Shown: positions 1 through 64,000 of the stretch, piece after piece
Position numbering within the stretch: position 1 is the first letter of the stretch
How the letters are laid out: each line of letters starts with the position of its first letter
NCBI GenBank assembly: GCA_000004985.1
Contig: GG738889.1
From: Naegleria gruberi
Taxonomy: Eukaryota
Length of the DNA stretch: 64,000 nt
Strand: one strand, 5' to 3'
Translations under genes and position numbers: made by a program
The notes under the pieces: generated by a model
What the model saw: the letters and a program-made list of their open reading frames with translations, nothing else
What the model was told of the DNA's origin: nothing
Databases searched by the model: none

Positions 1-988
1 ATGCTCTCTCAATAATCTCGTAATCGGTCGCCACTAATTGGTGTTCAGCCAAAATTCTATCCAAAATTTGTCTATTATAAAGTCTGTGACCATCCTTATC
101 TACTTCCACTTGAGTTTCATTCTCATTTGGTTGGTATTGGGTGGTAAGAAGCATTTGTCCTTCCTTTTTCAAAAGTCTCCTGAATTCTGGAAGTGTAACT
201 GTTTCAAAATTGGAAAGAAATTCAATTGCACCCAAGCAAGAAATTAAATCAAATGAATTATCTGGAATCATGTCTATTTTTTTATCGAGGTCATGACAAG
301 CCATTCCAATATTAAACAAATCTGGTCCTTTTTCCAGAGCTTTTTGTAACATGCCAGTAGAAATATCGAGACCCATCAGACTTGATTCTATTCCAAAACT
401 CTTACTCTTTTCATGTAAGCTTGATGCTGTATAACCTCCCCCACAAGCACAATCCAAAATTGAAATTTTTCTCGTCGACTTACTCAATTCACTCATAAAT
501 TGGGCAGAACTTCTCTCCAACCATTCAATCACACTCTTATATCCAGAAATTGTCATAATGACATCCCAGTGAGGTGAACTCTCATCAAAAAGTTCCACAA
601 TTTCCTTTTTTTCATTACTCATTTCATTTCCTCCAACTTTTGTCGTCAAAAAACTAATAATTTGTCGGTTTCCATTCCTTTTCAATTCCACTCTATAAAC
701 TCTAGTATGTTCTCCACAATAAATCTCTGCAAAATTATTTTGATTTTCTCCTTGTGAATTATTCATCACAGCACATTGTACCATTGAAAAAATCTTAAAT
801 GTTGATTGTTTTAAAATTCCATCATTAATATAATTTAAAAGTTCCTTTCTTTCCGAATCATTAATTGGTGCTGAAGAGTAGAATCGTGAATTTAATTTGC
901 CAATATTATTCATCAAAACATGATTCCGAATTGAATTAATTCTTCTGTTGTTGTGATGATAAAAAATGGAACGAATGGCTTTTTGCAT
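1..988 (-). CDS. class I SAM-dependent methyltransferase (partial; 3' end runs off window start)
   Basis: Continuous minus-strand frame from ATG at 988..986 down to nt 1. It is not in the ORF track because there is no in-window stop. Translation MQKAIRSIFYHH...KISILDCACGGGYTASS (SAM-binding motif I) ...LKKEGQMLL fits the Methyltransf_11/12 fold. Confidence 0.6.
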   Translation of the reverse strand, partial: MQKAIRSIFYHHNNRRINSIRNHVLMNNIGKLNSRFYSSAPINDSERKELLNYINDGILKQSTFKIFSMVQCAVMNNSQGENQNNFAEIYCGEHTRVYRVELKRNGNRQIISFLTTKVGGNEMSNEKKEIVELFDESSPHWDVIMTISGYKSVIEWLERSSAQFMSELSKSTRKISILDCACGGGYTASSLHEKSKSFGIESSLMGLDISTGMLQKALEKGPDLFNIGMACHDLDKKIDMIPDNSFDLISCLGAIEFLSNFETVTLPEFRRLLKKEGQMLLTTQYQPNENETQVEVDKDGHRLYNRQILDRILAEHQLVATDYEIIERA

Positions 989-1367
989 TTTTTTACATTA
1001 TAGTTTTAAATTAATATTTAAATATTAAAAGTCTCACATGGGAAGTCTTGGTGTCAGCCCAAAAGTTTTCACATTACAGCCAATATATCTTGAACAAGCT
1101 AATACGAGAATATGGTTGAGCTTGTTCAATACGAACTATTGTAATAAATGTTTCCAAAAAACCTTAAAGGAATCACCATTACAACTTCAACAGTCCTTTT
1201 GGAAACCTTTCCAAACACGGAAACATTGTTGTTTTCGCGTTTTTCTCAAATTCTCCATGCATGCTTGTGATTTTTCCCACCAAAAAAAAAAGATCCATTA
1301 CTCGATCTCTCAAACTTTCAAAGGCTTTGAAAAATCCTGTCGTTCCAAACAACTCCCAAAGCACAAC

Positions 1368-3577
1368 ATGTCTGCCTCCTCTTTTTGTTTGAAAAATGTT
1401 TCATCTCTTGTTTCAAAGAGAAAAATTGCTCCGAGAAAGTTAATCTCCACTAACAAACAAGCTACCACCACTTCAGTAGTAGGATCGAGAAACTTTTCAT
1501 ATAGTATTTCGAGTTTACAATACCAAACTATGGTACATAAGATTTTACAACAATATGCACCTCAAGATCATGGTTTGGTGAGTTCTGGAGATTATTTGCA
1601 AATTACTCCTCATCATATTTTGACTCATGACAATACAAGGTTAGTAGAACAATGAGGAATTGCAATTTAATATTAATTGTGACCTTTTTCAGTGCTGTGA
1701 TGATTAAATTCAAAGCATTCTTTGAGGAAAGTAAGAAACCATTGAAATTCTCCAATCCAAAACAACCAGTTTTTGCTCTTGACCACAATATTCAAGACAC
1801 TTCAGATGCCAATCTTGTAAAATATAAGAAAATTGAACAATTTGCTAAGGATAATGGAGTTGTTTTTTATCCAGCTGGAAGAGGTATTGGTCACCAAGTT
1901 ATGATTGAAGAAGGTTATGCCTGGCCATTGACATTCACTACTGCTAGTGATTCTCACTCAAATATGTACGGTGGTATTGGTTGTTTGGGTACTCCAGTTG
2001 TCAGAACTGATGCTGCTGCCATTTGGGCAACAGGATCCACTTGGTGGCAAGTTCCACCAGTCACTAGAGTTGAATTGACTGGAAAATTGAGAGAAGGTGT
2101 CAGTGGAAAGGATGTTATTATTACATTGTGTGGAATTTTCAATCAGGATGATGTTTTGAATCATTGTGTGGAATTTGTAGGAGAAGGAGTTTCTTCATTA
2201 TCAATTGATGAAAGATTATCAATTGCTAACATGTAGGTTTTTGAACTATTTCAGTAGATATTAAACAAATTTAATAGGACCACTGAATGGGGTGCTCTTG
2301 CTGGTGTTTTTCCAGTCGATGAGAAGACCATTGATTGGCTTAAAAAGTCTCAAAAATCTGAAAAGGCCAATGATATTAAGGAATTGGAAAATAATTACAA
2401 GAAGTATTTACCAGATTCTGATGCTAAATATGTTCAAACCTTGACTTTGGATCTTGGAAGTGTTGAACCTCACGTTTCTGGCCCAAACCACGTCAAGGTC
2501 ATGTCAAGTGTTAGAGAAATCACCAAGAAGAATATTAAGGTCCACAAGGCTTACATTGTATCATGTGTTAACAGTAGAGTTAACGATTTACATCAAGCTG
2601 CCAACGTCATCAGAAAGAGTTCAAAGAAGACTATTGCTGAAGGAGTTGAACTGTACATTTCAGCTGCCAGTGACAAGGTTCAGAAGGAAAGTGAAAGACT
2701 TGGCGATTGGCAAGTTTTGGTTCAAGCTGGTGCCAAGGTTCTTCCACCAGGTTGTGGCCCATGTATTGGATTGGGTGCTGGTTTGTTAGAAGATGGACAA
2801 GTTGGTATCTCAAGTACAAACAGAAACTTTAAGGGTAGAATGGGTTCAAGAAATGCTGAAGCTTATTTGGCCTCACCAGAAGTTGTTATGGCCAGTGCTT
2901 TGAGTGGTGTCATTACTCTTCCTGAATATTATACTGAATCTCAAGCTCCATTACCAAAATTCACCAAGACTAGTGAAAATCAATCAGAGGGAGAAAAATC
3001 AACAACCAAGATTATTGAAGGATTCCCAGAAGTTATAGAAGGAGAAGTTGTTTTTGTTCATCAAGATAACTTGAACACTGATGGTATTTATCCTGGTAAA
3101 TATACTTATAAGGAAAATATTTCTCCAGAAGAACAAGCTCAAGTAGCTATGGAAAATTATGACGTCAACTTTACCAAGATTGCCAAGAAGGGTCACGTTC
3201 TTATTGCTGGTTACAACTTTGGTACTGGTAGCTCTAGAGAACAAGCTGCCACTTGTTTGAAATTTATGGGAATTAAATTGATTGTTGGTGGTAGTTTCAG
3301 TGAAACATACAAGAGAAATGCCACAAATAATGGTTTCTTGTGTATTGAAGTTCCAGCCCTCGTTGACTACTTGAAGCAATCTGTGGGAACTACTAAGGAA
3401 ACTGTTCTCTTGGAAAATAGCAAGATTAGTATTGATTTTAGAAATTCTACCCTTGTTTTAACAACTCCAAAAGAAACTAAGGAATACTCATTCCACCCTG
3501 TTGGCCCAGTTGCTCAAGAGCTTATTGTCTCGGGAGGTTTGGAACCTTTGGTCCTTAACAAGATCAAGAGTCAATAA
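1368..3577 (+). CDS. homoaconitase-like aconitase-family hydratase (alpha-aminoadipate lysine pathway), mitochondrial; 3 exons
   Basis: ATG at 1368. Exons 1368..1639, 1693..2232 and 2278..3577. Intron 1 runs GTTAGT..cag and intron 2 GTAGGT..aatag. This joins the track ORFs 1038-1655, 1652-2236 and 2384-3577. Diagnostic motifs are [59 protein letters not shown] and [12 protein letters not shown]. The N-terminus [19 protein letters not shown]... looks like a mitochondrial presequence. Assignment to homoaconitase (rather than LeuC or aconitase) rests on the [12 protein letters not shown]-type motif recalled from fungal LYS4. Confidence 0.75.
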
Positions 3578-3582
3578 ATCTT

Positions 3583-5505
3583 TTACTTTACAGTTTTGAA
3601 AATTACAACGAGATTGTCACCAAACTCAATTCCGTTTGGAAGTTGAAGACAATATTCTCTTCTGAAAAGAGCCTCAATTGGTGGTGCCTTAATTGAGATG
3701 GAAACATTCTTTGTTTCTCCGTAATGTGGCAACTCTTGCTCTGTCAATACTCTATTTTCATCGGTGTTGGCAAGTGGAAGAAGAATTTCACCATACTCTA
3801 ATGGAGTTTCCTTATCTGATTTTACAACTATTCTCGTTCCAGAAGGGATTGTCAATCCACAATTTGATATTTTCCATGTTTTTAAGAACACAGAACCACA
3901 CTTGACTTCAGAAAAGTCTGGAATGGTAACATCATCCTCGAATGAAAAGTCATAATCTCTTGGATTATAAAGCGAAAAGTTTGAATTTTCAACACTGTGA
4001 TATGAAGGGGAAGGTGTTCCATATGAATGATGTGAGACTGGTGAGCATGGTGGTTTTTTGGAATCATTAATACTTTGTTCAACTTGTTCCTTAATAATTT
4101 TCATTTTAGTAAACATATCTTCCAAATCTTCCTCAGAAGGTAAATTACTAGATTCCTCTTCCCATGGAGAGTTTGAAACCAAATCTCTCTTCAAAATGGT
4201 TGCATATTGTCTGTACAATGTTTCTGCCATTCTCTTGTCGTGTCTCTTAAGCTCAGTTAAGAGAATTTCCATTTGTTGTTTGTAGAAATCCAATTGTTTT
4301 TGGAATATTTTGATGATGGAAATATGAGTATTAATCGGAATAAAGTTTTGAATGTAGACTTCTTGTTCTCCATAACCTGAGTGATATTCATTATCTCTAA
4401 ATGGACTACCTCTAAAAAAATCAGTTGGAGAGGAAAGGCCAAGACCAGGAGAAGGTGAAGATTTGAAGAATGGAGGAGATGGTGGAATTTCATTGTTAAT
4501 GGCTGGTAATTGTTGTTGGATGATGTTATTATTTGGAGGTGTATTTGTTGTGGTGGTGGCTGTTGTGGTTGGTGAATGGGAAATGACTGTCTTGTTGTTT
4601 GAAGAGCTGGTGACGACTGTGGCAGGAGGAGTGTACTTCATTTTCTCTCCAGTTAAATCAATATCCTCCCAGAAACATGATTCGAATACTTGATGAGAAG
4701 TTTGCAATGATTGCCACTCTTTCGGAACTAGATTTTTCACACTAATGTCTTGTTTTGTTGGATCTAGTGAAACTTTCTTTGTTCTATTATTCTTATTCTT
4801 GCTTGTCAATACTTTAACTTGTTGAGTTTGACAGAGGGATTGAAAATCTCCACTCGTAATAACAAAAAATTGAATATAATATTTGCCGTGAGAAACCATT
4901 GTTCTGGAAGGTCTAGAAATTGAAGTTAGAATAATTCTCTCCTCGTTTGGTTTTAAAGTGAAATGTTTTCCTTCGAATAATAAAAAGTCCAAATAATATC
5001 CATTAACTTTGTTTTTCCTGTTTAACATTTCGCAAATATTTCCTTTATCATGAATCTCATGTCTACAATTCAATAGGAGAGGAGGTGTCTCCTTATTGGT
5101 ATTATTTGTAATTTTGAGTGCAACATTGTACTTTTCATACATTTCATCTTCCTTCTTTAAATCATAATTTGACCATTGTTGAAGAAACTGATCATCGATA
5201 GCAGTCTGAATGACCACATCAATCACATTTTGAGAATTACTTGCTGTTGTAGTCAATTGCTGATGATGACTTGCTGATTGTGCTGAAGCATTATTTGATG
5301 ATGAAGCAACCACCATCGGAGAAGAATTCTGCAGAAATGGTGAAGATGGAGCACTATTTGTAAAATACGATCCAGCACCAACACCATTCCCATGATGAGC
5401 ATTTGATGTACCATTAGCCTGATGATTACCATGATGATTATTGTAGTAATTGATCAAATCATAAAACTCTTCATCGGCCAACAAATCCTCCACGTTGACG
5501 TTCAT
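3583..5505 (-). CDS. hypothetical N/Q/T/H-rich protein, 640 aa; C-terminal region weakly resembles an NBR1-type Ig-like domain
   Basis: ATG at 5505..5503. Long single ORF with homopolymeric N/T/Q/H tracts. The C-terminal segment KCGSVFLKTWKISNCGLTIPSGTRIVVKSD is the weak NBR1-like hit. It converges on the homoaconitase gene, with stops 5 nt apart. Confidence 0.5.
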   Translation of the reverse strand: MNVNVEDLLADEEFYDLINYYNNHHGNHQANGTSNAHHGNGVGAGSYFTNSAPSSPFLQNSSPMVVASSSNNASAQSASHHQQLTTTASNSQNVIDVVIQTAIDDQFLQQWSNYDLKKEDEMYEKYNVALKITNNTNKETPPLLLNCRHEIHDKGNICEMLNRKNKVNGYYLDFLLFEGKHFTLKPNEERIILTSISRPSRTMVSHGKYYIQFFVITSGDFQSLCQTQQVKVLTSKNKNNRTKKVSLDPTKQDISVKNLVPKEWQSLQTSHQVFESCFWEDIDLTGEKMKYTPPATVVTSSSNNKTVISHSPTTTATTTTNTPPNNNIIQQQLPAINNEIPPSPPFFKSSPSPGLGLSSPTDFFRGSPFRDNEYHSGYGEQEVYIQNFIPINTHISIIKIFQKQLDFYKQQMEILLTELKRHDKRMAETLYRQYATILKRDLVSNSPWEEESSNLPSEEDLEDMFTKMKIIKEQVEQSINDSKKPPCSPVSHHSYGTPSPSYHSVENSNFSLYNPRDYDFSFEDDVTIPDFSEVKCGSVFLKTWKISNCGLTIPSGTRIVVKSDKETPLEYGEILLPLANTDENRVLTEQELPHYGETKNVSISIKAPPIEALFRREYCLQLPNGIEFGDNLVVIFKTVK

Positions 5506-5744
5506 TTTTTTTCAAAGCCTAAAATTATAAGATATGAAAATCTCCCGCCCTTTTATTTGAGGTGAAAAAAGGAAGTTTTCTTTAAAAATCAATATGAAAT
5601 AATTACTCTCCTTAACCTCACGGCTCTGCAAGATCATCATCAATAGGATTGGCGTTATCTTGGATTTTTTTTGGATTACAAAGTTTTGTTGGATTCGGAA
5701 TTTGAAGCTGTTGTAAAAAAATTAGAAAAAACAATTTAAAAAAA

Positions 5745-6638
5745 ATGGCAGAATACAAAGGAGACAAGATTGACCTGGCTAGAGCTTTCATGTTGGAGAA
5801 GCAACGTGCGGAACAGTTGGAAAAGCAATTTGAGAAAACAGCTTCCGAGTTGAAAGAGAAGAGTAAATTGGGATCGATAGGAGCCAAGTTTTCGGAAAAG
5901 ACGAATAATAGTGAACAAAATCTTGTTGAACATACTGTTGGTTTGGTCACATTGGAGGATTTTACTAGGAAGAGATTGGAGTTGGAAAGAGAAAAGGAAA
6001 GACAATTGAAACAAAAGGAAAAAAAGAAGCAGAAAAAGTTGGTTCACGTCCTGTCCTTCCAAGATGAATTGGAGGAAGAAAGTGTGGAATCAGAAAAGAA
6101 AAAGATAAAGAAAAATCCTGAAGTAGATACTAGCTTTTTACCTGATAAACAAAGAGAATTGGATGAACAATCACAAATTGAAAAATTAAGAAAGGAATGG
6201 CTTGATGAGCAAGACAAGATTAAAAACGAGGATATTGAAATTACATACAGTTACTGGGATGGTCGTGGTCACAGACGATCTATAACGGTCAAGAAGGGTA
6301 TAACAGTTGAAGGATTTTTATACAAGGTCCAACAAGATTGGAAAGAATTGAAGAGAATTTCAGTTTCGGATTTATTGTACATTAAGGAAGATTTGATCAT
6401 TCCCCACCACTATTCATTCTATGATTTAATTGCAAATAATACTAAGGGTAAAACAGGTGTCATGTTCAGATTTGACGTTCACGATGACATTAGAGCTGTC
6501 AGTGATGCCACTGTAGAAAAACAAGAAGCGCACGCCTCCAAAATTGTAGATAGAAGATTTTATGAAAAGCACAAAAACGAGCTTCCATACTCCAAGTGGG
6601 AAGTTTACAATCCAAAGAAACATGTACAGAAAGAATAA
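5745..6638 (+). CDS. XAP5: XAP5/FAM50 family nuclear protein
   Basis: ATG at 5745. It has a K/E-rich coiled-coil N-terminus and the conserved XAP5 C-terminal domain ITYSYWDGRGHRRSITVKKGITVEGFL...KEDLIIPHHYSFYDLI. Confidence 0.75.
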   Translation: MAEYKGDKIDLARAFMLEKQRAEQLEKQFEKTASELKEKSKLGSIGAKFSEKTNNSEQNLVEHTVGLVTLEDFTRKRLELEREKERQLKQKEKKKQKKLVHVLSFQDELEEESVESEKKKIKKNPEVDTSFLPDKQRELDEQSQIEKLRKEWLDEQDKIKNEDIEITYSYWDGRGHRRSITVKKGITVEGFLYKVQQDWKELKRISVSDLLYIKEDLIIPHHYSFYDLIANNTKGKTGVMFRFDVHDDIRAVSDATVEKQEAHASKIVDRRFYEKHKNELPYSKWEVYNPKKHVQKE

Positions 6639-6639
6639 A

Positions 6640-8811
6640 TTATTTTACTTCACTAGTAGTAGGGGTAGTAGCACTATTTAACATGTTAGTTAACATATTT
6701 GAGAATGCCTCAAAGAATTCCTTTTGTGCCTTATCACCATTCTTAGGAGTGAGTGTGTAAATCTTATTTTCACCCTGCTTTAAAAATTTGTATATTCCAT
6801 GATCTTCAAATTTGAGTAAATTCTCAGCATTGAATGGAATCATTTTAGACTTCTGAACAATTCCCCTCTCAACAACCAAAAGAATATCAGAAAATAGATA
6901 CAAAGTTACAGTTCCACTTCTTCCCTTCTTTTTAAAATCAAAAAGAGCCTCAGAAAGGAACTTTCTTGAAGGATGAATAATCATCTTATTTCTCAACTTC
7001 TTTGATAAGATGTGCATCTTGGTCATATTCTGAATTTCTCTCTCCTTCTCATTGCAATACTCGGCAACACTTACAACTCCTCCAGTTGCCTTAGCCAATA
7101 ATTCATGAACTTCTGGTAAATGTTTGGAGCATTTAACAATTTCTGAAAGTAGTAATTGATATCTTGGAATTCTTTGAATTGGAGCAATCAAGTAAGAACT
7201 TGGAGGTGAAGGAATCAATCCATCCTTTGCAATATTAAGAAATGCTTCTTGTAAGTATCTTTCAAACTTTTTGTTCTTCTTCTTCTCGATATTTAATTGT
7301 TCTATTGAACTCTTATATTTTGTAATGTAACCAATGTAGAGTTTCAATGTATGGCCAAACTTGGAAATTTCTTTTGCTAGCTCAATTTCCATATTATTAT
7401 TTGTTCTATTTTTACAATACTCGTAAAGTACACTGTCTTCATCAGTTTCTGGAATGTCAATAATGTGATCTAACTTGTCATAGAACATCTTATTGACTCT
7501 ATAAATTATACCCATTTCACCGATGGCTTTTTGAAGAAAGTCCTTAGGGACAATACTTTGTTTCATTTCCTTCAGTGGATTAATATAGTAAATTTGAAAA
7601 GTGGATAGTGTTTTCAGATAATTAATTTCTGTCTTTTTCAATTCCTTTATCAATCTGATTCTCTTATAATCAATTTCCAAGTTATTCTTTTCCTCAATTT
7701 CGAATATTGAACTATCCAATTTATCAATGATGGCATATTCTTCATCCATGTAGAATTCTTCTTCGTCGAAATCATCTATCTGATCAAGATTCCACTCTGG
7801 AGGACTCACAGTTCTTGAAGATAATCCTGTATCATCTTCATCTTGAGGCTCCAAATTACTCATATCTAGAACCCCAGCTGACTGATCATCATATTCACTA
7901 AATTCATCCTGTGAATACATTTCATAATCGACATTAGAAACAACTTCTAATTGACTTGCACTTAACAACATTGGATTAATATTTTGTGGAGTATTCATAT
8001 GAGAAGTGGAATAACCTTCAGTTACCAACGAGTTGGGAAGAATTTGAAATTGTGGAAATGGAATCTGAAATGGCTCTTCTTTCTTATTGCTCTTTTCTGA
8101 AGGAGGATCAACGTGATCAATAACAATAAGTGGAATTGGATCTGGAATAATGGGAATTGGTCGAGTTGGTATTTGAGGAGAAGGAAGAACTTCATCAGTC
8201 GTTTGTGAAGTTGTAGAAGGTGAGCTTAACTGTTCATAAGAGTCTTCATTAGTAGACCCCTGATTATGTTGATATTCCTCAATCAAAACATTGATCTCTG
8301 AGTGGGAAGAAACTTCGCTCTCCTTATTATTAAAACCTTTTTGAAAGTTGCATATTTGTTCTTGTTGTTGAATATGAGCATCCCTCGATTCCTTTGTAGA
8401 TTCCACTGATGGAAGATGTTGATGATAGTGTCCTGGTGGTGTTGGCAGTGCCTTCATAGCCTTCAAATGAGTATTATCAATATGAATACTTGGTATTGTT
8501 GGAGGTTCATAGGATAAAGAGGTTGTTGGGTCAATATTGTTATTTATGTTATTATTATCAAGGGTAGAAGTGGTATTTTGAATGTTGGTAGATTTAATAG
8601 AGTTTCTATTGTTTTGATGTTGGGGAATAATAGAACGATGATGTTCATGGAAAAGAAGAGGTTTGCTCTTATCATCGGAAAGTTGGGAAAAGGCAGAATT
8701 TCTATTGTGTTGATGAGTGAGTGTTACGGAGGGTGGTGGATTGGAGGCTAATGATGATGAGTTGCCCTTCTTATTGCCTCCAAATCCAAAGCAATCACAT
8801 AGAAAGGACAT
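6640..8811 (-). CDS. RhoGEF (Dbl-homology + PH-like) protein with long low-complexity N-terminus
   Basis: ATG at 8811..8809. The DH-domain signature LIAPIQRIPRYQLLLSEIVK is followed by a PH-like C-terminus. The N-terminus MSFLCDCFGFGG may be a palmitoylation motif. Its stop abuts the XAP5 stop, 1 nt apart. Confidence 0.7.
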   Translation of the reverse strand: MSFLCDCFGFGGNKKGNSSSLASNPPPSVTLTHQHNRNSAFSQLSDDKSKPLLFHEHHRSIIPQHQNNRNSIKSTNIQNTTSTLDNNNINNNIDPTTSLSYEPPTIPSIHIDNTHLKAMKALPTPPGHYHQHLPSVESTKESRDAHIQQQEQICNFQKGFNNKESEVSSHSEINVLIEEYQHNQGSTNEDSYEQLSSPSTTSQTTDEVLPSPQIPTRPIPIIPDPIPLIVIDHVDPPSEKSNKKEEPFQIPFPQFQILPNSLVTEGYSTSHMNTPQNINPMLLSASQLEVVSNVDYEMYSQDEFSEYDDQSAGVLDMSNLEPQDEDDTGLSSRTVSPPEWNLDQIDDFDEEEFYMDEEYAIIDKLDSSIFEIEEKNNLEIDYKRIRLIKELKKTEINYLKTLSTFQIYYINPLKEMKQSIVPKDFLQKAIGEMGIIYRVNKMFYDKLDHIIDIPETDEDSVLYEYCKNRTNNNMEIELAKEISKFGHTLKLYIGYITKYKSSIEQLNIEKKKNKKFERYLQEAFLNIAKDGLIPSPPSSYLIAPIQRIPRYQLLLSEIVKCSKHLPEVHELLAKATGGVVSVAEYCNEKEREIQNMTKMHILSKKLRNKMIIHPSRKFLSEALFDFKKKGRSGTVTLYLFSDILLVVERGIVQKSKMIPFNAENLLKFEDHGIYKFLKQGENKIYTLTPKNGDKAQKEFFEAFSNMLTNMLNSATTPTTSEVK

Positions 8812-8995
8812 TTGAATGTGTTTTCAATTATTAAGGCTGAAAAATAAGTAGAGAGGGCGGTGGCAATTTCTTAAACTTATTACAGCAGTACCACCCAGCG
8901 AATGGTTTTCACTCAATTTTTAAAACACAGTAAAGACAATCAAAATACAGCGAGACATTTATTGCCATTATTGCGCATTAGAGTCAGTAGAGTCT

Positions 8996-10254
8996 TTATT
9001 TATTGATCCATGGTTGATTTTCAGTGCCATAGACTCCATAGTTTGAAGATGATTCATAGTCGCCAGAAGCACCTGGTGATGGTGGACGTAATGGTGGTCC
9101 AGAAGGTACAACTGGTCCAGATCCTCCTTCACTTACACTTGGATAAGGATTATATCTATAGTTAGAAGAACCTGCAGAGGAAAAGTATCTTGGGTGATTT
9201 CGAGATGGTGAAATTCTGTTAGAAGTTGGTCTTGAAGAGGAACCTGGTGGAGGTGATGATGGTTCTCTTCCAGTTCCAGGAGGAGGAGTATATGGAGGAT
9301 AATCATAACTTCCATTAGGTCCATAAGGTGGATAATATCCATAGGCTCCAGGTGGATAGTAAGCTCCAGGTGGATAACCTGAATAAGGTGGATATCCTGT
9401 ATAGCCAGAGTAAGGTGGGCCAGAGAATGGTCTAGCATCCTTACCTCCACTTGTTGAGCTTGCAGTTGAGGCACCACTGGCTCCACGAGTGTGTTCTTCA
9501 CCACTCATTGATGGAGGAGTACCTGGTGGAGGTGGAAATTGGCCATAAGGTGGATATCCATAATATCCATAGTTATAATAGTCATATGGTGGTTGACCTG
9601 ATTGAGGAGGAAGATAAGAACCAGGTGGTAATCTACCTCCTTTTGGTGTATGACCACCTCCTCTTTGTCTGAATGGTGGCTTACCTCCACCTCTTCCACC
9701 ACCACCACTTCCACGACCATTGTCTCTTCCACTACCACCTCTAGAACCACGTGGATGGTCCTTATCACGCATTGATTTTGGCATTAAACGCTCCCTAGGT
9801 GTTCTTTTTCCTTGATAACCTTGTCCAGGTGTTGAGTTGTGTCCTTCTGTTCTGGCAGCTTTTTCAATATGAAGAGCTTGACCTTTCACAACAATTTTGG
9901 CTTCCTTAAGTCTTGTTGCATCCTCAACACTGGCCATGGTAACAAAACAGAAACCTCTATTAATAAGTTTCTTTCTGTCCATAACTATTTTTACAGATTC
10001 AACCTTACCGAATAATGAAAATTCCTTAGTAATATCCTCCTCTCTTGTATCTACAGTCAAGTTAAATACAAATAATACTCTAGAGTTATCGGTTAAACTA
10101 TTCTTGTATTCATTTTCTTCATCCTCATCCTCTTGAAGGTCATGATAATTATCTTGATGTTCACCGTGGTGTGCATGTTGAGGATTAGAATCTGTTTGGT
10201 TGTTGGTATTGTTGTTGTTTTTACGTTGTGGTGATTCGGGTGTCTGTTGATAAT
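8996..10254 (-). CDS. RRM-domain RNA-binding protein with RGG box and Tyr/Pro/Gly-rich (GYPPY) C-terminal low-complexity tail; 5' end unresolved
   Basis: The RNP2 motif LFVFNL and the RNP1-like NRGFCFVTM lie in ...NSRVLFVFNLTVDTREEDITKEFSLFGKVESVKIVMD... This is followed by GSRGGSGRDNGRGSGGGGRGGG and YYGYPPYGQFPP repeats. The track ORF starts at a TTG (10060). The frame stays open upstream to about 10254 with no in-frame ATG, so a start exon or frameshift is missing. Confidence 0.55.
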
Positions 10255-10959
10255 AACGGTTTTACATGTTGGAGGTTTTTCAAAATTGTTGATAATTGAA
10301 CATGAACCATACAGTTATAAATATAAATATGATGTTGTTTAAATGTGATTTAAATTAGAAATTTGATGATGTTGATGATTTCATACCATTTGATGTGTAT
10401 TTTACTATATGATGTAGTGTTGCTGACTTGATGGAGAATCTTGATGGAGTCTACCTGTTGTTATATATTCTTAATAAAAATTGTTGCCGAGTTGTTGCTG
10501 CTGCTTTGAAACGAAAGTATACACAGTCCTCAAAACTTGAATTGTTACTCCTCAGTACTTATTGTGGAAACAAAAAAGTTGTGTGCTGCTGCGACTACGT
10601 TATATTCCTGCTGTCGTAGTGTGGTTGTATTTTTTAAAATTAGATTTTGCAATTTTTAAAAAATTATTTTTATTAATTAAAAAAATCCGATTAATACTTC
10701 CTCATATACTGTTGCACAACTTTGATTCATCTCTTTTTTGGGAAAGAAGTTCTTGCTTATGAAATTATTTGTTGTTCTTTTATGTGGATAGAATAGTAGA
10801 TAGATGGAGAAGAATGTGGATTCGGAGGCTTGTTTTCAACCTATCAGAGAACAAATATTAATTGCCTTGAATTTTGAAAAGGATTTATCTTGTAATATTT
10901 ATTAAATTGGATCGAGAGTATATGGAACTCATAGGGATGATTCTGATTATGATTTTTTC

Positions 10960-12838
10960 ATGGTAATTTCCGATGATTTTTATCAAAGTTTGAACGAGAA
11001 TTATAGTCGTGAGGAAAATTTGAGATTTCATAATAAGTTTAAAGATTCGTGGGTTGTTTTTTCAGAGAATGAAAATAATAGACCTTCATTGGAAAGTAAA
11101 CTAAATAATGAGGCTTCTGAATGGTCAAAAGAGGGCAAATCTGGTATGGGAAGAGAATTTCAGTGTTTACTATTGGAAACCTCTTGTGGAACTGAGCTGA
11201 ATGTAAATCTTTACAATTACAGCTCATTCAAAAAAAGGCTAGAATCGAACTGGATTCAATCCATCATGTGCTACAGTGCAAGTGAAAAATTTGTTCCAAG
11301 TTTGGATTTTCCTGAACTGCACACTTGTTTCAAGTTATATTTCAGAAAGATAGCTCTGAGTGCCATTGCTGAAGCAAGTAGTCATTATAGGCTTGCTAAG
11401 AAATATTGGAGCTCATCTAACACATACAGACCAAAGAAGTATATTGTTCATACTTTTAGAGATTTATTATTTGCTATTCAAATAGTGAAATTCAGAAGAA
11501 TTGTTGACTTTTCTCAGTCCAACGATTTGTATTATGAAATAATGGGAAAAGAGGAAACTGATTGGAATTATTTTGATTCAATTTACTATGCGAGATATCA
11601 AAAAATGAAAGAGGAACTAAATGAACTAGTAATGCTACCACCAATTGTGAAAGAAATTGAAAAACTTCCAAACAGTATTCATGTTTATGTCACTAGAATG
11701 AATAATGACTTCCAATCCATCTCAGATGAATTGGAAAGCTATTTTTCACTGGATATTACACACAAAAATGAAAACAATGTGGAATATCTATATTTTAGAG
11801 GAACAGATGAAACTCCTCTATATTCAGATTTTACCCTGAAGTTGTTTAATGGTTGCATACTCGGTAAATTCAATAATGTCACGGAACTCATCTGCCTCCC
11901 TCATAAGAAAGCTATTCCTGTTGGAAATCGTTATCAACCAAAGGTACTAGATATTAAAAATGGTTGTACCATTTGGAATATTGAAGCCAGTGCAAATATA
12001 GAAAATCTCATGGTACACATATACTATGACATTTTTACTCACAATTGGAAAATGTTACACAATGAAAAACCTAGTTGTGAAATTATATGGAAGAAATTTA
12101 AGGAACTAGGCTATGAAACTCCAAATAATGTAGATTTTACGTATACATTTGAAGTAATATTGGAAAGGAAAACATTTATTATTCAACAAATTAACCTCTT
12201 TTCAATTCAAGATACGAAGAAAGAGGTAATGGTCGATTTTTCTGAAGAGCTCTACTCAACGAAGAGATTAAAACATAATGGACTTACCTCACTGACTCAC
12301 ATTACTAACTATGCTAAGCAAATTAACCCATTGGAAACCAAAGAAATATTAATTATTGAAAAATCATGCATTCTTTCAGTAAGTGTCATTCAATTATATC
12401 GCAAATATTTATGCTATATTAAAGTATATCCTACCTCAATTCAATATTTTGAGCAATAGCTCTGAAAATGCTGCAGAGAGAGTTACCATTGAGCTTTTAC
12501 GTACTTCTCTCAATAATCCTCAACTCATTGAAATGGCAAGAGATTATGTCACCCTTAGATTCAACTCCTCTACGATATTCGATTCCGTACACAAAAAGAT
12601 TTCACTCCTTGTTGATAAGATATGTGACCTTCTCCCTCTAAATTTCAAAACGGAAGGAACAGAAAAAACAATTGGTCAAAGTTTCATCACCGAGTTAAAT
12701 TTTGTAAAGATTTTCCTTGTTTCTCTTCAACAAAAGCTCAAAAAACAATCCACAACCAACAATTTTGATTTTGTTTGCAATTGTTTCAAAGAGGTTGATA
12801 GTGATACGTTTTTTAAAGTGGCCAACACCTTCGAATAA
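10960..12838 (+). CDS. hypothetical protein, about 592 aa, 2 exons
   Basis: ATG at 10960. The track ORFs 10960-12459 and 12383-12838 join through a 100-nt intron 12379..12478 (GTAAGT...gcagag|AG, phase 0). This gives ...EKSCILS|RVTIELLRTSLNNPQLIEMARD... I recognise no domain. Confidence 0.45.
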
Positions 12839-13003
12839 AAACAACCACTAACCATTCTAACGAATGGGCACGATAAGCGCGAGATGGAAGGAATAATAAG
12901 TGAAGTCGGACGAATAAGCAGTAACATTCACTCTGTACTGGAGATCTCTTAAAATCATAACAAAGAGGTACAACAAACTCACAAATCATCACACAAAACA
13001 AAA

Positions 13004-14633
13004 ATGCAACACTCAACTGTGTTTCTTCTTGTCATCTCGTTGATTGGTTAGTAGCAGTTACATTATTATTGAACTAAACACCACATGCCAAACAGCATTT
13101 GTTATCAACAACGCATGCGCAGCACCTTATCCATGCGCTACCGTCTATCGTCCATTTTCTGCTGATTCTCTGTGGAATAGTCGTCCGGTCAATCCTGTCC
13201 TTGCTGAAAATGTCACCATACCAGAATCTGAAGTAAAATATTACCCAGCAATTGGTGAAGGAAGTTTCTCAACAGGTGTCTATATTGCATCAGCCTCTGA
13301 TCCATCAGTGACAGTTTATGGTCCTTCTGATTCGGTTGGAATTAATCTTTCTGAAGCTTTCGCCAAAGTACCAAGTCTTGTAATTCCAAGATGGCCAGGA
13401 AATACTATTCCTGCATCAGGTGGTGATGGCCATTGTGAAATTTATGATCCAATTGATAATAGAATTCACTCTTTCTGGCAATTGAAGAAGGTGAATGGTA
13501 CATGGCGTGCAACTCTTTATGGATGGTCTGCATTGGATGGACCTGGTTGGTCAACTCCTGCTACTTTTTATTCTGGAGCTAGAGCAGTTGGTATTGCCTC
13601 CTCTGCAGGATTGATTCGTACTCATGAAGTAAATGATGGTGATACCATGTATAGACATGCTTTAACCATGTCCATGACCAATAATGGTTTGGACAACAAT
13701 CCTACTTATGTCTTTCCAGCCACAGCTGCCGATAGTGATGCTGCAACCACTAACTATGGTAATATTCCAGAAGGCAGTCGTCTATTTTTGCCATCTTCAT
13801 TCAATGTATCTAAATTGATATCTACTCCAAAATTGAAAAAGATTGCTGAAACTTTGAAAACTTATGGAGCTTATGTCACTGATAGAAATTATGGAACACC
13901 ATATTTTATCTATGTTGAAATGGGATCCAATTATACACTCCATCCAGGTGGTTGGAATAATGTAGCAGCCAGTGAATTGCAAGTTATTCGTGCAGCTCTT
14001 CGTCCAATGGTTTCATGCTCTGGTTGGCTTAATGGAAATGATCAACAAGTCACATTTACACAAAATCAAAATGTTTTATCAATGAGAGGTCCATGGGGTT
14101 TAGAAAGTGGACCATCAGGAGGAAGTTATGATACATGGAAACAAGCTGTAGTGTTTGCTAATAGAACTTCTAGGACAACCTTCAGAACTTACAGTGCAAA
14201 CGGATTTGCTAAGGTTTCCTGGGGATCCCCAACAAGTGGAGTATTATATAATGTTACTGCCAAGACAACAGGTGGTGGTCAATTCAGATTGCTCTTGAAT
14301 ATGCAATGTCAAAACAAGTCAAATATTGATACAGGTGCGCTCTCTAATGGACAAAGTTATTTATTTACATGGCCATCTTCATATTGCTCTAGTTCTATTT
14401 TTGCCTATAGTGGAGTCAACCAAGAATCAAGTGTGTCTGTGACCATGTTGAGATATGAAGCTCCACAACCACAAGATACCTCATCTAAAGGTGGATCTAC
14501 TAATCCATCTAGCTCGTCTACAATTGTACCAACCCCATCAAAATCCTCAAGAAACGTCAATAGTTCTGTAAGAGTGGAATATAGTTTGGTTCTTGGCATT
14601 TTCTTTGTAATTCTATCACTTCTTCAATTCTAG
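13004..14633 (+). CDS. secreted protein with GPI-anchor-like C-terminus, unknown family; 2 exons
   Basis: Exon 1 (13004..13046) encodes a signal peptide, MQHSTVFLLVISLIG. Intron 13047..13095 (GTTAGT..aaacag) is followed by exon 2 (13096..14633). The body is Cys-poor and N-glycosylation-rich. The C-terminus ends in a Ser-rich stretch plus hydrophobic tail, VEYSLVLGIFFVILSLLQF. Confidence 0.55.
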
Positions 14634-14712
14634 AATAAAATACTGCTTTAGGACAACTTTTGGATTATGTGCGATAACAACAAATACGATCATCAAATTT
14701 CAAAAGAAAAAA

Positions 14713-16312
14713 ATGGTCAATCTGCTCTCTGTGCTTGTTGTTTTATTCTGCTTTCTTTTAATTTCATCACAATGCATCTCACAAGATATTCCTCCCTATC
14801 AAACTGGATTTTTCACACAACGATTAGATCACTTTGATTTTACCAACATTGCAACCTTTCCCCAACGTTATTTTGTTTGCGACCTCTATGTAAAGCATTC
14901 TACTCGTTCCTCCGTAATTGTAGATGATAACAACTTAATACAGATTGATCCTTTCATTCCAATCATTGCATATCCAGGAAATGAAGGTGCTTTGGAAGAG
15001 TTTTACGAAAATACAGGGCTTGTGTTTGAGTTGGCCAAATATTATGGAGCTCTTGTAATATTTATTGAACATCGTTTTTATGGAAAGACCATTCCACCAA
15101 ATCAAGATCCTCAAAGGTATCTCACCATTGAGCAAGCAACTCATGATTTGGCTGTGTTTTTCACTGAAAACTTTGGATTGGACGAAAAGAGAAAGAATCC
15201 AATAGTAAGTAATCTTAATTATTTTCAAGCTAAAGCTGTAAAGATTCTTGTTGGAGGTTCTTATGGTGGAGATTTAGCTGCTTGGTAAGTTACCTATTAA
15301 TGTCATCACAAATAATTATAATATTGCAATTAGGATGAGATTTAAATTTCCACACTTGATTGATGGCTCAATAGCAGCCAGTGCTCCTATTCTATTCTTC
15401 AATGGCATCACTCCTCCATATCTTGCTGCTCAAATTGCAACTGAGGCTTACAGAAATTTAACAAACTTTCAAATTTATCCTAAAATGACTTGTGACAGTG
15501 CAGTTAAAAAAGGATTTGAATTCTTGTCTAAATACTTTGAAAGTACAACATCTAAAGAGCAACTACAAATGCTCTCAAGAAAATTCAGACTCTGTAATGA
15601 AATGAAATCAAATTTGGAGGTCAAAGTGTTGGCTTCTTACATTGCATTTTCATTTGAAGTATTGGCTCAAGCCAACTATCCCTATCCAACCAACTTTTTT
15701 AACAATTTGCCTGCTTGGCCAGTGAATGGATTATGTACTTCAATAGCTAAGCATTTGGCCACCTCTCCAAATTTAGAGAGTGAAGATTTGTATTTTACAA
15801 TTCTATTTGATGGTGTCAATCTTTTCCAAAACTACACTGGCGACAAATCTTGTTTCAATACTAGCAATTTGGGTGGAGGATTACAATGGAACTCCTGGTC
15901 TCTTCAGCTTTGTAATGAAATGATCATTCCATCAGGTTTTTATCCTAGCACAGACATGTTCTTCTCCAATCCTTACAATTTGAAAGTCCAAATGAAGGCC
16001 TGTATGAGCAAGTACAAATTCAATCCACAACCGTATTGGTTGGCAACCTATTTTGGAGGGAAAAGAGCATTGACAGAACATTCCAATATAATATTCTCAA
16101 ACGGTCAGTATGATGCAGTGAGAGCTGGAAGTGTTGAAAAGGGAATGAAAACATCTCCATCCATAATTCCAATCTTCATTGAACAAGGAGGTCACCATTT
16201 GGATATAAGATGGTCAAATCCAAATGATCCACAATCTGTAAAAATTGCAAGAGAAATTGAATTTAAATATGTTGGCATTTGGATTCAAAAGTTTTTAAAT
16301 TCCCTCAATTAG
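14713..16312 (+). CDS. S28-family serine carboxypeptidase (lysosomal Pro-X carboxypeptidase / DPP7-like)
   Basis: ATG at 14713 with signal peptide MVNLLSVLVVLFCFLLISSQC. Motifs include DHFDFTN, YPGNEG and the catalytic GGSYGGDLAAW. Obligatory intron 15285..15333 (GTAAGT..attag) yields LAAW|MRFKFPHLIDGSIAASAPI, matching PRCP LAAWFRMKYPHMVVGALAASAPI. There are two further candidate in-frame mini-introns, 14890..14943 (54 nt) and 15205..15243 (39 nt). Confidence 0.8.
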
Positions 16313-16328
16313 ATAAATATATCCCATG

Positions 16329-17387
16329 TTATGACATGGTAACAAAATCATAATGGTTATTAATTTGATTAAAAGACAACCAAATAACTCTAGCGTTTGG
16401 ATTATCATTCTTTTTCACATCTGAAATCGTGTGTAAATTATGAAATCTTCTAGAATAAAACATACCCACTATTGATTCGATTCGTTGTTGCCCTCTCTTG
16501 GTACCAAAGGCATGATGACTCAATACGGCTACTTTAAAGTTTGTCTGAGGTTCTAAACATTGAGAAAGTGCAACAATACAACTAAAATCACCCCAAATAC
16601 CAGACATTAACATTCTTCTCAAGTGTCTCTCCACATCTGCATTAATATTCGTATCACCATTCTCCATAAAAAGTGAATGTCTGAAAGGTAACCCCTCAAT
16701 TTTAGTGTCCAAATTCTTTCTCATCCAATCCACTGCCATATATCTCACATCCATGTGTTTCGATTCAGTTCCATACAGACCCATAGATATTGCCCTAAAT
16801 AAACAATTACCATCTGGTTTGACCTTGACAATTTTCATCTTTCCCTTTGGTTGCTGCTTATTCATTGGTTGTCTTTCACTGTTTTGAATCTGTGTTGTTC
16901 CTTCTTGATTATTGTTAGAATTTGGTAAATTATTATTATTGGATGATGAAGAATTATCAGTGCTATTACTTGCTGATGATTCCTTCTTTCCCCATAAGAA
17001 GTTCAATTCATTCCCAAACAATTCTCCAAGAAACAAATCTTCTCTCAACTCTTTCTTGATGGTGGAACAATAAATTAAAAACATTATAATTATTAAATAT
17101 TTAAATCTTTGCAAAAATTGATTTCTTTCCGTGTATTGATCGAAATTAATTAATACAGATGAAATTATCTTTTGATTTAATTGTTCTGATGAATTTGATA
17201 ATTTGATATTATTCATCATCATTCTTAATTTAAATGTTTTAATATTTTTAAATTGAAGAAGGCTTGAAAATTTACTAAAATAATGATGACCATCATTAAT
17301 TTGTTTCCTATTGATAATCATGATGGAAAAACTACCTTGAATAACCTTCCGAAATGCATTCCCAAATACTATTTGATGTTGAATCAT
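16329..17387 (-). CDS. OTU-domain deubiquitinase-like cysteine protease
   Basis: ATG at 17387..17385. The OTU catalytic motif is VKPDGNCLFRAISMGLYG. A poly-N/S linker, SSSSNNNNLPNSNNN, lies between the N-terminal region and the OTU core. Confidence 0.7.
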   Translation of the reverse strand: MIQHQIVFGNAFRKVIQGSFSIMIINRKQINDGHHYFSKFSSLLQFKNIKTFKLRMMMNNIKLSNSSEQLNQKIISSVLINFDQYTERNQFLQRFKYLIIIMFLIYCSTIKKELREDLFLGELFGNELNFLWGKKESSASNSTDNSSSSNNNNLPNSNNNQEGTTQIQNSERQPMNKQQPKGKMKIVKVKPDGNCLFRAISMGLYGTESKHMDVRYMAVDWMRKNLDTKIEGLPFRHSLFMENGDTNINADVERHLRRMLMSGIWGDFSCIVALSQCLEPQTNFKVAVLSHHAFGTKRGQQRIESIVGMFYSRRFHNLHTISDVKKNDNPNARVIWLSFNQINNHYDFVTMS

Positions 17388-17613
17388 TTTTTTTTGTAAA
17401 CTATTAAAGAATAATTATTGAAAACTATTAATATTTATTAAATATGAAAATAATTCTCTTTCTCCAATGTACTACAATAAAATACTTGAAACTAAAAAGA
17501 AACCCTTGATACTTTCCAATCTTCGGAGATGAAAATTCTCTCCGTTCCTATGGGAAGTTTTCCAATTATATTTTAAAAATAAAAATAAAATAAAAATTTA
17601 AGTCTAAAAAAAA

Positions 17614-18350
17614 ATGGAATCTACCGACGCTTTGCTCCCACAAGCTTTGGAGCGCATCAGAGAACCTGGTGATGATGCAATGCCAACTCTTCTCTCAATT
17701 ATTCTTGGTATTGTTGGAGTTACTCTTTTATTAGTTCTTGTTTTACCACTCTTCGGTGGTACCGTTGCTTTTGACGGTGAACAATGGGCATACATTTTCG
17801 CTGCTATTGATCCATATATTTTCTCTGCTGTTGGTACTGGATGTGTTATTGGTCTTTCTGTTATTGGTGCTGGTTGGGGTATCACTATTGCTGGTGCTTC
17901 TATTATGGGTGCCTGTGTTAGAGCCCCTCGTATCAAGACTAAGAACCTCATCAGTATTATTTTCTGTGAAGCTGTTGCTATCTACGGTATTATTATGGCT
18001 ATTGTCCTTTCAACACAAACCAAATGGTTCATGGATGATAAGGATTCCTCAAAGGTTACTCCTTGGCCAATTCTTGTTGGTTCATGTTATTCCTTGTTTG
18101 CTGCTGGTCTCACTGTTGGTTTAGGTAACATGGCCTGTGGTGCTTGTGTTGGTATTGTTGGTAGTGGTTGTGCTATTGCTGATGCTGCTGAACCATCATT
18201 GTTCGTCAAGATTTTGGTTGTCGAAATTTTCGCTTCTGCTTTAGGTATTTTTGCTATCATTGTTGGTATTGTTGTGGCATCTGGTAAGTTGAATAATGTT
18301 GAATGGTTTTTTCTAATGTTTAATTTTTAGGCGCAAAGATGGCTCCATAG
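17614..18350 (+). CDS. ATP6V0B: V-type H+-ATPase 21 kDa proteolipid subunit c''
   Basis: ATG at 17614. It has five hydrophobic segments and proteolipid motifs GAAYGTAK-like ([32 protein letters not shown]). Probable 3' intron 18284..18330 (GTAAGT..tttag) gives the C-terminus ...IVVASGAKMAP. The alternative unspliced end is at 18330. Confidence 0.8.
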
Positions 18351-18620
18351 TTTTTGTTTTATACATTATAAATGAGGAAAGGAAGTCTAATAAGATAATT
18401 GTAAGAAGAGGAGTGGACTTGATTATTTATTGATGAAACATACACGGATGAAAACTCTAAATTGGATTTTCTTATTGGAAATTGGAAAACTCTATTCTCT
18501 TGCATTATCCATTATTGGATGACTTTGCGAAATTAATCTATTAAAAAATTAAATTCTTTCAATTCTCATTCTTGTCGACTGTTTCTGCATGTTTATGTTA
18601 TTATTAAAGATCTTTACAGA

Positions 18621-19508
18621 ATGCATTCAATAAAAGATCCATTACATAACAACACCACTTCAAGATTTTTTAATAAAAAAATGGAAAATAGATTGGAAGA
18701 ACTTGCTAAACGTTTTGGCAATATTGAAAATTCATTAAACCAATTGCAACAACAATTGAACGGAATTTCCAAGAAGAAATCTGAACAAGTAACAACTTCG
18801 TTATCATCGTCATCCACAACAATAACAACAAGTGAATCCTCATCATCGGCATTGGCATCAACAATCATTGAAAATCCTAATGCAATCATTCATGAAAGTA
18901 ATTTTGATAGAGAGGAACCGAACGATACCGAATTGATAAAGATCGTCAAGAAACAAGTACAAAAATTAGGCTTTAAATTTGCCAATTTCTCTCAAGTCCC
19001 AAAGGATTACTATTCTAGACCTCTCGAAGCCAGACGGGATTTGTTACAAACAGCTAGTATGCATCAATTGTGTAAGAGTTTGATATTGGAAAATTCCAAA
19101 TGTGTGTTGAGTGATTGCTCTGTTAGAACAAATTCCAAATATTATTGTGTGATTGTGCAATATTCAGCCAAATTCAATTCTAAAAAGTTGACTAAATATG
19201 TCAGAGAATTGAATCAAGGTAAATTGGGAAAGAAACAATTTGTTTTTAGTTTGACTGATGCTCCAAAAGCTTTTGAATTGACAGGATATGAATTTAATGG
19301 AGTTTCTCCTGTTGCTTTACCTGAAAAGGAAAATATTAACATTCCAATAGTTTTGGATAAGAAGATCGTTGATGAACATAAACAATTCTGGATTGGTGGA
19401 GGTAGTGAAGATTGGAAAATTTTATTTAACACTGATGAATTTATCAAGATTTATAATCCATTTGTGACAAGTATTACTTATGAAGGAAATGAAATTGATG
19501 AAGAGTAA
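18621..19508 (+). CDS. YbaK/ProX-type aminoacyl-tRNA editing (deacylase) domain protein
   Basis: ATG at 18621. The C-terminal two thirds, ...LTGYEFNGVSPVALPEKENINIPIVLDKKIVDEHKQFWIGGGSEDWKIL..., resembles the YbaK/ProX deacylase fold. The N-terminal part is a Ser/Thr-rich coiled coil. Confidence 0.55.
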   Translation: MHSIKDPLHNNTTSRFFNKKMENRLEELAKRFGNIENSLNQLQQQLNGISKKKSEQVTTSLSSSSTTITTSESSSSALASTIIENPNAIIHESNFDREEPNDTELIKIVKKQVQKLGFKFANFSQVPKDYYSRPLEARRDLLQTASMHQLCKSLILENSKCVLSDCSVRTNSKYYCVIVQYSAKFNSKKLTKYVRELNQGKLGKKQFVFSLTDAPKAFELTGYEFNGVSPVALPEKENINIPIVLDKKIVDEHKQFWIGGGSEDWKILFNTDEFIKIYNPFVTSITYEGNEIDEE

Positions 19509-19646
19509 ATTCATGAAAAGAACTACTTTCTAATATCTGCTCCCTTTCTTGTTGAATTAAAAATGTTAATTGCTTGAGGAAAATGAGATCAAATGCTTAC
19601 TGCCGACTTGGTTAACAATTATAGGGCATAATTTAAGAAAGAGAAT

Positions 19647-19766
19647 GGCTACGGCCATATCACGATGAATGCACCTCATCCCGTCTGATTTGAGAAGTTA
19701 AGCATCGTCGAGCCACATCAATACTGAGGTTGGAGACAACTTGGGAACCTGTGGTGCTGTAGTCTT
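19647..19766 (+). rRNA. 5S ribosomal RNA gene
   Basis: GGCTACGGCCATATCACGATGAATGCACCTCATCCCGTCTGATTTGAGAAGTTAAGCATCGTCGAGCC...GGGAACCTGTGGTGCTGTAGTC matches the universal 5S consensus (GCCTACGGCCATACC...CCGATCTGCGAAGTTAAGC...GGGAATACCGGGTGCTGTAGGC). The 5' GGCUAC pairs with the 3' GUAGUC (helix I). A T5 run follows. Confidence 0.85.
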
Positions 19767-19769
19767 TTT
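19765..19769 (+). terminator. Pol III oligo-T terminator following the 5S gene
   Basis: TTTTT immediately 3' of the 5S helix I strand. Confidence 0.55.
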
Positions 19770-20103
19770 CATTTTTTCTTTTCAGTTAAATGAAGTAAGC
19801 TAAGTTTCGTGAAATATGTTGTCAAACGAATTATTGTATTTTGAGGCAAAAAGAAGACTTTTTATTGAAATCAATTAATATATTGGAGGACTTCCTATTG
19901 AGATTAGAAAGCATTAATCAACTTTTTAGCTTCAGAATCATCTGCAGATGGACTTTGTCTTTCATTGACAACCTTCATAATAAGAGTCAAATTGCATTCC
20001 AAAGTGACAACCAAATCATTGATTAACAACATTCCATTAATCAATGATTTCAAGATAATTTTGAACGGTTCATTTCGTTAAAGTCATGATTTATTTCACT
20101 TAA

Positions 20104-20212
20104 TAATTAGACGGGAAGCCTGCCAGGAATATGGCGACAATCCCGCTACAGTCTTTGACTGTATGAACTGTGAGGTACGTCGTCTTTCGAGTCAGTAAGA
20201 GAGAGTGATTGG
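20104..20212 (+). repeat. copy A of an unidentified ~100-nt element (GGGAAG..AGGAAT..GGCGACAATCCCGCTAC..GTACG..AGTAAGAGAG)
   Basis: Shares ordered blocks with copy B at 20697..20800: GGGAAG, AGGAAT, GGC(G/A)ACAATCCC, TAC, GTACG and AGTAAGAGRG. The G(A/C)CGGG...AATCCCGCTAC core is reminiscent of a 7SL (SRP RNA) Alu-domain 5' region. Confidence 0.35.
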
Positions 20213-20431
20213 AGGAAGAGGCATTGAGCAAGTTCATTTATTGATTTTGAAATTGATCATCACGAAAAAAAATATTTTGGTTAAAGAAATTCATAAATTG
20301 ATCAAAATTGCTCAGTTGGAAATCAGTTCAACTTGTTCATCTCCTTTATGAAATTTTCTCCAATTTCTAGTATTTTTAATTGCTTCAATTCAATGATATC
20401 GCTTAAATGATACTTTGCATTTCTATGAAAC

Positions 20432-20610
20432 ATCTTTCTCGGCCAATTGGGTTTGATCGAGTGTAGTATCTTTTCTTTTCAGTGTAATAGCTGAAACCAG
20501 CCCACCACGGGTTGCCATTACTATTAACTCAATTTTTTGTAGGGTCCAGAGTTGTGCTTAATTGCACACATTGGTTGGCTTCAATCAGATATTGCACTGA
20601 TAGTCAGATT
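20432..20610 (+). ncRNA. U2 spliceosomal snRNA gene
   Basis: ATCTTTCTCGGCCAATTGGGTTTGATCGAGTGTAGTATCTTTTCTTTTCAGTGTAATAGCTGAAA aligns with human U2 AUCGCUUCUCGGCCUUUUGGCUAAGAUCAAGUGUAGUAUCUGUUCUUAUCAGUUUAAUAUCUGAUA, including the GUAGUA branch-point-pairing box. The Sm site AATTTTTTG is at 20531. A terminal hairpin ATCAG-ATATTGCA-CTGAT resembles the human stem-loop IV loop UAUUGCA. Confidence 0.8.
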
Positions 20611-20696
20611 TAGAGCTATCCCACTTGAAAATAGAAAAGTTGAGTACTTTACACTATATTGAATGTTTTGGTGTTTAGAAAGGATATTATCAATAT

Positions 20697-20800
20697 TATG
20701 TAATCTACTAAAGAGGGAAGTATTTAAGGAATGGCAACAATCCCAGTACGAACTGAAGGAAAGAATTCTGTACGAATCTTATTTGTTCAAAGTAAGAGGG
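20697..20800 (+). repeat. copy B of the same ~100-nt element (diverged)
   Basis: GGGAAGTATTTAAGGAATGGCAACAATCCCAGTACGAACTG...TCTGTACGAATCTTATTTGTTCAAAGTAAGAGGG. It lies inside a dubious 80-aa track ORF (20663-20905). Confidence 0.35.
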
Positions 20801-21001
20801 AAAGACAATATTTCATCAACCCAATATTTTGATAGTGGAATGGTTTCTAGCGACACTATTATGGTGATTCACAACAACACGTTGATGTTCAACAACGAGG
20901 TTTAGAATATAAAACTTTATTAATAATAGATAATTCATATAAACATATAAATAATATAGTACATTGACAGATTCTGCTGCTATCATTTCAATTACAGTAT
21001 T

Positions 21002-22048
21002 TTAACAATTGACTTTTGACTTGTAAGATAAAACAACACTTCTATGACACTTAATATGATTAAATGCTTCTTCAGGTGTAAGATTATGAAACTTGATGAG
21101 ATAGCTAATTGCAAAGGAGGTACTTCTACAAATGCCCATATTACAATTAATTAAAACTTTACCATTCTTCTCAAATGCACTTCTCAAAAATTGATTTGCC
21201 TTTTCAAACAATAATTGAGAAACAGAATGGTCAATTGCACCACCATCTGTTCCAAGTTTCAAATACTTGTACTTTTTTTCATTGTTGACCAATAATTCTT
21301 CCAAATTATTATCAACTTCTTCGGCAACATTCAAAATGAAGGTTATTCCGTTGTCGGTGAGTTCCTTATCAGTGTTTGCATTCTCTCTATTGCCAATAAA
21401 TAGAAAATTCTCAATGATTTCAGTTGGATAGAGACCTTGATGACCAATTACATCTTTAAAAGTAACAACATGACTGTACTTTCGAATTTAGGATTGGAAA
21501 CTCCTCAGAATGTAAACATTTTCAACTAATCCTTCCATTTTCAACAATTCTGCAAGTAGTAAAACAGGATACTTTGCAATATCATTCAATTCAATACTGT
21601 CATTGATTCTAATAGGTGATTCAATTAAATTTCCACAATTAGCAAATTGAACATTCTCAACTGAGTTATGAATATCACTGAATTTCAAGTCAGTAACTTC
21701 CTCGCCACCATATAAAAGTACATTCTTATAACCAATACCTCTCAAGGTCCATCCAGGTACATTCTTATATAATTCATTCAAAACCAAAGAGATTTCATCT
21801 GAACTTTCTGAATGCTGAAGCAAATTGGTCAACTTGGTTTTACTGGAAGATAAAAACTCATGACCTACAGTATTCATTGAAGGATGATAATCATCTTCAA
21901 TAGCAGGTGTTGAATAACTTGCTCTGACATGACAAGTGTCATAATCAGCTCTTGAACGAACATCCATGATGATTTTTGCACTGGCAACATCTAGAGTTTT
22001 GTTGTAGAAATGCGTTTGATTGATGAGGAAGATATTTGTTGTTGACAT
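21002..22048 (-). CDS. MAP-kinase-phosphatase-like protein: N-terminal rhodanese domain + C-terminal dual-specificity phosphatase domain; 2 exons
   Basis: ATG at 22048..22046. The upstream exon 21502..22048 carries a rhodanese-like region (IIMDVRSRADYDTCHVRASY). Intron 21454..21501 (48 nt) has a weak donor, GTTTCC..ttaaag, phase 1. The downstream exon 21002..21453 gives NVIGHQGLYPTEIIENFLFIGN...VLINCNMGICRSTSFAISYLI with the CX5R active site. This is the only in-frame join, because the upstream ORF otherwise ends at a TAA at 21488. Confidence 0.6.
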
Positions 22049-22439
22049 TTTTGTTTTTTTGAATTATTGAGTATAGTCATGTAAATCCAAGTTTTAAAAA
22101 TGATTTTCGTAACGTAGCTACTAGGAACTGTGGAGACTTGTAATTATCCTAAATAATTTGTTGATTTGTGATATTGGTAGTATTATTATATTAGTAGTAA
22201 AGAGTAAGGTGGAACAATGAACAACTCTTGACAATTAACCATTCAGGAAAATACGGTTCAGAATATTAAGGTTGTTCCTAGTTCACTAATCAAATAATTT
22301 TAAGTTTTGAGTTATGTTCTGAAATATCTGGATACTAAGAAACAACTTTTTCAAATAGTTGTGTTTCGTCTCTTTCAATTTGGTGGTCAATCATACTTTG
22401 CTCCATAGAAAATAAGTTTCGAATAAAATAAATTAAAAA

Positions 22440-23522
22440 ATGGGTCAAAAATCAACCAGCCAAAGAGGACAAATTTCACAACTCTATAAAAAAGGTCAAC
22501 CAACGAAAATTTCCGATATTTCTAATGATGTGCTCTATGGTGTAATATTTTCATTCTTGGATTTTCGAGAGTTGATTGGAACCTTTCGTTTAGTTTGCAA
22601 ACAGTGGAATAAATGGAATGAAGAAATTATAACAGTTTCGAATTATGAAATAAGATTTGTAGGAAGAAAGGAAAGAATTAAAAGTTTCGAATTGTGCCTC
22701 GTAAATGGACATTTGAATAATCTCAGGAAATTAACATTGACTCATTTGCAAGATTCGTCCATTTTGGAAGAAATTTCACACTTACAAAGCAAATCCTTGT
22801 TGACATTTCTAGATTTGCAGAATAATGTAATTGGAGGAGCTAGTGGAGCTACATTAATTTCGAATAGTGTTTGGCTTTCGAATTTGGAAGAATTAACAAT
22901 GAATGGATGCAAAATTGGAGATTTGGGAATGATTGAGATTGTAAAAAGTGAAAATATGAAAAATTTGACATCTCTCAATGTGAGAGAGAATATTATAGGA
23001 AATAATGGTTTCGTTTCCCTATTAACATCAAATAATTTATCCAAGTTGACCATGTTAAATTTAGGAAAGAACATTATTGATGGAAAATCATTGTTGAGCT
23101 TTACAATTCCAAATACGAATGTGCTCAACAACTTGAAAGTTCTCATTCTCGATGAAAATAACTTGTTTAATGATTTTGCTAAAATTCTCTTGACGAAATG
23201 TCAGTTTACTCAATTGGAGGTTTTGGATCTTTCACAAACGCAGATCAGTAATGATTGTATTGAGAAAGGACTTTGTATCTCACCTCATTTCAACACTCTA
23301 ACACAATTGAACTTGAATTCCAACTTATTGAGCGAACCAGCTGTCAGATCATTAATTTACTGTAAATATTTGAATAATTTAGAAATGCTTCATTGTATGA
23401 ATTTGAAATCAATTGATAGAAAATTGAAAGAGCAGTTATTGGAAAGATTTACATTGGTTGATGTGTCGCTTAAAGATGGTGAGGCTGTTTCCTCTTTGCT
23501 TGGAACTGGGACTATTGAATGA
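22440..23522 (+). CDS. F-box-like / leucine-rich-repeat (RNI-type) protein
   Basis: ATG at 22440. The N-terminus ISDISNDVLYGVIFSFLDFRELIGTFRLVCKQWNKW is F-box-like. It is followed by repeated LxxLxLxxNxI LRR units, for example LTSLNVRENIIGNNGFVSLLTSNNLSKLTMLNLGKNIIDG. Confidence 0.65.
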   Translation: MGQKSTSQRGQISQLYKKGQPTKISDISNDVLYGVIFSFLDFRELIGTFRLVCKQWNKWNEEIITVSNYEIRFVGRKERIKSFELCLVNGHLNNLRKLTLTHLQDSSILEEISHLQSKSLLTFLDLQNNVIGGASGATLISNSVWLSNLEELTMNGCKIGDLGMIEIVKSENMKNLTSLNVRENIIGNNGFVSLLTSNNLSKLTMLNLGKNIIDGKSLLSFTIPNTNVLNNLKVLILDENNLFNDFAKILLTKCQFTQLEVLDLSQTQISNDCIEKGLCISPHFNTLTQLNLNSNLLSEPAVRSLIYCKYLNNLEMLHCMNLKSIDRKLKEQLLERFTLVDVSLKDGEAVSSLLGTGTIE

Positions 23523-23684
23523 ATTGACTGATTTACATCAGAAATATTGTTGATAACGAATTATCATTAATTATTAACCTGCTTCTGTGGCCTATAGGCA
23601 AAGCTGCAAAAGTATTGCTAGACATTTTAAATATATTGTGAAAGCTTGGACAGAGAAAGATCTATAAAGTTATTAAAAATTAAA

Positions 23685-24964
23685 CTAATTTACTATTACT
23701 GTACAATGAATCTTTCCTCCATCACCAATATTTCCTCTTCCTCCCAATCCAGTGGATTTCACAGCAAAGTTCAATAGTAAATTGGTTGCACCTGGAGCGC
23801 AAAATCCAGCCATACCATCTATAATTATTGATCTATTCAATTGAGTCCAAGTAATATTAAGCTTCATGGCTCCACTTGTCCAATTTCCTGAAGTGGAAAC
23901 AAGTGGGCTATAATTTGAAATTTCTCCATTATTAAATTCATTCACATTGAATTCAAAAGTATTATCGTAACCATCTGTGAGAGGAAGATAAGCTTCACCA
24001 CGAATACCAGGCAAACGGTTCCAAATACAGGTTGTTACAACCAGTCTCACTCTCTTCACATTAACTGAACCATAGGTTGGTGATTGTAAGCTTGTGGATG
24101 CATATGGCATACTATAACTTGTGTACATGGATTGATTCAATGGTTGTACTGATGATCCGTACATGGATTGATTCATTTGAGGAGGAGGTTGTTGGTTAAA
24201 TGTTGTTGGAGTCATTGGTTGTGGAGTTGGCATTGGAGTGGAAGGTGTCGAATAACCTGGCACATTCTGATTGAATTGATTTACCATTGAATTATTGTTA
24301 TCATTACTTGGAGCAGTTGGTTCATTTCTTCCGAAAATACTTCCACCTTCTTCCAATTCCTTAACTCGTTTTGATATCTTTTCATTTTCTTCTTTAAGCT
24401 TTTGATTTTCACTTGTTAGAGAATTAACTTTTGTTTCCAAATCTTCCAATGCCTTAACAACCATAGGGTTTGCAAATATGCAATCATGAGACAAGTGTTC
24501 ATCCATCAATTTTGATAATCCAAACCATCCACAACCAAATTTCCCCATCTTACAAGCACACTTTCTTCCTGTACAAAACTGATCCAAATGCTTCTTCAAA
24601 TCACCTCTCGGAATTTTCTTCAAATCACAATCAGCACCATTAGGACATTCAACCTCTAAAGAATTTGCAATCAATTCCGCATGATAATTATGAATAAAAC
24701 TGCTAAAATCCTGCTTATCATTACATTGAACAGGGGATGCACTACAATGTGGACAATCTTTATATAATTAATTAATTATAAATAATTTTAATGTCGTTAA
24801 ATTATTATTATATGTGATCAAAACTTACTGTTATGTCCTTTAAGCCATTTATGTATACAATCATAACAGAACAATTTATGACACGATTTACATTCTCTGT
24901 TATCCAACACAATCTCGGAACAAATCAAACATTCATAAAATTCGAGGGAAACACTGTTGAGCAT
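23685..24964 (-). CDS. TRAF-like protein: RING finger + TRAF-type zinc fingers + coiled coil + Q/P/N-rich region; 2 exons
   Basis: Exon 1 (24829..24964; ATG at 24964..24962) encodes a C3HC4 RING start, MLNSVSLEFYECLICSEIVLDNRECKSCHKLFCYDCIHKWLKGHN. Intron 24758..24828 (GTAAGT..tataaag, phase 1) follows. Exon 2 (23685..24757) continues the RING with CPHC, then TRAF zinc fingers (CPNGADCDLKKIPRGDLKKHLDQFCTGRKCACKMGKFGCGWFG...HLSHDC) and a coiled coil. Confidence 0.7.
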
Positions 24965-25124
24965 TTTTTTTGAGTTTTTTCGTGTTTTTTTTATAATTGA
25001 TTTCTAAATGGATGTGAATTCTTGAATCAATGATGGATGGAGTGTTTCACATGAAGAATTGACAAGATTGATGCAACACAAGGAAGGAATTTAATTATAT
25101 GCATGTTTTTTTTGGAGAGAGGGC

Positions 25125-25833
25125 CTAAGCATATTGGTAATAACCATTCATTTCTATCATTTTCGTCTCTTCTTCATTAGAGTGCTTGTTGTATCGAATT
25201 GTTTGAGCTATTAAGATGGTAACAAGTCCAACCATAGAAATGCACAGCACTGAAACCACTATTGCAAGAATAGTGATTGCTATATCTTGACCTTGGTCAC
25301 TGGATATATGGACTGAATCACTTGGTTTTGGATGATAGTTGGTTCTGGTCTTGGAGGAGTTGGAGTTGGAGGAGTAAGAACTTTGGCAACAATCAACAAG
25401 TCATACCTTTCAATTAGAATAGTTTCTGAACATTTAAGAGTGATAATTGTTCCATTCTTAATGTCCTTAATTCCATAAATAACTCTATCAGATAGAATGT
25501 AGACACATTGAAGTGATGAAATGTCAGATATCGTATTTCCATTCATGTCTCTCAACTGATCAGTGAATGTGAAAGTTCTATCTGTAAGAATGTCAGATTT
25601 AACTGTTTGTACAATGGAAAAACCTTTAACCTTTTGAAAACCTTCCAACAGAGTTGAATCATGATTTCTTTATNNNNNNNNNNNNNNNNNNNNNNNNNNN
25701 NNNNNNNNNNNNNNNNNNNNNNNTTGTCATTACCTCTCCTCTCACAGCATGCATGATGCAGTGAATTGTTAAGAGTGCCAATGAGCACCACTACACGTTT
25801 AAGGATGCCCACTGCTATTGAAAATAACAACAA
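25125..25833 (-). CDS. predicted type I membrane protein (signal peptide, Thr/Pro stalk, one TM, short tail), broken by a scaffold gap and a probable frameshift
   Basis: ATG at 25833..25831 gives MLLFSIAVGILKRVVVLIGTLNN (signal-peptide-like), then the N gap 25674-25723. The main ORF 25280-25648 ends ...TPPTPTPPRPEPTIIQNQVIQSIYPVTKVKI*. The +2 frame stays open across that stop and encodes QDIAITILAIVVSVLCISMVGLVTILIAQTIRYNKHSNEEETKMIEMNGYYQYA* (TM plus tail), with a stop at 25127..25125. Confidence 0.4.
25674..25723. other. assembly gap (50 N)
   Basis: Run of N. Confidence 1.
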
Positions 25834-25936
25834 TAGGAGTTTGAATAATGATCGTTACAAGATGGAAGAATGTGTTATTATACTTTCATTCTTTGAAAGC
25901 AAGGAATTCAGTTTATTACAATATTATACACTAACT

Positions 25937-27830
25937 TTACAATTTTGCATTCTTTTCAACAAATTCCTTAACGTGTTCTCTTGGAGTGAAATAGAGTGGA
26001 TTTTTCTTCGAGTCAATATACAGCAATGACTGATCGAAAGAAGTTGGAGGAAGAACTTCTGGATTTTCATGAGATAATTTGAAATGTCTGACAGCATTAA
26101 TAATACCAAAGTAGAGTTCAGTACTTGCAATACGTGATCCTGGACATTTACGAGCTCCAACTCCAAATCTAAGTATTGTAAACATTCAAATGGTCAATTA
26201 GGATGAAATTTTGCAAAAAAACTTACGGAATGGAAACAAAATTATTGACAGGTGCCAAAGGAGATCCCTTTTCATGACGTTCTGGAATGAATTCTTCACC
26301 ACGTGGAACATATTCATCCTTCATTGTGGCCCATCTTTGCATGGCAATGATAATTGTATCTTTTGGAACTGTATATCCACCAATTTCTGTATCTTGGCTC
26401 AATTGTCTTCCCATAGTGAGATAGGAGAAGGAATTTAATCTCAAAACTTCTTCAACAAAGTTTTTAGTGAGCTTGAGCTTTTTGTAATGTTCCTTTGCTA
26501 TTACAAGTCCATTTTCTGAAGTCATTTCTTCAATGGTTGGTTCACCGAAAATTTCAACACTTTCCTTATAAATCTTTTCCTGATATTCTGGATGGTGAGC
26601 AAGTCTGTACAAGCAGTGACCTTTACAATTGGTCAATTGGGACATGAGTTGTGAAAAACTTACATAAAATTCTTACTGTAATATCAATGCCAGCTTGTAA
26701 AAAGTTAATCATGACACTTTCAATTCTGGCATTTGCTTGATCTTGATCTTTAGCTCTATTTTCCAATAATTCCAATAATCTTTCCTTTTCGGATGGATTA
26801 GTTTTGAATCTCTGAATGCAATATCTTGCAAATTCGTATGATTTATCATAATATGTTTCAAATTCCTTAAATTCCTTGGTTTTGTAAAGTCTGTAGAATG
26901 GTGGTTTGTGATCCAACATGATTGCCATATCGAGAACAGAAACTGAATATTTCACAAAGTCACGAATTTCAAATGGAAGAGATTTTGCAATGTCATCAGT
27001 CATTTTCACACCCTATTTCATTAAATTACACAATTTCATTAAATTTCAATCGGTCAACTAGAAAAACTTACAAGGAAAACCTTCAAAACAGCATCAAAAG
27101 CATATCTTGAAGTAGTGTCAACAGTATTAAGCAATTGATACTTGTCACTTTGAGGAACATGTTTCATATTAGCAACAAGTCTTCTCAAAAATTCACCATT
27201 CAATTCAGTCAACTGTGGAATTGTAATATTTTCTTGGAATTCAGGTCTCATGGCAATATTAAACAATTGACGAATTGAATTCCAATCTTCATCAAGTCTC
27301 AACTCAACTGGAGAAAGTACCAAACCTCTTGGTTCTTTATAATATCTAGTACTTTCCAATAACTTTCTTCTATCTTCCTTTTTAAACAATTCAGATAACA
27401 CATATGGATTAGCAATAATCAACATGTTAGTTCCAAACACAGTCAACTTGACTAAATCTCCATATGTATCACACAGGGAAAGAAAATACCCAGAAGGATT
27501 GAATGCATTCTTCTTAATGTCAATTAAATTGCCGATCAGTGGCCATGGCTTTGGTCCAGGAACTTGATTCCAAGGTTTGATTTCCTTTATAGTATTGGCA
27601 ACGTTTTGATGATAGGGACAACCAGCTGTTTGATTTGTTGAATTGTCAGTTTCGACTGTTTGTGCAAGTGTCGAATTTTCCTTGTTATTCGATGTGAAAT
27701 GTCTTGTTTGAGTGGTGGCAGATGAGATCAATGATTGTGAATTTTTAATAACTGCATTACTACTACTACGTAATAATAAACAACATGTGTTTGAGGTGGA
27801 AGTTGTTCTTGTCAAGAGTTTGGAAAACAT
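25937..27830 (-). CDS. cytochrome P450 monooxygenase with N-terminal presequence-like extension; 4 exons
   Basis: ATG at 27830..27828. Exons are 27072..27830, 26664..27012, 26227..26620 and 25937..26168. Introns are 27013..27071 (GTAAGT), 26621..26663 (GTAAGT, 43 nt) and 26169..26226 (GTAAGT). Intron 2 was chosen because it restores canonical I-helix spacing, AGIDIT-VRILCHC-LYRLAHHPEYQ, matching AGxDTT-x7-LYxLAxxPE. P450 motifs are PGPKPWPLIGNL, ExxR and the heme loop SIP|FGVGARKCPGSRIASTEL split by intron 3. The N-terminal 60 aa are S/T/R-rich (MFSKLLTRTTSTSNTCCLLLRSSSNAV...). Confidence 0.8.
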
Positions 27831-28484
27831 TTTTTTTTTAGTAGGAAATTAGAGACGGACGGGGAATATATGTGTGATATTATTTGAGATAGTAGATGGA
27901 ATGTGATGATGATGCGATTAGAGCGAAGAGGAGGAAGAGGAAATGCGATACGTCTTTGCACAAGTTACAAAATAGTTGTAAAGTTTCGGATATCAGTTTC
28001 AGAATTTTCAAAGATCAATTATGAAAGTTACTTCAAACTGATTGCACACTTTCAATTATTGTATACTACTTGGGTGTAAATGGGTGGTTAGGGTAAATAG
28101 TTTCATTATTCTTTAGTTGCTTTCCTTGTGAAATTCTGAGTCACTAACTTTTCACAAATACGAGGAAGAGTTTTTTCGAACTTTTTGAATAGATGTGTGG
28201 AAAGAAGGTTTACTTTCGAATTATACGAATTTTTAGTTCTTCATCTGGTGTTATTCGTGCAGTTTCTTCTGTAGCTGGTGTTGGAAAGGTTTCGTTTAGT
28301 TTGATTTTGGTCTTGTTTGTTATTTGGCTTGTCATTGTGATGTTTTAAACAATTAAAGATGAAAATTAAGAAATATTAGAACTTGTTTTTGTAATATATC
28401 TCTCAATTAGGACATTATAATATTATTCTATCCGAATCATCACAAGATTCTAATAATAACAACAGATATTATTAAAAAAATTAC

Positions 28485-29828
28485 ATGATTAAAGCTTCTT
28501 TGAAACAGTTAATATTCAAAGCAACAAAACCTCATCATCTATTAATCAATATTTTTCATCATCCGAAAGTAAACTATTCTTTAAACTATTCTAAAATGTC
28601 TTCCGAACAAACTTCCGAATTGAAAAAGTCCATCGAGAAAATTAACGAAGAAATTTTGAAAATTGAAAAAGACTACCAAGAACAAGGTGATTCGAATAAA
28701 GTCAAACTAGTCTCTGAATTATCTGAAAGTTATGTGAACAGAGCTACCTTTCACATTGCATTAGAAGATTTCAAAAGTGGAATGGACGACTTAACACAAG
28801 CTGTTTTATTCAATCCTGGTAATTCTCAAGCTTGGTTAATGAGAGCTTTGATGAATTTTGAAAAATTTGGAAATTTACAAAAATCCTTGGAAGATTACAA
28901 TAAGGGAATTGAATTGGATTCAACAAATGTTGTTGCACTCAATAATAGATGTAAAATTTATTTGGAATTGAAAGAGTTTGATAAGGTTTTGAAGGATTCA
29001 TCTCTTGTTATTGATTTGTTGAAATTGGAGGGAGAATTGGGAGCTACTGTTGAGAATGGTCAATTGGCATATGATCCAAATGAAATGTTCATCAAGGCAC
29101 ATATGAATAGAGTTATTGCATTGATGGGAAAGGGTGAATTTGAAAAGGGATTGAGTGATTTGAGTGAATTAATTAAGAGAATTCCAAAGGATAAATTACC
29201 AAAGGAATTGGCAAATGTTTATGTGTATAGAGGATCTCTGTATGAACAATTATCTCAACCAGAGAAGGCCCTTGATGATTTTAATAATGCCATCAAGATT
29301 GATGCATCAAATGGAGATGCATGGAGTTCCAGAGCTTTTAGTTATATTGAAAAGGAGGAATATGGAAAAGCAGTGAATGATTTTTCAAAGCTAATTGAAA
29401 TTGATCCAACCAATGAGTCAAGTTATAGAAAGAGAGGAAATGTTTACATGGTTATGGAAAAATTCGAAGAAGCATTGAAAGATATCAATAAGAGTATTGA
29501 ACTCACTTCATCCGATGAGAAGCTCAAGTCAGCCCTTGAAGAATCACTCAAAGTAAGAGGTGCCATCTATCAAAATCTTGGAGAATTCTCAAAAGCTATT
29601 GAAGATTTCCAAAGAGCCATCGAACTCGAACCAAACAATTATGATGTCCTGATTAGCATTGGAAATTTATATTTGAATGAGGAAAATTTCAATCAAGCTC
29701 TTGAATACTATGAAAAAGCTCAAACTTTGCAACCATCTGAAGAATTATCCAAATTAATTGAAAAGATTAAGAGTGGAGAGCTCAACCAAGAACAACCCAA
29801 TTCTGGCTCAAATTGCATCATTAATTAA
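28485..29828 (+). CDS. tetratricopeptide-repeat (TPR) protein
   Basis: ATG at 28485, with an alternative ATG at 28596 (MSSEQTSEL). There are about 10 TPR units, for example AWLMRALMNFEKFGNLQKSLEDYNKGIELDSTN and AWSSRAFSYIEKEEYGKAVNDFSKLIEIDPTN. Confidence 0.75.
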   Translation: MIKASLKQLIFKATKPHHLLINIFHHPKVNYSLNYSKMSSEQTSELKKSIEKINEEILKIEKDYQEQGDSNKVKLVSELSESYVNRATFHIALEDFKSGMDDLTQAVLFNPGNSQAWLMRALMNFEKFGNLQKSLEDYNKGIELDSTNVVALNNRCKIYLELKEFDKVLKDSSLVIDLLKLEGELGATVENGQLAYDPNEMFIKAHMNRVIALMGKGEFEKGLSDLSELIKRIPKDKLPKELANVYVYRGSLYEQLSQPEKALDDFNNAIKIDASNGDAWSSRAFSYIEKEEYGKAVNDFSKLIEIDPTNESSYRKRGNVYMVMEKFEEALKDINKSIELTSSDEKLKSALEESLKVRGAIYQNLGEFSKAIEDFQRAIELEPNNYDVLISIGNLYLNEENFNQALEYYEKAQTLQPSEELSKLIEKIKSGELNQEQPNSGSNCIIN

Positions 29829-29987
29829 CACAAAATGAGATGAAACTCTATAAGAATCTCCACAATTTCCATATTCTCACCATGTAAATAAACAAATTTT
29901 TCCATCATTTTCTTATCTAGATTACAATAATGCAAACAACATTACTTCGGATAAATCGCATAATTAAAGATTCTTCATCAGAAAAAA

Positions 29988-31331
29988 ATGTTTAAATTGC
30001 TTCCTACTGTTTCCATCACACGATTCTCTTCCAATCATCATCAACAAACAGGTTGTGTTTTAAAGAAGGGAATTTTCGGAACACTAAATTCATCATTAAT
30101 TGGAGGAAGAAATTACTCTTCAATAATTCATGAAACGAAGGAGGAAATAATCAAGCCTTTTGCTTTACCATTCTCTGTTCTGACAAAGGCTCATCCATCA
30201 TCATTGGTATCCTTCGAGAATAATATTAAACACATGAGAGGAATTAATTTGTTTTCCGATGAGAATCATAATGCCTTCACTGAGGTAATTGCTCAGGCTG
30301 GTCATCATCCAGAAAAGTTGGTAAATCATTTGCAAGTTAATAGACAAGCTCATCCATTGATTTATCCATTTAATCATTCAGAGAGAAATAATGGAAGATT
30401 GGTTGTTTGTTTATTGGGTTGGTTGGGATCGAATTGGAAACATGTTGACAAGTTTGTGAATTGGTATGATTATTGTAATATTGAAACTTTGAGTACAATT
30501 CCACCAATTTTGTCAACCATTTCACCATCTCATACTCAGACAGTTTGTGAGGAATTTGTCAGACAAATGGAAGAAAAGATTCTGAATCATGAAATGGCTG
30601 ATAATACCACAATTATTTTCCATGTTTTTAGTGGAAATGGAATTCACATGTTTTCCAGATTGTTAGAAAATGAAAAATTTGTGGATAAATTCCTTCCAAG
30701 AACGAAGGGATTTGTCGTTGATTCTGCACCACCAATGTATAATTATGAAAGATTTACCGAGGGATTTGTTGGAGCCATAAAAACAGCAATGGGATCTCGA
30801 ATGGATAGAAACAAATCTAGAAAAGAAAATGCACCATCCTCCACCGATCAGAAACTCAAAATACTCAAAGAAGAACAAGCTAAAAGCAGAGAATTTTACA
30901 AACACTGGTTATTGACACCAGTTGTCTCCTCATTTTTCAAACTCTATTTCAATATGGGAGCTCGAGAACGATTTGAAAGATTGGAACAAACTCTAGTCAA
31001 CCACACCAAATCCATTCCAAAATTATTTATTTACAGTCATGGAGATGTTCTCATTCCTCATAGTGATATTGATTTTTATCTTTCTAAACATTTTGTTGAG
31101 GAACGTTTAGAAAGATTGGCTTATCAACAAGAAAAAGGTCAATCAGGTCCTGAACATGTTTCAGATAAGGAATTTGATGAATGGATCAAGACACACCACC
31201 AATCAGAAACTCAATTTTTACTTGATGAACTCGTTTTCCATGATTCTGATCATGTTTACCATTTTAAGGAACATCCAAGAGAATATAGTGAAAGAGTTTT
31301 GCGTTTCATTCATTTGAGTTCAAAGAAATAA
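29988..31331 (+). CDS. TMEM53/DUF829-family alpha/beta-hydrolase-fold protein
   Basis: ATG at 29988. Conserved blocks are RLVVCLLGWLGSNWKHVDKFVNWY (compare TMEM53 [23 protein letters not shown]), IIFHVFSGNG, VDSAPP and LFIYSHGDVLI. Confidence 0.65.
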   Translation: MFKLLPTVSITRFSSNHHQQTGCVLKKGIFGTLNSSLIGGRNYSSIIHETKEEIIKPFALPFSVLTKAHPSSLVSFENNIKHMRGINLFSDENHNAFTEVIAQAGHHPEKLVNHLQVNRQAHPLIYPFNHSERNNGRLVVCLLGWLGSNWKHVDKFVNWYDYCNIETLSTIPPILSTISPSHTQTVCEEFVRQMEEKILNHEMADNTTIIFHVFSGNGIHMFSRLLENEKFVDKFLPRTKGFVVDSAPPMYNYERFTEGFVGAIKTAMGSRMDRNKSRKENAPSSTDQKLKILKEEQAKSREFYKHWLLTPVVSSFFKLYFNMGARERFERLEQTLVNHTKSIPKLFIYSHGDVLIPHSDIDFYLSKHFVEERLERLAYQQEKGQSGPEHVSDKEFDEWIKTHHQSETQFLLDELVFHDSDHVYHFKEHPREYSERVLRFIHLSSKK

Positions 31332-31512
31332 ATCATTTTCAACTTCTCAATATTATTCAGCTGACTATCTTGGTATTAAATATTGAATATTAAATATTAT
31401 TGTAAAAAAATAAGACAAATCATTACAGTTTTCCATTTCCATGCATTCCACAAAAATGGCGCGAAAAGTAAATGTGGCTCACCTTTCGTTAATAATACAA
31501 CAAGAATAAAAA

Positions 31513-32104
31513 ATGAGCAACATTGACGATTTGAGTGATGATGATATTGATGTATGTATTTTAGGTTGAAAATCTTGTTGGATTATAACCACATAATATT
31601 ATATATTTGTTTGTATTATTCATCATGTTGTGCTTTTTTGATCTATTTGGATTAATAATAATTTATAATATTAATAATATCGGATGAAATTTAATTGGTA
31701 ACGATGAATGTTTTTGCAATTTAATGATGAATCATAATTTATTAATATAGGTACCAACAACAGAAGTCCAAAAGCCAGCCGGTATTGGTTCTCTCTCTGG
31801 TCTTGGATTAGCCCTCTCGCAAACAGGAAAGACTCAAAAGGATAAAACTGAAAAGGAACTCTTGGGTGAAGAAGTCACCATCATTTTCCAACTCGAATCA
31901 AAGGGTGAATCTAAGAAGCACGTTGTCAACATGGGTCGTCCAGTAGAATGGCTCAAGTTACTCGTTGAAAGAGAATACGGAATTAGCTTTGACTCCCAAA
32001 AAATGTTTGTTGGATCTAAGGAGTTGGCCAACTTTTTCAGTTTGGAAGATATCAAGGAAATTATTCCAAAGGCCGAAAATGTTATTATTGTAAAGGAATT
32101 GTAA
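31513..32104 (+). CDS. small acidic protein, about 131 aa, 2 exons, unknown function
   Basis: Exon 1 (31513..31551) is MSNIDDLSDDDID. Intron 31552..31750 (GTATGT...atatag, 199 nt). Exon 2 (31751..32104) is VPTTEVQKPAGIG...EEVTIIFQLESKGESKKHVVNMGRPVEWLKLLVEREYGISFDSQKMFVGSKEL.... The C-terminal half may adopt a ubiquitin-like fold (weak). Confidence 0.4.
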
Positions 32105-32213
32105 AGAAAATGTATTTATAAATTAAGATATTTACTTCTCACTTGTAAGTGGTTTATAATATTTAGAATATTAGATAACAAATGCATTTGGTAAGCCAGA
32201 AATGGAATTTCTC

Positions 32214-34905
32214 TTATTGTTGGACTGGAGCTTGTTGTTGTTGTTGTGGAGGAGCTTGTTGCTGTTGTTGTTGAGGAGCTTGTTGCTGTTGTGGAATTTG
32301 TAAATTCATACCATAGTTCATCATTGCATCCATGTAAGGATCTCCTAATGAAGTCTGACCAGGTTGACTTCCATATTGAGATGGTTGTGTTTGACCTGGG
32401 TATCTACCATTAAACACCAAAGGTGAACCAGAAGTTGGAGAACCACCATTAATGGAAACGAAAGGTTGAGGGTTATTGTTATACGTTTGTTGTTGGTAAG
32501 GATCATAACCACCTTGTCCATAACTTTGTGGATATTGTTGACCGTATCCTTGTTGAGGATATTGTTGACCATATCCTTGTTGAGGATATCCTTGTTGTGG
32601 ATATTGTTGACCATATCCTTGTGAGGGTAACCTGTGNNNNNNNNNNNNNNNNNNNNNNNNNNNNNNNNNNNNNNNNNNNNNNNNNNGGTATGAGTGATGA
32701 AATTTGTCCTTGATGTCATTTGCAATGGATTCCTTGTTGGTGAACTATCAATTTTTGGATACGAGTACTATATCAGAAATATTGAATAATTTGAATTTCT
32801 TCTTGGATTATGCATTATCAGATGAAAATGTGAGAGTTTCAGTAGGTGTGGATACCTTACTTGATAATTGTATTGAATCTGCTTACAAATATATTAAGGA
32901 TCGTCAATATGTCAACAATCAGACTTCAAACTCTTATTATTTACATGCTGCACTCAAGAAAATATCCATGCTTCAAGCAAGAAGCTCTGCAATTGGAAGT
33001 TCTGGAAAGAGTAAGAAGGGTCCTTTCTTTTCTTCTGTTTTACATAGGAATACTGTATATGATTTCCCAAAATCTATTATTGACCCTGTTACAGAATCTA
33101 AAATAGTATTCTATTCTGATTTCTTTTCATTTGCTACTTTAAGTTCAACGATTGTGAAGAAACCTTTCGTTTCAGTACTGACCGTTTCGGATGATGTGTT
33201 TTCACTGAATAGTAGACTGGAAATGACTCATATATCTGAAAGTCAAACCACGTATTCGAAACTTATTTCTAGAATTGTGTCTATTGATTTCTCAGAACTG
33301 CCAGTTCAAGTAAATGGGAGTAAGATTTCCTACATCATTCCTTATAACACTACTGACAAAGAAGAACCAGCTCAATTTGCCAATTTAGAGTTACTTGAAA
33401 AGAACACAACTGTCACTTGTGGAGATTTCAGAAATGGATCACCAACCATCTTGAGAAGTGATTGCACATTACAAACAAGAAATACCACTCATGTGGTTTG
33501 TACATGTGTTAGTTTTACAAATGTCTTTGTTGTAGAAACTACAGTTGTGACCTATCATTCCTATGTCTATGTGGTTGCCATTGTAGTTTCTTCCATTGTA
33601 GCTTGTGTTTTATTCTTGCTGATTGCTATTGGTGTACTCGTCTCGATCATTAAAATTAGGAGAAACAAAGGAACAACTGCCAACAAACCAGAAACAGTAA
33701 CAAATACTTCAACCTTCTCACTCAGAGTTCAGGAAGTTGAAATTGAAACATCATCCTATGGAAGGGGTCAAACNNNNNNNNNNNNNNNNNNNNNNNNNNN
33801 NNNNNNNNNNNNNNNNNNNNNNNCTGTTGACCATATCCTTGTTGTGGATATTGTTGAGAATATTGTTGAGGATATCCTTGTTGTTGAGGGTAACCTTGTT
33901 GTTGCATTTGTTGAGGATATCCTTGTTGTTGTGGATATTGTTGCATTCCTTGTTGAGGGTAACCTTGTTGTGGATATTGTTGAGCATAACCTTGTTGTTG
34001 TGGATTTCCCTGTTGATAGCCAGGATAACTAACACCAACTCCAGCATTTATCAATGGAACAGTTGTTTGACCTCCTTGTTGAGTAGCTTGACCATATTGA
34101 CCTTTAATTTGGGTCATGTATTGAGTAAGGGTCGAAATAGATTGTTGCAAGCTGCTCCAATTAGCTTGTTGAGTAGATGTAACCATACTAGCAACGAGAG
34201 GTGTAATTTTATCCTTAATGAGGGCTGCATCATCTTGATCCAACAATGAAGGATCTGCTGCCAACAATTTGAGATTAGTATCAATGGTATTTACAGCATT
34301 ACTAACAAGGGCACAAGGGGAAATTGTTGACTGAGAAACAGGTTGTTGGCTTACTCCTTGTTGAGTATTTGGTTGCATGCCACCTTGTTGTTGAGGATAA
34401 CCTTGTTGCATTTGTTGAGGATAACCTGTTGTTGCATATTAGGCTGCATTTGTTGCATTCCTTGTTGAGGACTTTGTTGCTTTACTCCTCTGGTAATTCT
34501 AGTTTGTCCAATTGGAGTTGGAGGAGCTTGACCTTGTGGAGCAGGTTGATTTGGATTGGAACTCATTTGAATAGTTGGCTGTTGTTGGGATTGTTGAGAT
34601 TGTTGAGAGAAACAATATTGACCCAATCTATTAATCATGGAAATTTGAGTATTAATATTGTTAACATAGACACCAAGCTTGTTACTACTGGATTGCTGTG
34701 GTTGTTGGGATTGTTGGGATTGTTGAGATTGTTGAGGTTGTTGTGGTTGTTGCGGTTGCTGAGGTGGCTGAGGTTGCTGAGATTGCGACGGTTGAGTAGC
34801 TGCTTGTGCATTTGCTGAGGCAGATGCATCCTGAGCATTCACAACACTCAAGGCAACTAGACATAACACGAGGGATAAGCCCAATATATACTTTGGAGTG
34901 ATCAT
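32214..34905 (-). CDS. secreted Gln/Tyr/Pro-rich repeat protein (QQGYPQQ / GYGQQYPQQ repeats), interrupted by two gaps, an inserted foreign contig and a 1-nt frameshift
   Basis: ATG at 34905 gives a signal peptide, MITPKYILGLSLVLCLVALSVVNAQD, then a Q/S/P-rich region. An apparent single-G deletion near 34418 sits in ...caacagGttatcctcaacaa. Next comes a helical block, NAVNTIDTNLKLLAADPSLLDQDDAALIKDKITPLVASMVTS...QIKGQY, and a QQGYPQQ repeat array running into the gap at 33823. The same repeat frame resumes after the gap at 32636 (GYGQQYPQQGY...) and runs to the stop at 32216..32214 (...QQQQQAPVQQ*). Confidence 0.5.
32637..32686. other. assembly gap (50 N)
   Basis: Run of N. Confidence 1.
32687..33773 (+). 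pseudogene. isolated ~1.09 kb contig, between two gaps, that is a near-identical copy of the 3' part of the receptor gene (51055..52142); probable mis-scaffolded allelic/paralogous fragment
   Basis: The track ORF 32704-34032 protein (MSLMSFAMDSLLVNYQFLDTSTISEILNNLN...HVVCTCVSFTNVFVVETTVVTYHSYVYV...SYGRGQ) matches ORF 50569-52320 residues from about 164 onward, with only scattered substitutions. The nucleotide sequence 32687.. versus 51055.. differs at only a few percent of sites by eye. The copy ends exactly at the N runs on both sides and is embedded, on the opposite strand, inside the Q-rich repeat gene. Confidence 0.6.
33774..33823. other. assembly gap (50 N)
   Basis: Run of N. Confidence 1.
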
Positions 34906-35064
34906 TTTGTTTTTTCAAATCATGGCGACTTCCATAAGCACATCTTGTTAATTTATATGGATTATGAAAATGGGTAATGAACTTTTATGGAAATAATCAC
35001 GAAAAGATAACATTTCTCAACATGGAACACTATCATGTATGTTCATTATCGTTATTTAGCTTCA

Positions 35065-37329
35065 CTACTTTGTTACTGCCGAATCGGTATTCATATTGAG
35101 AACTTTCCTGTAGTACAAAATTTGATAGAGTCCTCTTGTTCTGTACATTAAAATTATTCCACCAACAGCACCAAAACCACACAAGGTTGTGGTCAAGTAG
35201 AATGTTGTCTGATAGCACAGGGTACCGTAACATATCTTGGACATGTTATCTGTTGGAATATTACTTTCGTAGATTTTACCTGCCAATAAGGTAGCAAGTA
35301 GGAAACTTCCCAAACTCGATGCTAAACTACAAATGGACGAATTGACTGCAAAATATTTTGGACCGAATCTTTCACTCAAGAAACTAGGAACCATAACTGC
35401 AACTCCTCCAAAACTAACTCCCAACAATATTAAAATGAAATAGTAAACCCAAAGAGGTGAAACTAGAACAATCATTTGACAAATCAACATGAGCAATACT
35501 CCACCAGTAAGGAAGGTCGTTCTGGTAATGTATCTACTCAATGTATCACTCATTAATCCAAACATCAATCGTCCTAAAGCATTAGAACATGCAAAAATCA
35601 TAACCATCAAATGTTGTTGACCATCGTATCCACCAAATGAAATGACAATTGAGCCCAAATTATTGACAATAACTAATCCAGAACCCATCGTTGCAAAGTA
35701 CACATAAAACACCAAATAAAAATCGAGAGTGAAAAGCATTTGCAATGGATTGGCATCTGGAATTGGAGTTTTGGCAATTTTCCAAATCTTGTCGTATTTG
35801 CCTGCTATTTCCTGATCTGTTTCGATTGGACCTTTATCTAAATCGTCCTCAATTTCTTCAATTTCATCGACTTGCTCTTGCATTGCTTCTCCTCGTTCTT
35901 CCAAAATTAATTGTTGACTCAAATCAAATCCTTCCAAATCTTCTTCCTTATCTTCTATTTCAGAGTTGTCTTCAATCTTTCCAATTGGATTTTCCAATTT
36001 GATATTATCTGTGGTTTCCTCCTTTTTTACATTTGAATCTTGCTTAGTTGGTACTGTTTCAGTCTTATCCTGCTGGCTTCCAACCATTAGAAAATCATTG
36101 AATTGATCTTGATCCTCTTCCAAATCTTCATCATGGACGAAACTATTCACATCTTCTTCATCCTGAGCCACTTGAACATAGCCACCATTATTTGGCGATT
36201 TAGTTGAATCATTTGGCTGTATTCCAATCTGATTCATGAAGAAAGTTCCAATCACAGTTGCAACTCCACCAAAAACTCCTACAAAAAGCAAGTAATCTCC
36301 CAACTTTCTCTCAAATCCAACACTGTAAATGAAACTAAACACTGCACTACTGAGAGCGACACAACTTCCCATAAAACCAATGATTTTTCCTCTATGTCTA
36401 GGTTCAAAATTTTTAATATTGGTCGTAATGGCTGCTGCATAGGCACCTAATTTACAAAAATTGAAATTATTGTAAAATGTTTACAATAAAATTTCAAACA
36501 AAAACCTACCTGCAGATCCCTGACCCATAACTGCCATAAAACATGCAATGAAAATATAAGCATCAGTTCCAACCATGTCAATTGCCTTAATATACACCAA
36601 ATAAAACATAAAATATCCACAAAATAACAAAACTCCAGAAATGACACACGTAATTCTCGATCCCACAAAATCATTCAACATTGAAACAGGTAATGCAAAA
36701 TAAGTTCCAACATTTGCAGCTGTTCCAATTAAATTAACTTGAGTTTGTGAAAAATTCAAATCATTCTTAATGGTTGGTGAGATGGAAGAGTAGGCATAGT
36801 GAGTTCCACTTAGAAATGTTAGTAATGCACCGAATAGGAATGAAATCCATCGATTTCCAAATAAGATGAAATGTAAATTGGTTAAAAAAGTGGAAAATTT
36901 GGATTTTTGTGGAGGTGAAACATTATTAGAATCATTTGGATTGGAAGATGATGGTATAGAAGTGTTATCTTGTTGGTCATTATGTATTGATGGGTCAAAA
37001 TTGTTTCTTGAACGTATTTCTTGATTTATATGATCAGAAATATTATTCGAATCTTGTTGAAAGCTATCGGAATGGTTATCTAGTACTTCCTCTGATATAT
37101 GTGCATCTGCATCACCTTCCTCTCCTTGTTTATGTCCTCGAATAATTATTTTCACAGAAGGCAATGGTTGTTGAGCATTGTTGTCATCTCTCGACGTGTC
37201 ATTGGAAATTATCGATGAAGAAGAAGAATTAAATTCTTGTTGATTTTCAGTGGAAGAAGACGTTGTTTCCTGTTGAGCAACGGATGGTTGACCCTGTTGT
37301 GTGTTGGTGCTATCGAGATTATCATCCAT
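35065..37329 (-). CDS. major facilitator superfamily (Nodulin-like/MFS_1) transporter with long acidic central loop; 2 exons
   Basis: ATG at 37329..37327. Exon 36510..37329 covers the N/S/D-rich N-terminus and TM1-6. Intron 36447..36509 (GTAGGT..aattag, phase 1). Exon 35065..36446 continues ...AVMGQGSA|GAYAAAITTNIKNFEPRHRGKIIGFMGSCVALSSAV..., then a D/E-rich loop and TM7-12. Confidence 0.75.
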
Positions 37330-37337
37330 ATCTTTGA

Positions 37338-40300
37338 TTATGATATTTTTTTTAAAATGGTGACAGAATTTAATCGGAGTTCTTTAATGGTATCGGAAAC
37401 GGAAGTGTTTATTTGAAAATTGTAACTGATCTGATTACATTCTTNNNNNNNNNNNNNNNNNNNNNNNNNNNNNNNNNNNNNNNNNNNNNNNNNNNNNNNN
37501 NNNNNNNNNNNNNNNNNNNNNNNNNNNNNNNNNNNNNNNNNNNNNNNNNNNNNNNNNNNNNNNNNNNNNNNNNNNNNNNNNNCTGGTACCCAAGGTGCTG
37601 GTGGATTACATCCACCAATTGGTTCAATATCATCAGAGTGAGTAATTACGAGGGAATAATTTTGGTTCTTCAGCAATTTGTAAGCTGTTACTGAAACACC
37701 AACAAGTATGTCTTCATCAATTTCCTCAATTCTGACCTTTTCAACGTTATTTAAGTGATCACCGTCTGAGTTGTCATTTCCTGGATATCTAGTTGATCTT
37801 GTACTATTTTCTGAGAATACATAGGCATTCAAATCCAAATCTTGATAAAGCTCAAACTTGGTACTTGTGGCAGCCATGTCATACCAAGCAATTGTGGCAT
37901 ATAGGAATGTAGATCCAGAAGATGGTGATCTACCTGCAACTCTTCTAAAGCAATAGTTTTGTGTTTGACTTTGTGTGATGGTCTTTCTATCAACTGTGAA
38001 TAATTCAAAGGTTGAACCAACAAATTTAAGAACTGAAGACAAGGAAACGAGACCAAATCCAGTATAAGCATTTGGATAACCCATCTTTTTAAGGTCAGAC
38101 ATTGAGCCTCTTCCATCAAGTGACACCATACCCTTCAATGGTTGTGAGGAATGAACAAGGGTGGCTTTAAGCAATGGTCCAGATGGATTACTATGAACAG
38201 TACGAGTCATAAAATATTCACGAATGAGAGCTGTAACATGTTAATAAAAATTCAAATAATTCAATGATAACATACCCAAACTTGATGCAACTAGAGGTGT
38301 TGCCATGGAAGTTCCTCTGAGTGTCAATACAGATGCTTTGTTAGTTGGGGTTGGTCTTCCTGTTCCACATTGGAAAGTACTGAGACTACCATCAGAGTGC
38401 ATAGATTCAATTTCATAACCAGGAGCAACAAGATCAGGTTTGATTCTGTTACCAATTGCTGGTCCACGTCCAGAGAAGTAAGCTAAATTTTCCTTTGTAA
38501 AGTATTTCTTACTGTCAGAGTAAGTCTTCTTCATAAAAGTGCTGCAGCACAATGATTTAACAAGGTTGGTCTGGTCATCTGTTGTTCCCTTAAAGTTACA
38601 ACATTCCTCTTCTGATGAAACCTTGATGGCTTGGAAAATACTGGTAAAATCAACATGGTCAACTGCACTGATAAAACCGTCATTTGTAGTTTGAGAAGCA
38701 CCAACACTGATAACATTCTTTGAGGTGGTTGGACTACCAATATTACCAACATCAGATGTATGTCCTTCGTTACCAGCTGCAAATAAGACAACAAAATCAT
38801 CATGATCCCATGTGAATTTGTCGATATCTTGAGCTTTGGTATCATAGGTATTACAAATTTGGCAGCAAGATTTTCCAAACATTGTTTTACAGAAATCATT
38901 TGAAACAGTCTCTCCTGTTTTACCATAGTCTGTATCAATTGCCCATTTACAATTACAATTATATTTACAATTAAACACTGCAGAGAAAGAACATCCCCAA
39001 CTATTGGAATGGATTCTCACGTTTGCCTTTTGATATGGAATCTTGAACAAGTAATTGTACAAATCAGGTGGAATGAGAAGACTACTTCCTCCAGTTTTCA
39101 TAATGTCAGTAAAGAAGAGCTTGGCACCTGGTGCACCTCCATTATACTTTTTAAGATCTGAAAAAGTATCTGCACTTGTCAAAATGCTTCCAGCAATACT
39201 GCCAGCAACGTGAGTACCATGTCCATCACCACCATCTTGATCGTCTGACTTGTAAATATTTCCATACTTATCTTCGAGAGCCACAGTTTGATAAGAGACA
39301 ATCTTTCTGTGTTCCATATTGACAGTGTTGACTGGAACTTCATTATCAGGATCATGGAAGAAGCATTGGTCAGAATCAATACCAGTATCAGCTACACCAA
39401 CTACAACTCCCTTTCCTGTAATTCCATTCTCCCAAATGAATAAATTTGAGCTAGAATTGGCAGTGGTTGGAGTATCAGCATTAATTCCTTGCATAATAAT
39501 ATTTGGATAATAGTTCATGAGAGTGTATGGAAGTTGTCTTTCAACGCTTTGGATAGCATCATGTTTCATGATAATCTTCATGGCTTCAGAGGCAATCTTT
39601 GGAGAACAAGTGAACCCGATTCTATCTTGACCTTCCTTCTTGACTGAAAAGAATAGTGGTTCTTCATCCTTGGATAATTTGGCAATTTCGTTTGAGAACT
39701 TTTCTTGCAATTCCTTATTCAACTGAGAGACAATTGTTTCTGTTTCCTTTTCAATTGTTTCATCGAGAATGGCTCTCAAACTTGGAGTAATAGTGGCAAA
39801 AACTGAAATATGTGAAACAATAGATGATGCCACTGCACGAGTATGCCTATTTAGATTGGAATTTGCCGACTCGAATCTAGTTAATTTTTCAAGAGTTTCC
39901 TCCAATGTAGTTTCCTTAATTTCTGTTTGAGTCGTGGCAGCTTTGTTTTCCCACATTTCCTGCATCTTGGTAAAATCAAGATTGGATTTGAATTTAGAAT
40001 CAACTCTTCCAATCCACTCGATAGTGGATCCATACTCTGTTTCAATAGAGGCAAGTTTGGCCAACTCGGACATTTCGGATGGTGTTGCTCTAATAGCAAG
40101 GAGAACACCATTGGAAAGTGTTCCAATAATTGAATGCTCCAAAGCTTTTCCGAGTCTGTTGGCGGTAATTGCTACATTATTTACAGTATTAGTATTTACA
40201 GTCAATGCATTCAAGAGAGCACCATTAAACTTTGATAAATCCAAATTTGAGCTAGTTAATCTTACAAAGTATTGAATTGGTTCTTCTTTAGAATCTCTTG

Positions 40301-40571
40301 TATTTTTCGAAATTAATTGATCCAGTAAATTATTACTTGCTGACATTTCAAGCAATGCATCGTTGATCATAATAGTTGAAGTTACAATTTTTGGAGAAAA
40401 GTAGGAACGAAATCTTCCAACATTGAATGCACTCATCATTTGATTGTTTTGCACCAACAATACAATTGAAAGCACAAAAGCAATACAAACAACCACAAGA
40501 GTACCAACAGTAGATAACCTTCTCAATCCTCCTCCATCACCACTTTTCCGGATTGTATTATTTTGTATCAT
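37338..40571 (-). CDS. membrane-anchored subtilisin-like serine protease (S8), 2 exons; C-terminal part interrupted by a 138-N gap
   Basis: ATG at 40571..40569. An N-terminal TM/signal anchor, LVVVCIAFVLSIVLLV, is followed by a pro-region. The catalytic triad is D in GVADTGID, H in GHGTHVAGSIAG and S in GTSMATP, with a Cys-rich insert. Intron 38231..38275 (GTATGT..gttacag, phase 1) joins ...GTSMATPLVASSL|ALIREYFMTRTVHSNPSGPLLKATL.... The ORF then crosses the gap 37445-37582, so the frame and stop after the gap are not trustworthy. Confidence 0.75.
37445..37582. other. assembly gap (138 N)
   Basis: Run of N. Confidence 1.
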
Positions 40572-41037
40572 CTTTAAAAATCCAAATATCTAATAAATTA
40601 ACAATAACAAATCACTATATATTCAAACAATTAGTTCGAGTAGATTCTCAAGAGAATATTTAGATGCAACAATAAAAACAACTTGATGAAAAAAACTCAA
40701 AATAGGCCGTTCGATGTCTTGCGCCTATTTTTTGTGTTATTTTTATTCTTCTTGATGGGGTTTGATGTATTGTACGCTGGAGTGATGGATTTTGTTCTTC
40801 AATTAGATTCGGAATGGAATCGATAATATTATCGTCGGTTGCTCTTCAAGTTCTTGGATATTGATTGTAAGCTATTGTATTTGAGTCAAGTAGATTACGT
40901 TACTCAAAAAATCCTCTTAATTTGCGTCAATTGATTGCCTTAGAACTCGGAGTTCATTGTTCTATAAAAACAGTTTTTAATAAATTTAGATTTCGATATC
41001 AATAATTAAAAAATATAATTAAAAAATCATCACGAAT

Positions 41038-41670
41038 ATGTTTAGTGGAAAGGCATCGGAAATTATTCCTGGCCAATTGTATCTAGGTAAGAAGAAGTAA
41101 CTGAAATATAATTAATTTAATTAATTTAATTTAGGAAGTATGGCCTCCGCTAGAAGAGTATTAGATATGGAAACTCTTAATATCGGTTCGATTGTGAATT
41201 GTACTTGTGAGGTTCCGAATTATTATGAAAATCATGAAGAAATTGCTGTAAAATATATGAAAGTTGAAATTGATGATAATGCCTACCAGGATATTTCAAA
41301 ACACTTTGATGCTACATTTGAGTTTATTAGTAACAGTATTGAAAATGAAGGTAAAGCTGTTTTGGTTCATTGTCAGGCAGGTATTTCAAGAAGTTCAACA
41401 ATTGTAATTGCATATCTGATGAGGAAATTGGATATTTCTCTCAAAGATGGTAAGTAGTTCATCACCAGTTTTTTGGAATTTCATTTAGCTTTTGTTAAAG
41501 TTAGAAATTGTAGAAGTATAATCATGCCAAATATGGGATTTTACAAACAACTGTTAGAATATGAGATGAAATTGAGAGGAGTTCAATCTTTGGAAAGAAA
41601 TCAATATTATGAATTGAGTTTTATTGAAAATTCATTGTTTAATATTTATTCCAGTAATATACAGAATTAA
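41038..41670 (+). CDS. dual-specificity protein phosphatase (small, about 182 aa); 3 exons
   Basis: Exon 1 (41038..41086) is MFSGKASEIIPGQLYL. Intron 41087..41134 (GTAAGA..atttag). Exon 2 (41135..41449) is GSMASARRVLDMETLNIGSIVNCT...VLVHCQAGISRSSTIVIAYLM, with the HCxxGxxRS signature. Intron 41450..41488 is only 39 nt (GTAAGT..catttag). Exon 3 (41489..41670) is AFVKVRNCRSIIMPNMGFYKQLLEYE.... Confidence 0.75.
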
Positions 41671-41702
41671 ATTGGGATTTTACATGGGCTATGTTTGGAT
41701 AT

Positions 41703-43331
41703 TTAAAGAATAATTTTAAACACTTCAATTTCTTCAACTTTAAACATCTCACTTCCTGCCAAATAACTATTCGCTTCTGTTGTTCCTTTTTTGTATCCTT
41801 TGGGCAGTTCATAAGCGTTGCCAAAGTTTGATGATGAAAAGTAATTCAAGTTGCAATCATTGAAAATAGTAATATCATTGCTTACCAGGGTATAACCTCC
41901 AAATCCTGGCATAAAATCCTCAAGTAAAGAAATAGCATAACATCCTTTTTTGACTCTGAACTTTTTGAATTGATAATTGTTATTTGTTGAATCAATTTTG
42001 AAAATGAATGCCAAATCATCCGTAAAACTATCTTTCATCCAAGATTTTGAAGTAAATGCACCAAATATTTGGTTGTGTTCTGCTGATTTGATAATTGTTA
42101 ATGTTGGACCTTGATTACAACATTTTGAATGAAAATTTTCTGCTTTGAATCCATCTCTTGACCCTCTGTATAATAATTGAGGAATTGCTTTACTATTGGT
42201 ATGTGAGCTAATTTCTAACGAAATTGATTCACTATTAATAATATTAGAAATCAAGAAATGTGTAATATTTGTGCATTGAGTAAACAATACATCTGTAAAC
42301 TTGAAAGACTGGAAATCCTTTCCTGTTAGGTTCAGGGTAATATTTTGGAATTGAATATTTTTGATATTTTTGTTTGTAAATTGTTTTAAATTAATTAAGC
42401 ATGAATCAAATTTGCTTCCCTTAAATTTTGATAAATCCTTCAATTTTCCCAAATCTGAATTCTTAAATGTACAATTATTAAATAAAGTGGTTGATAAACT
42501 TGGTTCAATTAATTTGAAATCAATTTCTTCAAATATTGTTCCAGTGAAATCACATTCAATATATTTACAATTAATCAATCCATTATTCTTTTTAAAATGT
42601 GTTTTGATTTTACACTTTTCAAAAGTAATATCCTCAAATTTAGATCCATCAATAATTGAGTTTGTAAATATTACATTATCGAATTTAAATTGTTTGAAAC
42701 AAATGTTTGATAAATTACATCTTGAAAAATCAACCTTTTGAATCAACTCACAAACATCAATTTTAGCTCTTGACAAGTTACTTTTTGAAATATTAGTATT
42801 ATTCAAAATAGAATTACTGAGATTACATTCAATCATATCACATTCTATAAAATTAGCATTAGTTAAATTACAATTACTAAAATCACATCCTTTCAGTATT
42901 AGCATCTTGAAATTTGAACTTTCTAAATTCATTCCACTAAAATCACAAGCACTCAAATTATTAAAATTATAATATTTAAAATTCAATGACCTCTTTTGAA
43001 TTTTGTGTAAATTGACAAAGTTTTTCAAATTGAGTCTTGTTGACTCTTCATTTTCCAATTCATTAATAATATTTTTCAATTCAAACTTTTTACAGGTATT
43101 TAAAAGGGATCGTTTCACATCATTACTCAATTCAATTGCAATAGCTCCGTATTGTAACCACTCGAGAATATGTTTAAAAACAATTGGATCACAATCAATA
43201 AAATAAACTGGATCAGAGTTGAATGTCGAACATTGTGTTTGATAGCATGGATGTTGACCAGTGAACATTTTCTTGAATAAATTATCTGGCTCTCTTTCAT
43301 TATGAATAAAATCACCCAACGAAACTGTCAT
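41703..43331 (-). CDS. BTB/POZ (T1-type) - pentapeptide-repeat - TLDc domain protein
   Basis: ATG at 43331..43329. The N-terminus, VYFIDCDPIVFKHILEWLQYGAI, resembles a K-channel-tetramerisation-type BTB. The middle is about 250 aa of pentapeptide-like repeats (CDFSGMNLESSNFKMLILKGCDFSNCNLTNANFIECDMIECNLSNS...). The C-terminal TLDc-like block is LLYRGSRDGFKAENFHSKCCNQGPTLTIIKSAEHNQIFGAFTSKSW...GYKKGTTEANSYLAGSEMFKVEEIEVFKI. Confidence 0.7.
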   Translation of the reverse strand: MTVSLGDFIHNEREPDNLFKKMFTGQHPCYQTQCSTFNSDPVYFIDCDPIVFKHILEWLQYGAIAIELSNDVKRSLLNTCKKFELKNIINELENEESTRLNLKNFVNLHKIQKRSLNFKYYNFNNLSACDFSGMNLESSNFKMLILKGCDFSNCNLTNANFIECDMIECNLSNSILNNTNISKSNLSRAKIDVCELIQKVDFSRCNLSNICFKQFKFDNVIFTNSIIDGSKFEDITFEKCKIKTHFKKNNGLINCKYIECDFTGTIFEEIDFKLIEPSLSTTLFNNCTFKNSDLGKLKDLSKFKGSKFDSCLINLKQFTNKNIKNIQFQNITLNLTGKDFQSFKFTDVLFTQCTNITHFLISNIINSESISLEISSHTNSKAIPQLLYRGSRDGFKAENFHSKCCNQGPTLTIIKSAEHNQIFGAFTSKSWMKDSFTDDLAFIFKIDSTNNNYQFKKFRVKKGCYAISLLEDFMPGFGGYTLVSNDITIFNDCNLNYFSSSNFGNAYELPKGYKKGTTEANSYLAGSEMFKVEEIEVFKIIL

Positions 43332-44104
43332 GATTTTTCCTCTAACATTTAAATGAATAGGTTTGTTACTTGCTTCTAATTTCTCTCATAATTTTTACAC
43401 ATGTCTTGAATTGACTGATGGTTCTGAACTCGATGCATTTCTAGACAAGCGTTACATTCCACTGATTTCCTGATGCATTGTTCTTTCTGATGTGATCGAC
43501 TGCTTTTTGTGCATGCACTGAAAAGAGAGCAAGAATGAATCAATAGATGAAATACGAAAAATTCTTAACATTTCAGAGCAATAAGCGATATGATACTTGT
43601 TGCAACCTATATTTTCTAGTAATAATGTACATAGAATGTCTTAATTGATTTCTGACCTTATTGTTGTAATACAGCAAAAATAGTATATTATCCATTTTAG
43701 TACATTAACAAATGTTTTGGAATAAGCAGCTTTTTTGGAAATGCCTACAACAGGCCTCTTTGGCTGCTGATTTTTTTCCATGGACCAATAATACAATAGC
43801 TCCTCTAACAAACAATATATTGAAAGTATTCTTCATTATCAATAAATCTTCAATTTTTCAATATCCATTCAACTCCCAAGCCAAAGTAAAATATTTTGTA
43901 ATCATCATTCCAGTTTTTCATCTTTCCAAGGACTCCGCATTATCAAGCTTTTGGCTTTGAGATGGGTGACTTGCATTTAGTCTTCATCATCTTGTTGCGT
44001 TGAAGGTTCGGCTACGTTTTTGGCTTTCATCCCTTCTTCGAGGACTTCTTGCAAAAAAATATTTGACAAACTCCAATATAAAACCTTCTTCTTTTGTTTA
44101 AAAA

Positions 44105-45819
44105 ATGATGAAGAAAATCGTTTCTGGTACCTCTGCTAGCAGACGTATCACTTCTGTTGAAACTGTAAAGAAGATGTTGTTCGCTCAACAAAGCAGATTT
44201 GAATCCAAAGTTTATTCATTCAATATTGATAAGGTAAGAATTGTCCGATATGTTGTTTCTATCATGATGTTTTCTGATGAATGATTTTTATATGTATTGT
44301 TATTTGATGTTGCTAAAACATGTTTGTTGTGGATTTGATGCACTTTTTGTATAATGTTGTGTTTTTGAAAATTGATTGGATTTTTTCGTCATCATGATTT
44401 TATTGGCTTATTGTTATAATACATTTCTACTATCATTATTGCTATCATATCATCAACAACTATATATGAATATATATTATATACAAAAAACATTCCTAAC
44501 AACAATTGATAATATCTATTATTAACGTTACCTAATATTATTATTGATAATAATACAACTATTAATTCATATTATAATCACATCATCATCCAACTAATAA
44601 CAATGAAATGATAATAGGAAAAGGCTTTCAAGTTCCATCTCCCAACCAAACATATGGAAGGTATTAACTGGGAAGGTCCAAAGTCTGAAGTTAAACTCAC
44701 TAAGGAAGAATTGATTGCCATGTACCGTATGATGGCTTTGATTAGAAGATTTGAATTGGTTTCTGACCAACAATACAAGGCTCGTAACATTCGTGGTTTC
44801 TGCCATTTGTACAGTGGTCAAGAAGCTATCTGTGTTGGTATTGAACATGCCACCAATCGTGCTGACTCTGTCATTACTGCTTATCGTGATCACGGTTTCC
44901 AATTGTGTAGAGGTGGTTCTGTTGAAAGCACCATGGCTGAACAATTAGGTCGTGCCACTGGTTGCTCAAAGGGTAAGGGTGGTTCTATGCACATGTACAA
45001 GATTGACCAAAACTTCTTTGGTGGTAACGGTATTGTCGGTGCTCAAGTCCCAGTTGGTGCTGGTCTTGCCTTTGCTCACTCCTATTTGGATAGATTGAAT
45101 AACAAGCAAACCAAGGATAAGAATGTTACTTTTGCTCTCTATGGTGATGGTGCTGCTAACGTAAGTTGTTTCAATATTAATGGTTTTAACACAAACAATT
45201 TGAATTTGCATTTTCACATAATTATTACATTTTTCAATATATATTTAAATAATAGCAAGGGCAAATCTATGAAGCTTTCAACATGGCCAAGTTGTGGCAC
45301 ATTCCAGTTATCTTTGTCTGTGAAAACAACAAGTATGGTATGGGTACTTCCATGCAACGTTCTTCTGCTTCTACTGATTACTACACTAGAGGTGATTTCA
45401 TTCCAGGTATTTGGGTTGATGGTATGGACATTATTGCTGTCTATGAAGCTGCTCGTTATGCTAAGGAATATTCTCAACAATTTGGTCCAATCGTTCTTGA
45501 ACCAGAAACTTACAGATATTATGGTCACTCCATGTCTGATCCTGGTATTTCTTACAGAACCAGAGATGAAGTCAATGAAGTCAGAAATACTAGAGATCCT
45601 ATTGCCAGATTGAAGGCTAGAATGATCGAACAAGGTATTGCTACTGAAGATGAATTGAAGGAAATTGATAACCAAGTTAAGGAAGAAGTTCAACAAGGTA
45701 CTGAAAAGGCTATTGCTGCTCCACTCCCACCTCTCCACGAACTCGTTGAAGATGTCATGGTTGGTCCACACGTTGTCAGAGGTAGAACTGTTGACGAAAT
45801 GTACTCATTCAGTAAATAA
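44105..45819 (+). CDS. PDHA: pyruvate dehydrogenase E1 component alpha subunit, mitochondrial; 3 exons
   Basis: Exon 1 (44105..44233) is [23 protein letters not shown]...NIDK, a presequence. Intron 44234..44617 is 384 nt (GTAAGA..ataatag). Exon 2 (44618..45160) is [21 protein letters not shown]...YRMM...[12 protein letters not shown]...GKGGSMHMY...YGDGAAN. Intron 45161..45255 (GTAAGT..aatag). Exon 3 (45256..45819) is [32 protein letters not shown]...[12 protein letters not shown]. This is a close match to PDHA1 throughout. Confidence 0.85.
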
Positions 45820-45928
45820 ATTAATTTGCACTCTTTTCAATTTTCAACGATAAATTGTTTACTCTTTAGTTTATGCTTAATGATTCATCAAATGGAATTG
45901 AATAATGAAATAAGACTAATTGAAATAT

Positions 45929-46693
45929 TTATTTATTAAGCGAATTGAAACATTCATCAATTTCTTTCATATAATTACTCAATTTTCTATCTGCATTCTC
46001 CATAATATAATCTTTGGAAAGTTGTAATTTCGGATTGCTTCCGTGTTTGAGTTGATACAAGAGCAACAATTCCTCTGTTGTTCCAATGGATTGATAGAGT
46101 TTATCTCGTTCTACATTTTGTTTGGCTTGTTGAAGGAGTGATTTCCTTATGAATGGTAGCAGATTTTCACGTACAAATTTGTTGTGAAATGCTTGATGAA
46201 GAGATTCAACGTGACCTTCCAATCCTACTTGTTTCACCTTATTATTAGCAAGTATTCCTTCAATACTGACATCAGAGAGGGAATTCATTTTAGCTGACTG
46301 CAGAAAATTCCTACAAACAATCTGATACTGATTGAGGAAGGTTTTCAATTTTCTAATCTTTTTCAATTTCTTCTGTATTTGAACTTTTTGATTGGCACTT
46401 GTGGTATTCATTGAAGTGAGTGCATTCTCCATGATATCCAATTCTTTCAAATTACTTTCCACTTGATAATCACGAAATAGATAATCCTCCAAGGTTTGAT
46501 AGAGTGTTGGATAATTTTCCATCGATGATGACATTGATTGTTCTATTATATTTTCTTGTTCCGTTGCAACATTCGAATCTAATTGTTTAATTTCCTCCTT
46601 CTCCGATAATGTTGATGCTACTGCAGGTGTTTGTAAATCTAAAGAGGAAGCAATAGAAGGAAAATCTTCACTACTCATATCATTAATTTCCAT
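45929..46693 (-). CDS. hypothetical protein, 254 aa, no recognised domain
   Basis: ATG at 46693..46691. Single ORF, MEINDMSSEDFPSIASSLDLQTP.... It converges on the PDHA 3' end. Confidence 0.45.
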   Translation of the reverse strand: MEINDMSSEDFPSIASSLDLQTPAVASTLSEKEEIKQLDSNVATEQENIIEQSMSSSMENYPTLYQTLEDYLFRDYQVESNLKELDIMENALTSMNTTSANQKVQIQKKLKKIRKLKTFLNQYQIVCRNFLQSAKMNSLSDVSIEGILANNKVKQVGLEGHVESLHQAFHNKFVRENLLPFIRKSLLQQAKQNVERDKLYQSIGTTEELLLLYQLKHGSNPKLQLSKDYIMENADRKLSNYMKEIDECFNSLNK

Positions 46694-46756
46694 CTTGTTT
46701 CATTTTTTTAAATTTTATTAATTTTTAATTACAATTACAATGAATTTTATTTACAA

Positions 46757-47395
46757 TTACTTTTCATCCGTATAGAAAGTTTCATAGAAAAAGTCAACTA
46801 CAGGTGCAAAGAAACCCCACGTTGTTGCATTATCCAATTTTCTAGTCTTGTTCTTAAAATCGATACTTTCATTGGAAAGAGTTTCAGTTTTATCCACTAG
46901 TAAATCCAACTCATCTGCTCTTACAATACATTTATCAATATTCGATATCATTACATTCTGAATTGCTTCAATTCTCTTTTTACATTTCTTAATTTGATCA
47001 CTCTGTGGATTATTATTATAATAATTCAATACTTCCTTAATTGAATTCTTAAATTCTTTATGAGGAATTGAATATGACTCTTTAGATTTATAGCAAGTAA
47101 ACCATCTATCCCGTATCCTCTCACAACACTTCTTTGAACAATATTTACTAAAGTTAATATCACACAGTAGGAGAATGGTAATTTCATCCTTGACTAGGAA
47201 GGGAATTAGCAATGATTCAAACATACTAATATTAAATGTATCGAGTGGAGGTATTCTATTGATCATACTCTCAATCACAAACCTCAAATCCTTTCCTAAT
47301 TTATTGGATGAATAGGTTGCTTCACTAAGAATTTGATTTCCCTTAGCAATTACACAGTGGAGAATTTTTGAATCTTCAAATCCTGGTGTTGTCAT
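46757..47395 (-). CDS. longin-domain R-SNARE-like protein (Sec22/VAMP7/Ykt6-like), atypical C-terminus
   Basis: ATG at 47395..47393. The N-terminus is a longin-like fold (ILHCVIAKGNQILSEATYSSN...). The SNARE heptads are NVMISNIDKCIVRADELDLLVDKTETLSNESIDFKNKTRKLDN, with the conserved R in position 'RADELD'. The C-terminus WGFFAPVVDFFYETFYTDEK is not a clear TM helix. Confidence 0.55.
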   Translation of the reverse strand: MTTPGFEDSKILHCVIAKGNQILSEATYSSNKLGKDLRFVIESMINRIPPLDTFNISMFESLLIPFLVKDEITILLLCDINFSKYCSKKCCERIRDRWFTCYKSKESYSIPHKEFKNSIKEVLNYYNNNPQSDQIKKCKKRIEAIQNVMISNIDKCIVRADELDLLVDKTETLSNESIDFKNKTRKLDNATTWGFFAPVVDFFYETFYTDEK

Positions 47396-47935
47396 TGTTT
47401 GATGATATTATTTTGATTTGATGGTAATTTATATAATTTAATATTTAATATATATACTATTAATACTATTATTGATGTGATGATGGATATAATGATGATG
47501 ATGAATTATTCTTAATAATAATTATTATATTACTATTATATAATACAACTATCGCAATAGGAGATTTTCCTTAATATAAATTTGAATTAATAAATTAATC
47601 TTGATGTAACAATAATAATACTATGACAATAAACAATAAAATATTAATGTGAGAATTATAAATATTCCTCTCTTAATATTTCAAGTTGATATTAAGGATG
47701 ATATCAACTGTCAGAATGCGATAACGAATGGATTGTTCCTAATTTTTTTTTAACTAACTGTATTCATTGAATCAACACTGTGGTGGATATAAAAGAGAAA
47801 TACACACCAATTAAGGACCAGTTATCTTTTACAGTTCTATAAATATTTTCCCATCAAATCAATTAAATTATTAAAAATTAAATAATTTAATAAAATTAAT
47901 TCAATAACGAATATTAAATTTAATAATGAAAATAA

Positions 47936-48355
47936 TTATTCCGATAAATGTTTGATAGCAGCTGCATTTTCCTCCCAATTTTCACCATCAAACTTTTCCA
48001 CCTGATAATCCACCTTGCATTCATCCACAATACATCTCATATTGACACTCCAACCATCGGGATTACTTCTCGGCTTGTAGAAGGTACAAATTCCACACTT
48101 TGGACAAAAGTAGTGCTTTGCCACATGTGTCTGGAAGGTGTAGCAACCTAAATCACTCAATGATGAAGGACTTTTCAATACAAAATTACTCTCACTTACA
48201 ATGTGATGGAGGAAACCTTTCTTTTTGCATATGGAACAATTACAATCGAGAACTTGGAGGTTTTGAAGAGATTCGGGAGATTGTGCTGTTTCGCATTGCA
48301 TGAAACCACAATGGCATGAGAAGGTGAGTATTTGCATTTTTTTATTGTAAAACAT
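47936..48355 (-). CDS. GFA / CENP-V-like zinc-binding protein
   Basis: ATG at 48355, with an alternative ATG at 48339 (MQILTFSCHCG). The Cys ladder (CHCG...C...CNCSIC...C...CPKCG...C) is typical of the glutathione-dependent formaldehyde-activating / Mss4-like fold. Confidence 0.55.
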   Translation of the reverse strand: MFYNKKMQILTFSCHCGFMQCETAQSPESLQNLQVLDCNCSICKKKGFLHHIVSESNFVLKSPSSLSDLGCYTFQTHVAKHYFCPKCGICTFYKPRSNPDGWSVNMRCIVDECKVDYQVEKFDGENWEENAAAIKHLSE

Positions 48356-48706
48356 TTAACAATTTCAATATTGAAAAACCTTTAAATAGATTGAAAAAAT
48401 CTTGGAAAGATTCTCCTCGAGGAAGTATTATTATTCATTCTATTGTGAAGAACCATTCAACAGAAACTCTTTACCCAAAAATGTTCAACAGTAGTGTGTG
48501 AAATTTTTCAATTGTGTAACAACATCAAACTTTTCACACAAACAAGAGCTGCGAAGAAAGGAATAACATCTTAGCTTCTATTGGATGAATTCTTCCGAGG
48601 GTGTAAGGGTGAAAATTCAATTATCTCTCTTGATGATTTTCACTTTCAAAAAAGAATAAGCATGCTTAATATTTGCTTCATCTACGTTTAGCAATCTAAA
48701 AGCAAA

Positions 48707-51700
48707 ATGCCAATTTTCATAAGGAGAACTACTGGGAGAGAACATTGTTTATGTAATACTAATAGTGAGGGATTGAGTAGGAGCTTGAAATCATCGCATT
48801 CACCTCAATATAATATTAATATTTCACAAAACTCATCATCAATTACTTCATCAAAACCTGCTTCATCGATGGTGAGGAATAAGACTACTATTTATACATC
48901 GATATTTCATATATTAGTTGTATGTCTATTCTTCCTACCAACTTGGTTTGCAGTTGTACTTTATGTGAATGCCCAAAATCAACCTTTCACATGTGGTGGC
49001 TATCTACCTGACGATGATAGAGTTTGTAATTTTAGAAAGGGAATGTGTATTGGAGAGGATATATGTGTTTGTTCAAATGGATTTCAAGGAGATTCCTGTT
49101 CTATAACCACATGTTTTGGTATAAGGTCAGATTCAACAAGTGTTTGTTCTGGAAGTGGATATTGTGAATCGTTGAATAATTGTACTTGTACATTGGGTTG
49201 GAAAGGTATTGCGTGTAATGAAAGAGTTTCAGATAGGAATAATCAATACAGAGCTTTGGAATCAAATAATTCCACAATTTCAGAGAATGTTGACTTTATC
49301 GAGGCAGTAATTACAATGCCAAATGTCAACCAATTCAGTTCATGTGGAGCCATTTCAGTAGATGGTTCTTCAAGTCACTCAGCAGATGGGAGACCATTAA
49401 TATATTATTGGTTGTTATTTGATTCGAAAATGAATTTACTTGCAGATAACTTCCCTCACCAACCAATCATTACTCTAGAATCGAGTATTCCATCAGGATC
49501 TTATAGAGTGGGATTGATAGTTCAGAATACTGTCTTGAAAATCAATAGTTCTATAACTGTTTCTCCAATTTTCACAAAGGCAACTTCACCACTTCCAATG
49601 TTGACCATGTATAGGGGAGAAACAGTGATTGAAAAGTATTCGAATGAGTTTCCAATAACATTGAAGAAGATTGTGAGTGATTCTTCATGTAAATCCTCAC
49701 AAGATGTTCTCCATATTGAATGGACCCAATTGAGTGGACCTTTCATCAATCACACTATTGATACTTTCAATAATTTGCATATTCCAAAGTTGAAAGTCTT
49801 TGGAAATTACACATACCTATTTAGAGTTTCAACATTTTACAAAATAAGTGCTAAAGTTTCTTTGAATGTGACTTTGAGTACAAATTCACCAAAATTGGAA
49901 TTGAATATTTTACAAACTGAATCTACAAGTGAGTTGACCACTTTACAAATTGATTATGTAGATCCAGAAGCTTTATATAATGAAGAATCGACAGAAGTTT
50001 GGAAATGGACTTCATCCAATCAAAGTCCTCAACTCTTAACAATACAAAATTTGTCCAAATCAAAATCTTTACAATTTTCAATTTCTTCTAAATTATTGGA
50101 AACAAGGGCTGATTCCATTATTTTAACTTTGGAAATTAGAAAGAGTGATGGAAGAAGTGTTCAAAAATCAACAACCATCAACTTTAACAATATTCCTCCT
50201 CTTGTAAATATTGTAAATATTGAACCACCTTCAAATGTCATTTTACCAGGTCAGCTCATTCCGATTCAAACTTTGACAATTTCAAACTCTTCGAACACAA
50301 CATGGATTCTGAATGGTAAGATTGTTGATTCTTCTTCCATTATCCAACAAGCTTCTCCAGGAATGGAAACAAATACCATCCTAATTGACTCTTCAAATTT
50401 GGAAGAAGGATCAGTCAACTCTTTAACAATAATTACCTATGATACCAAGACTGGTCTGTCAACACAGAATAGCCATTCATTCCGAGTAGCACAAATTGTA
50501 AGACAATTGATAACAATATTGATTACAGATATGGTTTTATAGACGATAGATCTCAATCAAAGATTGTAATGTACAATTTGGGAGAAGTTTACTCAACCAA
50601 AATGCCATCTCCTTTTACTGGAACATCTGTCACTTGTTTCTTTGATATTGTGGACAAAACCACAGGCGCATTCTCAACAACCTATTCCAATGTCACCATT
50701 TACAAACCAATCATTCAAAACTTTGCTGATATCCAATCAATTGTCCAAAAATGGGAAGATCAATCCATTCCCTATTCCTTAGATGGTGATTTCAGTAAGA
50801 GCATCTACCAATCAGCTTCCACTTCAAGAACTGATGCAGTTTTATTGAAAGAGGCCATGTTATCCAATAGTAGAAGTCATAGCCGTAAAGTTTCTGTTAT
50901 ATGCCTTAATGGTGTTGAAGTTTCAGGCGAGTGCAAATGTAAGGATGGTTGGATGGGGCAACGTTGTGAAATTTCCATTGGGGACTTTTCAAATATTCAA
51001 GGAACAAAGCTTTCAATATTGAGAGATATGATGTTTGTGGTGAATAGAACATATGGTATGAGTGATGAATATTTGTCCTTGATGTCATTTGCAATGGATT
51101 CCTTGTTAGTGAACTATCAATTTTTGGATACGAGTACTATATCAGAAATATTGAATAATTTGAATTTAATCTTGGATTATGCATTATCAGATGAAAATGT
51201 GAGAGTTTCAGTAGGTGTGGATACCTTACTTGATAATTGTATTGAATCTGCTTACAAATATATTAAGGATCGTCAATATGTCAACAATCATACTTCAAAC
51301 TCTTATAACTTACATGCTGCACTCAAGAAAGTATCCATGCTTCAAGCAAGAAGCTCTGTAATTGGAAGTACAGGAAAGAGTAAGAAGGGACCTTTCTTTT
51401 CTTCTGTTTTACATAGGAATACTGTTTATGATTTCCTAAGATCTATTATTGATCCTATTTCAGAGTGTAAAATAGTATTCGATTCTTATTTCTTTTCATT
51501 TTCTACTTTAAGTTCAACGATTGTGAAGAAACCTTTCGTTTCGGTGCTGACAGTTTCAGATGATGTGTTTTCACTGAATAGCAGATTGGGAATGACTCAT
51601 AAATCTGAAAGTCAAATCACGTATTCGAAACTTATTTCTCGAATAGTGTCAATTGATTTCTCAGAGTTACCAGTTCAAGTACATGGGAGTAAGATTTCCT

Positions 51701-52320
51701 ACATCATTCCTTATAACATTACTGACAAAGAAGAACCAGCCCAATTTACCAATTTGGAGTTAGCTGAAAAGAACACAACTGTCAGTTGTGGAGATTTCAG
51801 AAGTGGATCACCAACCATCTTGAGAAGTGATTGCACATTACAAACAAGAAATACCACTCATGTGGTTTGTACATGTGTTAGTTTTACAAATGTCTTTGTT
51901 GTAGAAACGACAGTTGTGACCTATCATTCCTATGTCTATGTGCTTGCCATTGTAGTTTCTTCCATTGTAGCTTGTGTTTTATTCTTGCTGATTGCTATTG
52001 GTGTACTAGTCACTATCATCATTAAAATTAGGAGAAACAAAGGAACAACTGCCAACAAACCAGAAACAGTAACAAATACTTCAACCTTCTCACTCAGAGT
52101 TCAGGAAGTTGAAATTGAAACATCATCCTATGGAAGGGGTCAAACACCTCTTGGTGTTTACGATACCATTACTCCACAAGAAAAATCTAATAGCTTTGCA
52201 GTTCAATCTGTTTATCATATGAATCGTAAGAGATCACAAGTGATTCCTCTTCGTATCGACTTGTTAGATGAGAAGTATTGTGATAACTTGTCGAGTAACG
52301 GATCTGATTGCGAATTATAA
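48707..52320 (+). CDS. large single-pass (type I) receptor-like protein, about 1180 aa: EGF-like modules, GAIN-like domain with GPS-like Cys motif, TM helix, cytoplasmic tail; 2 exons
   Basis: ATG at 48707, with an in-frame alternative at 48869 (MVRNKTTIYTSIFHILVVCLFFLPTWFAVVLYVNAQ, a signal/anchor). The EGF-like part is CIGEDICVCSNGFQGDSCSITTCFG...CESLNNCTCTLGWKGIACNE. A 65-nt intron 50498..50562 (GTAAGA..tcaaag, phase 0) joins the track ORFs 48707-50542 and 50569-52320 as ...RVAQI|IVMYNLGEVY.... A second EGF follows (CLNGVEVSGECKCKDGWMGQRCE), then a helical subdomain and the GPS-like motif C(SCG)DFRSGSPTILRSDCTLQTRNTTHVVCTCVSFTNVFVVE. The TM helix VYVLAIVVSSIVACVLFLLIAIGVLVTIII precedes a 95-aa tail. 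Confidence 0.65.
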
Positions 52321-52341
52321 ATAATTACATTTGTTTAACAT

Positions 52342-54602
52342 TTATTGACCTTCTTTGATAATCTTGAAAAGCGAACTAATATTATTATTCTTAATTGCCT
52401 TTCTACATTCTGAAACAACACGATTCTTTGGTTCTCCTATTCTTAATCTAGCAGCTTTTTGAATCATTTGGTTGACTTCTTTCAATGCAGTTAACAATTG
52501 ATCGTGGTTGGTACTTCTCTTCTTGTATTCACCGATCAATCCCTTGTTGACACTGTGGAGTTCATTATACATGGATCTTACAGATTTCATATCTGCAATC
52601 ACTCTGGAATCTTCTGCTTTAATGACGTAGGCCTTAATAAGCTGAGAGCTATCAGCCATTTCAGCAGTCATCTTTAATCTGTTAGAATTATATTCTTCGA
52701 CACTTTGTGTAATCTGTTCGAACTTTTCAAATTCAACTGGGAAGTCACACTTGGAATCTAATTCCTTGATAGACAAGAATGCACAAACATCTTGGAATAA
52801 ATCACCAGCAACTTCCATATCGTCAACGCTGATAGTCATCATTCCGTCCTTGTAGAGTAATCTGAGAGGAGATCCATCCCTCAGACTTGTAAACTTGGCA
52901 TCTATCACATCAGCCTCTCCTTCAAGCTTAAATACAATGTTAAAAGATTCATTCAACCACATAATAATTCTCTTAACTCTTTCACCTAGAACGAAATTGA
53001 GAACAGATTTTGGAGGTCTAGGATGTTCTCCTGGTATGTACATTGCAAATCTAGGAAGTGTATAACTCAAGTTGAAGATGTGGTATTTAGAACCCAAGTT
53101 GAAACCAACCATAACTTGAATTCTCATTTCCACTGCAATGTTCTTTTCCGGTCTCAAACTGACCTTAATTTCATTCGATGGATTCTTAGAGTAGACCATA
53201 CTGGTATCTGTTGGGAAGAGTTGTTCTGCGGTAATGATTGCTGATCTGATAATATTTTCCGCATCGGTTCTAAAAACAATATCAAGACAATTCTCTTGAA
53301 TATTAGGATTCAAGTTACATTTGACCTTAGAGTCTGATCTAATAAGAGAAGAGTCAATATCACCATTCTTGAGCTTTTTAAGATTTTCCTCGTAGTTTTT
53401 AAGCTCATTGGTCAATTCTTCTCTCTTTTGAATGAGTTTTTCAATTAGTTCATCGAGAGAGGAATCTTCCACTTGTTTTGTAAGATTTTCCTGAGCTGGT
53501 ACATAACCCTTAAGGTCACCACTAACAGAACAACAAATCAATTCATCATGACCATCCATTCTATAATCAGCTACTATTAAACCAGCGACAGATTCCTTGA
53601 GAGAATCTTTGTGAATTAATCTACCATCTTCTTGTTTTCTTACTTCAAGTTTTCCACTATTATAACCAACAATAATATCTGGAACTCCATCTTTAAGAAT
53701 GTCGTATCCAACCATACCATTAACGGCACTCTTAGACTTATTTTTCCAAATTCTATTTGATCCTTTGTATAATCCATAAGTATTACTAGATAAAGCATAT
53801 CCAAAACTTCCACCATTCAAATCGCAAAGCTCTGTAACAGCTGAGGTTTCTTTACATTCAGCAATAATTGATTCGTCTTGATAAATATATATTACATAAT
53901 CGTCAGATCCTACAAGTAATTCATTCTCATTATCACCATTAACATCAGCCAAGCATAAAGAGGTGACATCACCACCTGCAGTAGTCCAAAATTGTTCCTC
54001 ACCATCTCCATCATAACCTTGAATTGAGCAATTTCCACCAACAAAAACAAGTGGATTTGCATGTGATCCAAGCTTTCCGAAAATCATTCTATTTACACCA
54101 TCTTGAACATCTCTGTAGTAAATATCCGAGTTTGTATCAACATTATAGGCCATCAAATTGGTTTGAGTACCAATCATCAAGGTTTCTCTTCTGACTCCTT
54201 GTTTAAAGGCGCCAGAGGCAACACAATTAACGTCCTTATTGACATTCAAGAAGGTTACTATTTTGAAAGAATATTACTAATATTTCTTCAATATTGGATA
54301 CCTACATTGATTTCCTTGATTTGTTTCATGAGGATTGTGTACCATCACCTTACCCGAACTAGTACCAGCAGCAAGACAAGGTCTATTTCCATCGACTAGT
54401 TTTCATATACAAAATTCATACAATCCAACATTGAAATACAATTTAATCAATCCAATTCAGGTCCATCATTGACCAATAAATCAATGAATAGTAGCATTAT
54501 CGTTCCGTAACTTCTTTGATGAAAGCACTTACATTTTCCTACTGCTACAGTTCCCTTCGTGATGGGGTGTCCCAAATTTACTTGAAAGGTTGGATTCAAC
54601 AT
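52342..54602 (-). CDS. BBS2: Bardet-Biedl syndrome 2 protein homologue (BBSome subunit); 3 exons
   Basis: Exon 1 (54533..54602; ATG at 54602..54600) is [23 protein letters not shown]. Intron 54396..54532 (GTAAGT..aactag, phase 1). Exon 2 (54306..54395) is [30 protein letters not shown] (human [24 protein letters not shown]). Intron 54258..54305 (GTAGGT..aaatag, phase 1). Exon 3 (52342..54257) is [16 protein letters not shown]...[14 protein letters not shown]...[13 protein letters not shown]...[13 protein letters not shown]...[25 protein letters not shown]...ELKNYEEN...LPRFAMYIP...[36 protein letters not shown]. It is collinear with human BBS2 along the whole length. Confidence 0.85.
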
Positions 54603-55040
54603 TTTTTTCTTTCTGTAGAATTTGTTTGGCGCCAAAAGAAAACCTTTTAAAACTTTTCAAATTTCATTCATGATCTTTGAAGCATTTGCTTTCTCATTGA
54701 CATAAAATTGAAGATAAGATATTGAGAAATATTCATGCTGTGATAAGAGATGTTCCACTTGGTTGATTCTTAATATTGTTGTATGTCTGATAAGGCAGAT
54801 ACCAGTTTTGGCGCCAAAATTTTGTACAAATTTTCTAATAAAAAATGAGTCGACCAACTAGTGCACCAATCACCAAGGGTGATAAACAGGCTCGTGTGCT
54901 GTGGTTGAGCCAATATAAAGCGTTAAAAGCAAAGTAGGTTGAATAATTATGCGGAATATTCATGATCGTGTATTGTTGTCGAAATAAGGGAGGAAAATTT
55001 TAAGAGGGAAATTGCAAATCACTTTATCAATAATCCGAGA

Positions 55041-56478
55041 ATGGGTGATATGAAAGATTTACTGAATGAAATGCAATCAACGGAAGGAATAAATAGACAA
55101 AAACAATTGGAGGAAAAGAAGGAATGCTTGGAGGATATTCAAGATGTCAGTAAGAGAGTTTTTGCCTTGAAAAGAATGACTCAGGAAAATAAATTAATAA
55201 ATGAGAATCTGTCAGAAGATCAGCGACAAGAGGCTCTCAGAAAGATCACATCCACAATGGAAAGGATTGAAAATCAGTGTATAGTATTTAAACAAACTAG
55301 GAGACAAATGTAAGTGGATGATATGAACTGATTTTGGATAGAATTAACAATTATAGTTTACAAACGCTTAATACCGAGGAAAAGATTTTAATGAAAGATA
55401 TAGCTTCGATAGAGGCTCTAATTGATGATCCGAATTGGTTGAAAGAGAAAGAGGAGGCAGAGAGTATTTTTGATAATCCAGAAAAGATGAAAGCTGTCAA
55501 GCAATATTTGGAGAAGAGAGAAAATTACAAAGTTCCACAAGAAGTTATTGACTTTGACGTAAGTTTATTTGCTCATAATTTTCATGTTCATTTCATTAGA
55601 ATTATGTATCTCAACATGGAGGGTTGACTGGAAATTGGGATGTTGAAGATCATTCACTCTTTTTAAAATTGAGGAGCAAGTTTACTGACCCACAATTATT
55701 TATATCGAAATGTGTTGAGGAAATTAAAACGAGAAGTATTATTGAAATACAGGAGCATGAGGAATTCTATCGACAATACGTCATTTTACTCAACCAGAAA
55801 AAGAATGCCATCCAAAAGTGGAAGGATGAAAAAACCAAAAAGAGAGACGAACAAATTGAAATCGAGGAAGAAAACAAGGTTAAACAATTAGAAAGGGAGG
55901 AAGAACAAAGAAAGAAAGATGCCAAACGACAACAAGTCTTGACCAAAATGAAATTAGAAGCTTGGAAGGTAGAAAGAGAGAATATGGAACGAGATCGAAA
56001 ACAGCAAGAAGAACGAGAGAAACTAGAACGAAAGCAAAAAGTCAGTGAAGAGGAAAAGAAGAAAAAGGAAGAAAAGAAAGACCAAATTGAAAAGTACAAA
56101 CAAATCAAGGAAGAAAAACAAAAGCTGAAACAGAAACACCTAGTGGAAGAATTGAGTAGAAAGGTAAGACCTCCATCTGCTGCAGAAGTTGCCAGAGTGA
56201 AGGAAAGAGAGGAACAATATCTCAAGAGAGCACAAGATTGGAAGCTTAAAAAGGAAAAGGAGGCTAAAGAGAAAGAGGAACGTCTTAATAAGCTCAAAGA
56301 AAAAGTTAAGGTAGATGTTGAACAAAATTCAGATCGATTATTCAAACCCACACAAGCACACATTAATAGAGAAGTTGAAATTAGGGAACAAATGGCACAA
56401 CCAAAATCTGATTCAAGGCCTCTAGCAATGGATGTGAGAATGATTTCACATAGAATAGTTCCGACCTGGCGGAAGTAA
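55041..56478 (+). CDS. Glu/Lys-rich coiled-coil protein with SANT/Myb-like motif, about 449 aa; 3 exons; divergently paired with BBS2
   Basis: Exons are 55041..55309, 55357..55558 and 55600..56478. Introns are 55310..55356 (GTAAGT..ttatag, phase 2) and 55559..55599 (GTAAGT..cattag, 41 nt). They join the track ORFs 55041, 55334 and 55624 as ...KQTRRQ|I|LQTLNTEE...VIDFD|NYVSQHGGLTGNWDVEDHSLFLKLRSKF.... The motif is W-x2-ED-H-x2-FL. This is followed by about 250 aa of KEKEE/REE repeats. Confidence 0.55.
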
Positions 56479-56515
56479 TAAATCTAGTTTTAATTAAGGT
56501 ACAAAATTAATTTTT

Positions 56516-57232
56516 TTAAAATTTGGATGATGTATTGGCTGATCCATTAGTATTATCTTCTTGCTCTTCCTTCTTTTCTTGTCTTAAGGCTCTAACATTA
56601 TAATTTTTGTAGCCATTAACTTTGAATCCGTAAACTTTAGGGATGTACACCTCCGTTGGAGGTTTTGGAATTAAAGTATCATATTGAATTAAAAATAGGT
56701 GAGGGAATGTTGTTCCCCAGTAGGCTCCATCAATGCCTCTGTGTCTACTTGATCTAGGGTAATAGATATCATTACATCTAGGACAATAGATTTTAACAGA
56801 AGATTCTCTTATTTTGTCAGATTGTCCAACTGGAAGAGCAGGTTGTCCTTGGCAATTTACACGTGGACATCTTCCAAAATGTACCTGTCGGTATTTTTCT
56901 TCCATTAGTGCCAATCCTCGGTTAGTGAGAATAAATCTGGCATGTATAAGTCCATAGAGAGTATCTGCTGCTGATTCAACTAATTGTTGTTGTTCATCTG
57001 TTAGTTCTTCATCCATTGGAGACTCTAAATCTAGAATCATGTCGAGGGCATAGTCGAAAAAAGGGACTTCATTCTGAAGACCACACAAATTAAAGTCGTC
57101 TTGGATATAATCTTCGTCTACTTCGCAAAAAAACTCATGTCCTTTGAGTGTACAAAACCAACTAATCCAAGAAATTTCTTCTTCCTCTTCTTCGAATTCT
57201 TCGTCTGAGACAGCTGCCCTTCTTTCACTCAT
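56516..57232 (-). CDS. CSNK2B: casein kinase II regulatory subunit beta
   Basis: ATG at 57232..57230. The acidic N-terminus is followed by [64 protein letters not shown] and the zinc finger [18 protein letters not shown]...[18 protein letters not shown]...[11 protein letters not shown]. This is a near-perfect CK2-beta signature. Confidence 0.9.
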
Positions 57233-57243
57233 TATTTATATTT

Positions 57244-57267
57244 ATGATGATGATGATGATGATGATG
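57244..57267. repeat. (ATG)8 / (CAT)8 microsatellite immediately upstream of the CK2-beta start codon
   Basis: atgatgatgatgatgatgatgatg at 57244-57267. It reads as poly-His in a spurious minus ORF. Confidence 0.9.
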
Positions 57268-57553
57268 AATTAGAGAAAAATGAAAGTGGAGGTTAAACGA
57301 AAAACACCCGTGAACGCGAGAAGGTGGTTTTATCGTTGTATGTTTAAAATATTTTTTTTGAGTGTTTTCTGCTTTACAACTCCAGCCAAGGCGGTAAAAA
57401 ATTAATTGCAACAAGATCATTGATACAATTTTATTATCTAAACCATTCTGTTCTGCCGATGTTGTTTTTTGCTACAAATTAACAATATAATTTTTATGAC
57501 CATAAGAAGAAAATATAATGATCTTCTTGATGACCCAGAGTTGAGATTTATTG

Positions 57554-58228
57554 ATGAAACTTCATATGAAACTCTTTGAAAAAATGCTCCGAAAACTTGT
57601 TGATAAATATCATGTAGTTTTGGCTTCTCAATCACCTCGTAGAAAGAAAATTCTGATAGAGAATGGAGGATTAGAATTTGAAAAGGATTTTGTTATCATT
57701 CCATCGACTTTTGATGAAAAATCGTTAGATAAAAGCAAGTTTGAAACACCAAACGATTTTGTGATGGAAAATTCGAGATTGAAGGCTGAACAAGTGTTCA
57801 ACTCTATGAAGGATTCGTTCGATAATTTAATAGTGATTGGAAGTGATAGTATTGTAGTGTATGGAAAGGAAATATTGGAAAAACCAGCAAGTACTGATGA
57901 AGCTCGGAATATGTTGAACATGTTGAGTGGAAATAAGCATAAGGTCATTTCTGGTGTTTCAATCTACATTAAAAACACGAGTAACTGTGCTTCTGAACCG
58001 AAACTTATTTCATTTGCTTCGGAAACTCTTGTTTTGTTTGATACACTCTCAGCAGAGCTCATTGAGGAATATATTGAAACAAAGGAACCAATGGATAAAG
58101 CTGGAGCATATGGTATTCAAGATATGGGATCTGCTTTTGTTTTATCCATTGAAGGAGATTATCATACAGTGATGGGATTACCTTATCAGAAAACATTTGC
58201 TGCCCTCAGACTAGCTCTTCATAAATAA
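57554..58228 (+). CDS. Maf-like nucleoside-triphosphate pyrophosphatase (septum-formation protein Maf / ASMTL N-domain family)
   Basis: The track ORF begins at TTG 57551. The first ATG is at 57554, with another in-frame ATG at about 57584 (MLRKLVDKYHVVLASQSPRRKKIL). Maf motifs are LASQSPRR, IGSDSIVV and AGAYGIQD. Confidence 0.7.
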   Translation: MKLHMKLFEKMLRKLVDKYHVVLASQSPRRKKILIENGGLEFEKDFVIIPSTFDEKSLDKSKFETPNDFVMENSRLKAEQVFNSMKDSFDNLIVIGSDSIVVYGKEILEKPASTDEARNMLNMLSGNKHKVISGVSIYIKNTSNCASEPKLISFASETLVLFDTLSAELIEEYIETKEPMDKAGAYGIQDMGSAFVLSIEGDYHTVMGLPYQKTFAALRLALHK

Positions 58229-58400
58229 TAATAATAAGCAAAATTGATTATTATTAGTTATTGGATTCTTTCACTTTTAATGCAATCACAAAATGAACAA
58301 ATTCTCAGACAAGATCCATAAATTGTCTAAATAGTCTCAAACATTCACAATCCATATCGAATGTAATTAAAGAAGTTCAATTTCAGATGCGAATAAAAAA

Positions 58401-60536
58401 ATGGGAAATCAAACAGCAAGATCGTTCAAGAGTGTTACAAAATCCCAAAAGCAAAAAAATACACAACATAAAATGATCAGTGATACACCAACATCATCGA
58501 CCGAGGAACTCATCACTAATTTTACCAAAATTCCAGTGACTAGACCATCATCGAGTCCGATGAGTGATATGGTCTATAGATGTCATGTTGTAGAACAATT
58601 AAAAGATTTGCTAAATAATGAAAAGGCTTTGATGAAAAGAAATTTGGACTTTGTAGAAAATTTGAAGGATGTAATTCATAGAATTTCCAATACTATAGGA
58701 ATGAGGCAAAATAAGAATGATGTATTCAGATGTGGAGGGCTAAAGATGATTTGTCTATTATTTAATCAACTTGCTTCATATACATTTGATGATTTAACGG
58801 AAGGGTCTGTCAAGCAAAAACCTTGGAAAGAATTGGAAGAGACTATTTCTGATATTTCCTATATTTTGTACAAGATGGCTGAGCATACAAGGGCTAGAGC
58901 TGTTATGATCACAACTGGTGTCATTTATTCAATGTGGACTGTAGCTCAGAGATTTACTAATATTTTGGAGTTGTTTTTCACAGATAAAAGCACCAATACT
59001 ACTGAACGTCCAATTGCCAGATTTTATAGACTTAGATTGGAGGCAAACCAACAAATTGAAAGTGCTATTTATCACATGAATGAAATTATTGAATTATTGA
59101 GCTCTGAACTTTCACTCTCCTCAGATTTGACAGATTTATTTAAGAGTGCCAATAGACACTTGAATAGTGCAACAACTGATGAGGAAGAAGAAGTGGATAG
59201 TTTTGGGTTACAGTCTTGTGATGTATTTTTGGGTTTTGTTGATCTTCCACTTACTGAATGGTCACAAAAAGGTTTTGAAATGTTTTTAGAGAATAATACC
59301 AATCCAAGCCTCAATTTATCACTTTCCGACTTTGATTTGAATTTACACAGTTCAATCATTAATGCTAGAACAAATGAATTTTTAGATAGATTCTTTGTGA
59401 AATGGAATTTTGACAAATCTGAGAACCAAAAAGCTGGATTCTATCTATTGAAAAGAGACCAAGGTATTGGAAAGTTTGTTTTACAAAAGTTTTGCCAGCT
59501 CCTCTACTGTGACTCTCTTATTTTCACACAATCAGATATTCAACATCTGAAGGATGAGTGGAAAAGCGAGGTAGACAAACTTGCAAATGCTGGTGAGGAC
59601 ACCTCTGATATGGAGTTCTCAATTGACCAGACATTTGAAAAGGGTGGCATTAAAATTTTATTAGAATCCTTAAAGAATGCGAGTACAAAAACCAATATTG
59701 AAAGATTATTGAATTTTAAAGAAATAATAGTTCTGAATGCTGACACTTCACTCTTTGACGAGTTTGACGAAAATTTGTTAAAGCAAGAGATGGATTTCTT
59801 TTTCAAGGAAAATCAAGAAAGAGACAATGTTCAATTTTTCCATCACAAGAAGGATCAAATCAAAGAGCATGCTCGTCACACAGGAGGTTTAGAAGAAGAT
59901 TTTACAAATGTTTTTCAATCTATTGCAAGAGGAAAAACTGATGATTTTGATGTGTTGATGAGCACTGAAGGAAATGAGCTGGGTCAAGTCGATACAGAAG
60001 TTATGGGTGACGAGAAGTATGCTCTCCAATCATCATGGCTCATTAGCGCTCAAGAAATGGGAGGTATGGCCTGTCATAGATGTATTCTCTCGGCTAGAAG
60101 TGAGTACATGAGAAAGATTTTCAAATATGAAACTTCTCCAAAGTGCCTTGTCAAATGTGAAGATCTAAAGTGGACCAACGATATGGAACTTTTCAATAAG
60201 GAGGTCAAATCAATCCAAATTCCAAACTTATCTTACAGCACATTGAGTTTGATTCTTAGATTTATTTATTGTGGAGAAAATATTTTGAAGATTGATGCTA
60301 AATCTGAAGGAAGTGATAGTTATCAATTGATTCCTCAAACCTATGTTGAATGTTTGATTGCCTCCGATTTATTCTTACTGTATCCATTGAAGAAGTTTTG
60401 TGAATTGCAAATAATGTCCCAGTTGACTAGTATGGATGAGGTTGATCAAGAATTCGCCATTATGTTGCTCAATATCGCCTTAACTTATAATTGTAGTGAT
60501 GCTTTCAAACAAAAATGTAGTTCCTACATAAAGTAA
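58401..60536 (+). CDS. BTB/POZ-domain protein with helical-repeat N-terminal region and N-myristoylation consensus
   Basis: ATG at 58401. MGNQTARSF fits an MGxxxS/T myristoylation motif. The C-terminal BTB is GGMACHRCILSARSEYMRKIFKYETSPKCLVKCEDLKWTNDMELFNKEVKSIQIPNLSYSTLSLILRFIYCGENI. Confidence 0.6.
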   Translation: MGNQTARSFKSVTKSQKQKNTQHKMISDTPTSSTEELITNFTKIPVTRPSSSPMSDMVYRCHVVEQLKDLLNNEKALMKRNLDFVENLKDVIHRISNTIGMRQNKNDVFRCGGLKMICLLFNQLASYTFDDLTEGSVKQKPWKELEETISDISYILYKMAEHTRARAVMITTGVIYSMWTVAQRFTNILELFFTDKSTNTTERPIARFYRLRLEANQQIESAIYHMNEIIELLSSELSLSSDLTDLFKSANRHLNSATTDEEEEVDSFGLQSCDVFLGFVDLPLTEWSQKGFEMFLENNTNPSLNLSLSDFDLNLHSSIINARTNEFLDRFFVKWNFDKSENQKAGFYLLKRDQGIGKFVLQKFCQLLYCDSLIFTQSDIQHLKDEWKSEVDKLANAGEDTSDMEFSIDQTFEKGGIKILLESLKNASTKTNIERLLNFKEIIVLNADTSLFDEFDENLLKQEMDFFFKENQERDNVQFFHHKKDQIKEHARHTGGLEEDFTNVFQSIARGKTDDFDVLMSTEGNELGQVDTEVMGDEKYALQSSWLISAQEMGGMACHRCILSARSEYMRKIFKYETSPKCLVKCEDLKWTNDMELFNKEVKSIQIPNLSYSTLSLILRFIYCGENILKIDAKSEGSDSYQLIPQTYVECLIASDLFLLYPLKKFCELQIMSQLTSMDEVDQEFAIMLLNIALTYNCSDAFKQKCSSYIK

Positions 60537-60543
60537 AATTATT

Positions 60544-63060
60544 CTATGCCACAATACAACCACCTGTATTATTATTATTTGGTGCCTCAAAACTTGTATT
60601 TGGCATCATAATATTTGGTACTTCTTGGGTACATTTTTTCTTGCACTCAACCATAAGTTCCTTCAATGAGCTTATTGTGGATGGATGAGGTACCATACTC
60701 AAATGAACAATACTTAAATTTGGGCATGCCAAAATAAATTCCAATAACTGATCATAGGTGAAATCTGCTTTAAAATCAACAGCAAAAGGTGCTGAAAATA
60801 TGAGAACATTCATGCTTTTACTACCTTTCAAAGCTTGAAGTATTGGAAAAAGTTTGACATTCTTCTCAAATTTCAAACAAACTTTTTGTAGAGTACTCTT
60901 GGCATTAAGGACCATCTCTGATATCTTTAAAACTTGACTATTGTTTTCAATTTTAGATCCAAGAAGTTTCAAAGAGGTCAAATAACAAGTACATCTACTA
61001 GATAATCCCAATAAAATATCCAAGTTAACATTCTTTTCAATTTCTAATTCTTTCAATTTAATTCCTCTTTCGTTGATAATATCCAACACACTTGGGTCAA
61101 TTATTTCCGCTACGTTAAGGGATAAAGACACTATTGCTGAATTATTTTCGAATAGTCTTACCACTGAATCATCCACAGTTCCATAGACATCCAAATGATG
61201 TAACGAAGATAATCGACATGATCTGCTAATATAGTTCATCATATCAATATAAATATCCTGAATGTTGACAGATTTAGGAAATAGCAGAGTATGTAACTTT
61301 CTCATCTCAACAGGCACGCCTCCATTCATTGAAACATTCAGTGAATTGGATGCAATAGATGAGCCTTTCATAATGACATATTCCAATGTATCACAACTAC
61401 AAATCATCAAGTTAACCAAATTACACACAGGAACATTATTGCAATTTTGAATGGCAATTGTTTTGATAACCAGAGAATGAAATAATTCTTGCTTCATATT
61501 CGGATTTTCAACATTAAGGAAATCGCAGTTTGTCATTCTGAGATAATTCAAACTCTTACAATTCCTCCCTATCAACAATAAAATGTGTGAATCCATCGAA
61601 CCTAGATTTTCAAATGTCAAAATCCTCAACTTGTCAAAGGATTGCGAAAAGATCTCTTTTGGGACTCCAAATCTATTTTTTCTTTTAGGTCTGTAGCCTG
61701 TAGTAACTATCAAATTTGAGAGCTCTGGTGGTGATGACCCCAATTGTAATTCAATAGTAGTATTATTGCAGTTCAACATGGTAGCAATTTCCAAACAATC
61801 CGATGGAGCATGAATTCTTTCAAGTAATCCTCCACTTTGAATTTTAGGAAGAATGTAATAAATCACTGCAGTGAGAGCATCATATTTACATTCCCTGTCC
61901 ATTTCATATTCTGACACTTCAATGTTCTTCATGTTGGGAAATAGGATTGGGAAATCTGAATTGTTTATATTCTCCAATAGTTCTTCTATTAATTCTTGTC
62001 TTTGGGCTGAAATTGCTATTTGTCTTTGGTGAGCCTCACTGGGTCTGTAAATGAGAGTTTCTAATTTTGTCTTACTAAACTTTTCAATTACCTTGTCATA
62101 ATCATCAAACTTGATATTAATATTTACTCCGCCTGTTCCTTCTACTTCATGATATTCGAAATACTTCAAATTTTCAAATGTTTCGAAAATATCAATCACT
62201 GAAAATAATCGAGTTGCTCTTGCTGGAACATTTATCAATGAAATGTGAGATAATTTCTCCCTTAAACTTTTTGGAGCTTCAAGGGGATTAATTTGGGTCG
62301 TATTCTTATTAAATTCCACACTAAATGAAATGTGTATCTTTTCCAAATTTTCCAAATTGTTAACAATTGAATTGATTTCATGTGGCGACGATCCAATATA
62401 TCCAGTCAGGTATAATTCTCTCAGTGATGAGAAACTATTTTTCAAATTTGAATTCATAAAGGCAAGCACATTCAAACAAGGGGAATCACTTTGAGTATAA
62501 TCAACTGTTGCTGGTCCACAATTAAGATATAATCTTACCAAATGGTTCAGTTTTTCAAGAGATGACAGAGATTTCTTCATAGTTTCACTCTTCAAATGAG
62601 AAAAATCAATATTCCACAAATTCAAAGATAGCGCTCTACCCCCGTCTTCAAATCTCGAATCATCTTCAATACTTTCCATCAGATATTTCATCATAATTCC
62701 CATAAGATTTGGTCCAAATTTCTCCAAACACTTTAAACCATCCAATTCTCCAATTGCTTGATATTCACCACTAGCAATTCTAATGAGATATGGAAAATTC
62801 GATCCATCATTAAACAATTCACTTTCAATTTGTTTCTTTTCATTCAACTTGGAAATATAAGAAAAGGAATTGGAAACTGCCAACTGATGAAAGTACCTTC
62901 CGATCATGTAATCATTCATCAGTAAATATCTACCAACCATGGCACAATATTTCTTATTCAATGCCGTAAAACCCCTCATCACATCAAGAATATTTAAATA
63001 TTCAAATATTTCAAATTGAATTTCGATCGGAAGTTGATCAACCACAATCAAATCATTCAT
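60544..63060 (-). CDS. F-box / leucine-rich-repeat protein, 838 aa
   Basis: ATG at 63060..63058. The N-terminal F-box is LPIEIQFEIFEYLNILDVMRGFTALNKKYCAMV. The rest is LRR-like (…LKELEIEKNVNLDILLGLSSRCTCYLTSLKLLGSKIENN…). It converges on the BTB gene, with stops 7 nt apart. Confidence 0.65.
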   Translation of the reverse strand: MNDLIVVDQLPIEIQFEIFEYLNILDVMRGFTALNKKYCAMVGRYLLMNDYMIGRYFHQLAVSNSFSYISKLNEKKQIESELFNDGSNFPYLIRIASGEYQAIGELDGLKCLEKFGPNLMGIMMKYLMESIEDDSRFEDGGRALSLNLWNIDFSHLKSETMKKSLSSLEKLNHLVRLYLNCGPATVDYTQSDSPCLNVLAFMNSNLKNSFSSLRELYLTGYIGSSPHEINSIVNNLENLEKIHISFSVEFNKNTTQINPLEAPKSLREKLSHISLINVPARATRLFSVIDIFETFENLKYFEYHEVEGTGGVNINIKFDDYDKVIEKFSKTKLETLIYRPSEAHQRQIAISAQRQELIEELLENINNSDFPILFPNMKNIEVSEYEMDRECKYDALTAVIYYILPKIQSGGLLERIHAPSDCLEIATMLNCNNTTIELQLGSSPPELSNLIVTTGYRPKRKNRFGVPKEIFSQSFDKLRILTFENLGSMDSHILLLIGRNCKSLNYLRMTNCDFLNVENPNMKQELFHSLVIKTIAIQNCNNVPVCNLVNLMICSCDTLEYVIMKGSSIASNSLNVSMNGGVPVEMRKLHTLLFPKSVNIQDIYIDMMNYISRSCRLSSLHHLDVYGTVDDSVVRLFENNSAIVSLSLNVAEIIDPSVLDIINERGIKLKELEIEKNVNLDILLGLSSRCTCYLTSLKLLGSKIENNSQVLKISEMVLNAKSTLQKVCLKFEKNVKLFPILQALKGSKSMNVLIFSAPFAVDFKADFTYDQLLEFILACPNLSIVHLSMVPHPSTISSLKELMVECKKKCTQEVPNIMMPNTSFEAPNNNNTGGCIVA

Positions 63061-63428
63061 TTTCTAAACCTATCTATATATTCAAAATTCTTCTCTATCC
63101 TCACTTTTTATCTCCATAAAAAAAATTGAGAGATTCCGAATCAAAATTAATTTTCGTTTTTCTATTTTTTTTAAAAATTGTTTTAATTTTCTCTCCCACA
63201 CCAAATTTTATTTATTGTTTTTTTCATGTTGCGAACTTTGACGTCATTACTTACGTGTATAATCATTTTTAATGAAATAATTCATATGTTCATGAATTTT
63301 AGTCCTAATAATTGAACTCTTCTACATTGCAATGTAGCTCTCCAACACTTCCAAACAAGAGTCAACCTTTCATATTCTTCTCAGATCAGTAAATTCTTTT
63401 GGAAATCTAGAAGTAAATTTTGAAAAAA

Positions 63429-63971
63429 ATGGAAGGTTTTTGTTCGCTTCCTGCCGAGATTCAAATTGAAATATTTTCCTTTCTCTCACTCAAGCACTTG
63501 GCAACTATTCTCTCACTCAATAAATCAATTCATCACTTGGCTGATTCTAATACTTCATTTTGGCATGTAGTTTTAAGAAATTATTCAAAATTGATTCATC
63601 CAAAATCCAACACTTTGGAACAACAGATCAATCAAGCACTTTCCGATGTTGATCAAAATGTTTCATCATTAAATATTGAAAAGTATTCGACACTCTTACA
63701 AGAAATGATCAAAACAAAGAAAAGAAATGTGGAAGCTCTCACATGTGAAATAGAGGCAATAACCATGAAAATGAAGCTTTTTGGTGAAAAGATGAAACAA
63801 GTTGAGATGGAATTTACACAATTGTCCATGCATGCAGGTCAGAATGAGCTTTTTGAAGTGAGAATTGAACTTATGAAGGGAATGATGCAAAAAATCAATG
63901 GTGAATATCAAAGAATTGAGCAACAAGCTCAAGAATTGGAAATAGCTTTAGAAAGATTGAATATTGATTGA
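63429..63971 (+). CDS. small F-box protein with C-terminal coiled coil
   Basis: The track ORF starts at TTG 63420. The first ATG is at 63429 (MEGFCSLPAEIQIEIFSFLSLKHLATILSLNKSIHHL), an F-box paralogous to the divergent neighbour 60544-63060. Confidence 0.55.
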   Translation: MEGFCSLPAEIQIEIFSFLSLKHLATILSLNKSIHHLADSNTSFWHVVLRNYSKLIHPKSNTLEQQINQALSDVDQNVSSLNIEKYSTLLQEMIKTKKRNVEALTCEIEAITMKMKLFGEKMKQVEMEFTQLSMHAGQNELFEVRIELMKGMMQKINGEYQRIEQQAQELEIALERLNID

Positions 63972-64000
63972 AAAATAAAGATTTCGAATAAAGATTGTTT

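Follow-up and report, generated by a model that had tools for sequence, protein, structure and literature searches.

The S28 (PRCP/DPP7-like) peptidase gene NAEGRDRAFT_71237 of Naegleria gruberi contains two short in-frame segments bordered by GT and AG. The first one (segment 1, positions 14890-14943 on the plus strand, 54 nt) is most likely coding, as judged from its sequence, and would form a lineage-specific loop insertion of 18 amino acids. The second one (segment 2, positions 15205-15243 on the plus strand, 39 nt) is by its sequence features a U2-type GT-AG phase-0 intron, known already from the public gene model, and is probably removed constitutively. That both readings hold jointly, segment 2 as a conventional constitutive intron and segment 1 as a translated loop, is considered probable. 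All positions refer to the window, which is the whole stretch of 64,000 nucleotides that was analysed (contig GG738889.1, assembly GCA_000004985.1). The 39-nt intron and the coding annotation of the 54-nt segment are both already public, and there is little new in them as discovery.

The gene occupies positions 14713-16312 on the plus strand, from an ATG to a TAG, and was identified by protein match, Pfam profile and AF2 model. The public model comprises three exons on the plus strand (14713-15204, 15244-15284 and 15334-16312). Its product (XP_002673620.1, EFC40876.1, UniProt D2VQI5; 503 aa) is identical to the translation of the window after removal of 15205-15243 and 15285-15333; the annotated first intron corresponds without any difference to segment 2, and segment 1 is exonic in that model. 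The intron at 15285-15333 (plus strand, 49 nt, GTAAGT..ATTAG, phase 2) is obligatory, as had been proposed earlier, being removed in the public protein and shifting the frame if kept. Altogether, 12 proteins encoded in the window are identical to N. gruberi proteins at NCBI, from one scaffold of 348,446 nt. Exact look-ups of four S28 isoforms and of the exon ORFs in the protein collection retrieved only the public 503-aa form.

The protein covers positions 1-433 of the 434 of the Pfam profile PF05577 at 216.5-230 bits, where the cut-off is 25. The score is 204.7 bits with both segments kept, 218.5 or 216.5 with one of them removed (216.5 belonging to the public isoform, where segment 2 is removed and segment 1 kept) and 230.0 with both removed, and the alignment to PRCP likewise gains from the loss of either segment, as the original prediction had stated. 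The AF2 model of the protein containing segment 1 (pLDDT 91.8, pTM 0.90) has human PRCP (3n2z) and DPP7 (3jyh) as its top PDB matches, with target-normalised TM values of 0.88-0.92, and the model and these matches together point to a fold of the alpha/beta-hydrolase type that carries the helical insertion domain of S28. Human PRCP 3n2z matches the sequence with E=4.5e-75 over nearly its full length, and the predicted structure with a target-normalised TM of 0.92 and an rmsd of 2.5. Differences from the human enzymes are an identity of only 32-36% to PRCP and DPP7 and several motifs departing from the family, such as YPGNEGA, GGDLAAW and NGQYDAV. In the 58-sequence alignment Ser183 (in GGSYGG), Asp451 and His478/His479, in the numbering of the 516-aa form, are found in invariant columns. 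By comparison with what is known of PRCP, Ser183, Asp451 and one of the two histidines are the putative catalytic triad.

The coordinates of the two segments, their GT..AG borders, their lengths divisible by three and the absence of in-frame stops were all reproduced. Read in phase 0, segment 1 gives VKHSTRSSVIVDDNNLIQ and segment 2 gives VSNLNYFQAKAVK, both free of stops. The borders had been described as consensus splice sites, which proved correct only for the donor of segment 2; the donor of segment 1 (GTAAAG) deviates at +5 and +6, and the acceptor of segment 2 scored below the 17 reference introns collected in the window. These reference introns range from 39 to 137 nt (median 48), mini-introns of 39-71 nt being typical in the window and the norm in this part of a compact, AT-rich genome; the set is small, was partly ascertained with the pattern GT[AG]NG / GTAA and may under-sample rare donor types. 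An exact match to public proteins supports ten introns, two of them in the S28 gene (segment 2 and the 49-nt reference intron) and the other eight from among the 17 of the reference set. That this genome does have very short introns, as claimed, is borne out by the reference set, by these protein matches and by one RNA-seq contig.

The border pattern of both segments is by itself no more than expected by chance. Across long ORFs totalling 38.8 kb, the in-frame GT..AG segments of 36-75 nt with a score at least equal to that of segment 2 were 46, and 386 reached at least that of segment 1, equivalent to about 1 and about 10 per kb of ORF, respectively. The combination of GT..AG, a length divisible by three and an open frame is so common in ORFs that introns or exitrons cannot be recognised by it unless homology or RNA supports them. 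Five of the 17 reference introns are stop-free if read in phase 0, from which about 10% of phase-0 introns would be both divisible by three and stop-free by chance; all six reference introns with a length divisible by three carry in-frame stops, in a set whose members had to show a stop or a frameshift to be included. In segment 2, the length divisible by three and the absence of stops are probably coincidental. The splice-site matrix (PWM) alone was rejected as a discriminator after the decoy count in ORFs. Nor was GTAAGT accepted as sufficient to prove an intron, since at 48199 this hexamer is coding in the CENP-V/GFA gene, whose translation with no intron is the exact public protein.

Segment 2 (GTAAGT..GTAAAG, phase 0) encodes in its 13 codons the residues 165-177, which match exactly a gap in 57 of 57 S28 homologues and are the only 13-residue query-specific insertion in the 58-sequence alignment. 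The spacing from Q141 to G181, that is up to the GGSYGG motif, is 26 aa with the segment spliced and 39 with it retained, the homologues having 24-29, and the conserved motif ...P-[VI]-I-x-x-GGSYGG is regained only by splicing. The donor scored 7.3 in the PWM (3.1-12.3 in the 17 reference introns), placing it among the best 0.86% of the GT sites found in ORFs, and the GC content is 0.26, where the intron median is 0.24 and the coding mean 0.35. The acceptor scored -0.5, under all 17 reference introns (minimum 1.0), and ends in AAG as in 3 of the 17; the AAG acceptors of the reference set include TTGTAAAG in an annotated P450 intron. By its codon log-likelihood ratio the segment resembles coding sequence, ranking among the highest 8.5% of stop-free intron windows and at the 35th percentile of coding windows.

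This codon score, the low acceptor and the stop-free frame would fit a protein where segment 2 is coding too, as a lineage-specific insertion of 13 residues, the public intron call being wrong. Such a reading is extremely improbable: the edges of the insertion fall, to the exact nucleotide, on a GTAAGT donor and an AG acceptor, none of the 57 homologues is interrupted at the site, the motif preceding GGSYGG needs splicing, the GC content is that of an intron and N. fowleri presents an intron at the homologous site. Under the preferred reading of segment 2 as a constitutive intron, its removal would join ...KRKNPI to ILVGGSYGG..., the beta strand running into the catalytic serine. Retention of segment 2 would separate I164 from I165 by 13 residues, where the predicted strand 164-169 begins and five residues before the catalytic Ser170.

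The intron of N. fowleri belongs to the S28 homologue FDP41_011688, has the borders GTAAGT..TTTAG and interrupts ...DEKRTTPV-I-AFGGSYGG at the residue aligned to I165, just before the nucleophile strand as segment 2 does in N. gruberi. It falls within the I165-aligned codon, 2 nt downstream of the homologous site of segment 2, and it differs in being 72 nt long, in phase 2 and not divisible by three, whereas segment 2 has 39 nt and is in phase 0. The two proteins are only 42% identical, paralogue-level relatives, and the remaining introns of their genes are at different sites. At the site of segment 1, FDP41_011688 has no intron. A closer relative, an ENA metagenome contig 99.4% identical over 3.9 kb, was discarded as a source of evidence, its 23 differences being too few to tell the evolution of an intron from that of an exon; segment 1 has none of them and segment 2 has one, 15231 T>A, which would leave the amino acid unchanged in a coding reading.

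Segment 1 (GTAAAG..ATACAG, phase 0) is coding in the public model. Its donor lacks the G at +5 present in 17 of the 17 reference introns and the T at +6 present in 16 of them, having A and G at these positions, and its PWM score of -2.6 is under all 17 reference introns, with 60% of random GT sites in ORFs scoring no higher. The acceptor scored 2.9, inside the reference range. The composition is that of an exon: GC is 0.35 and C 0.20, with medians of 0.24 and 0.08 in reference introns and means of 0.35 and 0.16 in coding sequence, a GC of 0.35 being as well the maximum among reference introns. The codon log-likelihood ratio is at the 32nd percentile of coding windows. In the AF2 model the segment is predicted as a surface loop, with a mean pLDDT of 66 for residues 61-70 and 86 for residues 71-80. 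The loop before the GNEG motif has 35 aa with segment 1 and 17 without it, the 57 homologues having 17-25, so the longer version exceeds the longest homologue by 10, although the placement of the gap is ambiguous. The variation from 17 to 25 aa among homologues indicates that insertions are tolerated at this site. If segment 1 is translated, as its sequence suggests, the variable surface hairpin loop before GNEG would be 18 residues longer, also with respect to PRCP and DPP7.

The alternative is that both segments are constitutive introns, the true protein having 485 aa and XP_002673620.1 carrying a spurious insertion of 18 residues after a 54-nt intron, weak in its donor, escaped the predictor. 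Without segment 1 the loop has 17 aa, in the 17-25 range of the 57 homologues as opposed to the 35 of the kept version, and the Pfam S28 score is 230.0 bits, up from 216.5; the acceptor is in the reference range, and other mini-introns of the window were demonstrably missed by the public annotation. The donor, on the other side, is at -2.6 and has neither the G at +5 nor the T at +6, the composition and the codon usage are exon-like, each kb of ORF contains about 10 GT..AG pairs as good as this one, and in a variable loop a pair that happens to fit is likely by chance. The gain of 13.5 bits equals the cost of an insertion of 18 residues and can be compared with the 11.8 bits from the 13 residues of segment 2, and N. 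fowleri has no intron at the site of segment 1. That both are constitutive introns is unlikely. The original prediction of candidate introns at both places holds for segment 2, where the public model and the gap in the homologues agree, and is not supported for segment 1, whose donor, composition, annotation and N. fowleri counterpart all point to coding sequence, the loop length relative to homologues being the one argument in favour of an intron. A shorter intron within segment 1 using the acceptor TGTAG was rejected, having 34 nt and being out of frame. Translation of segment 1 would give a protein containing the peptide SSVIVDDNNLIQIDPF..., with the tryptic peptide SSVIVDDNNLIQIDPFIPIIAYPGNEGALEEFYENTGLVFELAK, and its splicing would give the junction peptide ...YFVCDLYIDPFIP....

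Alternative processing of one or both segments into two in-frame isoforms was also considered, either with segment 1 as an exitron or with segment 2 as a retained intron that escapes NMD and lengthens the protein by 13 residues ahead of the nucleophile strand. Exitrons are stretches inside annotated protein-coding exons that are stop-free and alternatively spliced (Marquez et al. 2015, PMC4484396). Segment 1 is like the exitrons of PMC4484396 in its position in an annotated coding exon, GT..AG borders, absence of stops, length divisible by three, weak splice sites and exon-like composition. It differs in that exitrons are defined by alternative splicing, whereas segment 1 is known here from its sequence anatomy, and chance alone yields about 10 equivalents in each kb of ORF. 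Segment 2 had also been described as exitron-like and is no exitron, being an annotated intron with intron-like composition and no internal part of a coding exon.

Segment 2 belongs to the short introns divisible by three and with no in-frame stop treated by Jaillon et al. 2008, a class reportedly under-represented in ciliates and other eukaryotes, the reason given being that such introns, when retained, are invisible to NMD (as cited in PMC5014332 and PMC4484396). A genome-wide test in Naegleria of the depletion of stop-free introns divisible by three, a signature of NMD surveillance, is apparently unreported and would be an interesting follow-up. Intron retention does occur in N. gruberi, with 122 retained introns called among 10,688 annotated and 2,656 assessable ones (PMC6142364 supplement), and this is consistent with alternative processing, as are the coding-like codon scores, lengths divisible by three and absence of stops in both segments. 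At 1.1% of all introns or 4.6% of the 2,656 assessable, this published retention is rare (PMC6142364). The anatomy of the segments is expected by chance, the composition of segment 2 is that of an intron and not of an exon, and 0 of the 57 homologues have any residue where retained segment 2 would insert (I164/I165).

The public N. gruberi RNA data relevant to the S28 gene are PRJEB23822 (Grau-Bove et al. 2018) and SRR32586211, and no transcript of this gene was identified in the collections searched. A scan of JGI metagenomes and metatranscriptomes with six peptide patterns from the S28 protein gave no relative, and a homologue search with the 201 N-terminal residues, aimed at transcript-derived fragments, gave nothing above 46% identity beyond the known cluster. 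Alternative processing of the segments is very unlikely on this evidence, and the exitron-like, retainable reading of the original prediction found no support in the results. Taken more broadly, the possibility that segment 1 is a true 54-nt intron or exitron with the non-consensus donor GTAAAG, the public protein having 18 spurious or optional residues, and/or that the 39-nt intron is meaningfully retained, is regarded as unlikely. If it were true, splicing of segment 1 or retention of the 39-nt intron would provide the first documented pair of in-frame splice isoforms of a heterolobosean hydrolase, and the retained 39-nt intron would give an isoform invisible to NMD with 13 extra residues just before the strand of the catalytic serine.

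The quality of the public annotation can be judged from two other genes of the window. The DUSP gene contains two introns on the plus strand: one of 48 nt at 41087-41134 (GTAAGA..TTTAG, with an in-frame TAA), whose splicing regains the start of the DSPc domain in the N-terminal 'IIPGQLYLGS', and one of 39 nt at 41450-41488 (GTAAGT..TTTAG, with an in-frame TAG). The latter is needed, in agreement with the original prediction, and the spliced model has a complete DSPc domain, an uninterrupted match to 132 of the 133 profile positions (1-132; E=5e-37). The public DUSP model XP_002673627.1 (105 aa) ends inside this intron. The V-ATPase proteolipid gene contains an intron of 47 nt near its 3' end (18284-18330, plus strand), which is the only mini-intron of the window with support at the RNA level: the Logan RNA-seq contig SRR32586211_65927, with 99.1-99.9% identity to the window, lacks exactly 18284-18330 and presents the junction ...CATCTG|GCGCAAAG.... 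Neither the two DUSP introns nor this RNA-confirmed one are in the public annotation, which is not reliable on mini-introns; the 2010 models are weak at these neighbours, DUSP being truncated at its 39-nt intron and the V-ATPase proteolipid being read through its spliced 47-nt intron. Finally, a gene for the U2 spliceosomal snRNA, a component of the major spliceosome, adjoins at 20430-20623 on the plus strand (Rfam RF00004, full length 1-192, 92.7 bits with a gathering threshold of 46), and is mentioned as context only.

The peptidase S28 gene (NAEGRDRAFT_71237, PRCP/DPP7-like) runs on the + strand from the ATG at 14713 to a TAG stop at 16310-16312. Segment 1 (14890-14943, +, 54 nt, GTAAAG...ATACAG) and segment 2 (15205-15243, +, 39 nt, GTAAGT...GTAAAG) lie in it in phase 0 and translate as VKHSTRSSVIVDDNNLIQ and VSNLNYFQAKAVK. 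The original prediction described both correctly in position, length, GT..AG borders, frame and lack of in-frame stops, and the 49-nt intron that it considered obligatory was borne out at 15285-15333 (+). Exact look-ups in a collection of 15 billion sequences identified one of the four possible forms of the protein, the 503-aa entry XP_002673620.1 / EFC40876.1 / D2VQI5 (NAEGRDRAFT_71237), exactly matched when segment 2 and the 49-nt intron are removed and segment 1 is retained. The public annotation thus already has segment 2 as an intron and segment 1 as coding sequence. No transcript-derived sequence of this gene was identified among the sequence collections queried. The coding sequence differs from the 99.4% identical metagenome contig ERZ929261 by six nonsynonymous and two synonymous changes, versus none and three in the gene upstream, which suggests that this divergent paralogue is under relaxed or diversifying selection. 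Its nearest N. fowleri counterpart has 42% identity.

Genes are densely packed in the window, whose G+C content is about 33%, and 12 of its encoded proteins are identical to NCBI/UniProt N. gruberi entries from a single 348,446-nt scaffold, including a BBS2 homologue, homoaconitase, cytochrome P450, a TRAF-type protein and a CENP-V/GFA protein. For the N. gruberi NEG-M genome, 41 Mb, 33% GC, 1.7 exons per gene and a mean intron of 203 bp have been published (PMC8296547), and the supplement of a later RNA-seq survey gives 10,688 annotated introns (PMC6142364). The reference set comprises 17 window introns built by ORF joining and homology. Eight belong to models translating exactly to public proteins (BBS2, homoaconitase, P450 and TRAF), the exact S28 model backs two further introns (the 49-nt reference intron and segment 2), and intron 18284-18330 (47 nt) is exactly missing from the Logan RNA-seq contig SRR32586211_65927, elsewhere 99.1-99.9% identical to the window. 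Reference lengths are 39-137 nt (median 48), so mini-introns well under 54 nt are real here, as had been proposed. The donor consensus is GTAAGT, with A+3 in 16, G+5 in 17 and T+6 in 16 of the 17; the acceptors are TAG (12), AAG (3) and CAG (2). GC content is 0.13-0.35 (median 0.24; coding mean 0.35), and C content is 0.085 over 939 intron bases (coding mean 0.16).

In an alignment of 58 S28 sequences, all 57 homologues present a gap that is exactly the 13 codons of segment 2 (...NPI[13]ILVGGSYGG versus ...SPV-IAFGGSYGG); only three insertions in the entire protein are specific to the query, this being one of them. Between Q141 and G181 the spacing is 26 aa with the segment spliced and 39 aa with it retained, and homologues have 24-29. 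The donor score (7.3) is inside the reference range and matched by just 0.86% of in-ORF GT sites, and the GC of 0.26 is intron-like, among the lowest 14% of coding windows. N. fowleri FDP41_011688, the closest homologue with retrievable DNA, has a 72-nt GTAAGT..TTTAG intron that interrupts the codon aligned to I165 and lies 2 nt from the position of segment 2. Less favourable are the acceptor, whose score of -0.5 is under those of all 17 reference introns, and a coding-like codon score. Judged from sequence, segment 2 is an ordinary, already known 39-nt intron. Its retention would add 13 residues between I164 and I165, at the start of a predicted strand (164-169) and five residues ahead of the candidate catalytic Ser170 (503-aa numbering).

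Most likely, segment 1 encodes a lineage-specific loop. If it were instead an intron, its removal would shorten the Y53-to-G89 loop from 35 to 17 aa, within the 17-25 of the 57 homologues, and would raise the Pfam score by 13.5 bits, in line with the better alignment to PRCP originally noted for both segments (11.8 bits in the Pfam score for segment 2). That gain, comparable with the one for segment 2, is however simply the cost of an 18-residue insertion, and within this region no part varies more in length across the family than this loop, as seen in the Dictyostelium homologue. The annotation is not authoritative on mini-introns: it misses both introns of the neighbouring DUSP gene and the RNA-confirmed 47-nt intron. 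Against an intron, the donor GTAAAG is without G+5 and T+6 and scores -2.6, under every reference intron, with 60% of random in-ORF GT sites no higher. The composition is exon-like (GC 0.35, C 0.20), the codon log-likelihood ratio falls at the 32nd percentile of coding windows, and the N. fowleri homologue has no intron at this site. An AF2 model including segment 1 is confident (pLDDT 91.8, pTM 0.90; best PDB match human PRCP 3n2z), the insertion being a predicted surface loop with pLDDT 66 at residues 61-70 and 86 at residues 71-80. With these points weighed, segment 1 is probably coding. The proposal of two introns with consensus borders was supported for segment 2 by its annotation, homology gap and donor, the acceptor being weak, and was not supported for segment 1, where donor, composition, public annotation and the intron-free N. 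fowleri site point to coding sequence.

In-frame GT..AG segments of 36-75 nt number 1,634 in 38.8 kb of long ORFs. Among these decoys 46 (1.2/kb) score at least as high as segment 2 and 386 (10/kb) at least as high as segment 1; by itself the pattern is no more than chance. Segment 2 stands out because of its nucleotide-exact coincidence with the homology gap. For segment 1 the gap has no fixed position within the variable loop, which makes it likely that some GT..AG pair will fit. Read in phase 0, five of the 17 reference introns contain no stop, so that about one in ten phase-0 mini-introns is expected to be 3n and open, and this property of the segments is unremarkable. The CENP-V/GFA gene (47936-48355, -) serves as local control: its intron-less translation equals the public protein exactly despite a perfect internal GTAAGT at 48199 (-; ATT GTA AGT GAG), so an intron cannot be called from the donor hexamer alone.

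By definition (PMC4484396), exitrons lie inside coding exons and are alternatively spliced; their composition is exon-like and their splice sites are weak. Segment 1 resembles an exitron in its static anatomy. Segment 2 is an ordinary intron. Counter-selection has been reported against short 3n introns that lack stops, their retention escaping NMD (Jaillon et al. 2008, as related in PMC5014332 and PMC4484396), and retention is rare in N. gruberi by the supplementary figures of PMC6142364 (122 retained versus 2,534 scored not retained). The putative retention of either segment is not needed to explain the sequence; the observation on the two segments is accurate but ordinary.

The DUSP gene (41038-41672, +) contains introns at 41087-41134 (+, 48 nt) and 41450-41488 (+, 39 nt). 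The latter was rightly considered necessary: it carries an in-frame TAG, and splicing leaves the DSPc domain uninterrupted (profile positions 1-132 of 133). The spliced product has 181 aa and the complete domain; the 105-aa public model NAEGRDRAFT_71250 (XP_002673627.1) extends from an internal Met to the TAG within the 39-nt intron, so that missing the two mini-introns appears to have truncated it. In the public model of the V-ATPase proteolipid, NAEGRDRAFT_80877 (238 aa; 17614-18350, +), the 47-nt intron is read through, and the SRR32586211 contig without it encodes ...ASGAKMAP. About 208 nt at the start of this contig have no window match, and the assembly may therefore be chimeric. The P450 gene (26169-27071, -) has introns of 59, 43 and 58 nt, all starting GTAAGTTTTT and holding TTGACC; TTGACCNATTG occurs three times in the window versus 0.36 expected, twice within these introns. 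This may reflect a signal shared by the introns, a branch-site-like motif or related intron origins. The homoaconitase gene (1368-3577, +) has mini-introns of 53 nt (GTTAGT donor) and 45 nt; its matches are heterolobosean (61-82% identity), then bacterial MAG homoaconitases (~60%), which hints at a bacterial-type enzyme in this lineage.

N-runs were identified at 25674-25723, 32637-32686, 33774-33823 and 37445-37582, and a 138-N gap breaks the C-terminal part of a subtilase gene. The 1.09-kb block 32687-33773 lies between two 50-N assembly gaps and shares 95% identity with 51055-52145, part of the gene at 50569-52320; the block is a recent paralogue or else a contig that is allelic or misplaced in the scaffold. 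A 5S rRNA gene (19647-19765, +, 99.5 bits) and a full-length U2 snRNA gene (20430-20623, +, 92.7 bits) are located ~700 nt apart between protein-coding genes.

Follow-up and report, generated by a model that had tools for sequence, protein, structure and literature searches.

The intergenic island examined here in Naegleria gruberi, a 1499-nt stretch between two converging protein genes, is most simply read as an ordinary small-RNA locus of this species, in which a 5S rRNA gene and a U2 snRNA gene are each present as a single intact copy. Two further segments that flank the U2 gene, elements A and B, share in this reading either a core at chance level or the worn remains of a duplication, and we assign the reading as a whole a probability of about 0.65. 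Novel small-RNA genes at A and B are unlikely.

The island and its setting

The window analyzed was one stretch of 64,000 nucleotides of nuclear DNA from the N. gruberi genome, which has been public since 2010, and all positions are given within it. Its G+C content is about 33% throughout, its introns are short with donors GTAAGT, GTATGT, or GTTAGT, and its other open reading frames (ORFs) have 55-69% identity to proteins of N. fowleri and N. lovaniensis. The longest stretch without a frame of at least 100 codons runs from 19506 to 21004 (1499 nt) and the second longest from 43386 to 44596 (1211 nt), so that the island, originally described as the only sizeable ORF-free region, is indeed the largest such gap but not the sole one. 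It sits between the stop codons of a YbaK-like gene and a phosphatase gene that converge upon it:

18621..19508, plus strand: left flanking gene, encoding a YbaK/aminoacyl-tRNA-editing-domain protein (Pfam PF04073); its stop codon forms the island edge
21002..22048, minus strand: right flanking gene, encoding a dual-specificity phosphatase (Pfam PF00782) and containing a 39-nt intron; its stop codon forms the island edge

Orthologues of the YbaK-like gene were found in N. fowleri, N. lovaniensis, and Willaertia magna. The phosphatase gene product consists of a rhodanese-like segment followed by the dual-specificity phosphatase domain, and its translation, with the 39-nt intron removed, is identical at 335 of 335 residues to an NCBI "predicted protein [Naegleria gruberi]", which establishes the species.

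Scanning the whole window against Rfam at curated thresholds gave exactly two matches, a 5S rRNA and a U2 snRNA, both on the plus strand with 665 nt between them. ARAGORN found no tRNA in the window, and a U6 core was likewise absent. Together, the 5S and U2 genes leave about 1.2 kb of the island unused, and such spare length in a compact genome makes further unrecognized genes plausible. Exact-protein look-ups of the small ORFs in the island found none on record. A perfect 14-nt inverted repeat was also observed at 20013-20050.

An intact 5S rRNA gene

The first of the two genes and its 3' end are located as follows:

19647..19765, plus strand: full-length 5S rRNA gene (Rfam RF00001)
19765..19769 and 19772..19777, plus strand: T runs of the Pol III terminator type (T5 and T6) at the 3' end of the 5S gene, read from the sequence

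The gene matched RF00001 over model positions 1-120 with 99.5 bits (gathering score 38; E=1.6e-20), which bears out the 5S gene with a T5 terminator that had been predicted from the letters of this stretch. When compared with the 5S gene of W. magna, 7 of the 36 predicted pairs were changed on both sides yet remained paired and 0 were broken, the pattern expected of a gene whose structure is kept by selection. Upstream, a TATA-like AATTTAAG lies at about -16 to -9 of the gene (19631-19638). About 279 5S genes have been reported in N. gruberi, some of them in tandem, and they were described as having an internal control region, an upstream TATA box, and T-run terminators (PMC3369914). The present gene resembles both this family and eukaryotic nuclear 5S genes in its full-length covariance match, canonical three-arm structure, TATA-like box, and T-run terminator, and differs from the N. 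gruberi tandem arrays in being a single copy amid protein genes. Judging from its sequence and the published N. gruberi analysis, it would be transcribed by RNA polymerase III, directed by the internal control region together with the upstream TATA-like box, and transcription would end at the T5/T6 runs directly after the gene.

An intact U2 snRNA gene

The second gene, together with its two best-defined functional sites, is located as follows:

20430..20623, plus strand: full-length U2 snRNA gene (Rfam RF00004)
20463..20468, plus strand: branch-point recognition box GUAGUA of U2, within GAGUGUAGUAUCU and aligned to the invariant block GUGUAGUAUCU of the Rfam consensus
20531..20539, plus strand: Sm site AAUUUUUUG of U2, assigned from the sequence and the Rfam alignment

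The match to RF00004 reached 92.7 bits (gathering score 46; E=3.5e-17) over model positions 1-192, and the conserved blocks of U2 are all present, namely the 5' end, GUAGUA, stem-loops IIa and IIb, the Sm site, and stem-loops III and IV. The RNA likely starts at A20432, where the 5' end AUCUUUCUCGGCC begins as expected, and stem-loop IV carries an AUUGCAC loop of the U2B''-type (UAUUGCACUG at 20590-20599). The predicted fold has a z-score of -2.77, and 0 of 200 shuffled sequences folded as well. Departures from the U2 family (RF00004) are a G-G mismatch in stem I and, according to the Rfam alignment, several non-canonical pairs in stem-loops III and IV. The gene had originally been placed at 20432-20610; the gene itself is real, but that 3' end falls about 10 nt short and cuts stem-loop IV, and an end at 20617-20623 fits better. 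In the Rfam check that had been proposed for this locus, the 5S and U2 genes thus both scored far above their gathering scores.

With these features, the U2 RNA would contain all the blocks required to recognize the branch site and assemble the snRNP. The gene is most likely transcribed from upstream elements by RNA polymerase II rather than by Pol III, because the T6 within the Sm site would terminate the latter. A genome-wide screen for spliceosomal RNAs in 2008 took in N. gruberi and needed an extra unfiltered search for U1 alone (PMC2396436). The wider proposal of a Pol II/Pol III "transcription hub" overreaches, since the locus shows only two close, co-oriented genes.

Conservation of the locus in relatives

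The comparison covered the regions around the orthologues of the two flanking genes in N. fowleri, N. lovaniensis, W. magna, and further relatives. Local gene order was not conserved across the compared Naegleria, Willaertia, and other relatives' loci, and neither a U2 gene nor an A/B element was present in any of them. A 5S gene lay near a flanking-gene orthologue in Willaertia alone among the compared loci; there it adjoins the same YbaK-like gene as the 5S gene studied here, a linkage that is absent in N. fowleri and N. lovaniensis. A close relative was found in one metagenome, with about 90% identity in non-coding DNA, on a contig that ends after the first 22 nt of the 5S gene.

An upstream block shared by the 5S and U2 genes

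Upstream of each gene lies one copy of a short block:

19566..19590, plus strand: first copy, spanning -81 to -57 relative to 5S; candidate common promoter motif
20376..20400, plus strand: second copy, spanning -56 to -32 relative to U2; counterpart of 19566-19590

The two blocks form a direct repeat (D2) with 19 of 25 positions identical, which can be written as the pattern TTAATTGCTT-N6-AATGANATC. The 10-mer TTAATTGCTT occurs at just two sites in the 128 kb of the window counted on both strands, at -81 of 5S and at -56 of U2, compared to 0.42 sites expected, and at least two sites were seen in 4 of 100 shuffles. In the close metagenome relative, the upstream motif carries a 1-nt indel. Though noticed after the fact, the TTAATTGCTT block is a stronger contender than elements A and B for an upstream module common to both genes, and the 10-mer could provide a first entry point for the study of small-RNA promoters in Heterolobosea.

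No demonstrable repeat family in elements A and B

The remaining claim to be evaluated was that two diverged copies of an element of about 100 nt flank the U2 gene:

20110..20205, plus strand: element A, with its core at 20131-20149; status uncertain
20713..20802, plus strand: element B, with its core at 20731-20749; status uncertain, probably no gene

What first meets the eye is a 19-nt core, ATGGCGACAATCCCGCTAC at 20131 and ATGGCAACAATCCCAGTAC at 20731, in which 16 of 19 positions agree, on the same strand and at a spacing of exactly 600 nt. Around it one can construct a gapped alignment of about 114 nt with about 60% identity (20091-20204 against 20696-20801), and the blocks GGGAAG, AGGAAT, GGCRACAATCCC, GTACG, GTAAGAG, and ATTTTGA are common to both elements with their order kept. 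Under three permissive scoring schemes, this alignment was better than those of 195-199 of 200 shuffles, and with permissive scoring B was the best match of A among about 2100 segments of the window on both strands. Under BLAST-like scoring, the pair fell inside the shuffle distribution. The link between A and B was reported neither by BLASTN against the window (word size 7, E<=1) nor by nhmmer with --max at E<=100, using single-copy queries in both directions. Moreover, B aligns better to an unrelated segment at 26707-26854 on the minus strand than to A, and ten other two-copy "repeats" of similar grade exist in the same 1.9 kb. A composite pattern, GTAAGA-N25-55-ATTTTGR, has three sites in 128 kb, two of which are A and B, and this pattern was picked after both elements had been seen. 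The two diverged copies could therefore not be upheld, given the failure of BLASTN and nhmmer and the better match of B at 26707-26854(-), and A and B do not make up a demonstrable repeat family. DNA diverged this far rarely stays alignable if neutral, and thus the similarity is either constrained or chance; we regard chance as probable.

The segment 20108-20252(+), which includes A, folded with a z-score of -2.86, better than 199 of 200 shuffles, into a predicted structure of three hairpins followed by a single-stranded GAUUUUGA. The fold of B had a z-score of -0.4, no better than shuffles, and the inner stem of the first hairpin of A is lost in B. In a sliding fold scan, the true 5S and U2 genes themselves reached just -0.7 to -1.4, so fold z-scores are poor evidence in this island. 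No Rfam family was assigned to A or B at gathering thresholds or at E<=10 in 1.8 kb and in two short segments searched with lax filters; the hits listed at E<=10 were noise, for example a cobalamin riboswitch at 10 bits. Further copies of A or B were found neither in the 64-kb window nor in 115 kb of Naegleria and Willaertia loci, and in a metagenome scan with the core pattern, the 120 contigs listed held only chance matches and no further copy. The suggestion that the flanking elements are small-RNA genes or snRNA-type promoter modules is thus not supported, since neither element matches an Rfam family and their mutual similarity fails homology tests. Element B also has no small-RNA gene downstream for which it could act as a promoter, and about 200 nt of A+T-rich DNA lead from it to the phosphatase stop codon.

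Alternative explanations for elements A and B

Among the alternatives to chance, there is a modest possibility that A and B are genuine paralogues which have diverged heavily since a U2 unit of about 600 bp (element, spacer, U2) was duplicated in tandem long ago, with the shared blocks possibly serving in distal U2 regulation. The exact 600-nt spacing of the cores on one strand, the kept order of the shared blocks, and the rank of B as the top match of A in the window under permissive scoring are all as such a duplication would leave them. Element A, at -320 to -225 of U2, is comparable in position to the distal enhancer of vertebrate snRNA genes. However, the homology tests by BLASTN and nhmmer fail, and no second U2 remnant follows B. 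Element B is also placed on the 3' side of U2, pointing at the 3' end of a protein gene. We consider the duplication unlikely, although its worn remains are included in the reading of an ordinary 5S and U2 locus given above.

A separate question from the nature of A and B is whether the opposite strand encodes a guide RNA that overlaps the 3' part of A:

20183..20269, minus strand: candidate C/D-box snoRNA from a simple C/D scan

The candidate has a box C GUGAUGA (20263-20257), a box D CUGA (20195-20192), and a terminal stem UUUUUC/GAAAGA, so that boxes and a 6-bp closing stem fit an RNA of 87 nt read from 20269 to 20183. It was the sole candidate that the C/D scan gave on either strand of the 64 kb, and its position is within the small-RNA island. 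A putative guide made up of the 12-15 nt upstream of box D (CACUCUCUCUUA) would presumably direct 2'-O-methylation of an A in AAGAGAGAGUG, a suggested target in the LSU rRNA. On the other hand, shuffled windows give about 1.1 such candidates each, so that location alone is suggestive, and box D and the closing stem are out of register by 3 nt. Neither a C' nor a D' box is clear, no Rfam snoRNA family matched, and the guide is a low-complexity (CU)n sequence. A snoRNA here is therefore doubtful, with a rather small chance of being real.

Smaller still is the chance that A, and perhaps B, encodes an undescribed small RNA, either of the Sm class with a likeness to spliced leader (SL) RNAs or a Pol III transcript of about 100-140 nt that ends at the first T4. 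In the SL-like version, a donor-like GUAAGAG or GUACG is followed 35-50 nt later by an Sm-like AUUUUGA. Both elements show a donor-like and then an Sm-like motif (GAUUUUGA in A and UAUUUUGA in B), A folds into hairpins ahead of the single-stranded GAUUUUGA, and T4 is avoided in both copies until about 100-115 nt past the core. The spare length of the island in a compact genome leaves room for such a gene, and in Diplonema papillatum, one unit joins SL RNA, 5S, and U2 genes (PMC10161547). Against this, neither element matched an Rfam family, B is without a stable fold and has lost the inner stem of the first hairpin, and hairpins are predicted in A alone. The sequence immediately upstream of the GUACG and GUAAGAG donors is poorly conserved between A and B, the candidate exon differs strongly between them, and the motifs are short and were chosen after the fact. 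In a search with kinetoplastid and diplonemid SL queries, B shares UUCUGUAC yet ranks only 46th of about 3200 segments, which led us to reject SL homology of B, and A showed no similarity to euglenozoan SL RNAs above background.

The most specific form of this idea, in which A and B are diverged genes for an Sm-class small RNA of SL-like anatomy (5' segment, GU donor, Sm site) grouped with 5S and U2 as in Diplonema, is very improbable. To our knowledge, SL trans-splicing has not been reported for Heterolobosea. If the idea were true, Heterolobosea, as the sister group of the trans-splicing Euglenozoa, would possess an SL-type RNA or a relic of one, and if A and B proved to be expressed Sm-class or SL-like RNAs, the locus would bear on the origin of SL trans-splicing in Discoba.

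Several other identities were rejected. The cores of A and B start with ATG GCN ACA ATC CCN (MATIP), and as coding sequence their frames stop after 11 and 33 codons; reading them as spliced coding exons gave no plausible spliced product. A U1 snRNA on the minus strand (CUCUUACU) was dismissed, as the expected 5' end ACUUACCU, which N. gruberi U1 should carry because introns of the window use GTAAGT, GTATGT, or GTTAGT, is absent from the window. A tRNA-like element with a box B was set aside because ARAGORN found no tRNA, and the CR-I of RNase P or MRP RNA (GGGAAGCC) because the complementary CR-V strand is absent and Rfam yielded nothing. A vault RNA is unlikely, since Naegleria is without full-length MVP and TEP1 (PMC12547018).

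Significance and comparison with known systems

As an ordinary small-RNA locus, the island adds little, given that 5S and U2 are textbook genes and the N. gruberi 5S family has already been counted and described. Specialists may find two points of interest, the position of the 5S gene beside the YbaK-like gene, which is kept in W. magna, and the upstream 10-mer common to 5S and U2.

Elements A and B resemble the SL RNAs of Euglenozoa in having a donor-like GUAAGAG/GUACG, an Sm-like AUUUUGA 35-50 nt downstream, and a 5S gene nearby. They differ in that their sequence similarity to SL RNAs is no better than chance, A and B do not share a conserved putative exon, they stand outside any tandem array, and trans-splicing is not known from the lineage.

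That 5S genes can be linked to genes for SL RNA or snRNAs is well known from protists and animals. The association of 5S with other small-RNA genes in eukaryotes, which the original prediction had invoked, is accordingly documented, for example by D. papillatum, in which SL RNA, 5S, and U2 genes form one tandem unit that its authors called exceptional (PMC10161547). The N. gruberi pair differs from this unit in being single within 64 kb rather than tandemly repeated, and no SL RNA gene could be established beside it. The likeness lies in the 5S and U2 genes themselves, which in N. gruberi are co-stranded within 700 nt in a host that also belongs to Discoba; common descent with the Diplonema arrangement is nevertheless unlikely, because that arrangement is exceptional and absent from other diplonemids.

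Shared upstream block and further sequences of the island

Upstream of both the 5S rRNA gene and the U2 snRNA gene lies a common block of 25 nt, identical at 19 of the 25 positions, and a simple scan of the whole window yielded a single C/D-box snoRNA-like candidate.

Features of the ORF-free island
19566-19590, shared upstream block, at -81 of the 5S gene
20376-20400, shared upstream block, at -56 of the U2 gene
20183-20269, minus strand, C/D-box snoRNA-like candidate with GUGAUGA, CUGA and a 6-bp closing stem

Across both strands of the 64 kb, the 10-mer TTAATTGCTT is confined to the two copies of the shared block, and the block is possibly a common promoter motif of small-RNA genes. In the snoRNA-like candidate, the putative guide upstream of box D reads CACUCUCUCUUA.

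Directly 3' of the 5S terminator stands the U2-like sequence ATTTTTTCTTTTCAGTTAAAT, in which 19771-19791 matches 20468-20488 (U2 nucleotides 37-57) at 18 of 21 positions, including the exact 13-mer TTTTCTTTTCAGT. Such a match could mark a fragment of U2, although we favour this reading less than chance similarity, which is the probable explanation in sequence that is rich in T. At 20013-20050, in the interval that separates the 5S gene from element A (20110-20205, between the 5S and U2 genes), AAATCATTGATTAA and TTAATCAATGATTT form the 14-nt arms of a perfect inverted repeat around a loop of 10 nt, and fold z-scores are negative throughout 19950-20250, the stretch that contains it.

Other observations in the window

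The dual-specificity phosphatase gene to the right of the island (minus strand) is a single open frame but for one TAA at 21490-21488; the NCBI model cuts out a 39-nt intron, GTTTAC...GAAAG (21466-21504, minus strand). This very short intron, whose length is a multiple of three, carries an unusual GTTTAC donor. Elsewhere, 43386-44596 (1.2 kb) ranks second in length among the stretches in which no open frame reaches 100 codons; its G+C content, about 28%, is the lowest in the window, and Rfam gives no match there.

Comparison with related species

Metagenome run ERR1078381 (L009:1974-2143 and contig L132) holds a close relative of N. gruberi, an environmental Naegleria with protein identities of 92-99% and about 90% identity in the region upstream of the 5S gene. 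Its contigs are short and end at the 5S gene; with longer ones, it would be the ideal comparator for the island.

Within 10 kb, the orthologous loci of N. fowleri and N. lovaniensis lack a 5S gene. The YbaK/tRNA-editing-domain gene that flanks the island on the left has an orthologue in Willaertia magna, and about 780 nt downstream of this orthologue lies a 5S gene (locus L008:11562-11680, 107 bits). The two genes have the same order and orientation in W. magna (L008:10001-11680) as in N. gruberi (18621-19765 in the window). Either this linkage is old and was lost in some Naegleria species, or, with 5S copies numbering in the hundreds, it is a coincidence.

Follow-up and report, generated by a model that had tools for sequence, protein, structure and literature searches.

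A cytochrome P450 gene on the minus strand of a 64,000 nt stretch of Naegleria gruberi DNA (contig GG738889.1, hereafter the window) raises the question of whether a discoban amoeba has an enzyme of the type found in animal mitochondria and, if so, whether the likeness reflects descent. The reading we favor, with a probability of about 0.7, is that this is a nuclear-encoded, mitochondrion-targeted P450 of a heterolobosean multi-copy family, probably driven by adrenodoxin. In this reading the family is either sister to a pan-eukaryotic presequence-bearing group that takes in the animal mitochondrial clan, or branches deeply inside that group.

Structure of the P450 gene

The locus is a genuine four-exon cytochrome P450 gene that runs from an ATG at 27830 to a stop codon at 25937 (25937..27830; this and all features below are on the minus strand). 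The spliced ORF of 1734 nt encodes a 577-aa protein, and a tblastn search with this protein detected a single copy in the window. Exon 1 (27072..27830, residues 1-253) ends in phase 0 and is followed by GTAAGT, exon 2 (26664..27012) encodes residues 254-370 plus one base, exon 3 spans 26227..26620, and exon 4 (25937..26168) carries the heme-thiolate loop and the stop codon. A preliminary description of this DNA had called for a P450 with three tiny introns, which is what we found: intron 1 of 59 nt (27013..27071, GTAAGTTTTT...ATAG), intron 2 of 43 nt (26621..26663, GTAAGTTTTT...TTGACC...AAAG) and intron 3 of 58 nt (26169..26226, phase 2), all with the same GTAAGTTTTT start, a TTGACC branch-like element and an AG end. 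The P450 identity comes from a Pfam p450 (PF00067) match (E=2.2e-59, 201.9 bits) that covers residues 91-547 and profile positions 2-448 of 462, beginning at the Pro-rich hinge PGPKPWPLIGN (residues 91-101, 27528..27560), the start of the P450 fold. The P450 signatures FGVGARKCPG, EEVLR and PERH are all present and are kept across the family.

The placement of intron 2, which interrupts the I-helix, was examined by enumerating all nearby GT..AG pairs that leave the entire CDS open. Only 26621-26663 retained the family-invariant LYRLAHH block and, with it, RLAHH in frame; this is exactly the intron selected in the preliminary description, whose splice model was thus right. The competing GTAAGA donor that it had placed at about 26672 exists, but at 26676, and stays in frame only when joined to acceptors whose use removes the LYRLAHH block; no viable product with the proposed 10-residue spacer was reproduced. 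Independent support for the splice model comes from homologues that have no introns at these sites and are continuous over the same junctions. One of these (P0005) is a single unbroken 556-aa ORF on a genomic contig and another (P0004) is unbroken over junctions 1 and 2; both are without intron 1, reading continuously through VFLGV(K/R)MT, and both align without gaps over the splice junctions. Intron 3 has its counterpart on the contig of P0004, where position and phase are identical (GTA CC/GTAAGT). Over intron 2, the I-helix aligned without gaps to 12 homologues and to CYP3A5. An upstream in-frame extension, as in the metagenome ORF P0009, was rejected: a stop codon lies 7 codons 5´ of the ATG, and the homologues begin at the equivalent Met.

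We also searched the window for P450 paralogues in tandem and for functionally linked neighbors and found none. The neighboring genes are unrelated and encode a V-ATPase-type proteolipid, a tRNA-editing-domain protein, and LRR, TRAF zinc-finger, TPR, DUF829 and MFS proteins.

A heterolobosean family and its place among P450 clans

The best matches to the protein were from N. gruberi (63%) and Willaertia magna (60%), the nearest N. gruberi homologue being XP_002672098.1 (NAEGRDRAFT_81316, P0001; 63% identical). This protein and its paralogues XP_002681146.1 and XP_002672174.1 are annotated as 'predicted protein'. The window protein itself was not found in annotated databases, while one metagenome contig was 98.6% identical to it, and a homologue of the family is present in N. 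fowleri. The gene belongs to a multi-copy family that, as far as sampled, is found only in heteroloboseans such as Naegleria, Willaertia and their relatives. Its signature consists of a CPY motif before the hinge, a D-[IVAL]-T I-helix, RLAHH and a (K/R)CPG heme loop, all four of which are found in the window protein. R-x-A-H (within RLAHH) and D-x-T, like CPY, are invariant across 13 aligned sequences, and basic-CPG is present in 12/12 members in which the heme loop is present. The three N. gruberi paralogues share CPYH, the D-[IV]-T I-helix, RLAHHPE, PERH and an ARKCPGSR heme loop with the window protein.

Such a family could share ancestry with the animal mitochondrial clan, or it could have arisen by convergent retargeting, in which a clan-3/4-like microsomal ancestor in Heterolobosea exchanged its signal anchor for a presequence; the likeness to the animal clan, the K-helix lysine included, would then be a convergent adaptation to the docking of ferredoxin. 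When the family profile was used in a word-indexed homology search, almost nothing outside the family was returned, so that an exhaustive search was required, for which a profile of database homologues was run against 1.84 billion (1.84e9) representative proteins. Below the family members themselves, the highest-ranking single-domain matches scored 145-205 bits; those looked up were animal CYP49A1, CYP27B1-like, CYP24A1-like, CYP44, rotifer CYP3047B1 and protist sequences, and 80 of the 102 single-domain matches had a basic pair at C+3/C+4, counted from the heme-thiolate Cys. Domains of clans 2, 3 and 4 scored ~40-115 bits (62-68 bits for the best domains of the clan-3-like proteins checked). 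Mito-like sequences filled the top 150, among which there was no single-domain clan-3 protein even though clan 3 is far larger in membership, and this argues against convergent retargeting. So does the grouping of the family with presequence-bearing, mito-like P450s from Luapelamoeba (Amoebozoa), Mesostigma (green alga) and Catenaria (blastoclad fungus). The labels mito-like and protist-like were given to ~105 sequences, only ~17 of which were checked by name. Together with the mitochondrial CYP450 of Toxoplasma (PMC10499268), these non-animal sequences make the idea of an animal-specific clan, on which the preliminary description had drawn, outdated.

In the fold comparison, the family was represented by the AF2 model of P0001 from N. 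gruberi, which is of moderate quality (pLDDT 70.5, heme loop poor) and served only for fold ranking; with Foldseek, the top 21 PDB matches were all mitochondrial-clan structures (CYP24A1, CYP11A1 or CYP11B) and CYP3A4 ranked lower, again contrary to convergent retargeting. When the family profile was compared with solved structures, however, CYP11A1 (127 bits) and CYP3A4 (121 bits) tied, and CYP3A5 was the top match (5e-23) of a single-sequence PDB search, as convergent retargeting would have it. In a neighbor-joining (NJ) tree, the family (98%) and the mito-like sequences of protists and animals formed a joint clade, separated from clans 3 and 4 with 71% bootstrap; the distances are crude and the sample match-biased, and the tree resolves neither the backbone nor how the family stands to the animal members of the clade. 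Identity to non-family P450s was at most 29%, with means of 22.4% for mito-like and 20.4% for clan-3-like sequences, and both the modest bootstrap and such differences of 2-3 points leave room for convergence.

The heme-thiolate loop FGVGARKCPGSRIA (residues 502-515, Cys509; 26167-26126, inside exon 4) carries the two basic residues described earlier exactly as quoted, but the argument built on them has little force: Arg is universal at C-2, Arg at C+4 (12/12 in the family) also occurs in 14/23 sequences of other clans, and the family does not have the basic C+3 residue that is the hallmark of the clan, carrying Ser/Ala there (0/12 basic, versus 77/92 mito-like sequences with Arg/Lys as the clan residue). 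Lys at C-1 (12/12 versus 4/92 mito-like) is a peculiarity of the family. As judged from these alignments, the residue that truly discriminates is instead the basic one at ExxR-5 in the K-helix (KLTKNFVEEVLR, residues 419-430, 26439..26474), here Lys423, a residue of the ferredoxin-docking type. It is basic in 17/17 family members and 88/94 mito-like sequences and in 0/23 sequences of clans 2, 3 and 4, where it is mostly acidic. At ExxR-1, in contrast, the family has Glu/Asp (0/17 basic) in place of the clan Lys (basic in 91/94 mito-like sequences). Likewise PERH (residues 482-485, 26274..26285) is a variant of PERF/PERW with H in 12/16 family members; W follows PER in 1/16 of the family and 90/94 mito-like sequences, and F in 22/23 sequences of the other clans. 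Three mitochondrial-clan hallmarks (basic C+3, basic ExxR-1 and PERW) are thus missing, which is a further point for convergent retargeting.

The family resembles the animal clan (CYP24A1, CYP11A1, CYP11B, CYP49A1, CYP44, CYP27B1-like) in its basic ExxR-5 and C+4 Arg, in its predicted cleavable presequence and missing signal anchor (see below), and in that this clan provides the best non-family profile and fold matches; electron supply of the adrenodoxin type would also be common to both. It differs in the substitutions listed above, with ~22% identity, as well as in Ile/Val at the position of the catalytic I-helix Thr and in the additional invariant CPY(H). Likeness to CYP3A4/CYP3A5 (clan 3, microsomal) consists of the CYP3A5 PDB match, the gap-free I-helix and a similar C+4 Arg. 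CYP3A enzymes carry an N-terminal signal anchor, whereas in the window protein a signal anchor is absent and the closest relatives are not of clan 3. In the exhaustive profile search, the fold search and the NJ tree alike, the mitochondrial clan comes out closest to the family. Support for actual descent from within the animal clan is no more than moderate: the basic C+3 and PERW are missing, the NJ bootstrap is 71% and CYP3A4 tied with CYP11A1. The mitochondrial-clan likeness proposed in the preliminary description is supported in part, by the nearest relatives, the presequence and the missing anchor. On balance we regard convergent retargeting as unlikely, if a real possibility.

Chemistry, targeting and the CPYH motif

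The I-helix (AGIDITVRILCHCLYRLAHH, residues 360-379, 26592..26694) is unusual in that Ile replaces the canonical Thr after the acid; in AGIDIT the acid is kept and the acid-alcohol pair (A/G)Gx(D/E)T is not matched. This pair is typical of the P450 superfamily without being obligatory. Thr/Ser at acid+1 was found in 0/17 family members, versus 10/11 protist-like, 89/94 mito-like and 23/23 sequences of other clans, and the residue is I, V, A or L in all 17 family members, while Thr at acid+2 is invariant. The missing Thr suggests non-standard oxygen activation and could mean chemistry that proceeds without a redox partner. A mitochondrial P450 that is not a ferredoxin-driven monooxygenase may act on peroxides or hydroperoxides by rearrangement or cleavage, or may use peroxide itself; thromboxane synthase, prostacyclin synthase and the CYP74 enzymes carry out such peroxide-type chemistry. 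The family-wide retention of the acid+1 substitution, set against a frequency of Thr/Ser that we summarized as 95-100% in the comparison groups, would fit this explanation, but the strict retention of proximal basic residues (ExxR-5, C+4 and C-1), as for redox-partner docking, and the canonical heme loop, ExxR and PER motifs would not. The invariant acid+2 Thr might also stand in for the missing one, and true monooxygenases without this I-helix Thr exist, P450eryF being an example. We therefore consider peroxide-type chemistry quite improbable and infer that the enzyme is a ferredoxin-dependent monooxygenase.

The N-terminus is of the mitochondrial type, as the preliminary description had proposed. 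The hydroxyl/basic-rich, acid-free sequence it had quoted (MFSKLLTRTTSTSNTCCLLLRSSSNAV...) is present: the first 50 residues contain 6 K/R, 20 S/T and no D/E, and the start is amphipathic (muH 0.53). The predicted presequence (residues 1-45, 27696..27830) has R43-H44-F45 at its end, a processing motif of the R-3 type at which cleavage probably occurs, and R-x-F/Y-(S/T/H/A) is found in 10/14 family members. In the P0001 model, a helix at residues 4-19 is followed by disorder. The maximal 19-residue Kyte-Doolittle (KD19) mean before the hinge was 0.52, compared with 1.53-2.53 in anchored P450s, and did not exceed 1.12 in any family member. That the protein is an ordinary ER (microsomal) P450 with a merely presequence-like N-terminus would agree with CYP3A5 as the best single-sequence PDB match and with PGP-hinge P450s of non-animal eukaryotes being mostly microsomal, but is extremely improbable given that every family member is without a pre-hinge hydrophobic segment, that acidic residues are missing from the first 50, that Lys/Arg occupies ExxR-5 where other clans have an acidic residue, and that three N. 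gruberi members co-fractionate with mitochondria.

These three members (XP_002672098.1, XP_002681146.1 and XP_002672174.1) are on Sheet 1 (mitochondrial proteome) of Supplementary Data 2 in PMC8134430, with TargetP mitochondrial scores of 80, 70 and 79, respectively; the assignment reflects co-fractionation and does not imply a matrix location. The same sheet contains an adrenodoxin-type ferredoxin (XP_002670556.1) and an NADPH:adrenodoxin oxidoreductase, and the main text of that paper does not discuss these P450s (PMC8134430). Ferredoxin and reductase are required for Fe-S cluster assembly regardless, so that their presence is non-discriminating. The paper on the mitochondrial proteome of Andalucia is silent on P450, and our literature search on Naegleria P450s with adrenodoxin, or on the mitochondrial clan in protists or holozoans, found nothing relevant. 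In the mechanism we favor, the precursor would be imported by means of its basic, hydroxyl-rich presequence, which would probably be cut off after R43-H44-F45. The anchor-free mature enzyme would most likely receive electrons from NADPH via adrenodoxin reductase and a [2Fe-2S] adrenodoxin-type ferredoxin, the latter docking on a basic proximal face formed by Lys423 of the K-helix together with Lys508 and Arg513 around Cys509.

About 20 residues upstream of the hinge, the protein has a C-P-Y-H motif (residues 71-74, 27609..27620), in which 13/13 sequences have C71, P72 and Y73 unchanged; CPY is also found in the divergent Willaertia paralogue P0032. CPYH lies in a disordered, low-pLDDT segment of the AF2 model. 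The motif resembles heme-regulatory motifs and is a candidate for one: heme-binding peptides of IRP2 (TPILCPFHL) and HRI (DESACPYVM) are tabulated in PMC10377097, and the likeness to the Cys-Pro motifs of IRP2 (CPFH), HRI (CPY) and the ALAS presequence is that the family has Cys-Pro with an aromatic residue and His behind it, in a flexible N-terminal segment of what would be a mitochondrially imported protein. The family differs from them in that CPYH sits after the predicted cleavage site and in a protein that itself requires heme. Cys-Pro upstream of the hinge as a general feature of the mitochondrial clan was considered and rejected, with 12/114 non-family sequences having it within 60 residues versus ~5% by chance; three of these 12 are from amoebae. 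The CPY motif is therefore family-specific.

Implications for mitochondrial P450s

According to the usual account, mitochondrial P450s arose in animals by retargeting of a microsomal enzyme, and plants are without them (PMC10499268; PMC5688476). A protist P450 shown to be mitochondrial is TgCYP450mt (TGME49_315770) of Toxoplasma gondii, for which the partner studied is a MAPR protein (PMC10499268). Set beside the amoeba family by description, it is a precedent for a non-animal mitochondrial P450, although TgCYP450mt is one gene of a parasite and the family is multi-copy in free-living amoebae. Given this precedent and the presence of N. gruberi members in the proteome list, the surprise is limited, and the window gene is a further heterolobosean member of a presequence-bearing amoeba P450 family. 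What is new in this family is the invariant CPY(H), a heme-sensor-type Cys-Pro-Tyr(-His) motif on a heme enzyme, and the catalytic threonine that the I-helix has lost.

One member of the genus Naegleria is lethal to humans, and drugs are aimed at P450s (CYP51) of this pathogen. A mitochondrial P450 family that is uncharacterised and has an N. fowleri homologue is therefore of some practical interest. More broadly, the detection of the relatives in mitochondria means that animal-type mitochondrial P450s occur in distant protists too. It is a speculative and rather unlikely extension that a ferredoxin-dependent mitochondrial lineage predates animals and has been patchily kept in Discoba, Amoebozoa, green algae, early fungi and animals, the heterolobosean branch having gained, directly after its presequence, CPY(H) as a heme-regulatory motif that makes the import of the apo-P450, its stability or its loading with heme depend on how much heme is available. 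The presequences, the Naegleria proteome, the proximity to the animal clan and the sequences from Amoebozoa, Mesostigma and Catenaria together suggest a greater age or a wider distribution of the class I mitochondrial P450 system than stated, or else its repeated evolution with the same docking solution.

Structure and surroundings of the P450 gene

Three-frame translation of the minus strand (27860-25900) revealed a P450 reading frame that shifts at three short gaps, each initiated by GTAAGT. Joining the four exons on this strand (27830-27072, 27012-26664, 26620-26227 and 26168-25937) gave a 1734-nt ORF encoding 577 aa, and the spliced protein matched Pfam p450 across the whole fold (E=2.2e-59). 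Both the N-terminus and the heme loop (FGVGARKCPGSRIA) were present as quoted in the preliminary description. The introns, also on the minus strand (27013-27071, 26621-26663 and 26169-26226; 59, 43 and 58 nt), have the same first 10 nt, GTAAGTTTTT, and each contains an internal (A/T)TTGACC and ends in a 3´ AG. The common start, together with (A/T)TTGACC ahead of the 3´ AG, resembles a strong consensus for splice and branch sites specific to the lineage, which could aid gene modelling in the same genome.

The 43-nt intron had been considered doubtful. When all GT..AG pairs in the region that keep the whole CDS open were enumerated, 26663-26621 was the sole pair retaining LYRLAHH, while the in-frame acceptors for the alternative GTAAGA donor (at 26676) all remove this block. 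R375, A377 and H378 of LYRLAHH are invariant in 13 family sequences, the I-helix alignment of the family is gap-free, and no gap is seen through the I-helix against CYP3A5 either. P0005, a 55%-identical relative, is encoded by one unbroken, intron-free ORF of 556 aa on a 6-kb genomic contig (L002, 752-2422). The ORF of P0004, a 69%-identical relative, is continuous across junctions 1 and 2, without introns 1 and 2, and its contig (L003, 1540-1592) has an intron at the same position and phase as window intron 3 (GTA CC/GTAAGT). Given the uninterrupted homologue DNA and the alignment across the junctions, we consider the four-exon model confirmed by homology. The presence of intron 3 but not introns 1 and 2 in P0004, and of no intron in P0005, indicates that intron gain or loss is recent within the family.

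The window contains one copy of the P450 only, and the adjoining genes are unrelated. Upstream are two plus-strand genes encoding a TPR-repeat protein (28485-29828, divergent to the P450) and a DUF829 protein (29988-31331), the latter with an N-terminus (MFKLLPTVSITRFSS...GGRNYSSII) that is also presequence-like, of mitochondrial type. At 33722-34905, the two strands carry overlapping long ORFs of low complexity with many Q, P, G and Y residues (QQGYPQQ-type repeats), which are split by an assembly gap. Runs of N at 25675-25723, near 32.6 kb and at 33.8-34.0 kb mark the window as part of a draft scaffold; the closest (25675-25723) lies downstream, at 214 nt from the stop codon of the P450, and leaves the gene untouched. 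The sole near-identical match to the P450, a 2.5-kb metagenome contig (L001, ENA ERZ929261), aligns with window 26162-28605 at 98.6% DNA identity, introns included, so that environmental sample contains the source organism's close relative or another strain of it. The artificially extended ORF of the metagenome protein P0009 is explained by a difference upstream of the ATG, probably in the T/A homopolymer at that place.

The heterolobosean family and its nearest P450 relatives

The best matches of the window protein were N. gruberi 'predicted proteins' (63, 62 and 49% identity) and Willaertia magna proteins (60, 51 and 44%), with further matches in N. lovaniensis, N. fowleri and metagenome ORFs, which points to a heterolobosean amoeba other than these species as the source of the window. 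At least six N. gruberi proteins (P0001, P0003, P0007, P0022, XP_002681146.1 and XP_002672174.1) belong to this group, and by sequence the window gene is a further member of a hitherto undescribed family.

The preliminary description likened the protein to the mitochondrial clan; this likeness was borne out by the nearest relatives in profile and fold searches, and was less clear in comparisons with the PDB and in the tree. Against the PDB, the window protein alone matched CYP3A5 first (5e-23), followed by ancestral CYP11A1 (7e-20) and CYP24A1 (2e-18), and the family profile gave effectively tied scores for CYP11A1 (127 and 123 bits), CYP3A4 (121.5) and CYP24A1 (117.5). In an exhaustive profile search of 1.84 billion representative proteins, the best single-domain matches beyond the family scored 145-205 bits; 80 of 102 such matches carry a basic pair three and four residues after the heme-ligand Cys (Cys+3/Cys+4), and the N-termini inspected were mostly presequence-like. 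Animal matches that were looked up included CYP49A1 (mayfly), a 25-hydroxyvitamin-D-1-alpha-hydroxylase-like protein (nemertean), CYP24A1-like (crinoid), CYP44 (amphioxus), CYP3047B1 (rotifer) and two less specifically named proteins (bivalve, louse). Those from outside animals were from Luapelamoeba hula (Amoebozoa), Mesostigma viride (green alga) and Catenaria anguillulae (blastoclad fungus), together with a divergent Willaertia paralogue. The Luapelamoeba, Mesostigma and Catenaria proteins (P0038, P0041, P0149 and P0083) group with mitochondrial-clan-like sequences; both Luapelamoeba proteins have a CxG-R-R heme loop, and Mesostigma P0149 and Catenaria P0083 have Arg at Cys+4 only. Proteins of clans 2, 3 and 4 appeared among the top 150 solely as fused tandem models (about 40-115 bits per domain), and the clan-3-like sequences that were checked reached 62-68 bits in their best domains.

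With the AlphaFold model of P0001 as query (moderate quality, pLDDT 70.5), Foldseek ranked 21 CYP24A1/CYP11A1/CYP11B chains above the first CYP3A4. A neighbour-joining tree (Kimura distances, 145 domains from a hit-biased sample, 200 bootstraps) recovered the family (98%), the family plus the Willaertia paralogue (87%) and, at 71% against clans 3+4, one clade of the family with protist and animal mito-like sequences, the backbone of which is without resolution. Mean identities differ by small margins (22.4% to mito-like, 20.4% to clan-3-like sequences). We read these results as placing the family closest to the mitochondrial clan, with no more than moderate support for membership by descent.

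The comparison of signature residues gave mixed counts, such that the family meets some mitochondrial-clan signatures and fails others; names were checked for only about 17 of the ~105 sequences labelled mito-like or protist-like. The discriminating residue is a basic one five positions before the K-helix ExxR motif (family 17/17, protist-like 10/11, mito-like 88/94, clans 2/3/4 0/23, where it is mostly Glu or Asp), and which may correspond to one of the K-helix lysines contacting adrenodoxin in CYP11A1. A basic residue at ExxR-1 is found in 0/17 family, 3/11 protist-like, 91/94 mito-like and 17/23 clan 2/3/4 sequences. In the same order, PER-W occurs in 1/16, 2/9, 90/94 and 1/23, PER-F in 0/16, 2/9, 2/94 and 22/23, and PER-H in 12/16, 4/9, 0/94 and 0/23. 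At Cys+3 the family lacks the basic clan hallmark (0/12, compared with 7/10, 77/92 and 0/23), and Lys at Cys-1 sets the family apart (basic in 12/12, 2/10, 4/92 and 0/23). The argument originally drawn from the heme loop is weak, as Arg at Cys-2 is universal and the basic residue at Cys+4 (12/12, 10/10 and 89/92) is also present, as Arg, in 14/23 sequences of clans 2/3/4. The most fitting description of the family is a non-animal variant of the mitochondrial (class I eukaryotic) P450s, with three clan hallmarks missing and two features of its own.

N-terminus and probable mitochondrial location

Residues 1-50 of the window protein include 6 K/R, 0 D/E and 20 S/T, with an amphipathic start. In all family members the sequence ahead of the PGP hinge is free of hydrophobic segments (maximum 19-residue Kyte-Doolittle mean <=1.12, compared with 1.5-2.5 for anchored P450s). 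In 10 of 14 members the conserved core is preceded, at 20-30 residues, by R-x-(F/Y)-(S/T/H/A), which corresponds to the classical R-3 pattern of processing sites (R43-H44-F45-T46 in the window protein). Several bona fide mitochondrial proteins of N. gruberi show similar R-x-F-S/H motifs (table of PMC8134430).

The decisive evidence for mitochondrial location comes from outside this analysis and concerns N. gruberi family members. Using gradient co-fractionation, Horvathova et al. (2021; PMC8134430) defined 946 putative N. gruberi mitochondrial proteins, and three family members, XP_002672098.1, XP_002681146.1 and XP_002672174.1, are in the mitochondrial sheet of that study (Supplementary Data 2 Sheet 1; Sheet 2 lists peroxisomes), with TargetP mitochondrial scores of 80, 70 and 79 and best nr matches to insect 'cytochrome P450 301a1, mitochondrial' or '12c1, mitochondrial'. 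The first is the same protein as P0001, which of all N. gruberi homologues is closest to the window protein. These listings agree with the presequence-like N-terminus initially described, and the adrenodoxin and adrenodoxin reductase that were to be sought are in Sheet 1 as well, as an adrenodoxin-type ferredoxin and NADPH:adrenodoxin oxidoreductase. A fourth, different N. gruberi mitochondrial P450 in the table best matches an Emiliania huxleyi 'CYP24A1' protein; P450s are absent from the main text of that paper (PMC8134430).

Family-specific motifs, possible mechanism and origin

The Cys-Pro-Tyr of C71-P72-Y73-H74 (27620-27609, minus strand), ~20 residues before the hinge, is invariant in 13/13 members, is usually followed by His and is kept in the divergent Willaertia paralogue. 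The motif is downstream of the predicted cleavage site, so would be expected in the mature protein, and sits in a predicted disordered part of the P0001 AlphaFold model. As a candidate heme-regulatory motif it matches known Cys-Pro motifs of this type, as in the peptides TPILCPFHL of IRP2 and DESACPYVM of HRI, which bind hemin with micromolar or better affinity (PMC10377097); Cys-Pro motifs in the ALAS presequence are reported to render mitochondrial import heme-sensitive (work cited in the review PMC10377097). Mito-like P450s do not generally carry Cys-Pro at that site (12/114 vs about 5% expected).

The I-helix sequence AGIDIT (residues 360-365; 26677-26694, minus strand) follows the family pattern (A/G)G(I/V)D-(I/V/A/L)-T. 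The catalytic Thr, which comes directly after the I-helix acid in almost all P450s, is replaced by Ile, Val, Ala or Leu in 17/17 members, while Thr/Ser is kept in 10/11 protist-like, 89/94 mito-like and 23/23 clan 2/3/4 sequences (summarized as 95-100% of every comparison group). The missing Thr hints at non-standard oxygen activation. Because of it we retain, as an unlikely alternative, peroxide or isomerase chemistry that needs no redox partner; the basic residues of the proximal face, strictly conserved in the family, argue against it.

Set beside the gene structure, P450 identity, family membership, absence of an anchor and nearest relatives observed here, the mechanism we propose is that of a mitochondrial monooxygenase. 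The precursor would enter mitochondria via its presequence and be processed near residue 45, and the mature, anchor-free P450 would probably associate peripherally with the membrane. For monooxygenase chemistry, NADPH would reduce the P450 by way of adrenodoxin reductase and then a [2Fe-2S] ferredoxin docked on Lys423, Lys508 and Arg513.

The common view is that mitochondrial P450s arose after animals split from fungi and plants (summary citing Omura, PMC10499268), and the clan is said to be absent in plants (PMC5688476). The label animal-specific is outdated: a mitochondrial CYP450 has been characterised in Toxoplasma (PMC10499268), and N. gruberi members of the present family are listed, uncommented, in the published mitochondrial proteome (PMC8134430). 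The central surprise thus has precedents, while the family is relevant to how mitochondrial P450s originated and gives testable biochemistry.

Follow-up and report, generated by a model that had tools for sequence, protein, structure and literature searches.

A gap-bounded second version of a GAIN-domain receptor segment inside a Q-rich gene of the Naegleria gruberi draft assembly, most likely a misplaced contig

A contig of 1,087 bp in the 2010 Sanger draft assembly of Naegleria gruberi NEG-M (copy A; 32687-33773, plus strand) carries a variant form of part of the receptor gene NAEGRDRAFT_71256, namely its GAIN-GPS-TM segment. Copy A is a real biological sequence; its presence at 32.6-33.8 kb, however, most likely arose as an artefact of the assembly instead of being a feature of the genome. 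We infer with good confidence that an allelic or very recent paralogous contig was set here into an open repeat gap. All positions refer to the window, the whole stretch of 64,000 nt that was analysed (G+C content 33.8%).

The window contains four runs of N (25674-25723, 32637-32686, 33774-33823 and 37445-37582), three of 50 N each and the last of 138 N, between which lie contigs of 25,673, 6,913, 1,087, 3,621 and 26,418 bp. The 1,087-bp contig is the smallest by far, and it begins and ends at 50-N gaps, as the preliminary description had stated: gap 1 (32637-32686) forms its left limit and gap 2 (33774-33823) its right limit. With three of the four gaps measuring exactly 50 N, this length looks like a floor or placeholder gap size. 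A search for long duplications in the window revealed only the pair formed by copy A and its counterpart. Two adjacent 447-aa ORFs at 28.5-31.3 kb were unrelated to each other, and no tRNAs were found in the window. The ORF at 52342-54249 (minus strand) corresponds with 100% identity to NAEGRDRAFT_71257, a BBS2 protein, whose scaffold measures 348,446 bp. A literature search for a paper on a long-read N. gruberi assembly found none, although Nanopore reads of NEG-M (R9 and R10) are publicly available as BioStudies S-BSST1363 (cited in PMC12344493).

The counterpart (copy B; 51055-52145, plus strand) lies within the intact receptor gene NAEGRDRAFT_71256 (XP_002673629.1; 48707-52320, plus strand), which has two exons and encodes about 1,174-1,182 aa. 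Its one short intron is located near 50.5 kb and copy B falls within exon 2. Alignment of the two copies, which run in the same orientation and match from end to end (E=0), showed 94.96% identical nucleotides over 1,091 columns. The differences comprise 51 substitutions and two indels, of 1 nt and 3 nt, and the amino-acid identity is 92.5%. The duplication and its match to the receptor at 48707-52320, both described in the preliminary description, are thereby confirmed. Its wording of a near-identical copy was too generous for a difference of about 5%, and of the limits that it gave for the counterpart (51055-52142) the start is correct, whereas the end has to be moved to 52145 because the two indels shift it. 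Homology to copy B reaches the first and the last base of copy A; the limits of copy A are therefore contig ends and not biological breakpoints.

The receptor frame of copy A is open for 357 codons. The frame is broken only once, by the loss of a T at 32701/32702 (GAA-ATTT vs GAATATTT in the counterpart). This 1-nt deletion is so close to the contig start (15 nt) that it points to a read end of low quality. The other indel, a deletion of 3 nt between 33644 and 33645, is in frame and lies in the transmembrane (TM) helix (33565-33660, plus strand; VSII vs VTIII). Copy A is antisense to the gene that surrounds it, and each of its minus-strand frames contains 23-24 stops, the first within 17 codons.

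The outer flanks of the two gaps hold complementary N- and C-terminal halves of a protein with a shared repeat type, and we conclude that they represent one minus-strand gene with an interrupted repeat array, which agrees with the preliminary description. The 5' half of this Q/G/Y/P-rich gene (33824-34905, minus strand) starts at 34905 with a signal peptide, followed by Q-rich sequence, a non-repetitive domain and a Q/G/Y/P repeat that reaches gap 2, where it ends with '...QQYPQQGYGQQ'. The 3' half (32214-32636, minus strand) is open from gap 1 ('QGYGQQYPQQGYPQQ...') to the stop codon. Tandem arrays at 32526-32622 and 33825-33997 adjoin the gaps, the former stopping 14 nt short of gap 1. The two arrays match and have the same orientation. 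The final ~20 nt of the left Q-rich contig are anomalous and resemble read-end errors. An interpretation of the flanks as two separate genes was considered and rejected in view of the complementary halves with one repeat type. A search for a dovetail between the two Q-repeat contig ends revealed none, only similarity of the repeat units. In a homology search with the Q-rich protein, low-complexity candidates prevailed and the one match obtained was meaningless. We attribute the gap inside this gene to a Q/G/Y/P repeat array that could not be assembled. In the genome itself this gene is probably continuous, without any chimeric locus.

The receptor carries a hydrophobic segment at its N-terminus, EGF-like repeats and a long extracellular region, in addition to the GAIN domain, a single TM helix and a ~95-aa tail. 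Copy A spans residues 163-526 of the 583-aa C-terminal ORF. This range takes in GAIN subdomain A from helix 2 on, the GPS-containing subdomain B, the TM helix and 38 tail residues. A single-sequence AlphaFold model of the receptor segment was useless (pLDDT 36); AlphaFold2 with a family alignment reached a pLDDT of 71 and a pTM of 0.67. The latter model predicts a helical subdomain (137-261), a beta-sandwich (270-454) and a TM helix (456-488), with a disordered tail. Five clear helices are seen in the modelled subdomain A (137-160, 166-180, 188-207, 217-235 and 242-261). Foldseek aligned the model with GAIN structures over 318-332 columns. The five best PDB matches, all of them GAIN domains, were BAI2, BAI3 (two chains), CELSR1 and latrophilin-1 (E 9e-11 to 2.5e-8), and the matches included 8oek, 4dlo, 8vy2 and 4dlq (probability 1.00).

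Searches at the sequence level pointed in the same direction. A profile of 12 family members matched the GPS-TM region of ADGRL3 (E=2.3e-7) and a single-sequence search with the receptor detected ADGRD1 (E=4.8e-4), while the Pfam GPS and GAIN models gave no match on the receptor at E<0.01. The GPS cysteines C407, C422, C434 and C436 are invariant in the 12 family members and align to the GPS motif of ADGRL3. In copy A the GPS-like motif (33418-33519, plus strand) shows the four conserved cysteines and then C-T-C-V-S-F-T-N-V-F, identical in both copies. Family profile, AlphaFold2 model and fold matches thus bear out the earlier assignment of the copied piece to a GAIN/GPS-like region, a TM helix and the start of the tail.

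The cleavage triad reads S-F-T in the receptor and R/K/Q-L/F-T in its paralogs, which keeps Leu/Phe and Thr and has no His; the H-L-T/S triad of autoproteolysis was not found in the receptor. Structural work has described six helices in subdomain A of latrophilin-1 and BAI3, and BAI3, which has no His either, is not cleaved (Arac et al. 2012, PMC3321182). Since the general-base position is taken by Ser in the receptor and by Arg, Lys or Gln in the paralogs, similar to uncleaved BAI3, autoproteolysis is not assured. A seven-transmembrane domain is not present after the GAIN domain, which is followed by a single TM helix. The receptor is a GAIN-domain protein and not an adhesion GPCR.

Divergence between copies A and B amounts to 8.4% (43 substitutions) in a core of 513 nt (alignment columns 237-749), compared to 1.3% before column 237, 2.3% in columns 750-963 and 0% over the last 128 nt. 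In the receptor frame, 23 synonymous and 26 nonsynonymous changes correspond to a dS of 0.101, a dN of 0.032 and a dN/dS (omega) of 0.31; the dS of the core is 0.196. A binomial test showed an excess of synonymous changes both for omega=1 (P=1.4e-4) and for omega=0.65 (P=0.013), the latter being a rough minimum to be expected if one of the two lineages were a dead fragment. Copy A has no internal stop over its 357 codons; in simulations, 25 random substitutions gave at least one stop in 73% of cases. With the 64%-identical paralog as outgroup, 9 derived amino-acid changes were assigned to copy A and 5 to copy B, and 12 were ambiguous. The omega of 0.31, the lack of internal stops and the changes on both lineages together imply that copy A stems from an intact, constrained gene copy. 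Neither the neutral substitution (omega near 1) nor the disabling lesions expected of a non-functional duplicate were found in copy A, whose only lesion is the terminal 1-nt deletion. It is unlikely (P=0.013 for omega ≥0.65) that copy A has been decaying as an antisense fragment within another gene.

The same pattern speaks to the idea that copy A is mere sequencing error, or low-quality sequence of the receptor locus itself. The 1-nt deletion, with only 15 nt between it and the contig end, would fit this idea, as would the last ~20 nt of the left Q-rich contig with their likeness to read-end errors. The 51 substitutions, however, are mostly found mid-contig and not at the termini, transitions and transversions occur at 25:26, that is at about 1:1 and not 1:2, synonymous changes are in excess and the other indel is in frame. 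Position of the substitutions, transition to transversion ratio and synonymous excess effectively refute sequencing noise, to which we assign a negligible probability.

An intact second version of NAEGRDRAFT_71256 could have reached the Q-rich gene in the following way. Copy A would be a separate shotgun contig from this second version, which the assembler may have been unable to merge with the first because of the 8.4%-divergent core of 513 nt. At the contig ends, which are 98-100% identical to copy B, the reads would have been merged into the main contig, so that the small contig stops. The scaffolder would then have put the orphan contig into the open gap 18.4 kb upstream of copy B. The piece is a short contig with gaps on both sides and homology up to both ends, and its flanks are continuous without it, all of which argues for an artefact. 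In addition, the source genome is heterozygous according to the literature (PMC3507753, PMC9928731), and the variant is an intact constrained copy (omega 0.31, P=0.013 against omega ≥0.65, no internal stop).

Every testable part of the scaffolding artefact suggested in the preliminary description held, and this reading is supported, if not proven. Of the origins that had been proposed there, a foreign haplotype or paralog contig is favoured over a real chimeric locus, given the dN/dS, the intact frame, the heterozygous diploid genome and an identity of 64% to the closest paralog found.

The displacement by 18.4 kb has no clean mate-pair explanation. Library geometry would place the mates of an allele at 51.5 kb at ~43-60 kb (plasmid) and at ~15 or 88 kb (fosmid), not at 33.2 kb. 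An ad hoc step therefore appears to be needed, the placement into the nearest gap able to hold the contig; the gap nearest to copy B (138 N) is too small for 1,087 bp. Scaffolders normally require clone links for a placement, and a position that would be unlike that of the mates of a 51.5-kb allele is a point in favour of a real insertion. According to this explanation, the Q/G/Y/P array 18 kb upstream received a copied fragment of at least 1.1 kb from the receptor gene (or from its diverged allele or paralog), e.g. by templated break repair, which would have left a disrupted chimeric locus, possibly in only one haplotype; junction reads discarded as chimeric would have given rise to the two gaps. 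This explanation is also in keeping with two gaps that each show the floor size of 50 N. In this case, too, contigs would break where the ends of copy A are almost 100% identical to copy B, and the family to which the receptor belongs has expanded in N. gruberi, with a further member on this scaffold.

We nevertheless consider a real insertion improbable. A dead antisense fragment would have to show a dN/dS of 0.31 since its divergence (P=0.013 against omega ≥0.65), and it would have to be free of internal stops and frameshifts despite 4.7% divergence. The divergence must therefore predate the insertion, which needs a diverged functional donor anyway and one more rare event on top of it. Furthermore, the Q-rich protein would be cut short after at most 17 codons of inserted sequence, and neither end of copy A carries Q-repeat sequence. 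Altogether a real insertion demands a diverged donor, a copying event into a coding array and the loss of both junctions in gaps; an artefact requires no more than a diverged copy and one error of the scaffolder at a pre-existing gap and is favoured for this reason.

As to the source of the misplaced contig, Naegleria is a heterozygous diploid (PMC9928731), and a passage in PMC3507753, citing Fritz-Laylin 2010, describes the heterozygosity of N. gruberi as a mosaic with a mean polymorphism of 0.58%. The ends of copy A differ from copy B by ~1%, which is allele-like and near this mean, whereas the core dS of ~0.20 is about ten times the value implied by it and extreme for alleles. The 90%-identity cluster of the receptor has one member. 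The nearest N. gruberi paralog, NAEGRDRAFT_75960, is 64% identical, further N. gruberi relatives are 41-45% identical, and none is on record between 64% and 92%. We favour copy A as the other allele of the heterozygous diploid NEG-M over a paralog, and give the allele about an even chance.

Alternatively, copy A may derive from a full-length, very recent paralog elsewhere in the genome, whose near-identical remainder collapsed onto NAEGRDRAFT_71256 and whose diverged core was orphaned and mis-scaffolded. We regard this as possible but doubtful. The core dS far exceeds the genome-average heterozygosity, several N. gruberi family members exist at 41-64% identity and gene conversion could account for the near-identical ends. 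Another member of the expanded receptor family, NAEGRDRAFT_71231, is located on the same scaffold, and a local duplication is therefore not implausible. In contrast, no second N. gruberi protein of at least 90% identity is on record, nor any family member between 64% and 92%, the end divergence of ~1% fits allelic heterozygosity, and a collapsed duplicate of several kb with a single diverged patch requires extra assumptions. In N. fowleri, BBS2 and its upstream neighbours are conserved at the syntenic locus and no receptor homologue adjoins BBS2, which indicates that the receptor is lineage-specific at this position.

If the two copies are alleles, the divergence peak of ~0.5 kb in the GAIN domain (8.4%, dS about 0.2, no less than tenfold the genome mean) between flanks of ~1% might even represent an old balanced polymorphism, a speculative reading that we consider rather unlikely. 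Were it true, it could reflect self/non-self or mating-related recognition at a Naegleria cell-surface receptor. To our knowledge a sexual cycle has never been observed in Naegleria and the evidence of sex is indirect only.

The draft scaffold probably contains a misplaced contig of 1.1 kb, which disrupts the gene model of a secreted Q/G/Y/P-rich protein and makes NAEGRDRAFT_71256 appear to have a second, partial copy. Copy A is worth masking in paralog counts, variant calling and read mapping. At the same time it reveals a second constrained version of a GAIN receptor with unusually high local divergence which, if allelic, is a candidate for balancing selection.

In comparison with the GAIN proteins of the adhesion GPCR and PKD1 families (PMC3321182), the receptor shares the order of a helical subdomain and a beta-sandwich that ends in a GPS motif before a TM helix. 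Its GPS cysteines, spaced 15/12/2, resemble in arrangement those of latrophilin-1 (19/12/2), which form two disulphides (PMC3321182), and its stalk sequence L/F-T-N-V-F resembles H-L-T-N-F-A. Unlike the members of these families it has one TM helix instead of 7 or 11, and it has no HormR domain.

The locus itself can be compared with two kinds of duplicated sequence. Like a genuine partial duplication or templated insertion, copy A is a fragment of one gene within a second gene of the same chromosome, and the gene family concerned has expanded in this lineage. It differs from such events in that no junction sequence is visible, constraint is found instead of neutral decay, and its limits are contig ends and not breakpoints. 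In 2010, Kelley and Salzberg reportedly addressed false segmental duplications and haplotig contigs as a problem of whole-genome shotgun assembly in heterozygous diploids. Compared with haplotigs, which usually lie beside their counterpart, copy A lies 18.4 kb away and inside another gene, and it diverges far more strongly in its core (8.4%) than the genome does on average (0.58%). It resembles them as a small gap-bounded contig that diverges from a second stretch of its scaffold at the level of alleles, with a divergent core and near-identical ends, in a heterozygous host and at a gap that was left by an unassemblable repeat.

The contig to the left of gap 1, the 50-N gap (32637-32686) that precedes the 1,087-bp contig interrupting the minus-strand Q/G/Y/P-rich gene, ends with 'ccttgtgagggtaacctgtg' in its final ~20 nt (32617-32636, plus strand). 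This end resembles 'ccttgttgagggtaaccttgttg', the unit of the repeat, apart from three T deletions; such a pattern is typical where a contig stops in the low-quality end of a read. Inspection of the reading frame of the Q/G/Y/P-rich gene revealed a 1-nt offset between the signal-peptide exon and the remainder of the gene at 34420-34440 (minus strand), near the junction caacaacag/gttatcct. Its cause may be an error made in sequencing the repeat, a very short intron or a genuine frameshift; translation from an alternative start at 34411 would give a product without the signal peptide. A Pfam search with an 838-aa ORF on the minus strand at 60544-63060 revealed no match at E<0.01.

The surroundings of BBS2 (NAEGRDRAFT_71257; 52342-54249, minus strand) at 44-58 kb of the N. 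gruberi window were compared with an N. fowleri locus (VFQX01000052.1, 468048-490410). Upstream of BBS2 the gene order is kept in both species, including CK2-beta, Maf and their neighbours. The N. fowleri locus showed no counterpart of NAEGRDRAFT_71256, the receptor gene that N. gruberi carries beside the BBS2 3' end, and harbours in its place a Nudix gene together with a gene of 832 aa.

The membrane protein encoded by NAEGRDRAFT_71256 (48707-52320, plus strand) has one transmembrane pass, carries EGF-like repeats and adopts a bona fide GAIN fold. A homologous-protein search with a 356-aa query detected no match, despite the presence of the NAEGRDRAFT_71256 protein P0107 (XP_002673629.1) as a 92% identical representative in the same collection; negative results of that search therefore do not indicate absence. 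In the collection of papers searched, none connects GAIN domains with Naegleria. The C-terminal GAIN-TM module is common to a family of at least seven large N. gruberi proteins (1,174-4,968 aa), NAEGRDRAFT_71256 among them. Their GPS triads, S-F-T in NAEGRDRAFT_71256 and R/K/Q-L/F-T in the paralogs, differ from H-L-T.

Follow-up and report, generated by a model that had tools for sequence, protein, structure and literature searches.

The minus strand of the window, by which we mean the whole 64,000-nucleotide stretch of Naegleria gruberi DNA that was analysed (contig GG738889.1), carries an open reading frame of 542 codons, single and uninterrupted exactly as the first-pass annotation had described it, whose product is 100% identical to the N. 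gruberi "predicted protein" XP_002673705/EFC40961 (Table 1). What the locus encodes is genuinely one polypeptide, in which a BTB domain, a solenoid of pentapeptide repeats (PPR here) and a TLDc domain follow one another, and this polypeptide belongs to a multigene family. Full-length members of the family have the order RING, second Cys/His motif, coiled coil, BTB, PPR and TLDc; most paralogues possess the first three of these elements and the window copy lacks all three.

Table 1. Features of the BTB-PPR-TLDc locus, in window coordinates
Feature	Coordinates	Strand	Basis or identity
Annotated ORF, 542 aa + stop (TAA 41703-41705)	41703..43331	-	XP_002673705 / NAEGRDRAFT_71251
TLDc domain, residues 365-540 of the 542-aa ORF	41712..42239	-	Pfam, AF2/Foldseek, family profile
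PPR right-handed β-helix, ~50 pentapeptides (~12 coils), few register shifts	42261..43031	-	Pfam, periodicity, AF2
T1/KCTD-type BTB domain, residues 9-112 of the extended ORF	43050..43361	-	Pfam, family profile, AF2, Foldseek
Extension of 18 in-frame codons, EKLEASNKPIHLNVRGKI, without start codon	43332..43385	-	Coiled-coil tail + BTB β1
In-frame TGA (43386-43388) and candidate splice-acceptor AGs (43385-86, 43383-84)	43383..43388	-	Direct sequence reading
Upstream ORF fragment in another frame, ending in VECNACLEMHRVQNHQSIQDMCKNYERN and a stop	43388..43483	-	Cys/His spacing vaguely like the second zinc-binding motif

The 5' end of the gene model

The annotated frame extends upstream by 18 codons, giving 560 codons without a stop, an occurrence with a chance of ~3.5e-22 when computed at the local base composition. 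The added stretch corresponds to the end of the family's coiled coil plus strand β1 of the BTB domain; it is the same in the near-duplicate NAEGRDRAFT_76763 (P0002) and is kept in all paralogues. The only in-frame ATG (43331) is residue 19 of the extended ORF and falls within BTB strand β2. Since the β1-encoding extension is closed by a TGA and the ATG lies in β2, the BTB domain does not truly begin at the annotated ATG, and the gene model is either incorrect or cut short at its 5' end. Of the two candidate acceptor AGs at this boundary, one overlaps the TGA and the other lies just after it.

The remainder of the N-terminus was sought across the whole window by tblastn with seven homologues as queries (low-stringency settings were also used) and with a six-frame profile built from the N-termini of 11 paralogues. 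Only positions 43388-43341 were matched, and no RING, second Cys/His motif or coiled coil was found upstream of 43388. At 55.8-56.4 kb and 24.4-24.6 kb there were weak matches resembling coiled coil, which were rejected as parts of other genes. Full enumeration of upstream candidate first exons (ATG...GT) in phase with both candidate acceptors returned 24, none with homology support, so that no 5' exon is assignable. The upstream Cys/His fragment was considered as a relic of the second zinc-binding motif and scored -5.7 bits against the profile, which is not significant; a relic, an alternative exon and plain chance are all conceivable. Given that the RING/coiled-coil head is missing and that the annotated start lies within the BTB domain, either the real 5' end must be a short undetected exon or the copy must be truncated.

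Three domains in one polypeptide

The domain assignments proposed in the first-pass annotation, and their order, were borne out by Pfam and by AF2/Foldseek, with the proviso that the BTB domain passes its Pfam cut-off with the extension included. In the annotated ORF alone BTB_2 (PF02214) scored 20.2 bits, just below the cut-off of 21.4, with profile positions 1-18 missing, whereas with the 18 upstream codons it scored 23.1 bits and covered profile positions 1-77. In the first full-length AF2 model the BTB region was poor (pLDDT 45-75), and it was remodelled alone with 19 sequences, reaching a pLDDT of 89.8. The resulting β1-β2-α1-α2-β3-α3-α4-α5 fold is that of KCTD BTB domains, and the Foldseek matches to KCTD1/15/17/9/16/10 had TMt values of 0.8-0.87 with rmsd of 2-3 A; the best of them are all pentameric KCTD BTB domains. 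When the PDB was searched with a BTB profile of the family, the best match was the BTB domain of KCTD9 (5bxh, E=7e-7; TMt 0.84 as a fold match), followed by other KCTDs, in agreement with the earlier view that this is a T1-type BTB in a KCTD9/FIP2 layout. In KCTD9 of animals and FIP2 of plants a T1/KCTD-type BTB is likewise directly followed by a PPR β-helix. Orthology to KCTD9 is not established, because BTB identity is only ~21% and KCTD1/15 score equally. KCTD9 has an N-terminal KHA domain, for which Pfam scans gave no match, either in the ORF or in the paralogues; the window protein thus differs from KCTD9/FIP2 by lacking KHA and by having a TLDc domain after the PPR, and its paralogues differ further by a RING and a coiled coil. 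A plain BTB-PPR protein is also present in Naegleria (P0194).

The central part of the protein is a regular solenoid. Three Pfam PPR families scored above their cut-offs, a five-residue periodicity extends over ~255 residues, and the AF2 model of the region (pLDDT 83-93) was matched by Foldseek to HetL, AlbG and Qnr. Across family members the length of the PPR region ranges from ~150 to ~500 residues.

The C-terminal domain is a full-length TLDc, matched by PF07534 with 78 bits against a cut-off of 24.5 (E=1e-21) over profile positions 7-169 of 170. Its AF2 model was matched by Foldseek to the solved TLDc domains of NCOA7, Oxr2, Skywalker and mEAK7 (6r82, 8ar6, 7obp, 4acj, 7uzg, 7u8o) with TMt values of 0.62-0.71 and ~3 A rmsd over ~160 residues. 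Two of these proteins, mEAK7 and NCOA7B, are known in cryoEM complexes with V-ATPase (7u8o, 7uzg). In searches of the PDB the single TLDc sequence recovered only Skywalker, while the family profile also recovered mEAK7, Oxr2 and NCOA7; in sequence the domain is closest to Skywalker/TBC1D24 and mEAK7/TLDC1. Binding of Ncoa7 to V-ATPase needs residues G815, S817, G845, G896, L926 and E938 (PMC8608904). The equivalents of G815 (in RDG) and G845 (in FGAF/FGGF) could be aligned and are invariant in the Naegleria family. FG and EIEV motifs, likewise invariant in the family, were matched to G896 and E938 only by eye, and the position equivalent to S817 is not conserved, being K, H, N or T.

Distribution in Naegleria and elsewhere

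The BTB-PPR-TLDc order was found in at least ten homologues from N. gruberi, N. lovaniensis, N. fowleri and environmental contigs. Six of them (P0003, P0004, P0005, P0006, P0007 and P0008) are collinear with the window protein over all three domains at 29-47% identity (BLASTP), and the order is also that of N. fowleri P0111 and of environmental P0121, P0251 and P0203. The linker between PPR and TLDc is itself conserved among paralogues. Those with the complete RING-CC-BTB-PPR-TLDc arrangement, such as NAEGRDRAFT_80657, N. fowleri FDP41_001763 and N. lovaniensis C9374_011707, share the collinear core and differ from the window copy in having the RING, the second Cys/His motif and the coiled coil. 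Pfam RING-family matches in these paralogues are below cut-offs, with the Cys pattern conserved and ~100 residues of coiled coil following it. The family is also carried by a pathogen, N. fowleri.

The first-pass annotation had considered the three-domain combination unusual and had asked whether it occurs in other taxa. Every named organism in which database-wide searches detected BTB, PPR and TLDc together is a Naegleria, and no mention of the combination was found in the literature, where searches on Naegleria TLDc, on TLDc with pentapeptide and BTB, and on Naegleria cullin gave nothing relevant. As judged from these databases, the combination appears limited to Naegleria and its close relatives. 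We regard the window protein as a lineage-specific domain-shuffling variant. BTB and TLDc domains occur together without PPR in Willaertia (a related RING/BTB/TLDc protein in which Pfam detects no PPR), in a diatom (BTB_2-SAM-TLDc), in insects (Drosophila CG7102 and Bombyx Bmmp) and in Glomeromycota. The insect and Glomeromycota proteins are of a BTB-BACK-TLDc type and thus share a BTB-superfamily domain and a C-terminal TLDc with the window protein, and the BTB domain of Bmmp is essential for its function. Nevertheless, the CG7102/Bmmp type has a canonical dimeric BTB (PF00651) with BACK and no PPR, whereas the window protein combines a T1-type BTB (PF02214) with a β-helix in the place of BACK; Pfam scans of the annotated and extended ORFs gave no match to PF00651 or BACK (PF07707). 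Well-known TLDc proteins (OXR1, NCOA7, TBC1D24/Skywalker, mEAK7/TLDC1, TLDC2 and yeast Oxr1p/Rtc5p) have the same full-length C-terminal TLDc, preceded by LysM/GRAM, TBC or myristoyl/EF-like modules in place of the BTB and PPR found here.

Possible function of the window protein and its family

Our leading interpretation, which we hold tentatively and with somewhat less than even confidence, is that the protein acts as a multivalent adaptor connecting an E3 with the ligand of its TLDc domain, most likely the V1 sector of V-ATPase. We infer its function to be that of an oligomeric scaffold, associated with a ubiquitin ligase, that presents the TLDc domain, probably to V-ATPase. The BTB domain is predicted to drive assembly of a tetrameric or pentameric homo- or hetero-oligomer like those of KCTDs. 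The rigid β-helix would serve as a spacer arm, and the TLDc domain at its tip would bind the target. V1 is the likeliest target because V-ATPase is bound by every TLDc protein characterised so far, including all five of mammals; the isolated TLDc domains of Skywalker/TBC1D24 and mEAK7/TLDC1 did not pull down V-ATPase (PMC8608904). Ubiquitin-ligase activity would be supplied by CUL3, recruited through the BTB domain, or else by RING paralogues co-oligomerising with the protein through their BTB domains. Since most paralogues have an N-terminal RING and coiled coil of their own, the family may consist of RING E3s in which the BTB serves oligomerisation, instead of or besides CUL3 recruitment.

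The main Cul3 contact in KCTDs is the α2-β3 loop, which is also the most variable part of their BTB domains (PMC10856315), and CUL3 binding is therefore not readable from sequence. Within the Naegleria family the same loop is strongly conserved, with G43, P46, Y48 and T50 invariant or nearly so. KCTD9, a KCTD with BTB and PPR, binds Cul3, and the predicted Cul3 complex of KCTD1/15 is of low reliability (PMC10856315).

A competing interpretation, unlikely in our judgement, is that the window copy is a truncated young duplicate of a NAEGRDRAFT_76763-like gene that retains the BTB-PPR-TLDc part only, has its breakpoint in the intron before 'EKLEAS' and makes no functional protein, its ORF being intact only through the youth of the copy. 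With no RING, no upstream start codon and an in-frame stop right before BTB β1, the copy could indeed be a non-functional recent duplicate. It shares 98% amino acid identity with P0002 over 314 residues, six substitutions setting the two apart, and position 43385, the first after the TGA, is exactly where homology with P0002 and the paralogues sets in. Also consistent with truncation are the absence of the RING/coiled-coil exon from the entire window, the position of the sole in-frame ATG within β2 and the presence, just ~770 bp from the start of homology, of a divergently transcribed PDH E1-alpha gene. However, the P0002 gene model is truncated and does not cover the C-terminal 232 residues of the window protein, which are nevertheless also stop-free in DNA of 28-31% GC. 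The RING-less members P0006 and P0007 are distinct, diverged genes (37% identity), which indicates that the form without the head is a viable architecture, and the many short ATG-initiated upstream exons with GT donors in compatible phase likewise speak against a dead copy.

It is also possible, if improbable, that the protein is a ubiquitin-independent TLDc regulator in which the BTB domain only multimerises and neither CUL3 nor a RING is involved, the TLDc acting directly, as in Oxr1p, NCOA7 and mEAK7, on V-ATPase assembly or activity or on the oxidative-stress response. In its favour, characterised TLDc proteins work through direct binding and not through ubiquitination (PMC8608904), the BTB domains of KCTD12/16 and KCTD1/15 serve non-Cul3 partnerships (PMC10856315), KCTD1/15/16 are among the closest structural neighbours of the window BTB, and the window copy has no RING. 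Against this, a RING-type zinc finger directly precedes the same core in most family members, and TLDc has been fused independently to BTB, to RING and to RING-kinase modules, which suggests that E3 modules and TLDc are repeatedly brought together.

The concern raised in the first-pass annotation that a frameshift, or a misassembly, had joined a KCTD9-like BTB-PPR gene to a TLDc gene is very improbable, for even though N. gruberi models in this family are often fragmentary (P0002, P0144, P0257), it is effectively refuted by the one continuous stop-free frame, by the conserved PPR-TLDc linker and by recurrence of the same order in three Naegleria species and in four environmental contigs from independent assemblies, where non-splicing gene callers predict the same single ORF.

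Returning to the E3-linked adaptor, we speculate on a wider form of it, which must be considered quite a long shot: vahlkampfiids (Naegleria, Willaertia) would have self-contained oligomeric RING-BTB E3s whose TLDc, carried on a β-helix arm, recognises V-ATPase on the contractile vacuole or the phagolysosome, with the RING-less copies as CUL3-dependent or modulatory subunits of hetero-oligomers. If true, TLDc/V-ATPase regulation and ubiquitination would here be directly linked for the first time. Our literature search found no functional or expression study of any family member, and we know of no defined substrates yet for BTB-pentapeptide proteins of the KCTD9/FIP2 type. Among the proteins that regulate V-ATPase assembly, those with a TLDc domain have recently come to be seen as the most important. 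The immediate gain of this analysis is modest, namely a corrected gene model, in which the annotated start codon lies within the BTB domain, and the definition of an unstudied, lineage-restricted family. Beyond that, the fusion of BTB-PPR with TLDc, usually together with a RING, suggests the hypothesis that TLDc can act as the substrate-recognition module of an E3, in which case the KCTD9-type β-helix would gain a role as a spacer.

Domain composition and continuity of the reading frame

The window is nuclear DNA of Naegleria gruberi (about 34% GC), in which the neighbouring genes have short introns, and the ORF under study is annotated as a "predicted protein" (XP_002673705/EFC40961, locus NAEGRDRAFT_71251) on a 348-kb scaffold. 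The first-pass annotation had read it as a KCTD9/FIP2-like fusion of a T1-type BTB domain, a pentapeptide-repeat solenoid and a C-terminal TLDc domain, and all three assignments are correct given their support from Pfam, profile and fold comparisons. Pfam TLD (PF07534) matched residues 365-540 over nearly the full model at 78 bits (cut-off 24.5, E=1e-21). AlphaFold2 was run on an alignment of seven family sequences (mean pLDDT 74), and in the resulting model this region resembled the solved TLDc domains of Skywalker (6r82), NCOA7 (8ar6/7obp/7uzg), zebrafish Oxr2 (4acj) and mEAK7 (7u8o), with target-normalised TM-scores of 0.62-0.71; some 160 residues superposed at an rmsd of about 3 A. The same proteins were recovered in a sequence search with the family TLDc profile. 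Three Pfam pentapeptide families exceeded their cut-offs, phmmer matched the protein to designed and natural pentapeptide-repeat structures, and a strict 5-residue hydrophobic periodicity spanned residues ~119 to ~375 in the extended ORF (the annotated ORF preceded by 18 in-frame codons), comprising ~50 repeats or 12 coils with a few register shifts and modelled at pLDDT 83-93. For the BTB region, the best match of the family profile was the BTB of KCTD9 (5bxh, E=7e-7), followed by KCTD15, KCTD1, SHKBP1, KCTD17, KCTD5 and KCTD16. Modelled alone from 19 family sequences (pLDDT 89.8), it retrieved only T1/KCTD BTB domains in Foldseek (TM 0.8-0.87).

The concern that a frameshift had fused two genes was not borne out. 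Since the local base composition leads to one expected stop per ~12 codons, a 560-codon open frame has a chance probability of ~3.5e-22. The linker between the repeats and TLDc is conserved among paralogues, and the same domain order occurs in three Naegleria species assembled independently and in four environmental contigs (P0007, P0121, P0203 and P0251), where non-splicing gene callers yield single ORFs; two of these contigs have 33-37% GC, like Naegleria. A fusion artefact is thus effectively refuted by the unbroken frame, the conserved linker and the recurrence across assemblies.

Features of the window and their coordinates
Feature	Position	Strand	Remarks
Annotated ORF, 542 aa	41703-43331	-	100% identity to XP_002673705/EFC40961
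18 sense codons 5' of annotated ATG, EKLEASNKPIHLNVRGKI	43385-43332	-	same frame as ORF
Cys/His-containing ORF	43483-43388	-	other frame; C-x2-C...H-Q-x5-C, loosely like the second zinc motif of paralogues
Dual-specificity phosphatase gene (DSPc, 90 bits)	41140-41670	+	split by short intron near 41458-41472
Subtilase gene (Peptidase_S8, 137 bits)	38241-40571	-	ordinary flanking gene, downstream
Pyruvate dehydrogenase E1-alpha gene (E1_dh)	~44100-45819	+	intron-containing ordinary flanking gene, upstream, divergent
TRAF-type zinc finger ORF, 329 aa (PF02176)	23685-24674	-	27.6 bits, cut-off 27

The phosphatase gene is convergent with the TLDc gene, with ~32 bp between their stop codons. In the TRAF-type zinc finger ORF the finger is followed by a coiled coil and low-complexity sequence rich in Pro and Gln; this separate gene weakly matched the zinc-finger/coiled-coil part of the paralogue P0005 in tblastn.

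The 5' end and the RING/coiled-coil head

The annotated 5' end of the gene is wrong or truncated. BTB_2 (PF02214) scored 20.2 bits on the annotated ORF, slightly below the 21.4 cut-off, with the match beginning at profile position 19; including the 18 upstream codons raised the score to 23.1 bits, above the cut-off, over positions 1-77. In the BTB model, strands beta1 and beta2 occupy residues 9-14 (PIHLNV) and 17-22 (KIMTVS), and the annotated Met, being residue 19, therefore lies inside beta2. The upstream segment is kept in all paralogues (consensus REKLExSNKPIHLNVxG) and is identical in P0002, an N. gruberi copy (NAEGRDRAFT_76763). It contains no ATG, GTG or TTG and directly follows an in-frame TGA (43386-43388). 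Two AG dinucleotides (43385-86 and 43383-84) are candidate splice acceptors, and the distance between the BTB and the divergent dehydrogenase gene is only about 770 bp. Many short, phase-compatible ATG...GT exons lie upstream, none of them preferable. Also on the minus strand, 43388-43545 holds a textbook acceptor-like tract, ttcttgctctcttttcag, and after it the out-of-frame Cys/His ORF, which a single-nucleotide change in the A-run 43380-43382 would connect to the BTB frame. The score of that ORF against a profile of paralogue N-termini was not significant.

In P0003, P0005, P0008 (N. lovaniensis), P0111 (N. fowleri), P0144 and P0257, three elements stand before the conserved pre-BTB segment: a RING-type zinc finger (Cys pattern conserved; Pfam RING families reach 17-28 bits, always short of the cut-off), a second motif, CxMCKxxVxRGxLKxHQEKYC, and a coiled coil of about 100 residues. 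The full-length Naegleria family is defined by this head, whereas the window protein is without it: tblastn with seven homologues found neither the RING, the second motif nor the coiled coil in the window, matching only 43388-43341, and a six-frame search with a profile made from the N-termini of 11 paralogues found nothing beyond that stretch. P0002, on a separate 7.5-kb scaffold, retains the second zinc motif and coiled coil; its BTB-pentapeptide part shares 98% identity with the window protein across 314 residues (window 42444-43385), with homology starting exactly at 43385. For this copy, a haplotig, a recent segmental duplication and an assembly problem are all possible explanations. We read the window locus as a probable copy of a P0002-like gene, recently duplicated and truncated at the 5' end; either a short first exon has been newly acquired, or translation yields no stable BTB. 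That the copy is altogether non-functional appears unlikely. A headless form is a viable architecture, because the family includes diverged genes that have no RING but a complete BTB (P0006 of N. gruberi and P0007 on a Logan contig).

Distribution of the architecture

The combination had been flagged as unusual, and the searches agree. A profile was searched exhaustively against 1.84 billion representative proteins and the best 150 matches were taken; two word-indexed searches covered 5.8 billion proteins. Pfam scans and name look-ups came next, and among the matches listed, every named protein that joins BTB_2 and TLDc with pentapeptide repeats comes from Naegleria. The best 150 were partly filled by giant pentapeptide and multi-TLDc proteins, so weaker tri-domain proteins outside Naegleria are possible. 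P0253 of the sister genus (Willaertia magna, 893 aa) begins with an additional BTB_2 region (three stretches matched overall), then RING, a family-type BTB and TLDc, with no Pfam pentapeptide repeats in the ~150 residues between the last two. Matches to a family BTB profile, together with TLDc matches in the exhaustive search, indicate BTB-TLDc proteins in N. gruberi (P0131, the one covered by a full Pfam scan) and environmental sequences (P0126, P0128 and P0174). N. lovaniensis P0194 has BTB and pentapeptide repeats only, and the diatom Ditylum P0256 is BTB_2-SAM-TLDc. The BTB-BACK-TLDc proteins of insects (CG7102/Bmmp) and fungi (Glomeromycota) are a parallel. Tandem TLDc proteins among the top exhaustive-search matches (P0110, P0112, P0123 and P0119) carry 4-8 domains, with seven in P0110, eight in P0112, and a RING, a protein kinase and five TLDc domains in P0119. 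A literature search returned no paper pairing TLDc with Naegleria and none with all three domains.

Proposed function and significance

KCTD BTB domains oligomerise, chiefly as pentamers, and many recruit CUL3, including that of KCTD9, the sole KCTD in humans to carry pentapeptide repeats (PMC10856315). V-ATPase binding is common to all five TLDc proteins of mammals, and in Ncoa7 it requires G815, G845 and G896 (PMC8608904). In the Naegleria family the equivalents of G815 and G845 are invariant, G896 and E938 can be matched by eye to FG and EIEV motifs, and the S817 equivalent is not conserved. The main Cul3 interface, the alpha2-beta3 loop, is variable among KCTDs (PMC10856315), so Cul3 binding is not readable from sequence; its strong conservation in the Naegleria family (KMFTGxxPxYxTP...VYFIDCDP) suggests an interface. 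Based on these properties of KCTD and TLDc proteins and the conserved loop and glycines, we tentatively favour a model in which the BTB would drive oligomerisation and rigid beta-helical arms would display the TLDc domains to a ligand, for which the V-ATPase V1 sector is the likeliest candidate, with E3 activity supplied by CUL3 or by RING-bearing paralogues joining through BTB hetero-oligomerisation. An oligomeric TLDc regulator acting independently of ubiquitin is a rival that we regard as less likely. Orthology to KCTD9 was set aside, as the window protein lacks the KHA domain, has an extra TLDc and is no more similar to KCTD9 than to KCTD1/15.

The window protein, known in databases solely as an uncharacterised prediction, can be likened to a KCTD9/FIP2-type protein with a C-terminal TLDc added and is most aptly classed as a new variant, restricted to its lineage, of domain families already known. 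The window copy may be a truncated duplicate. The BTB-pentapeptide-TLDc architecture itself is real and unusual and, with its function a proposal, points to a testable link between TLDc proteins and E3 ligases.
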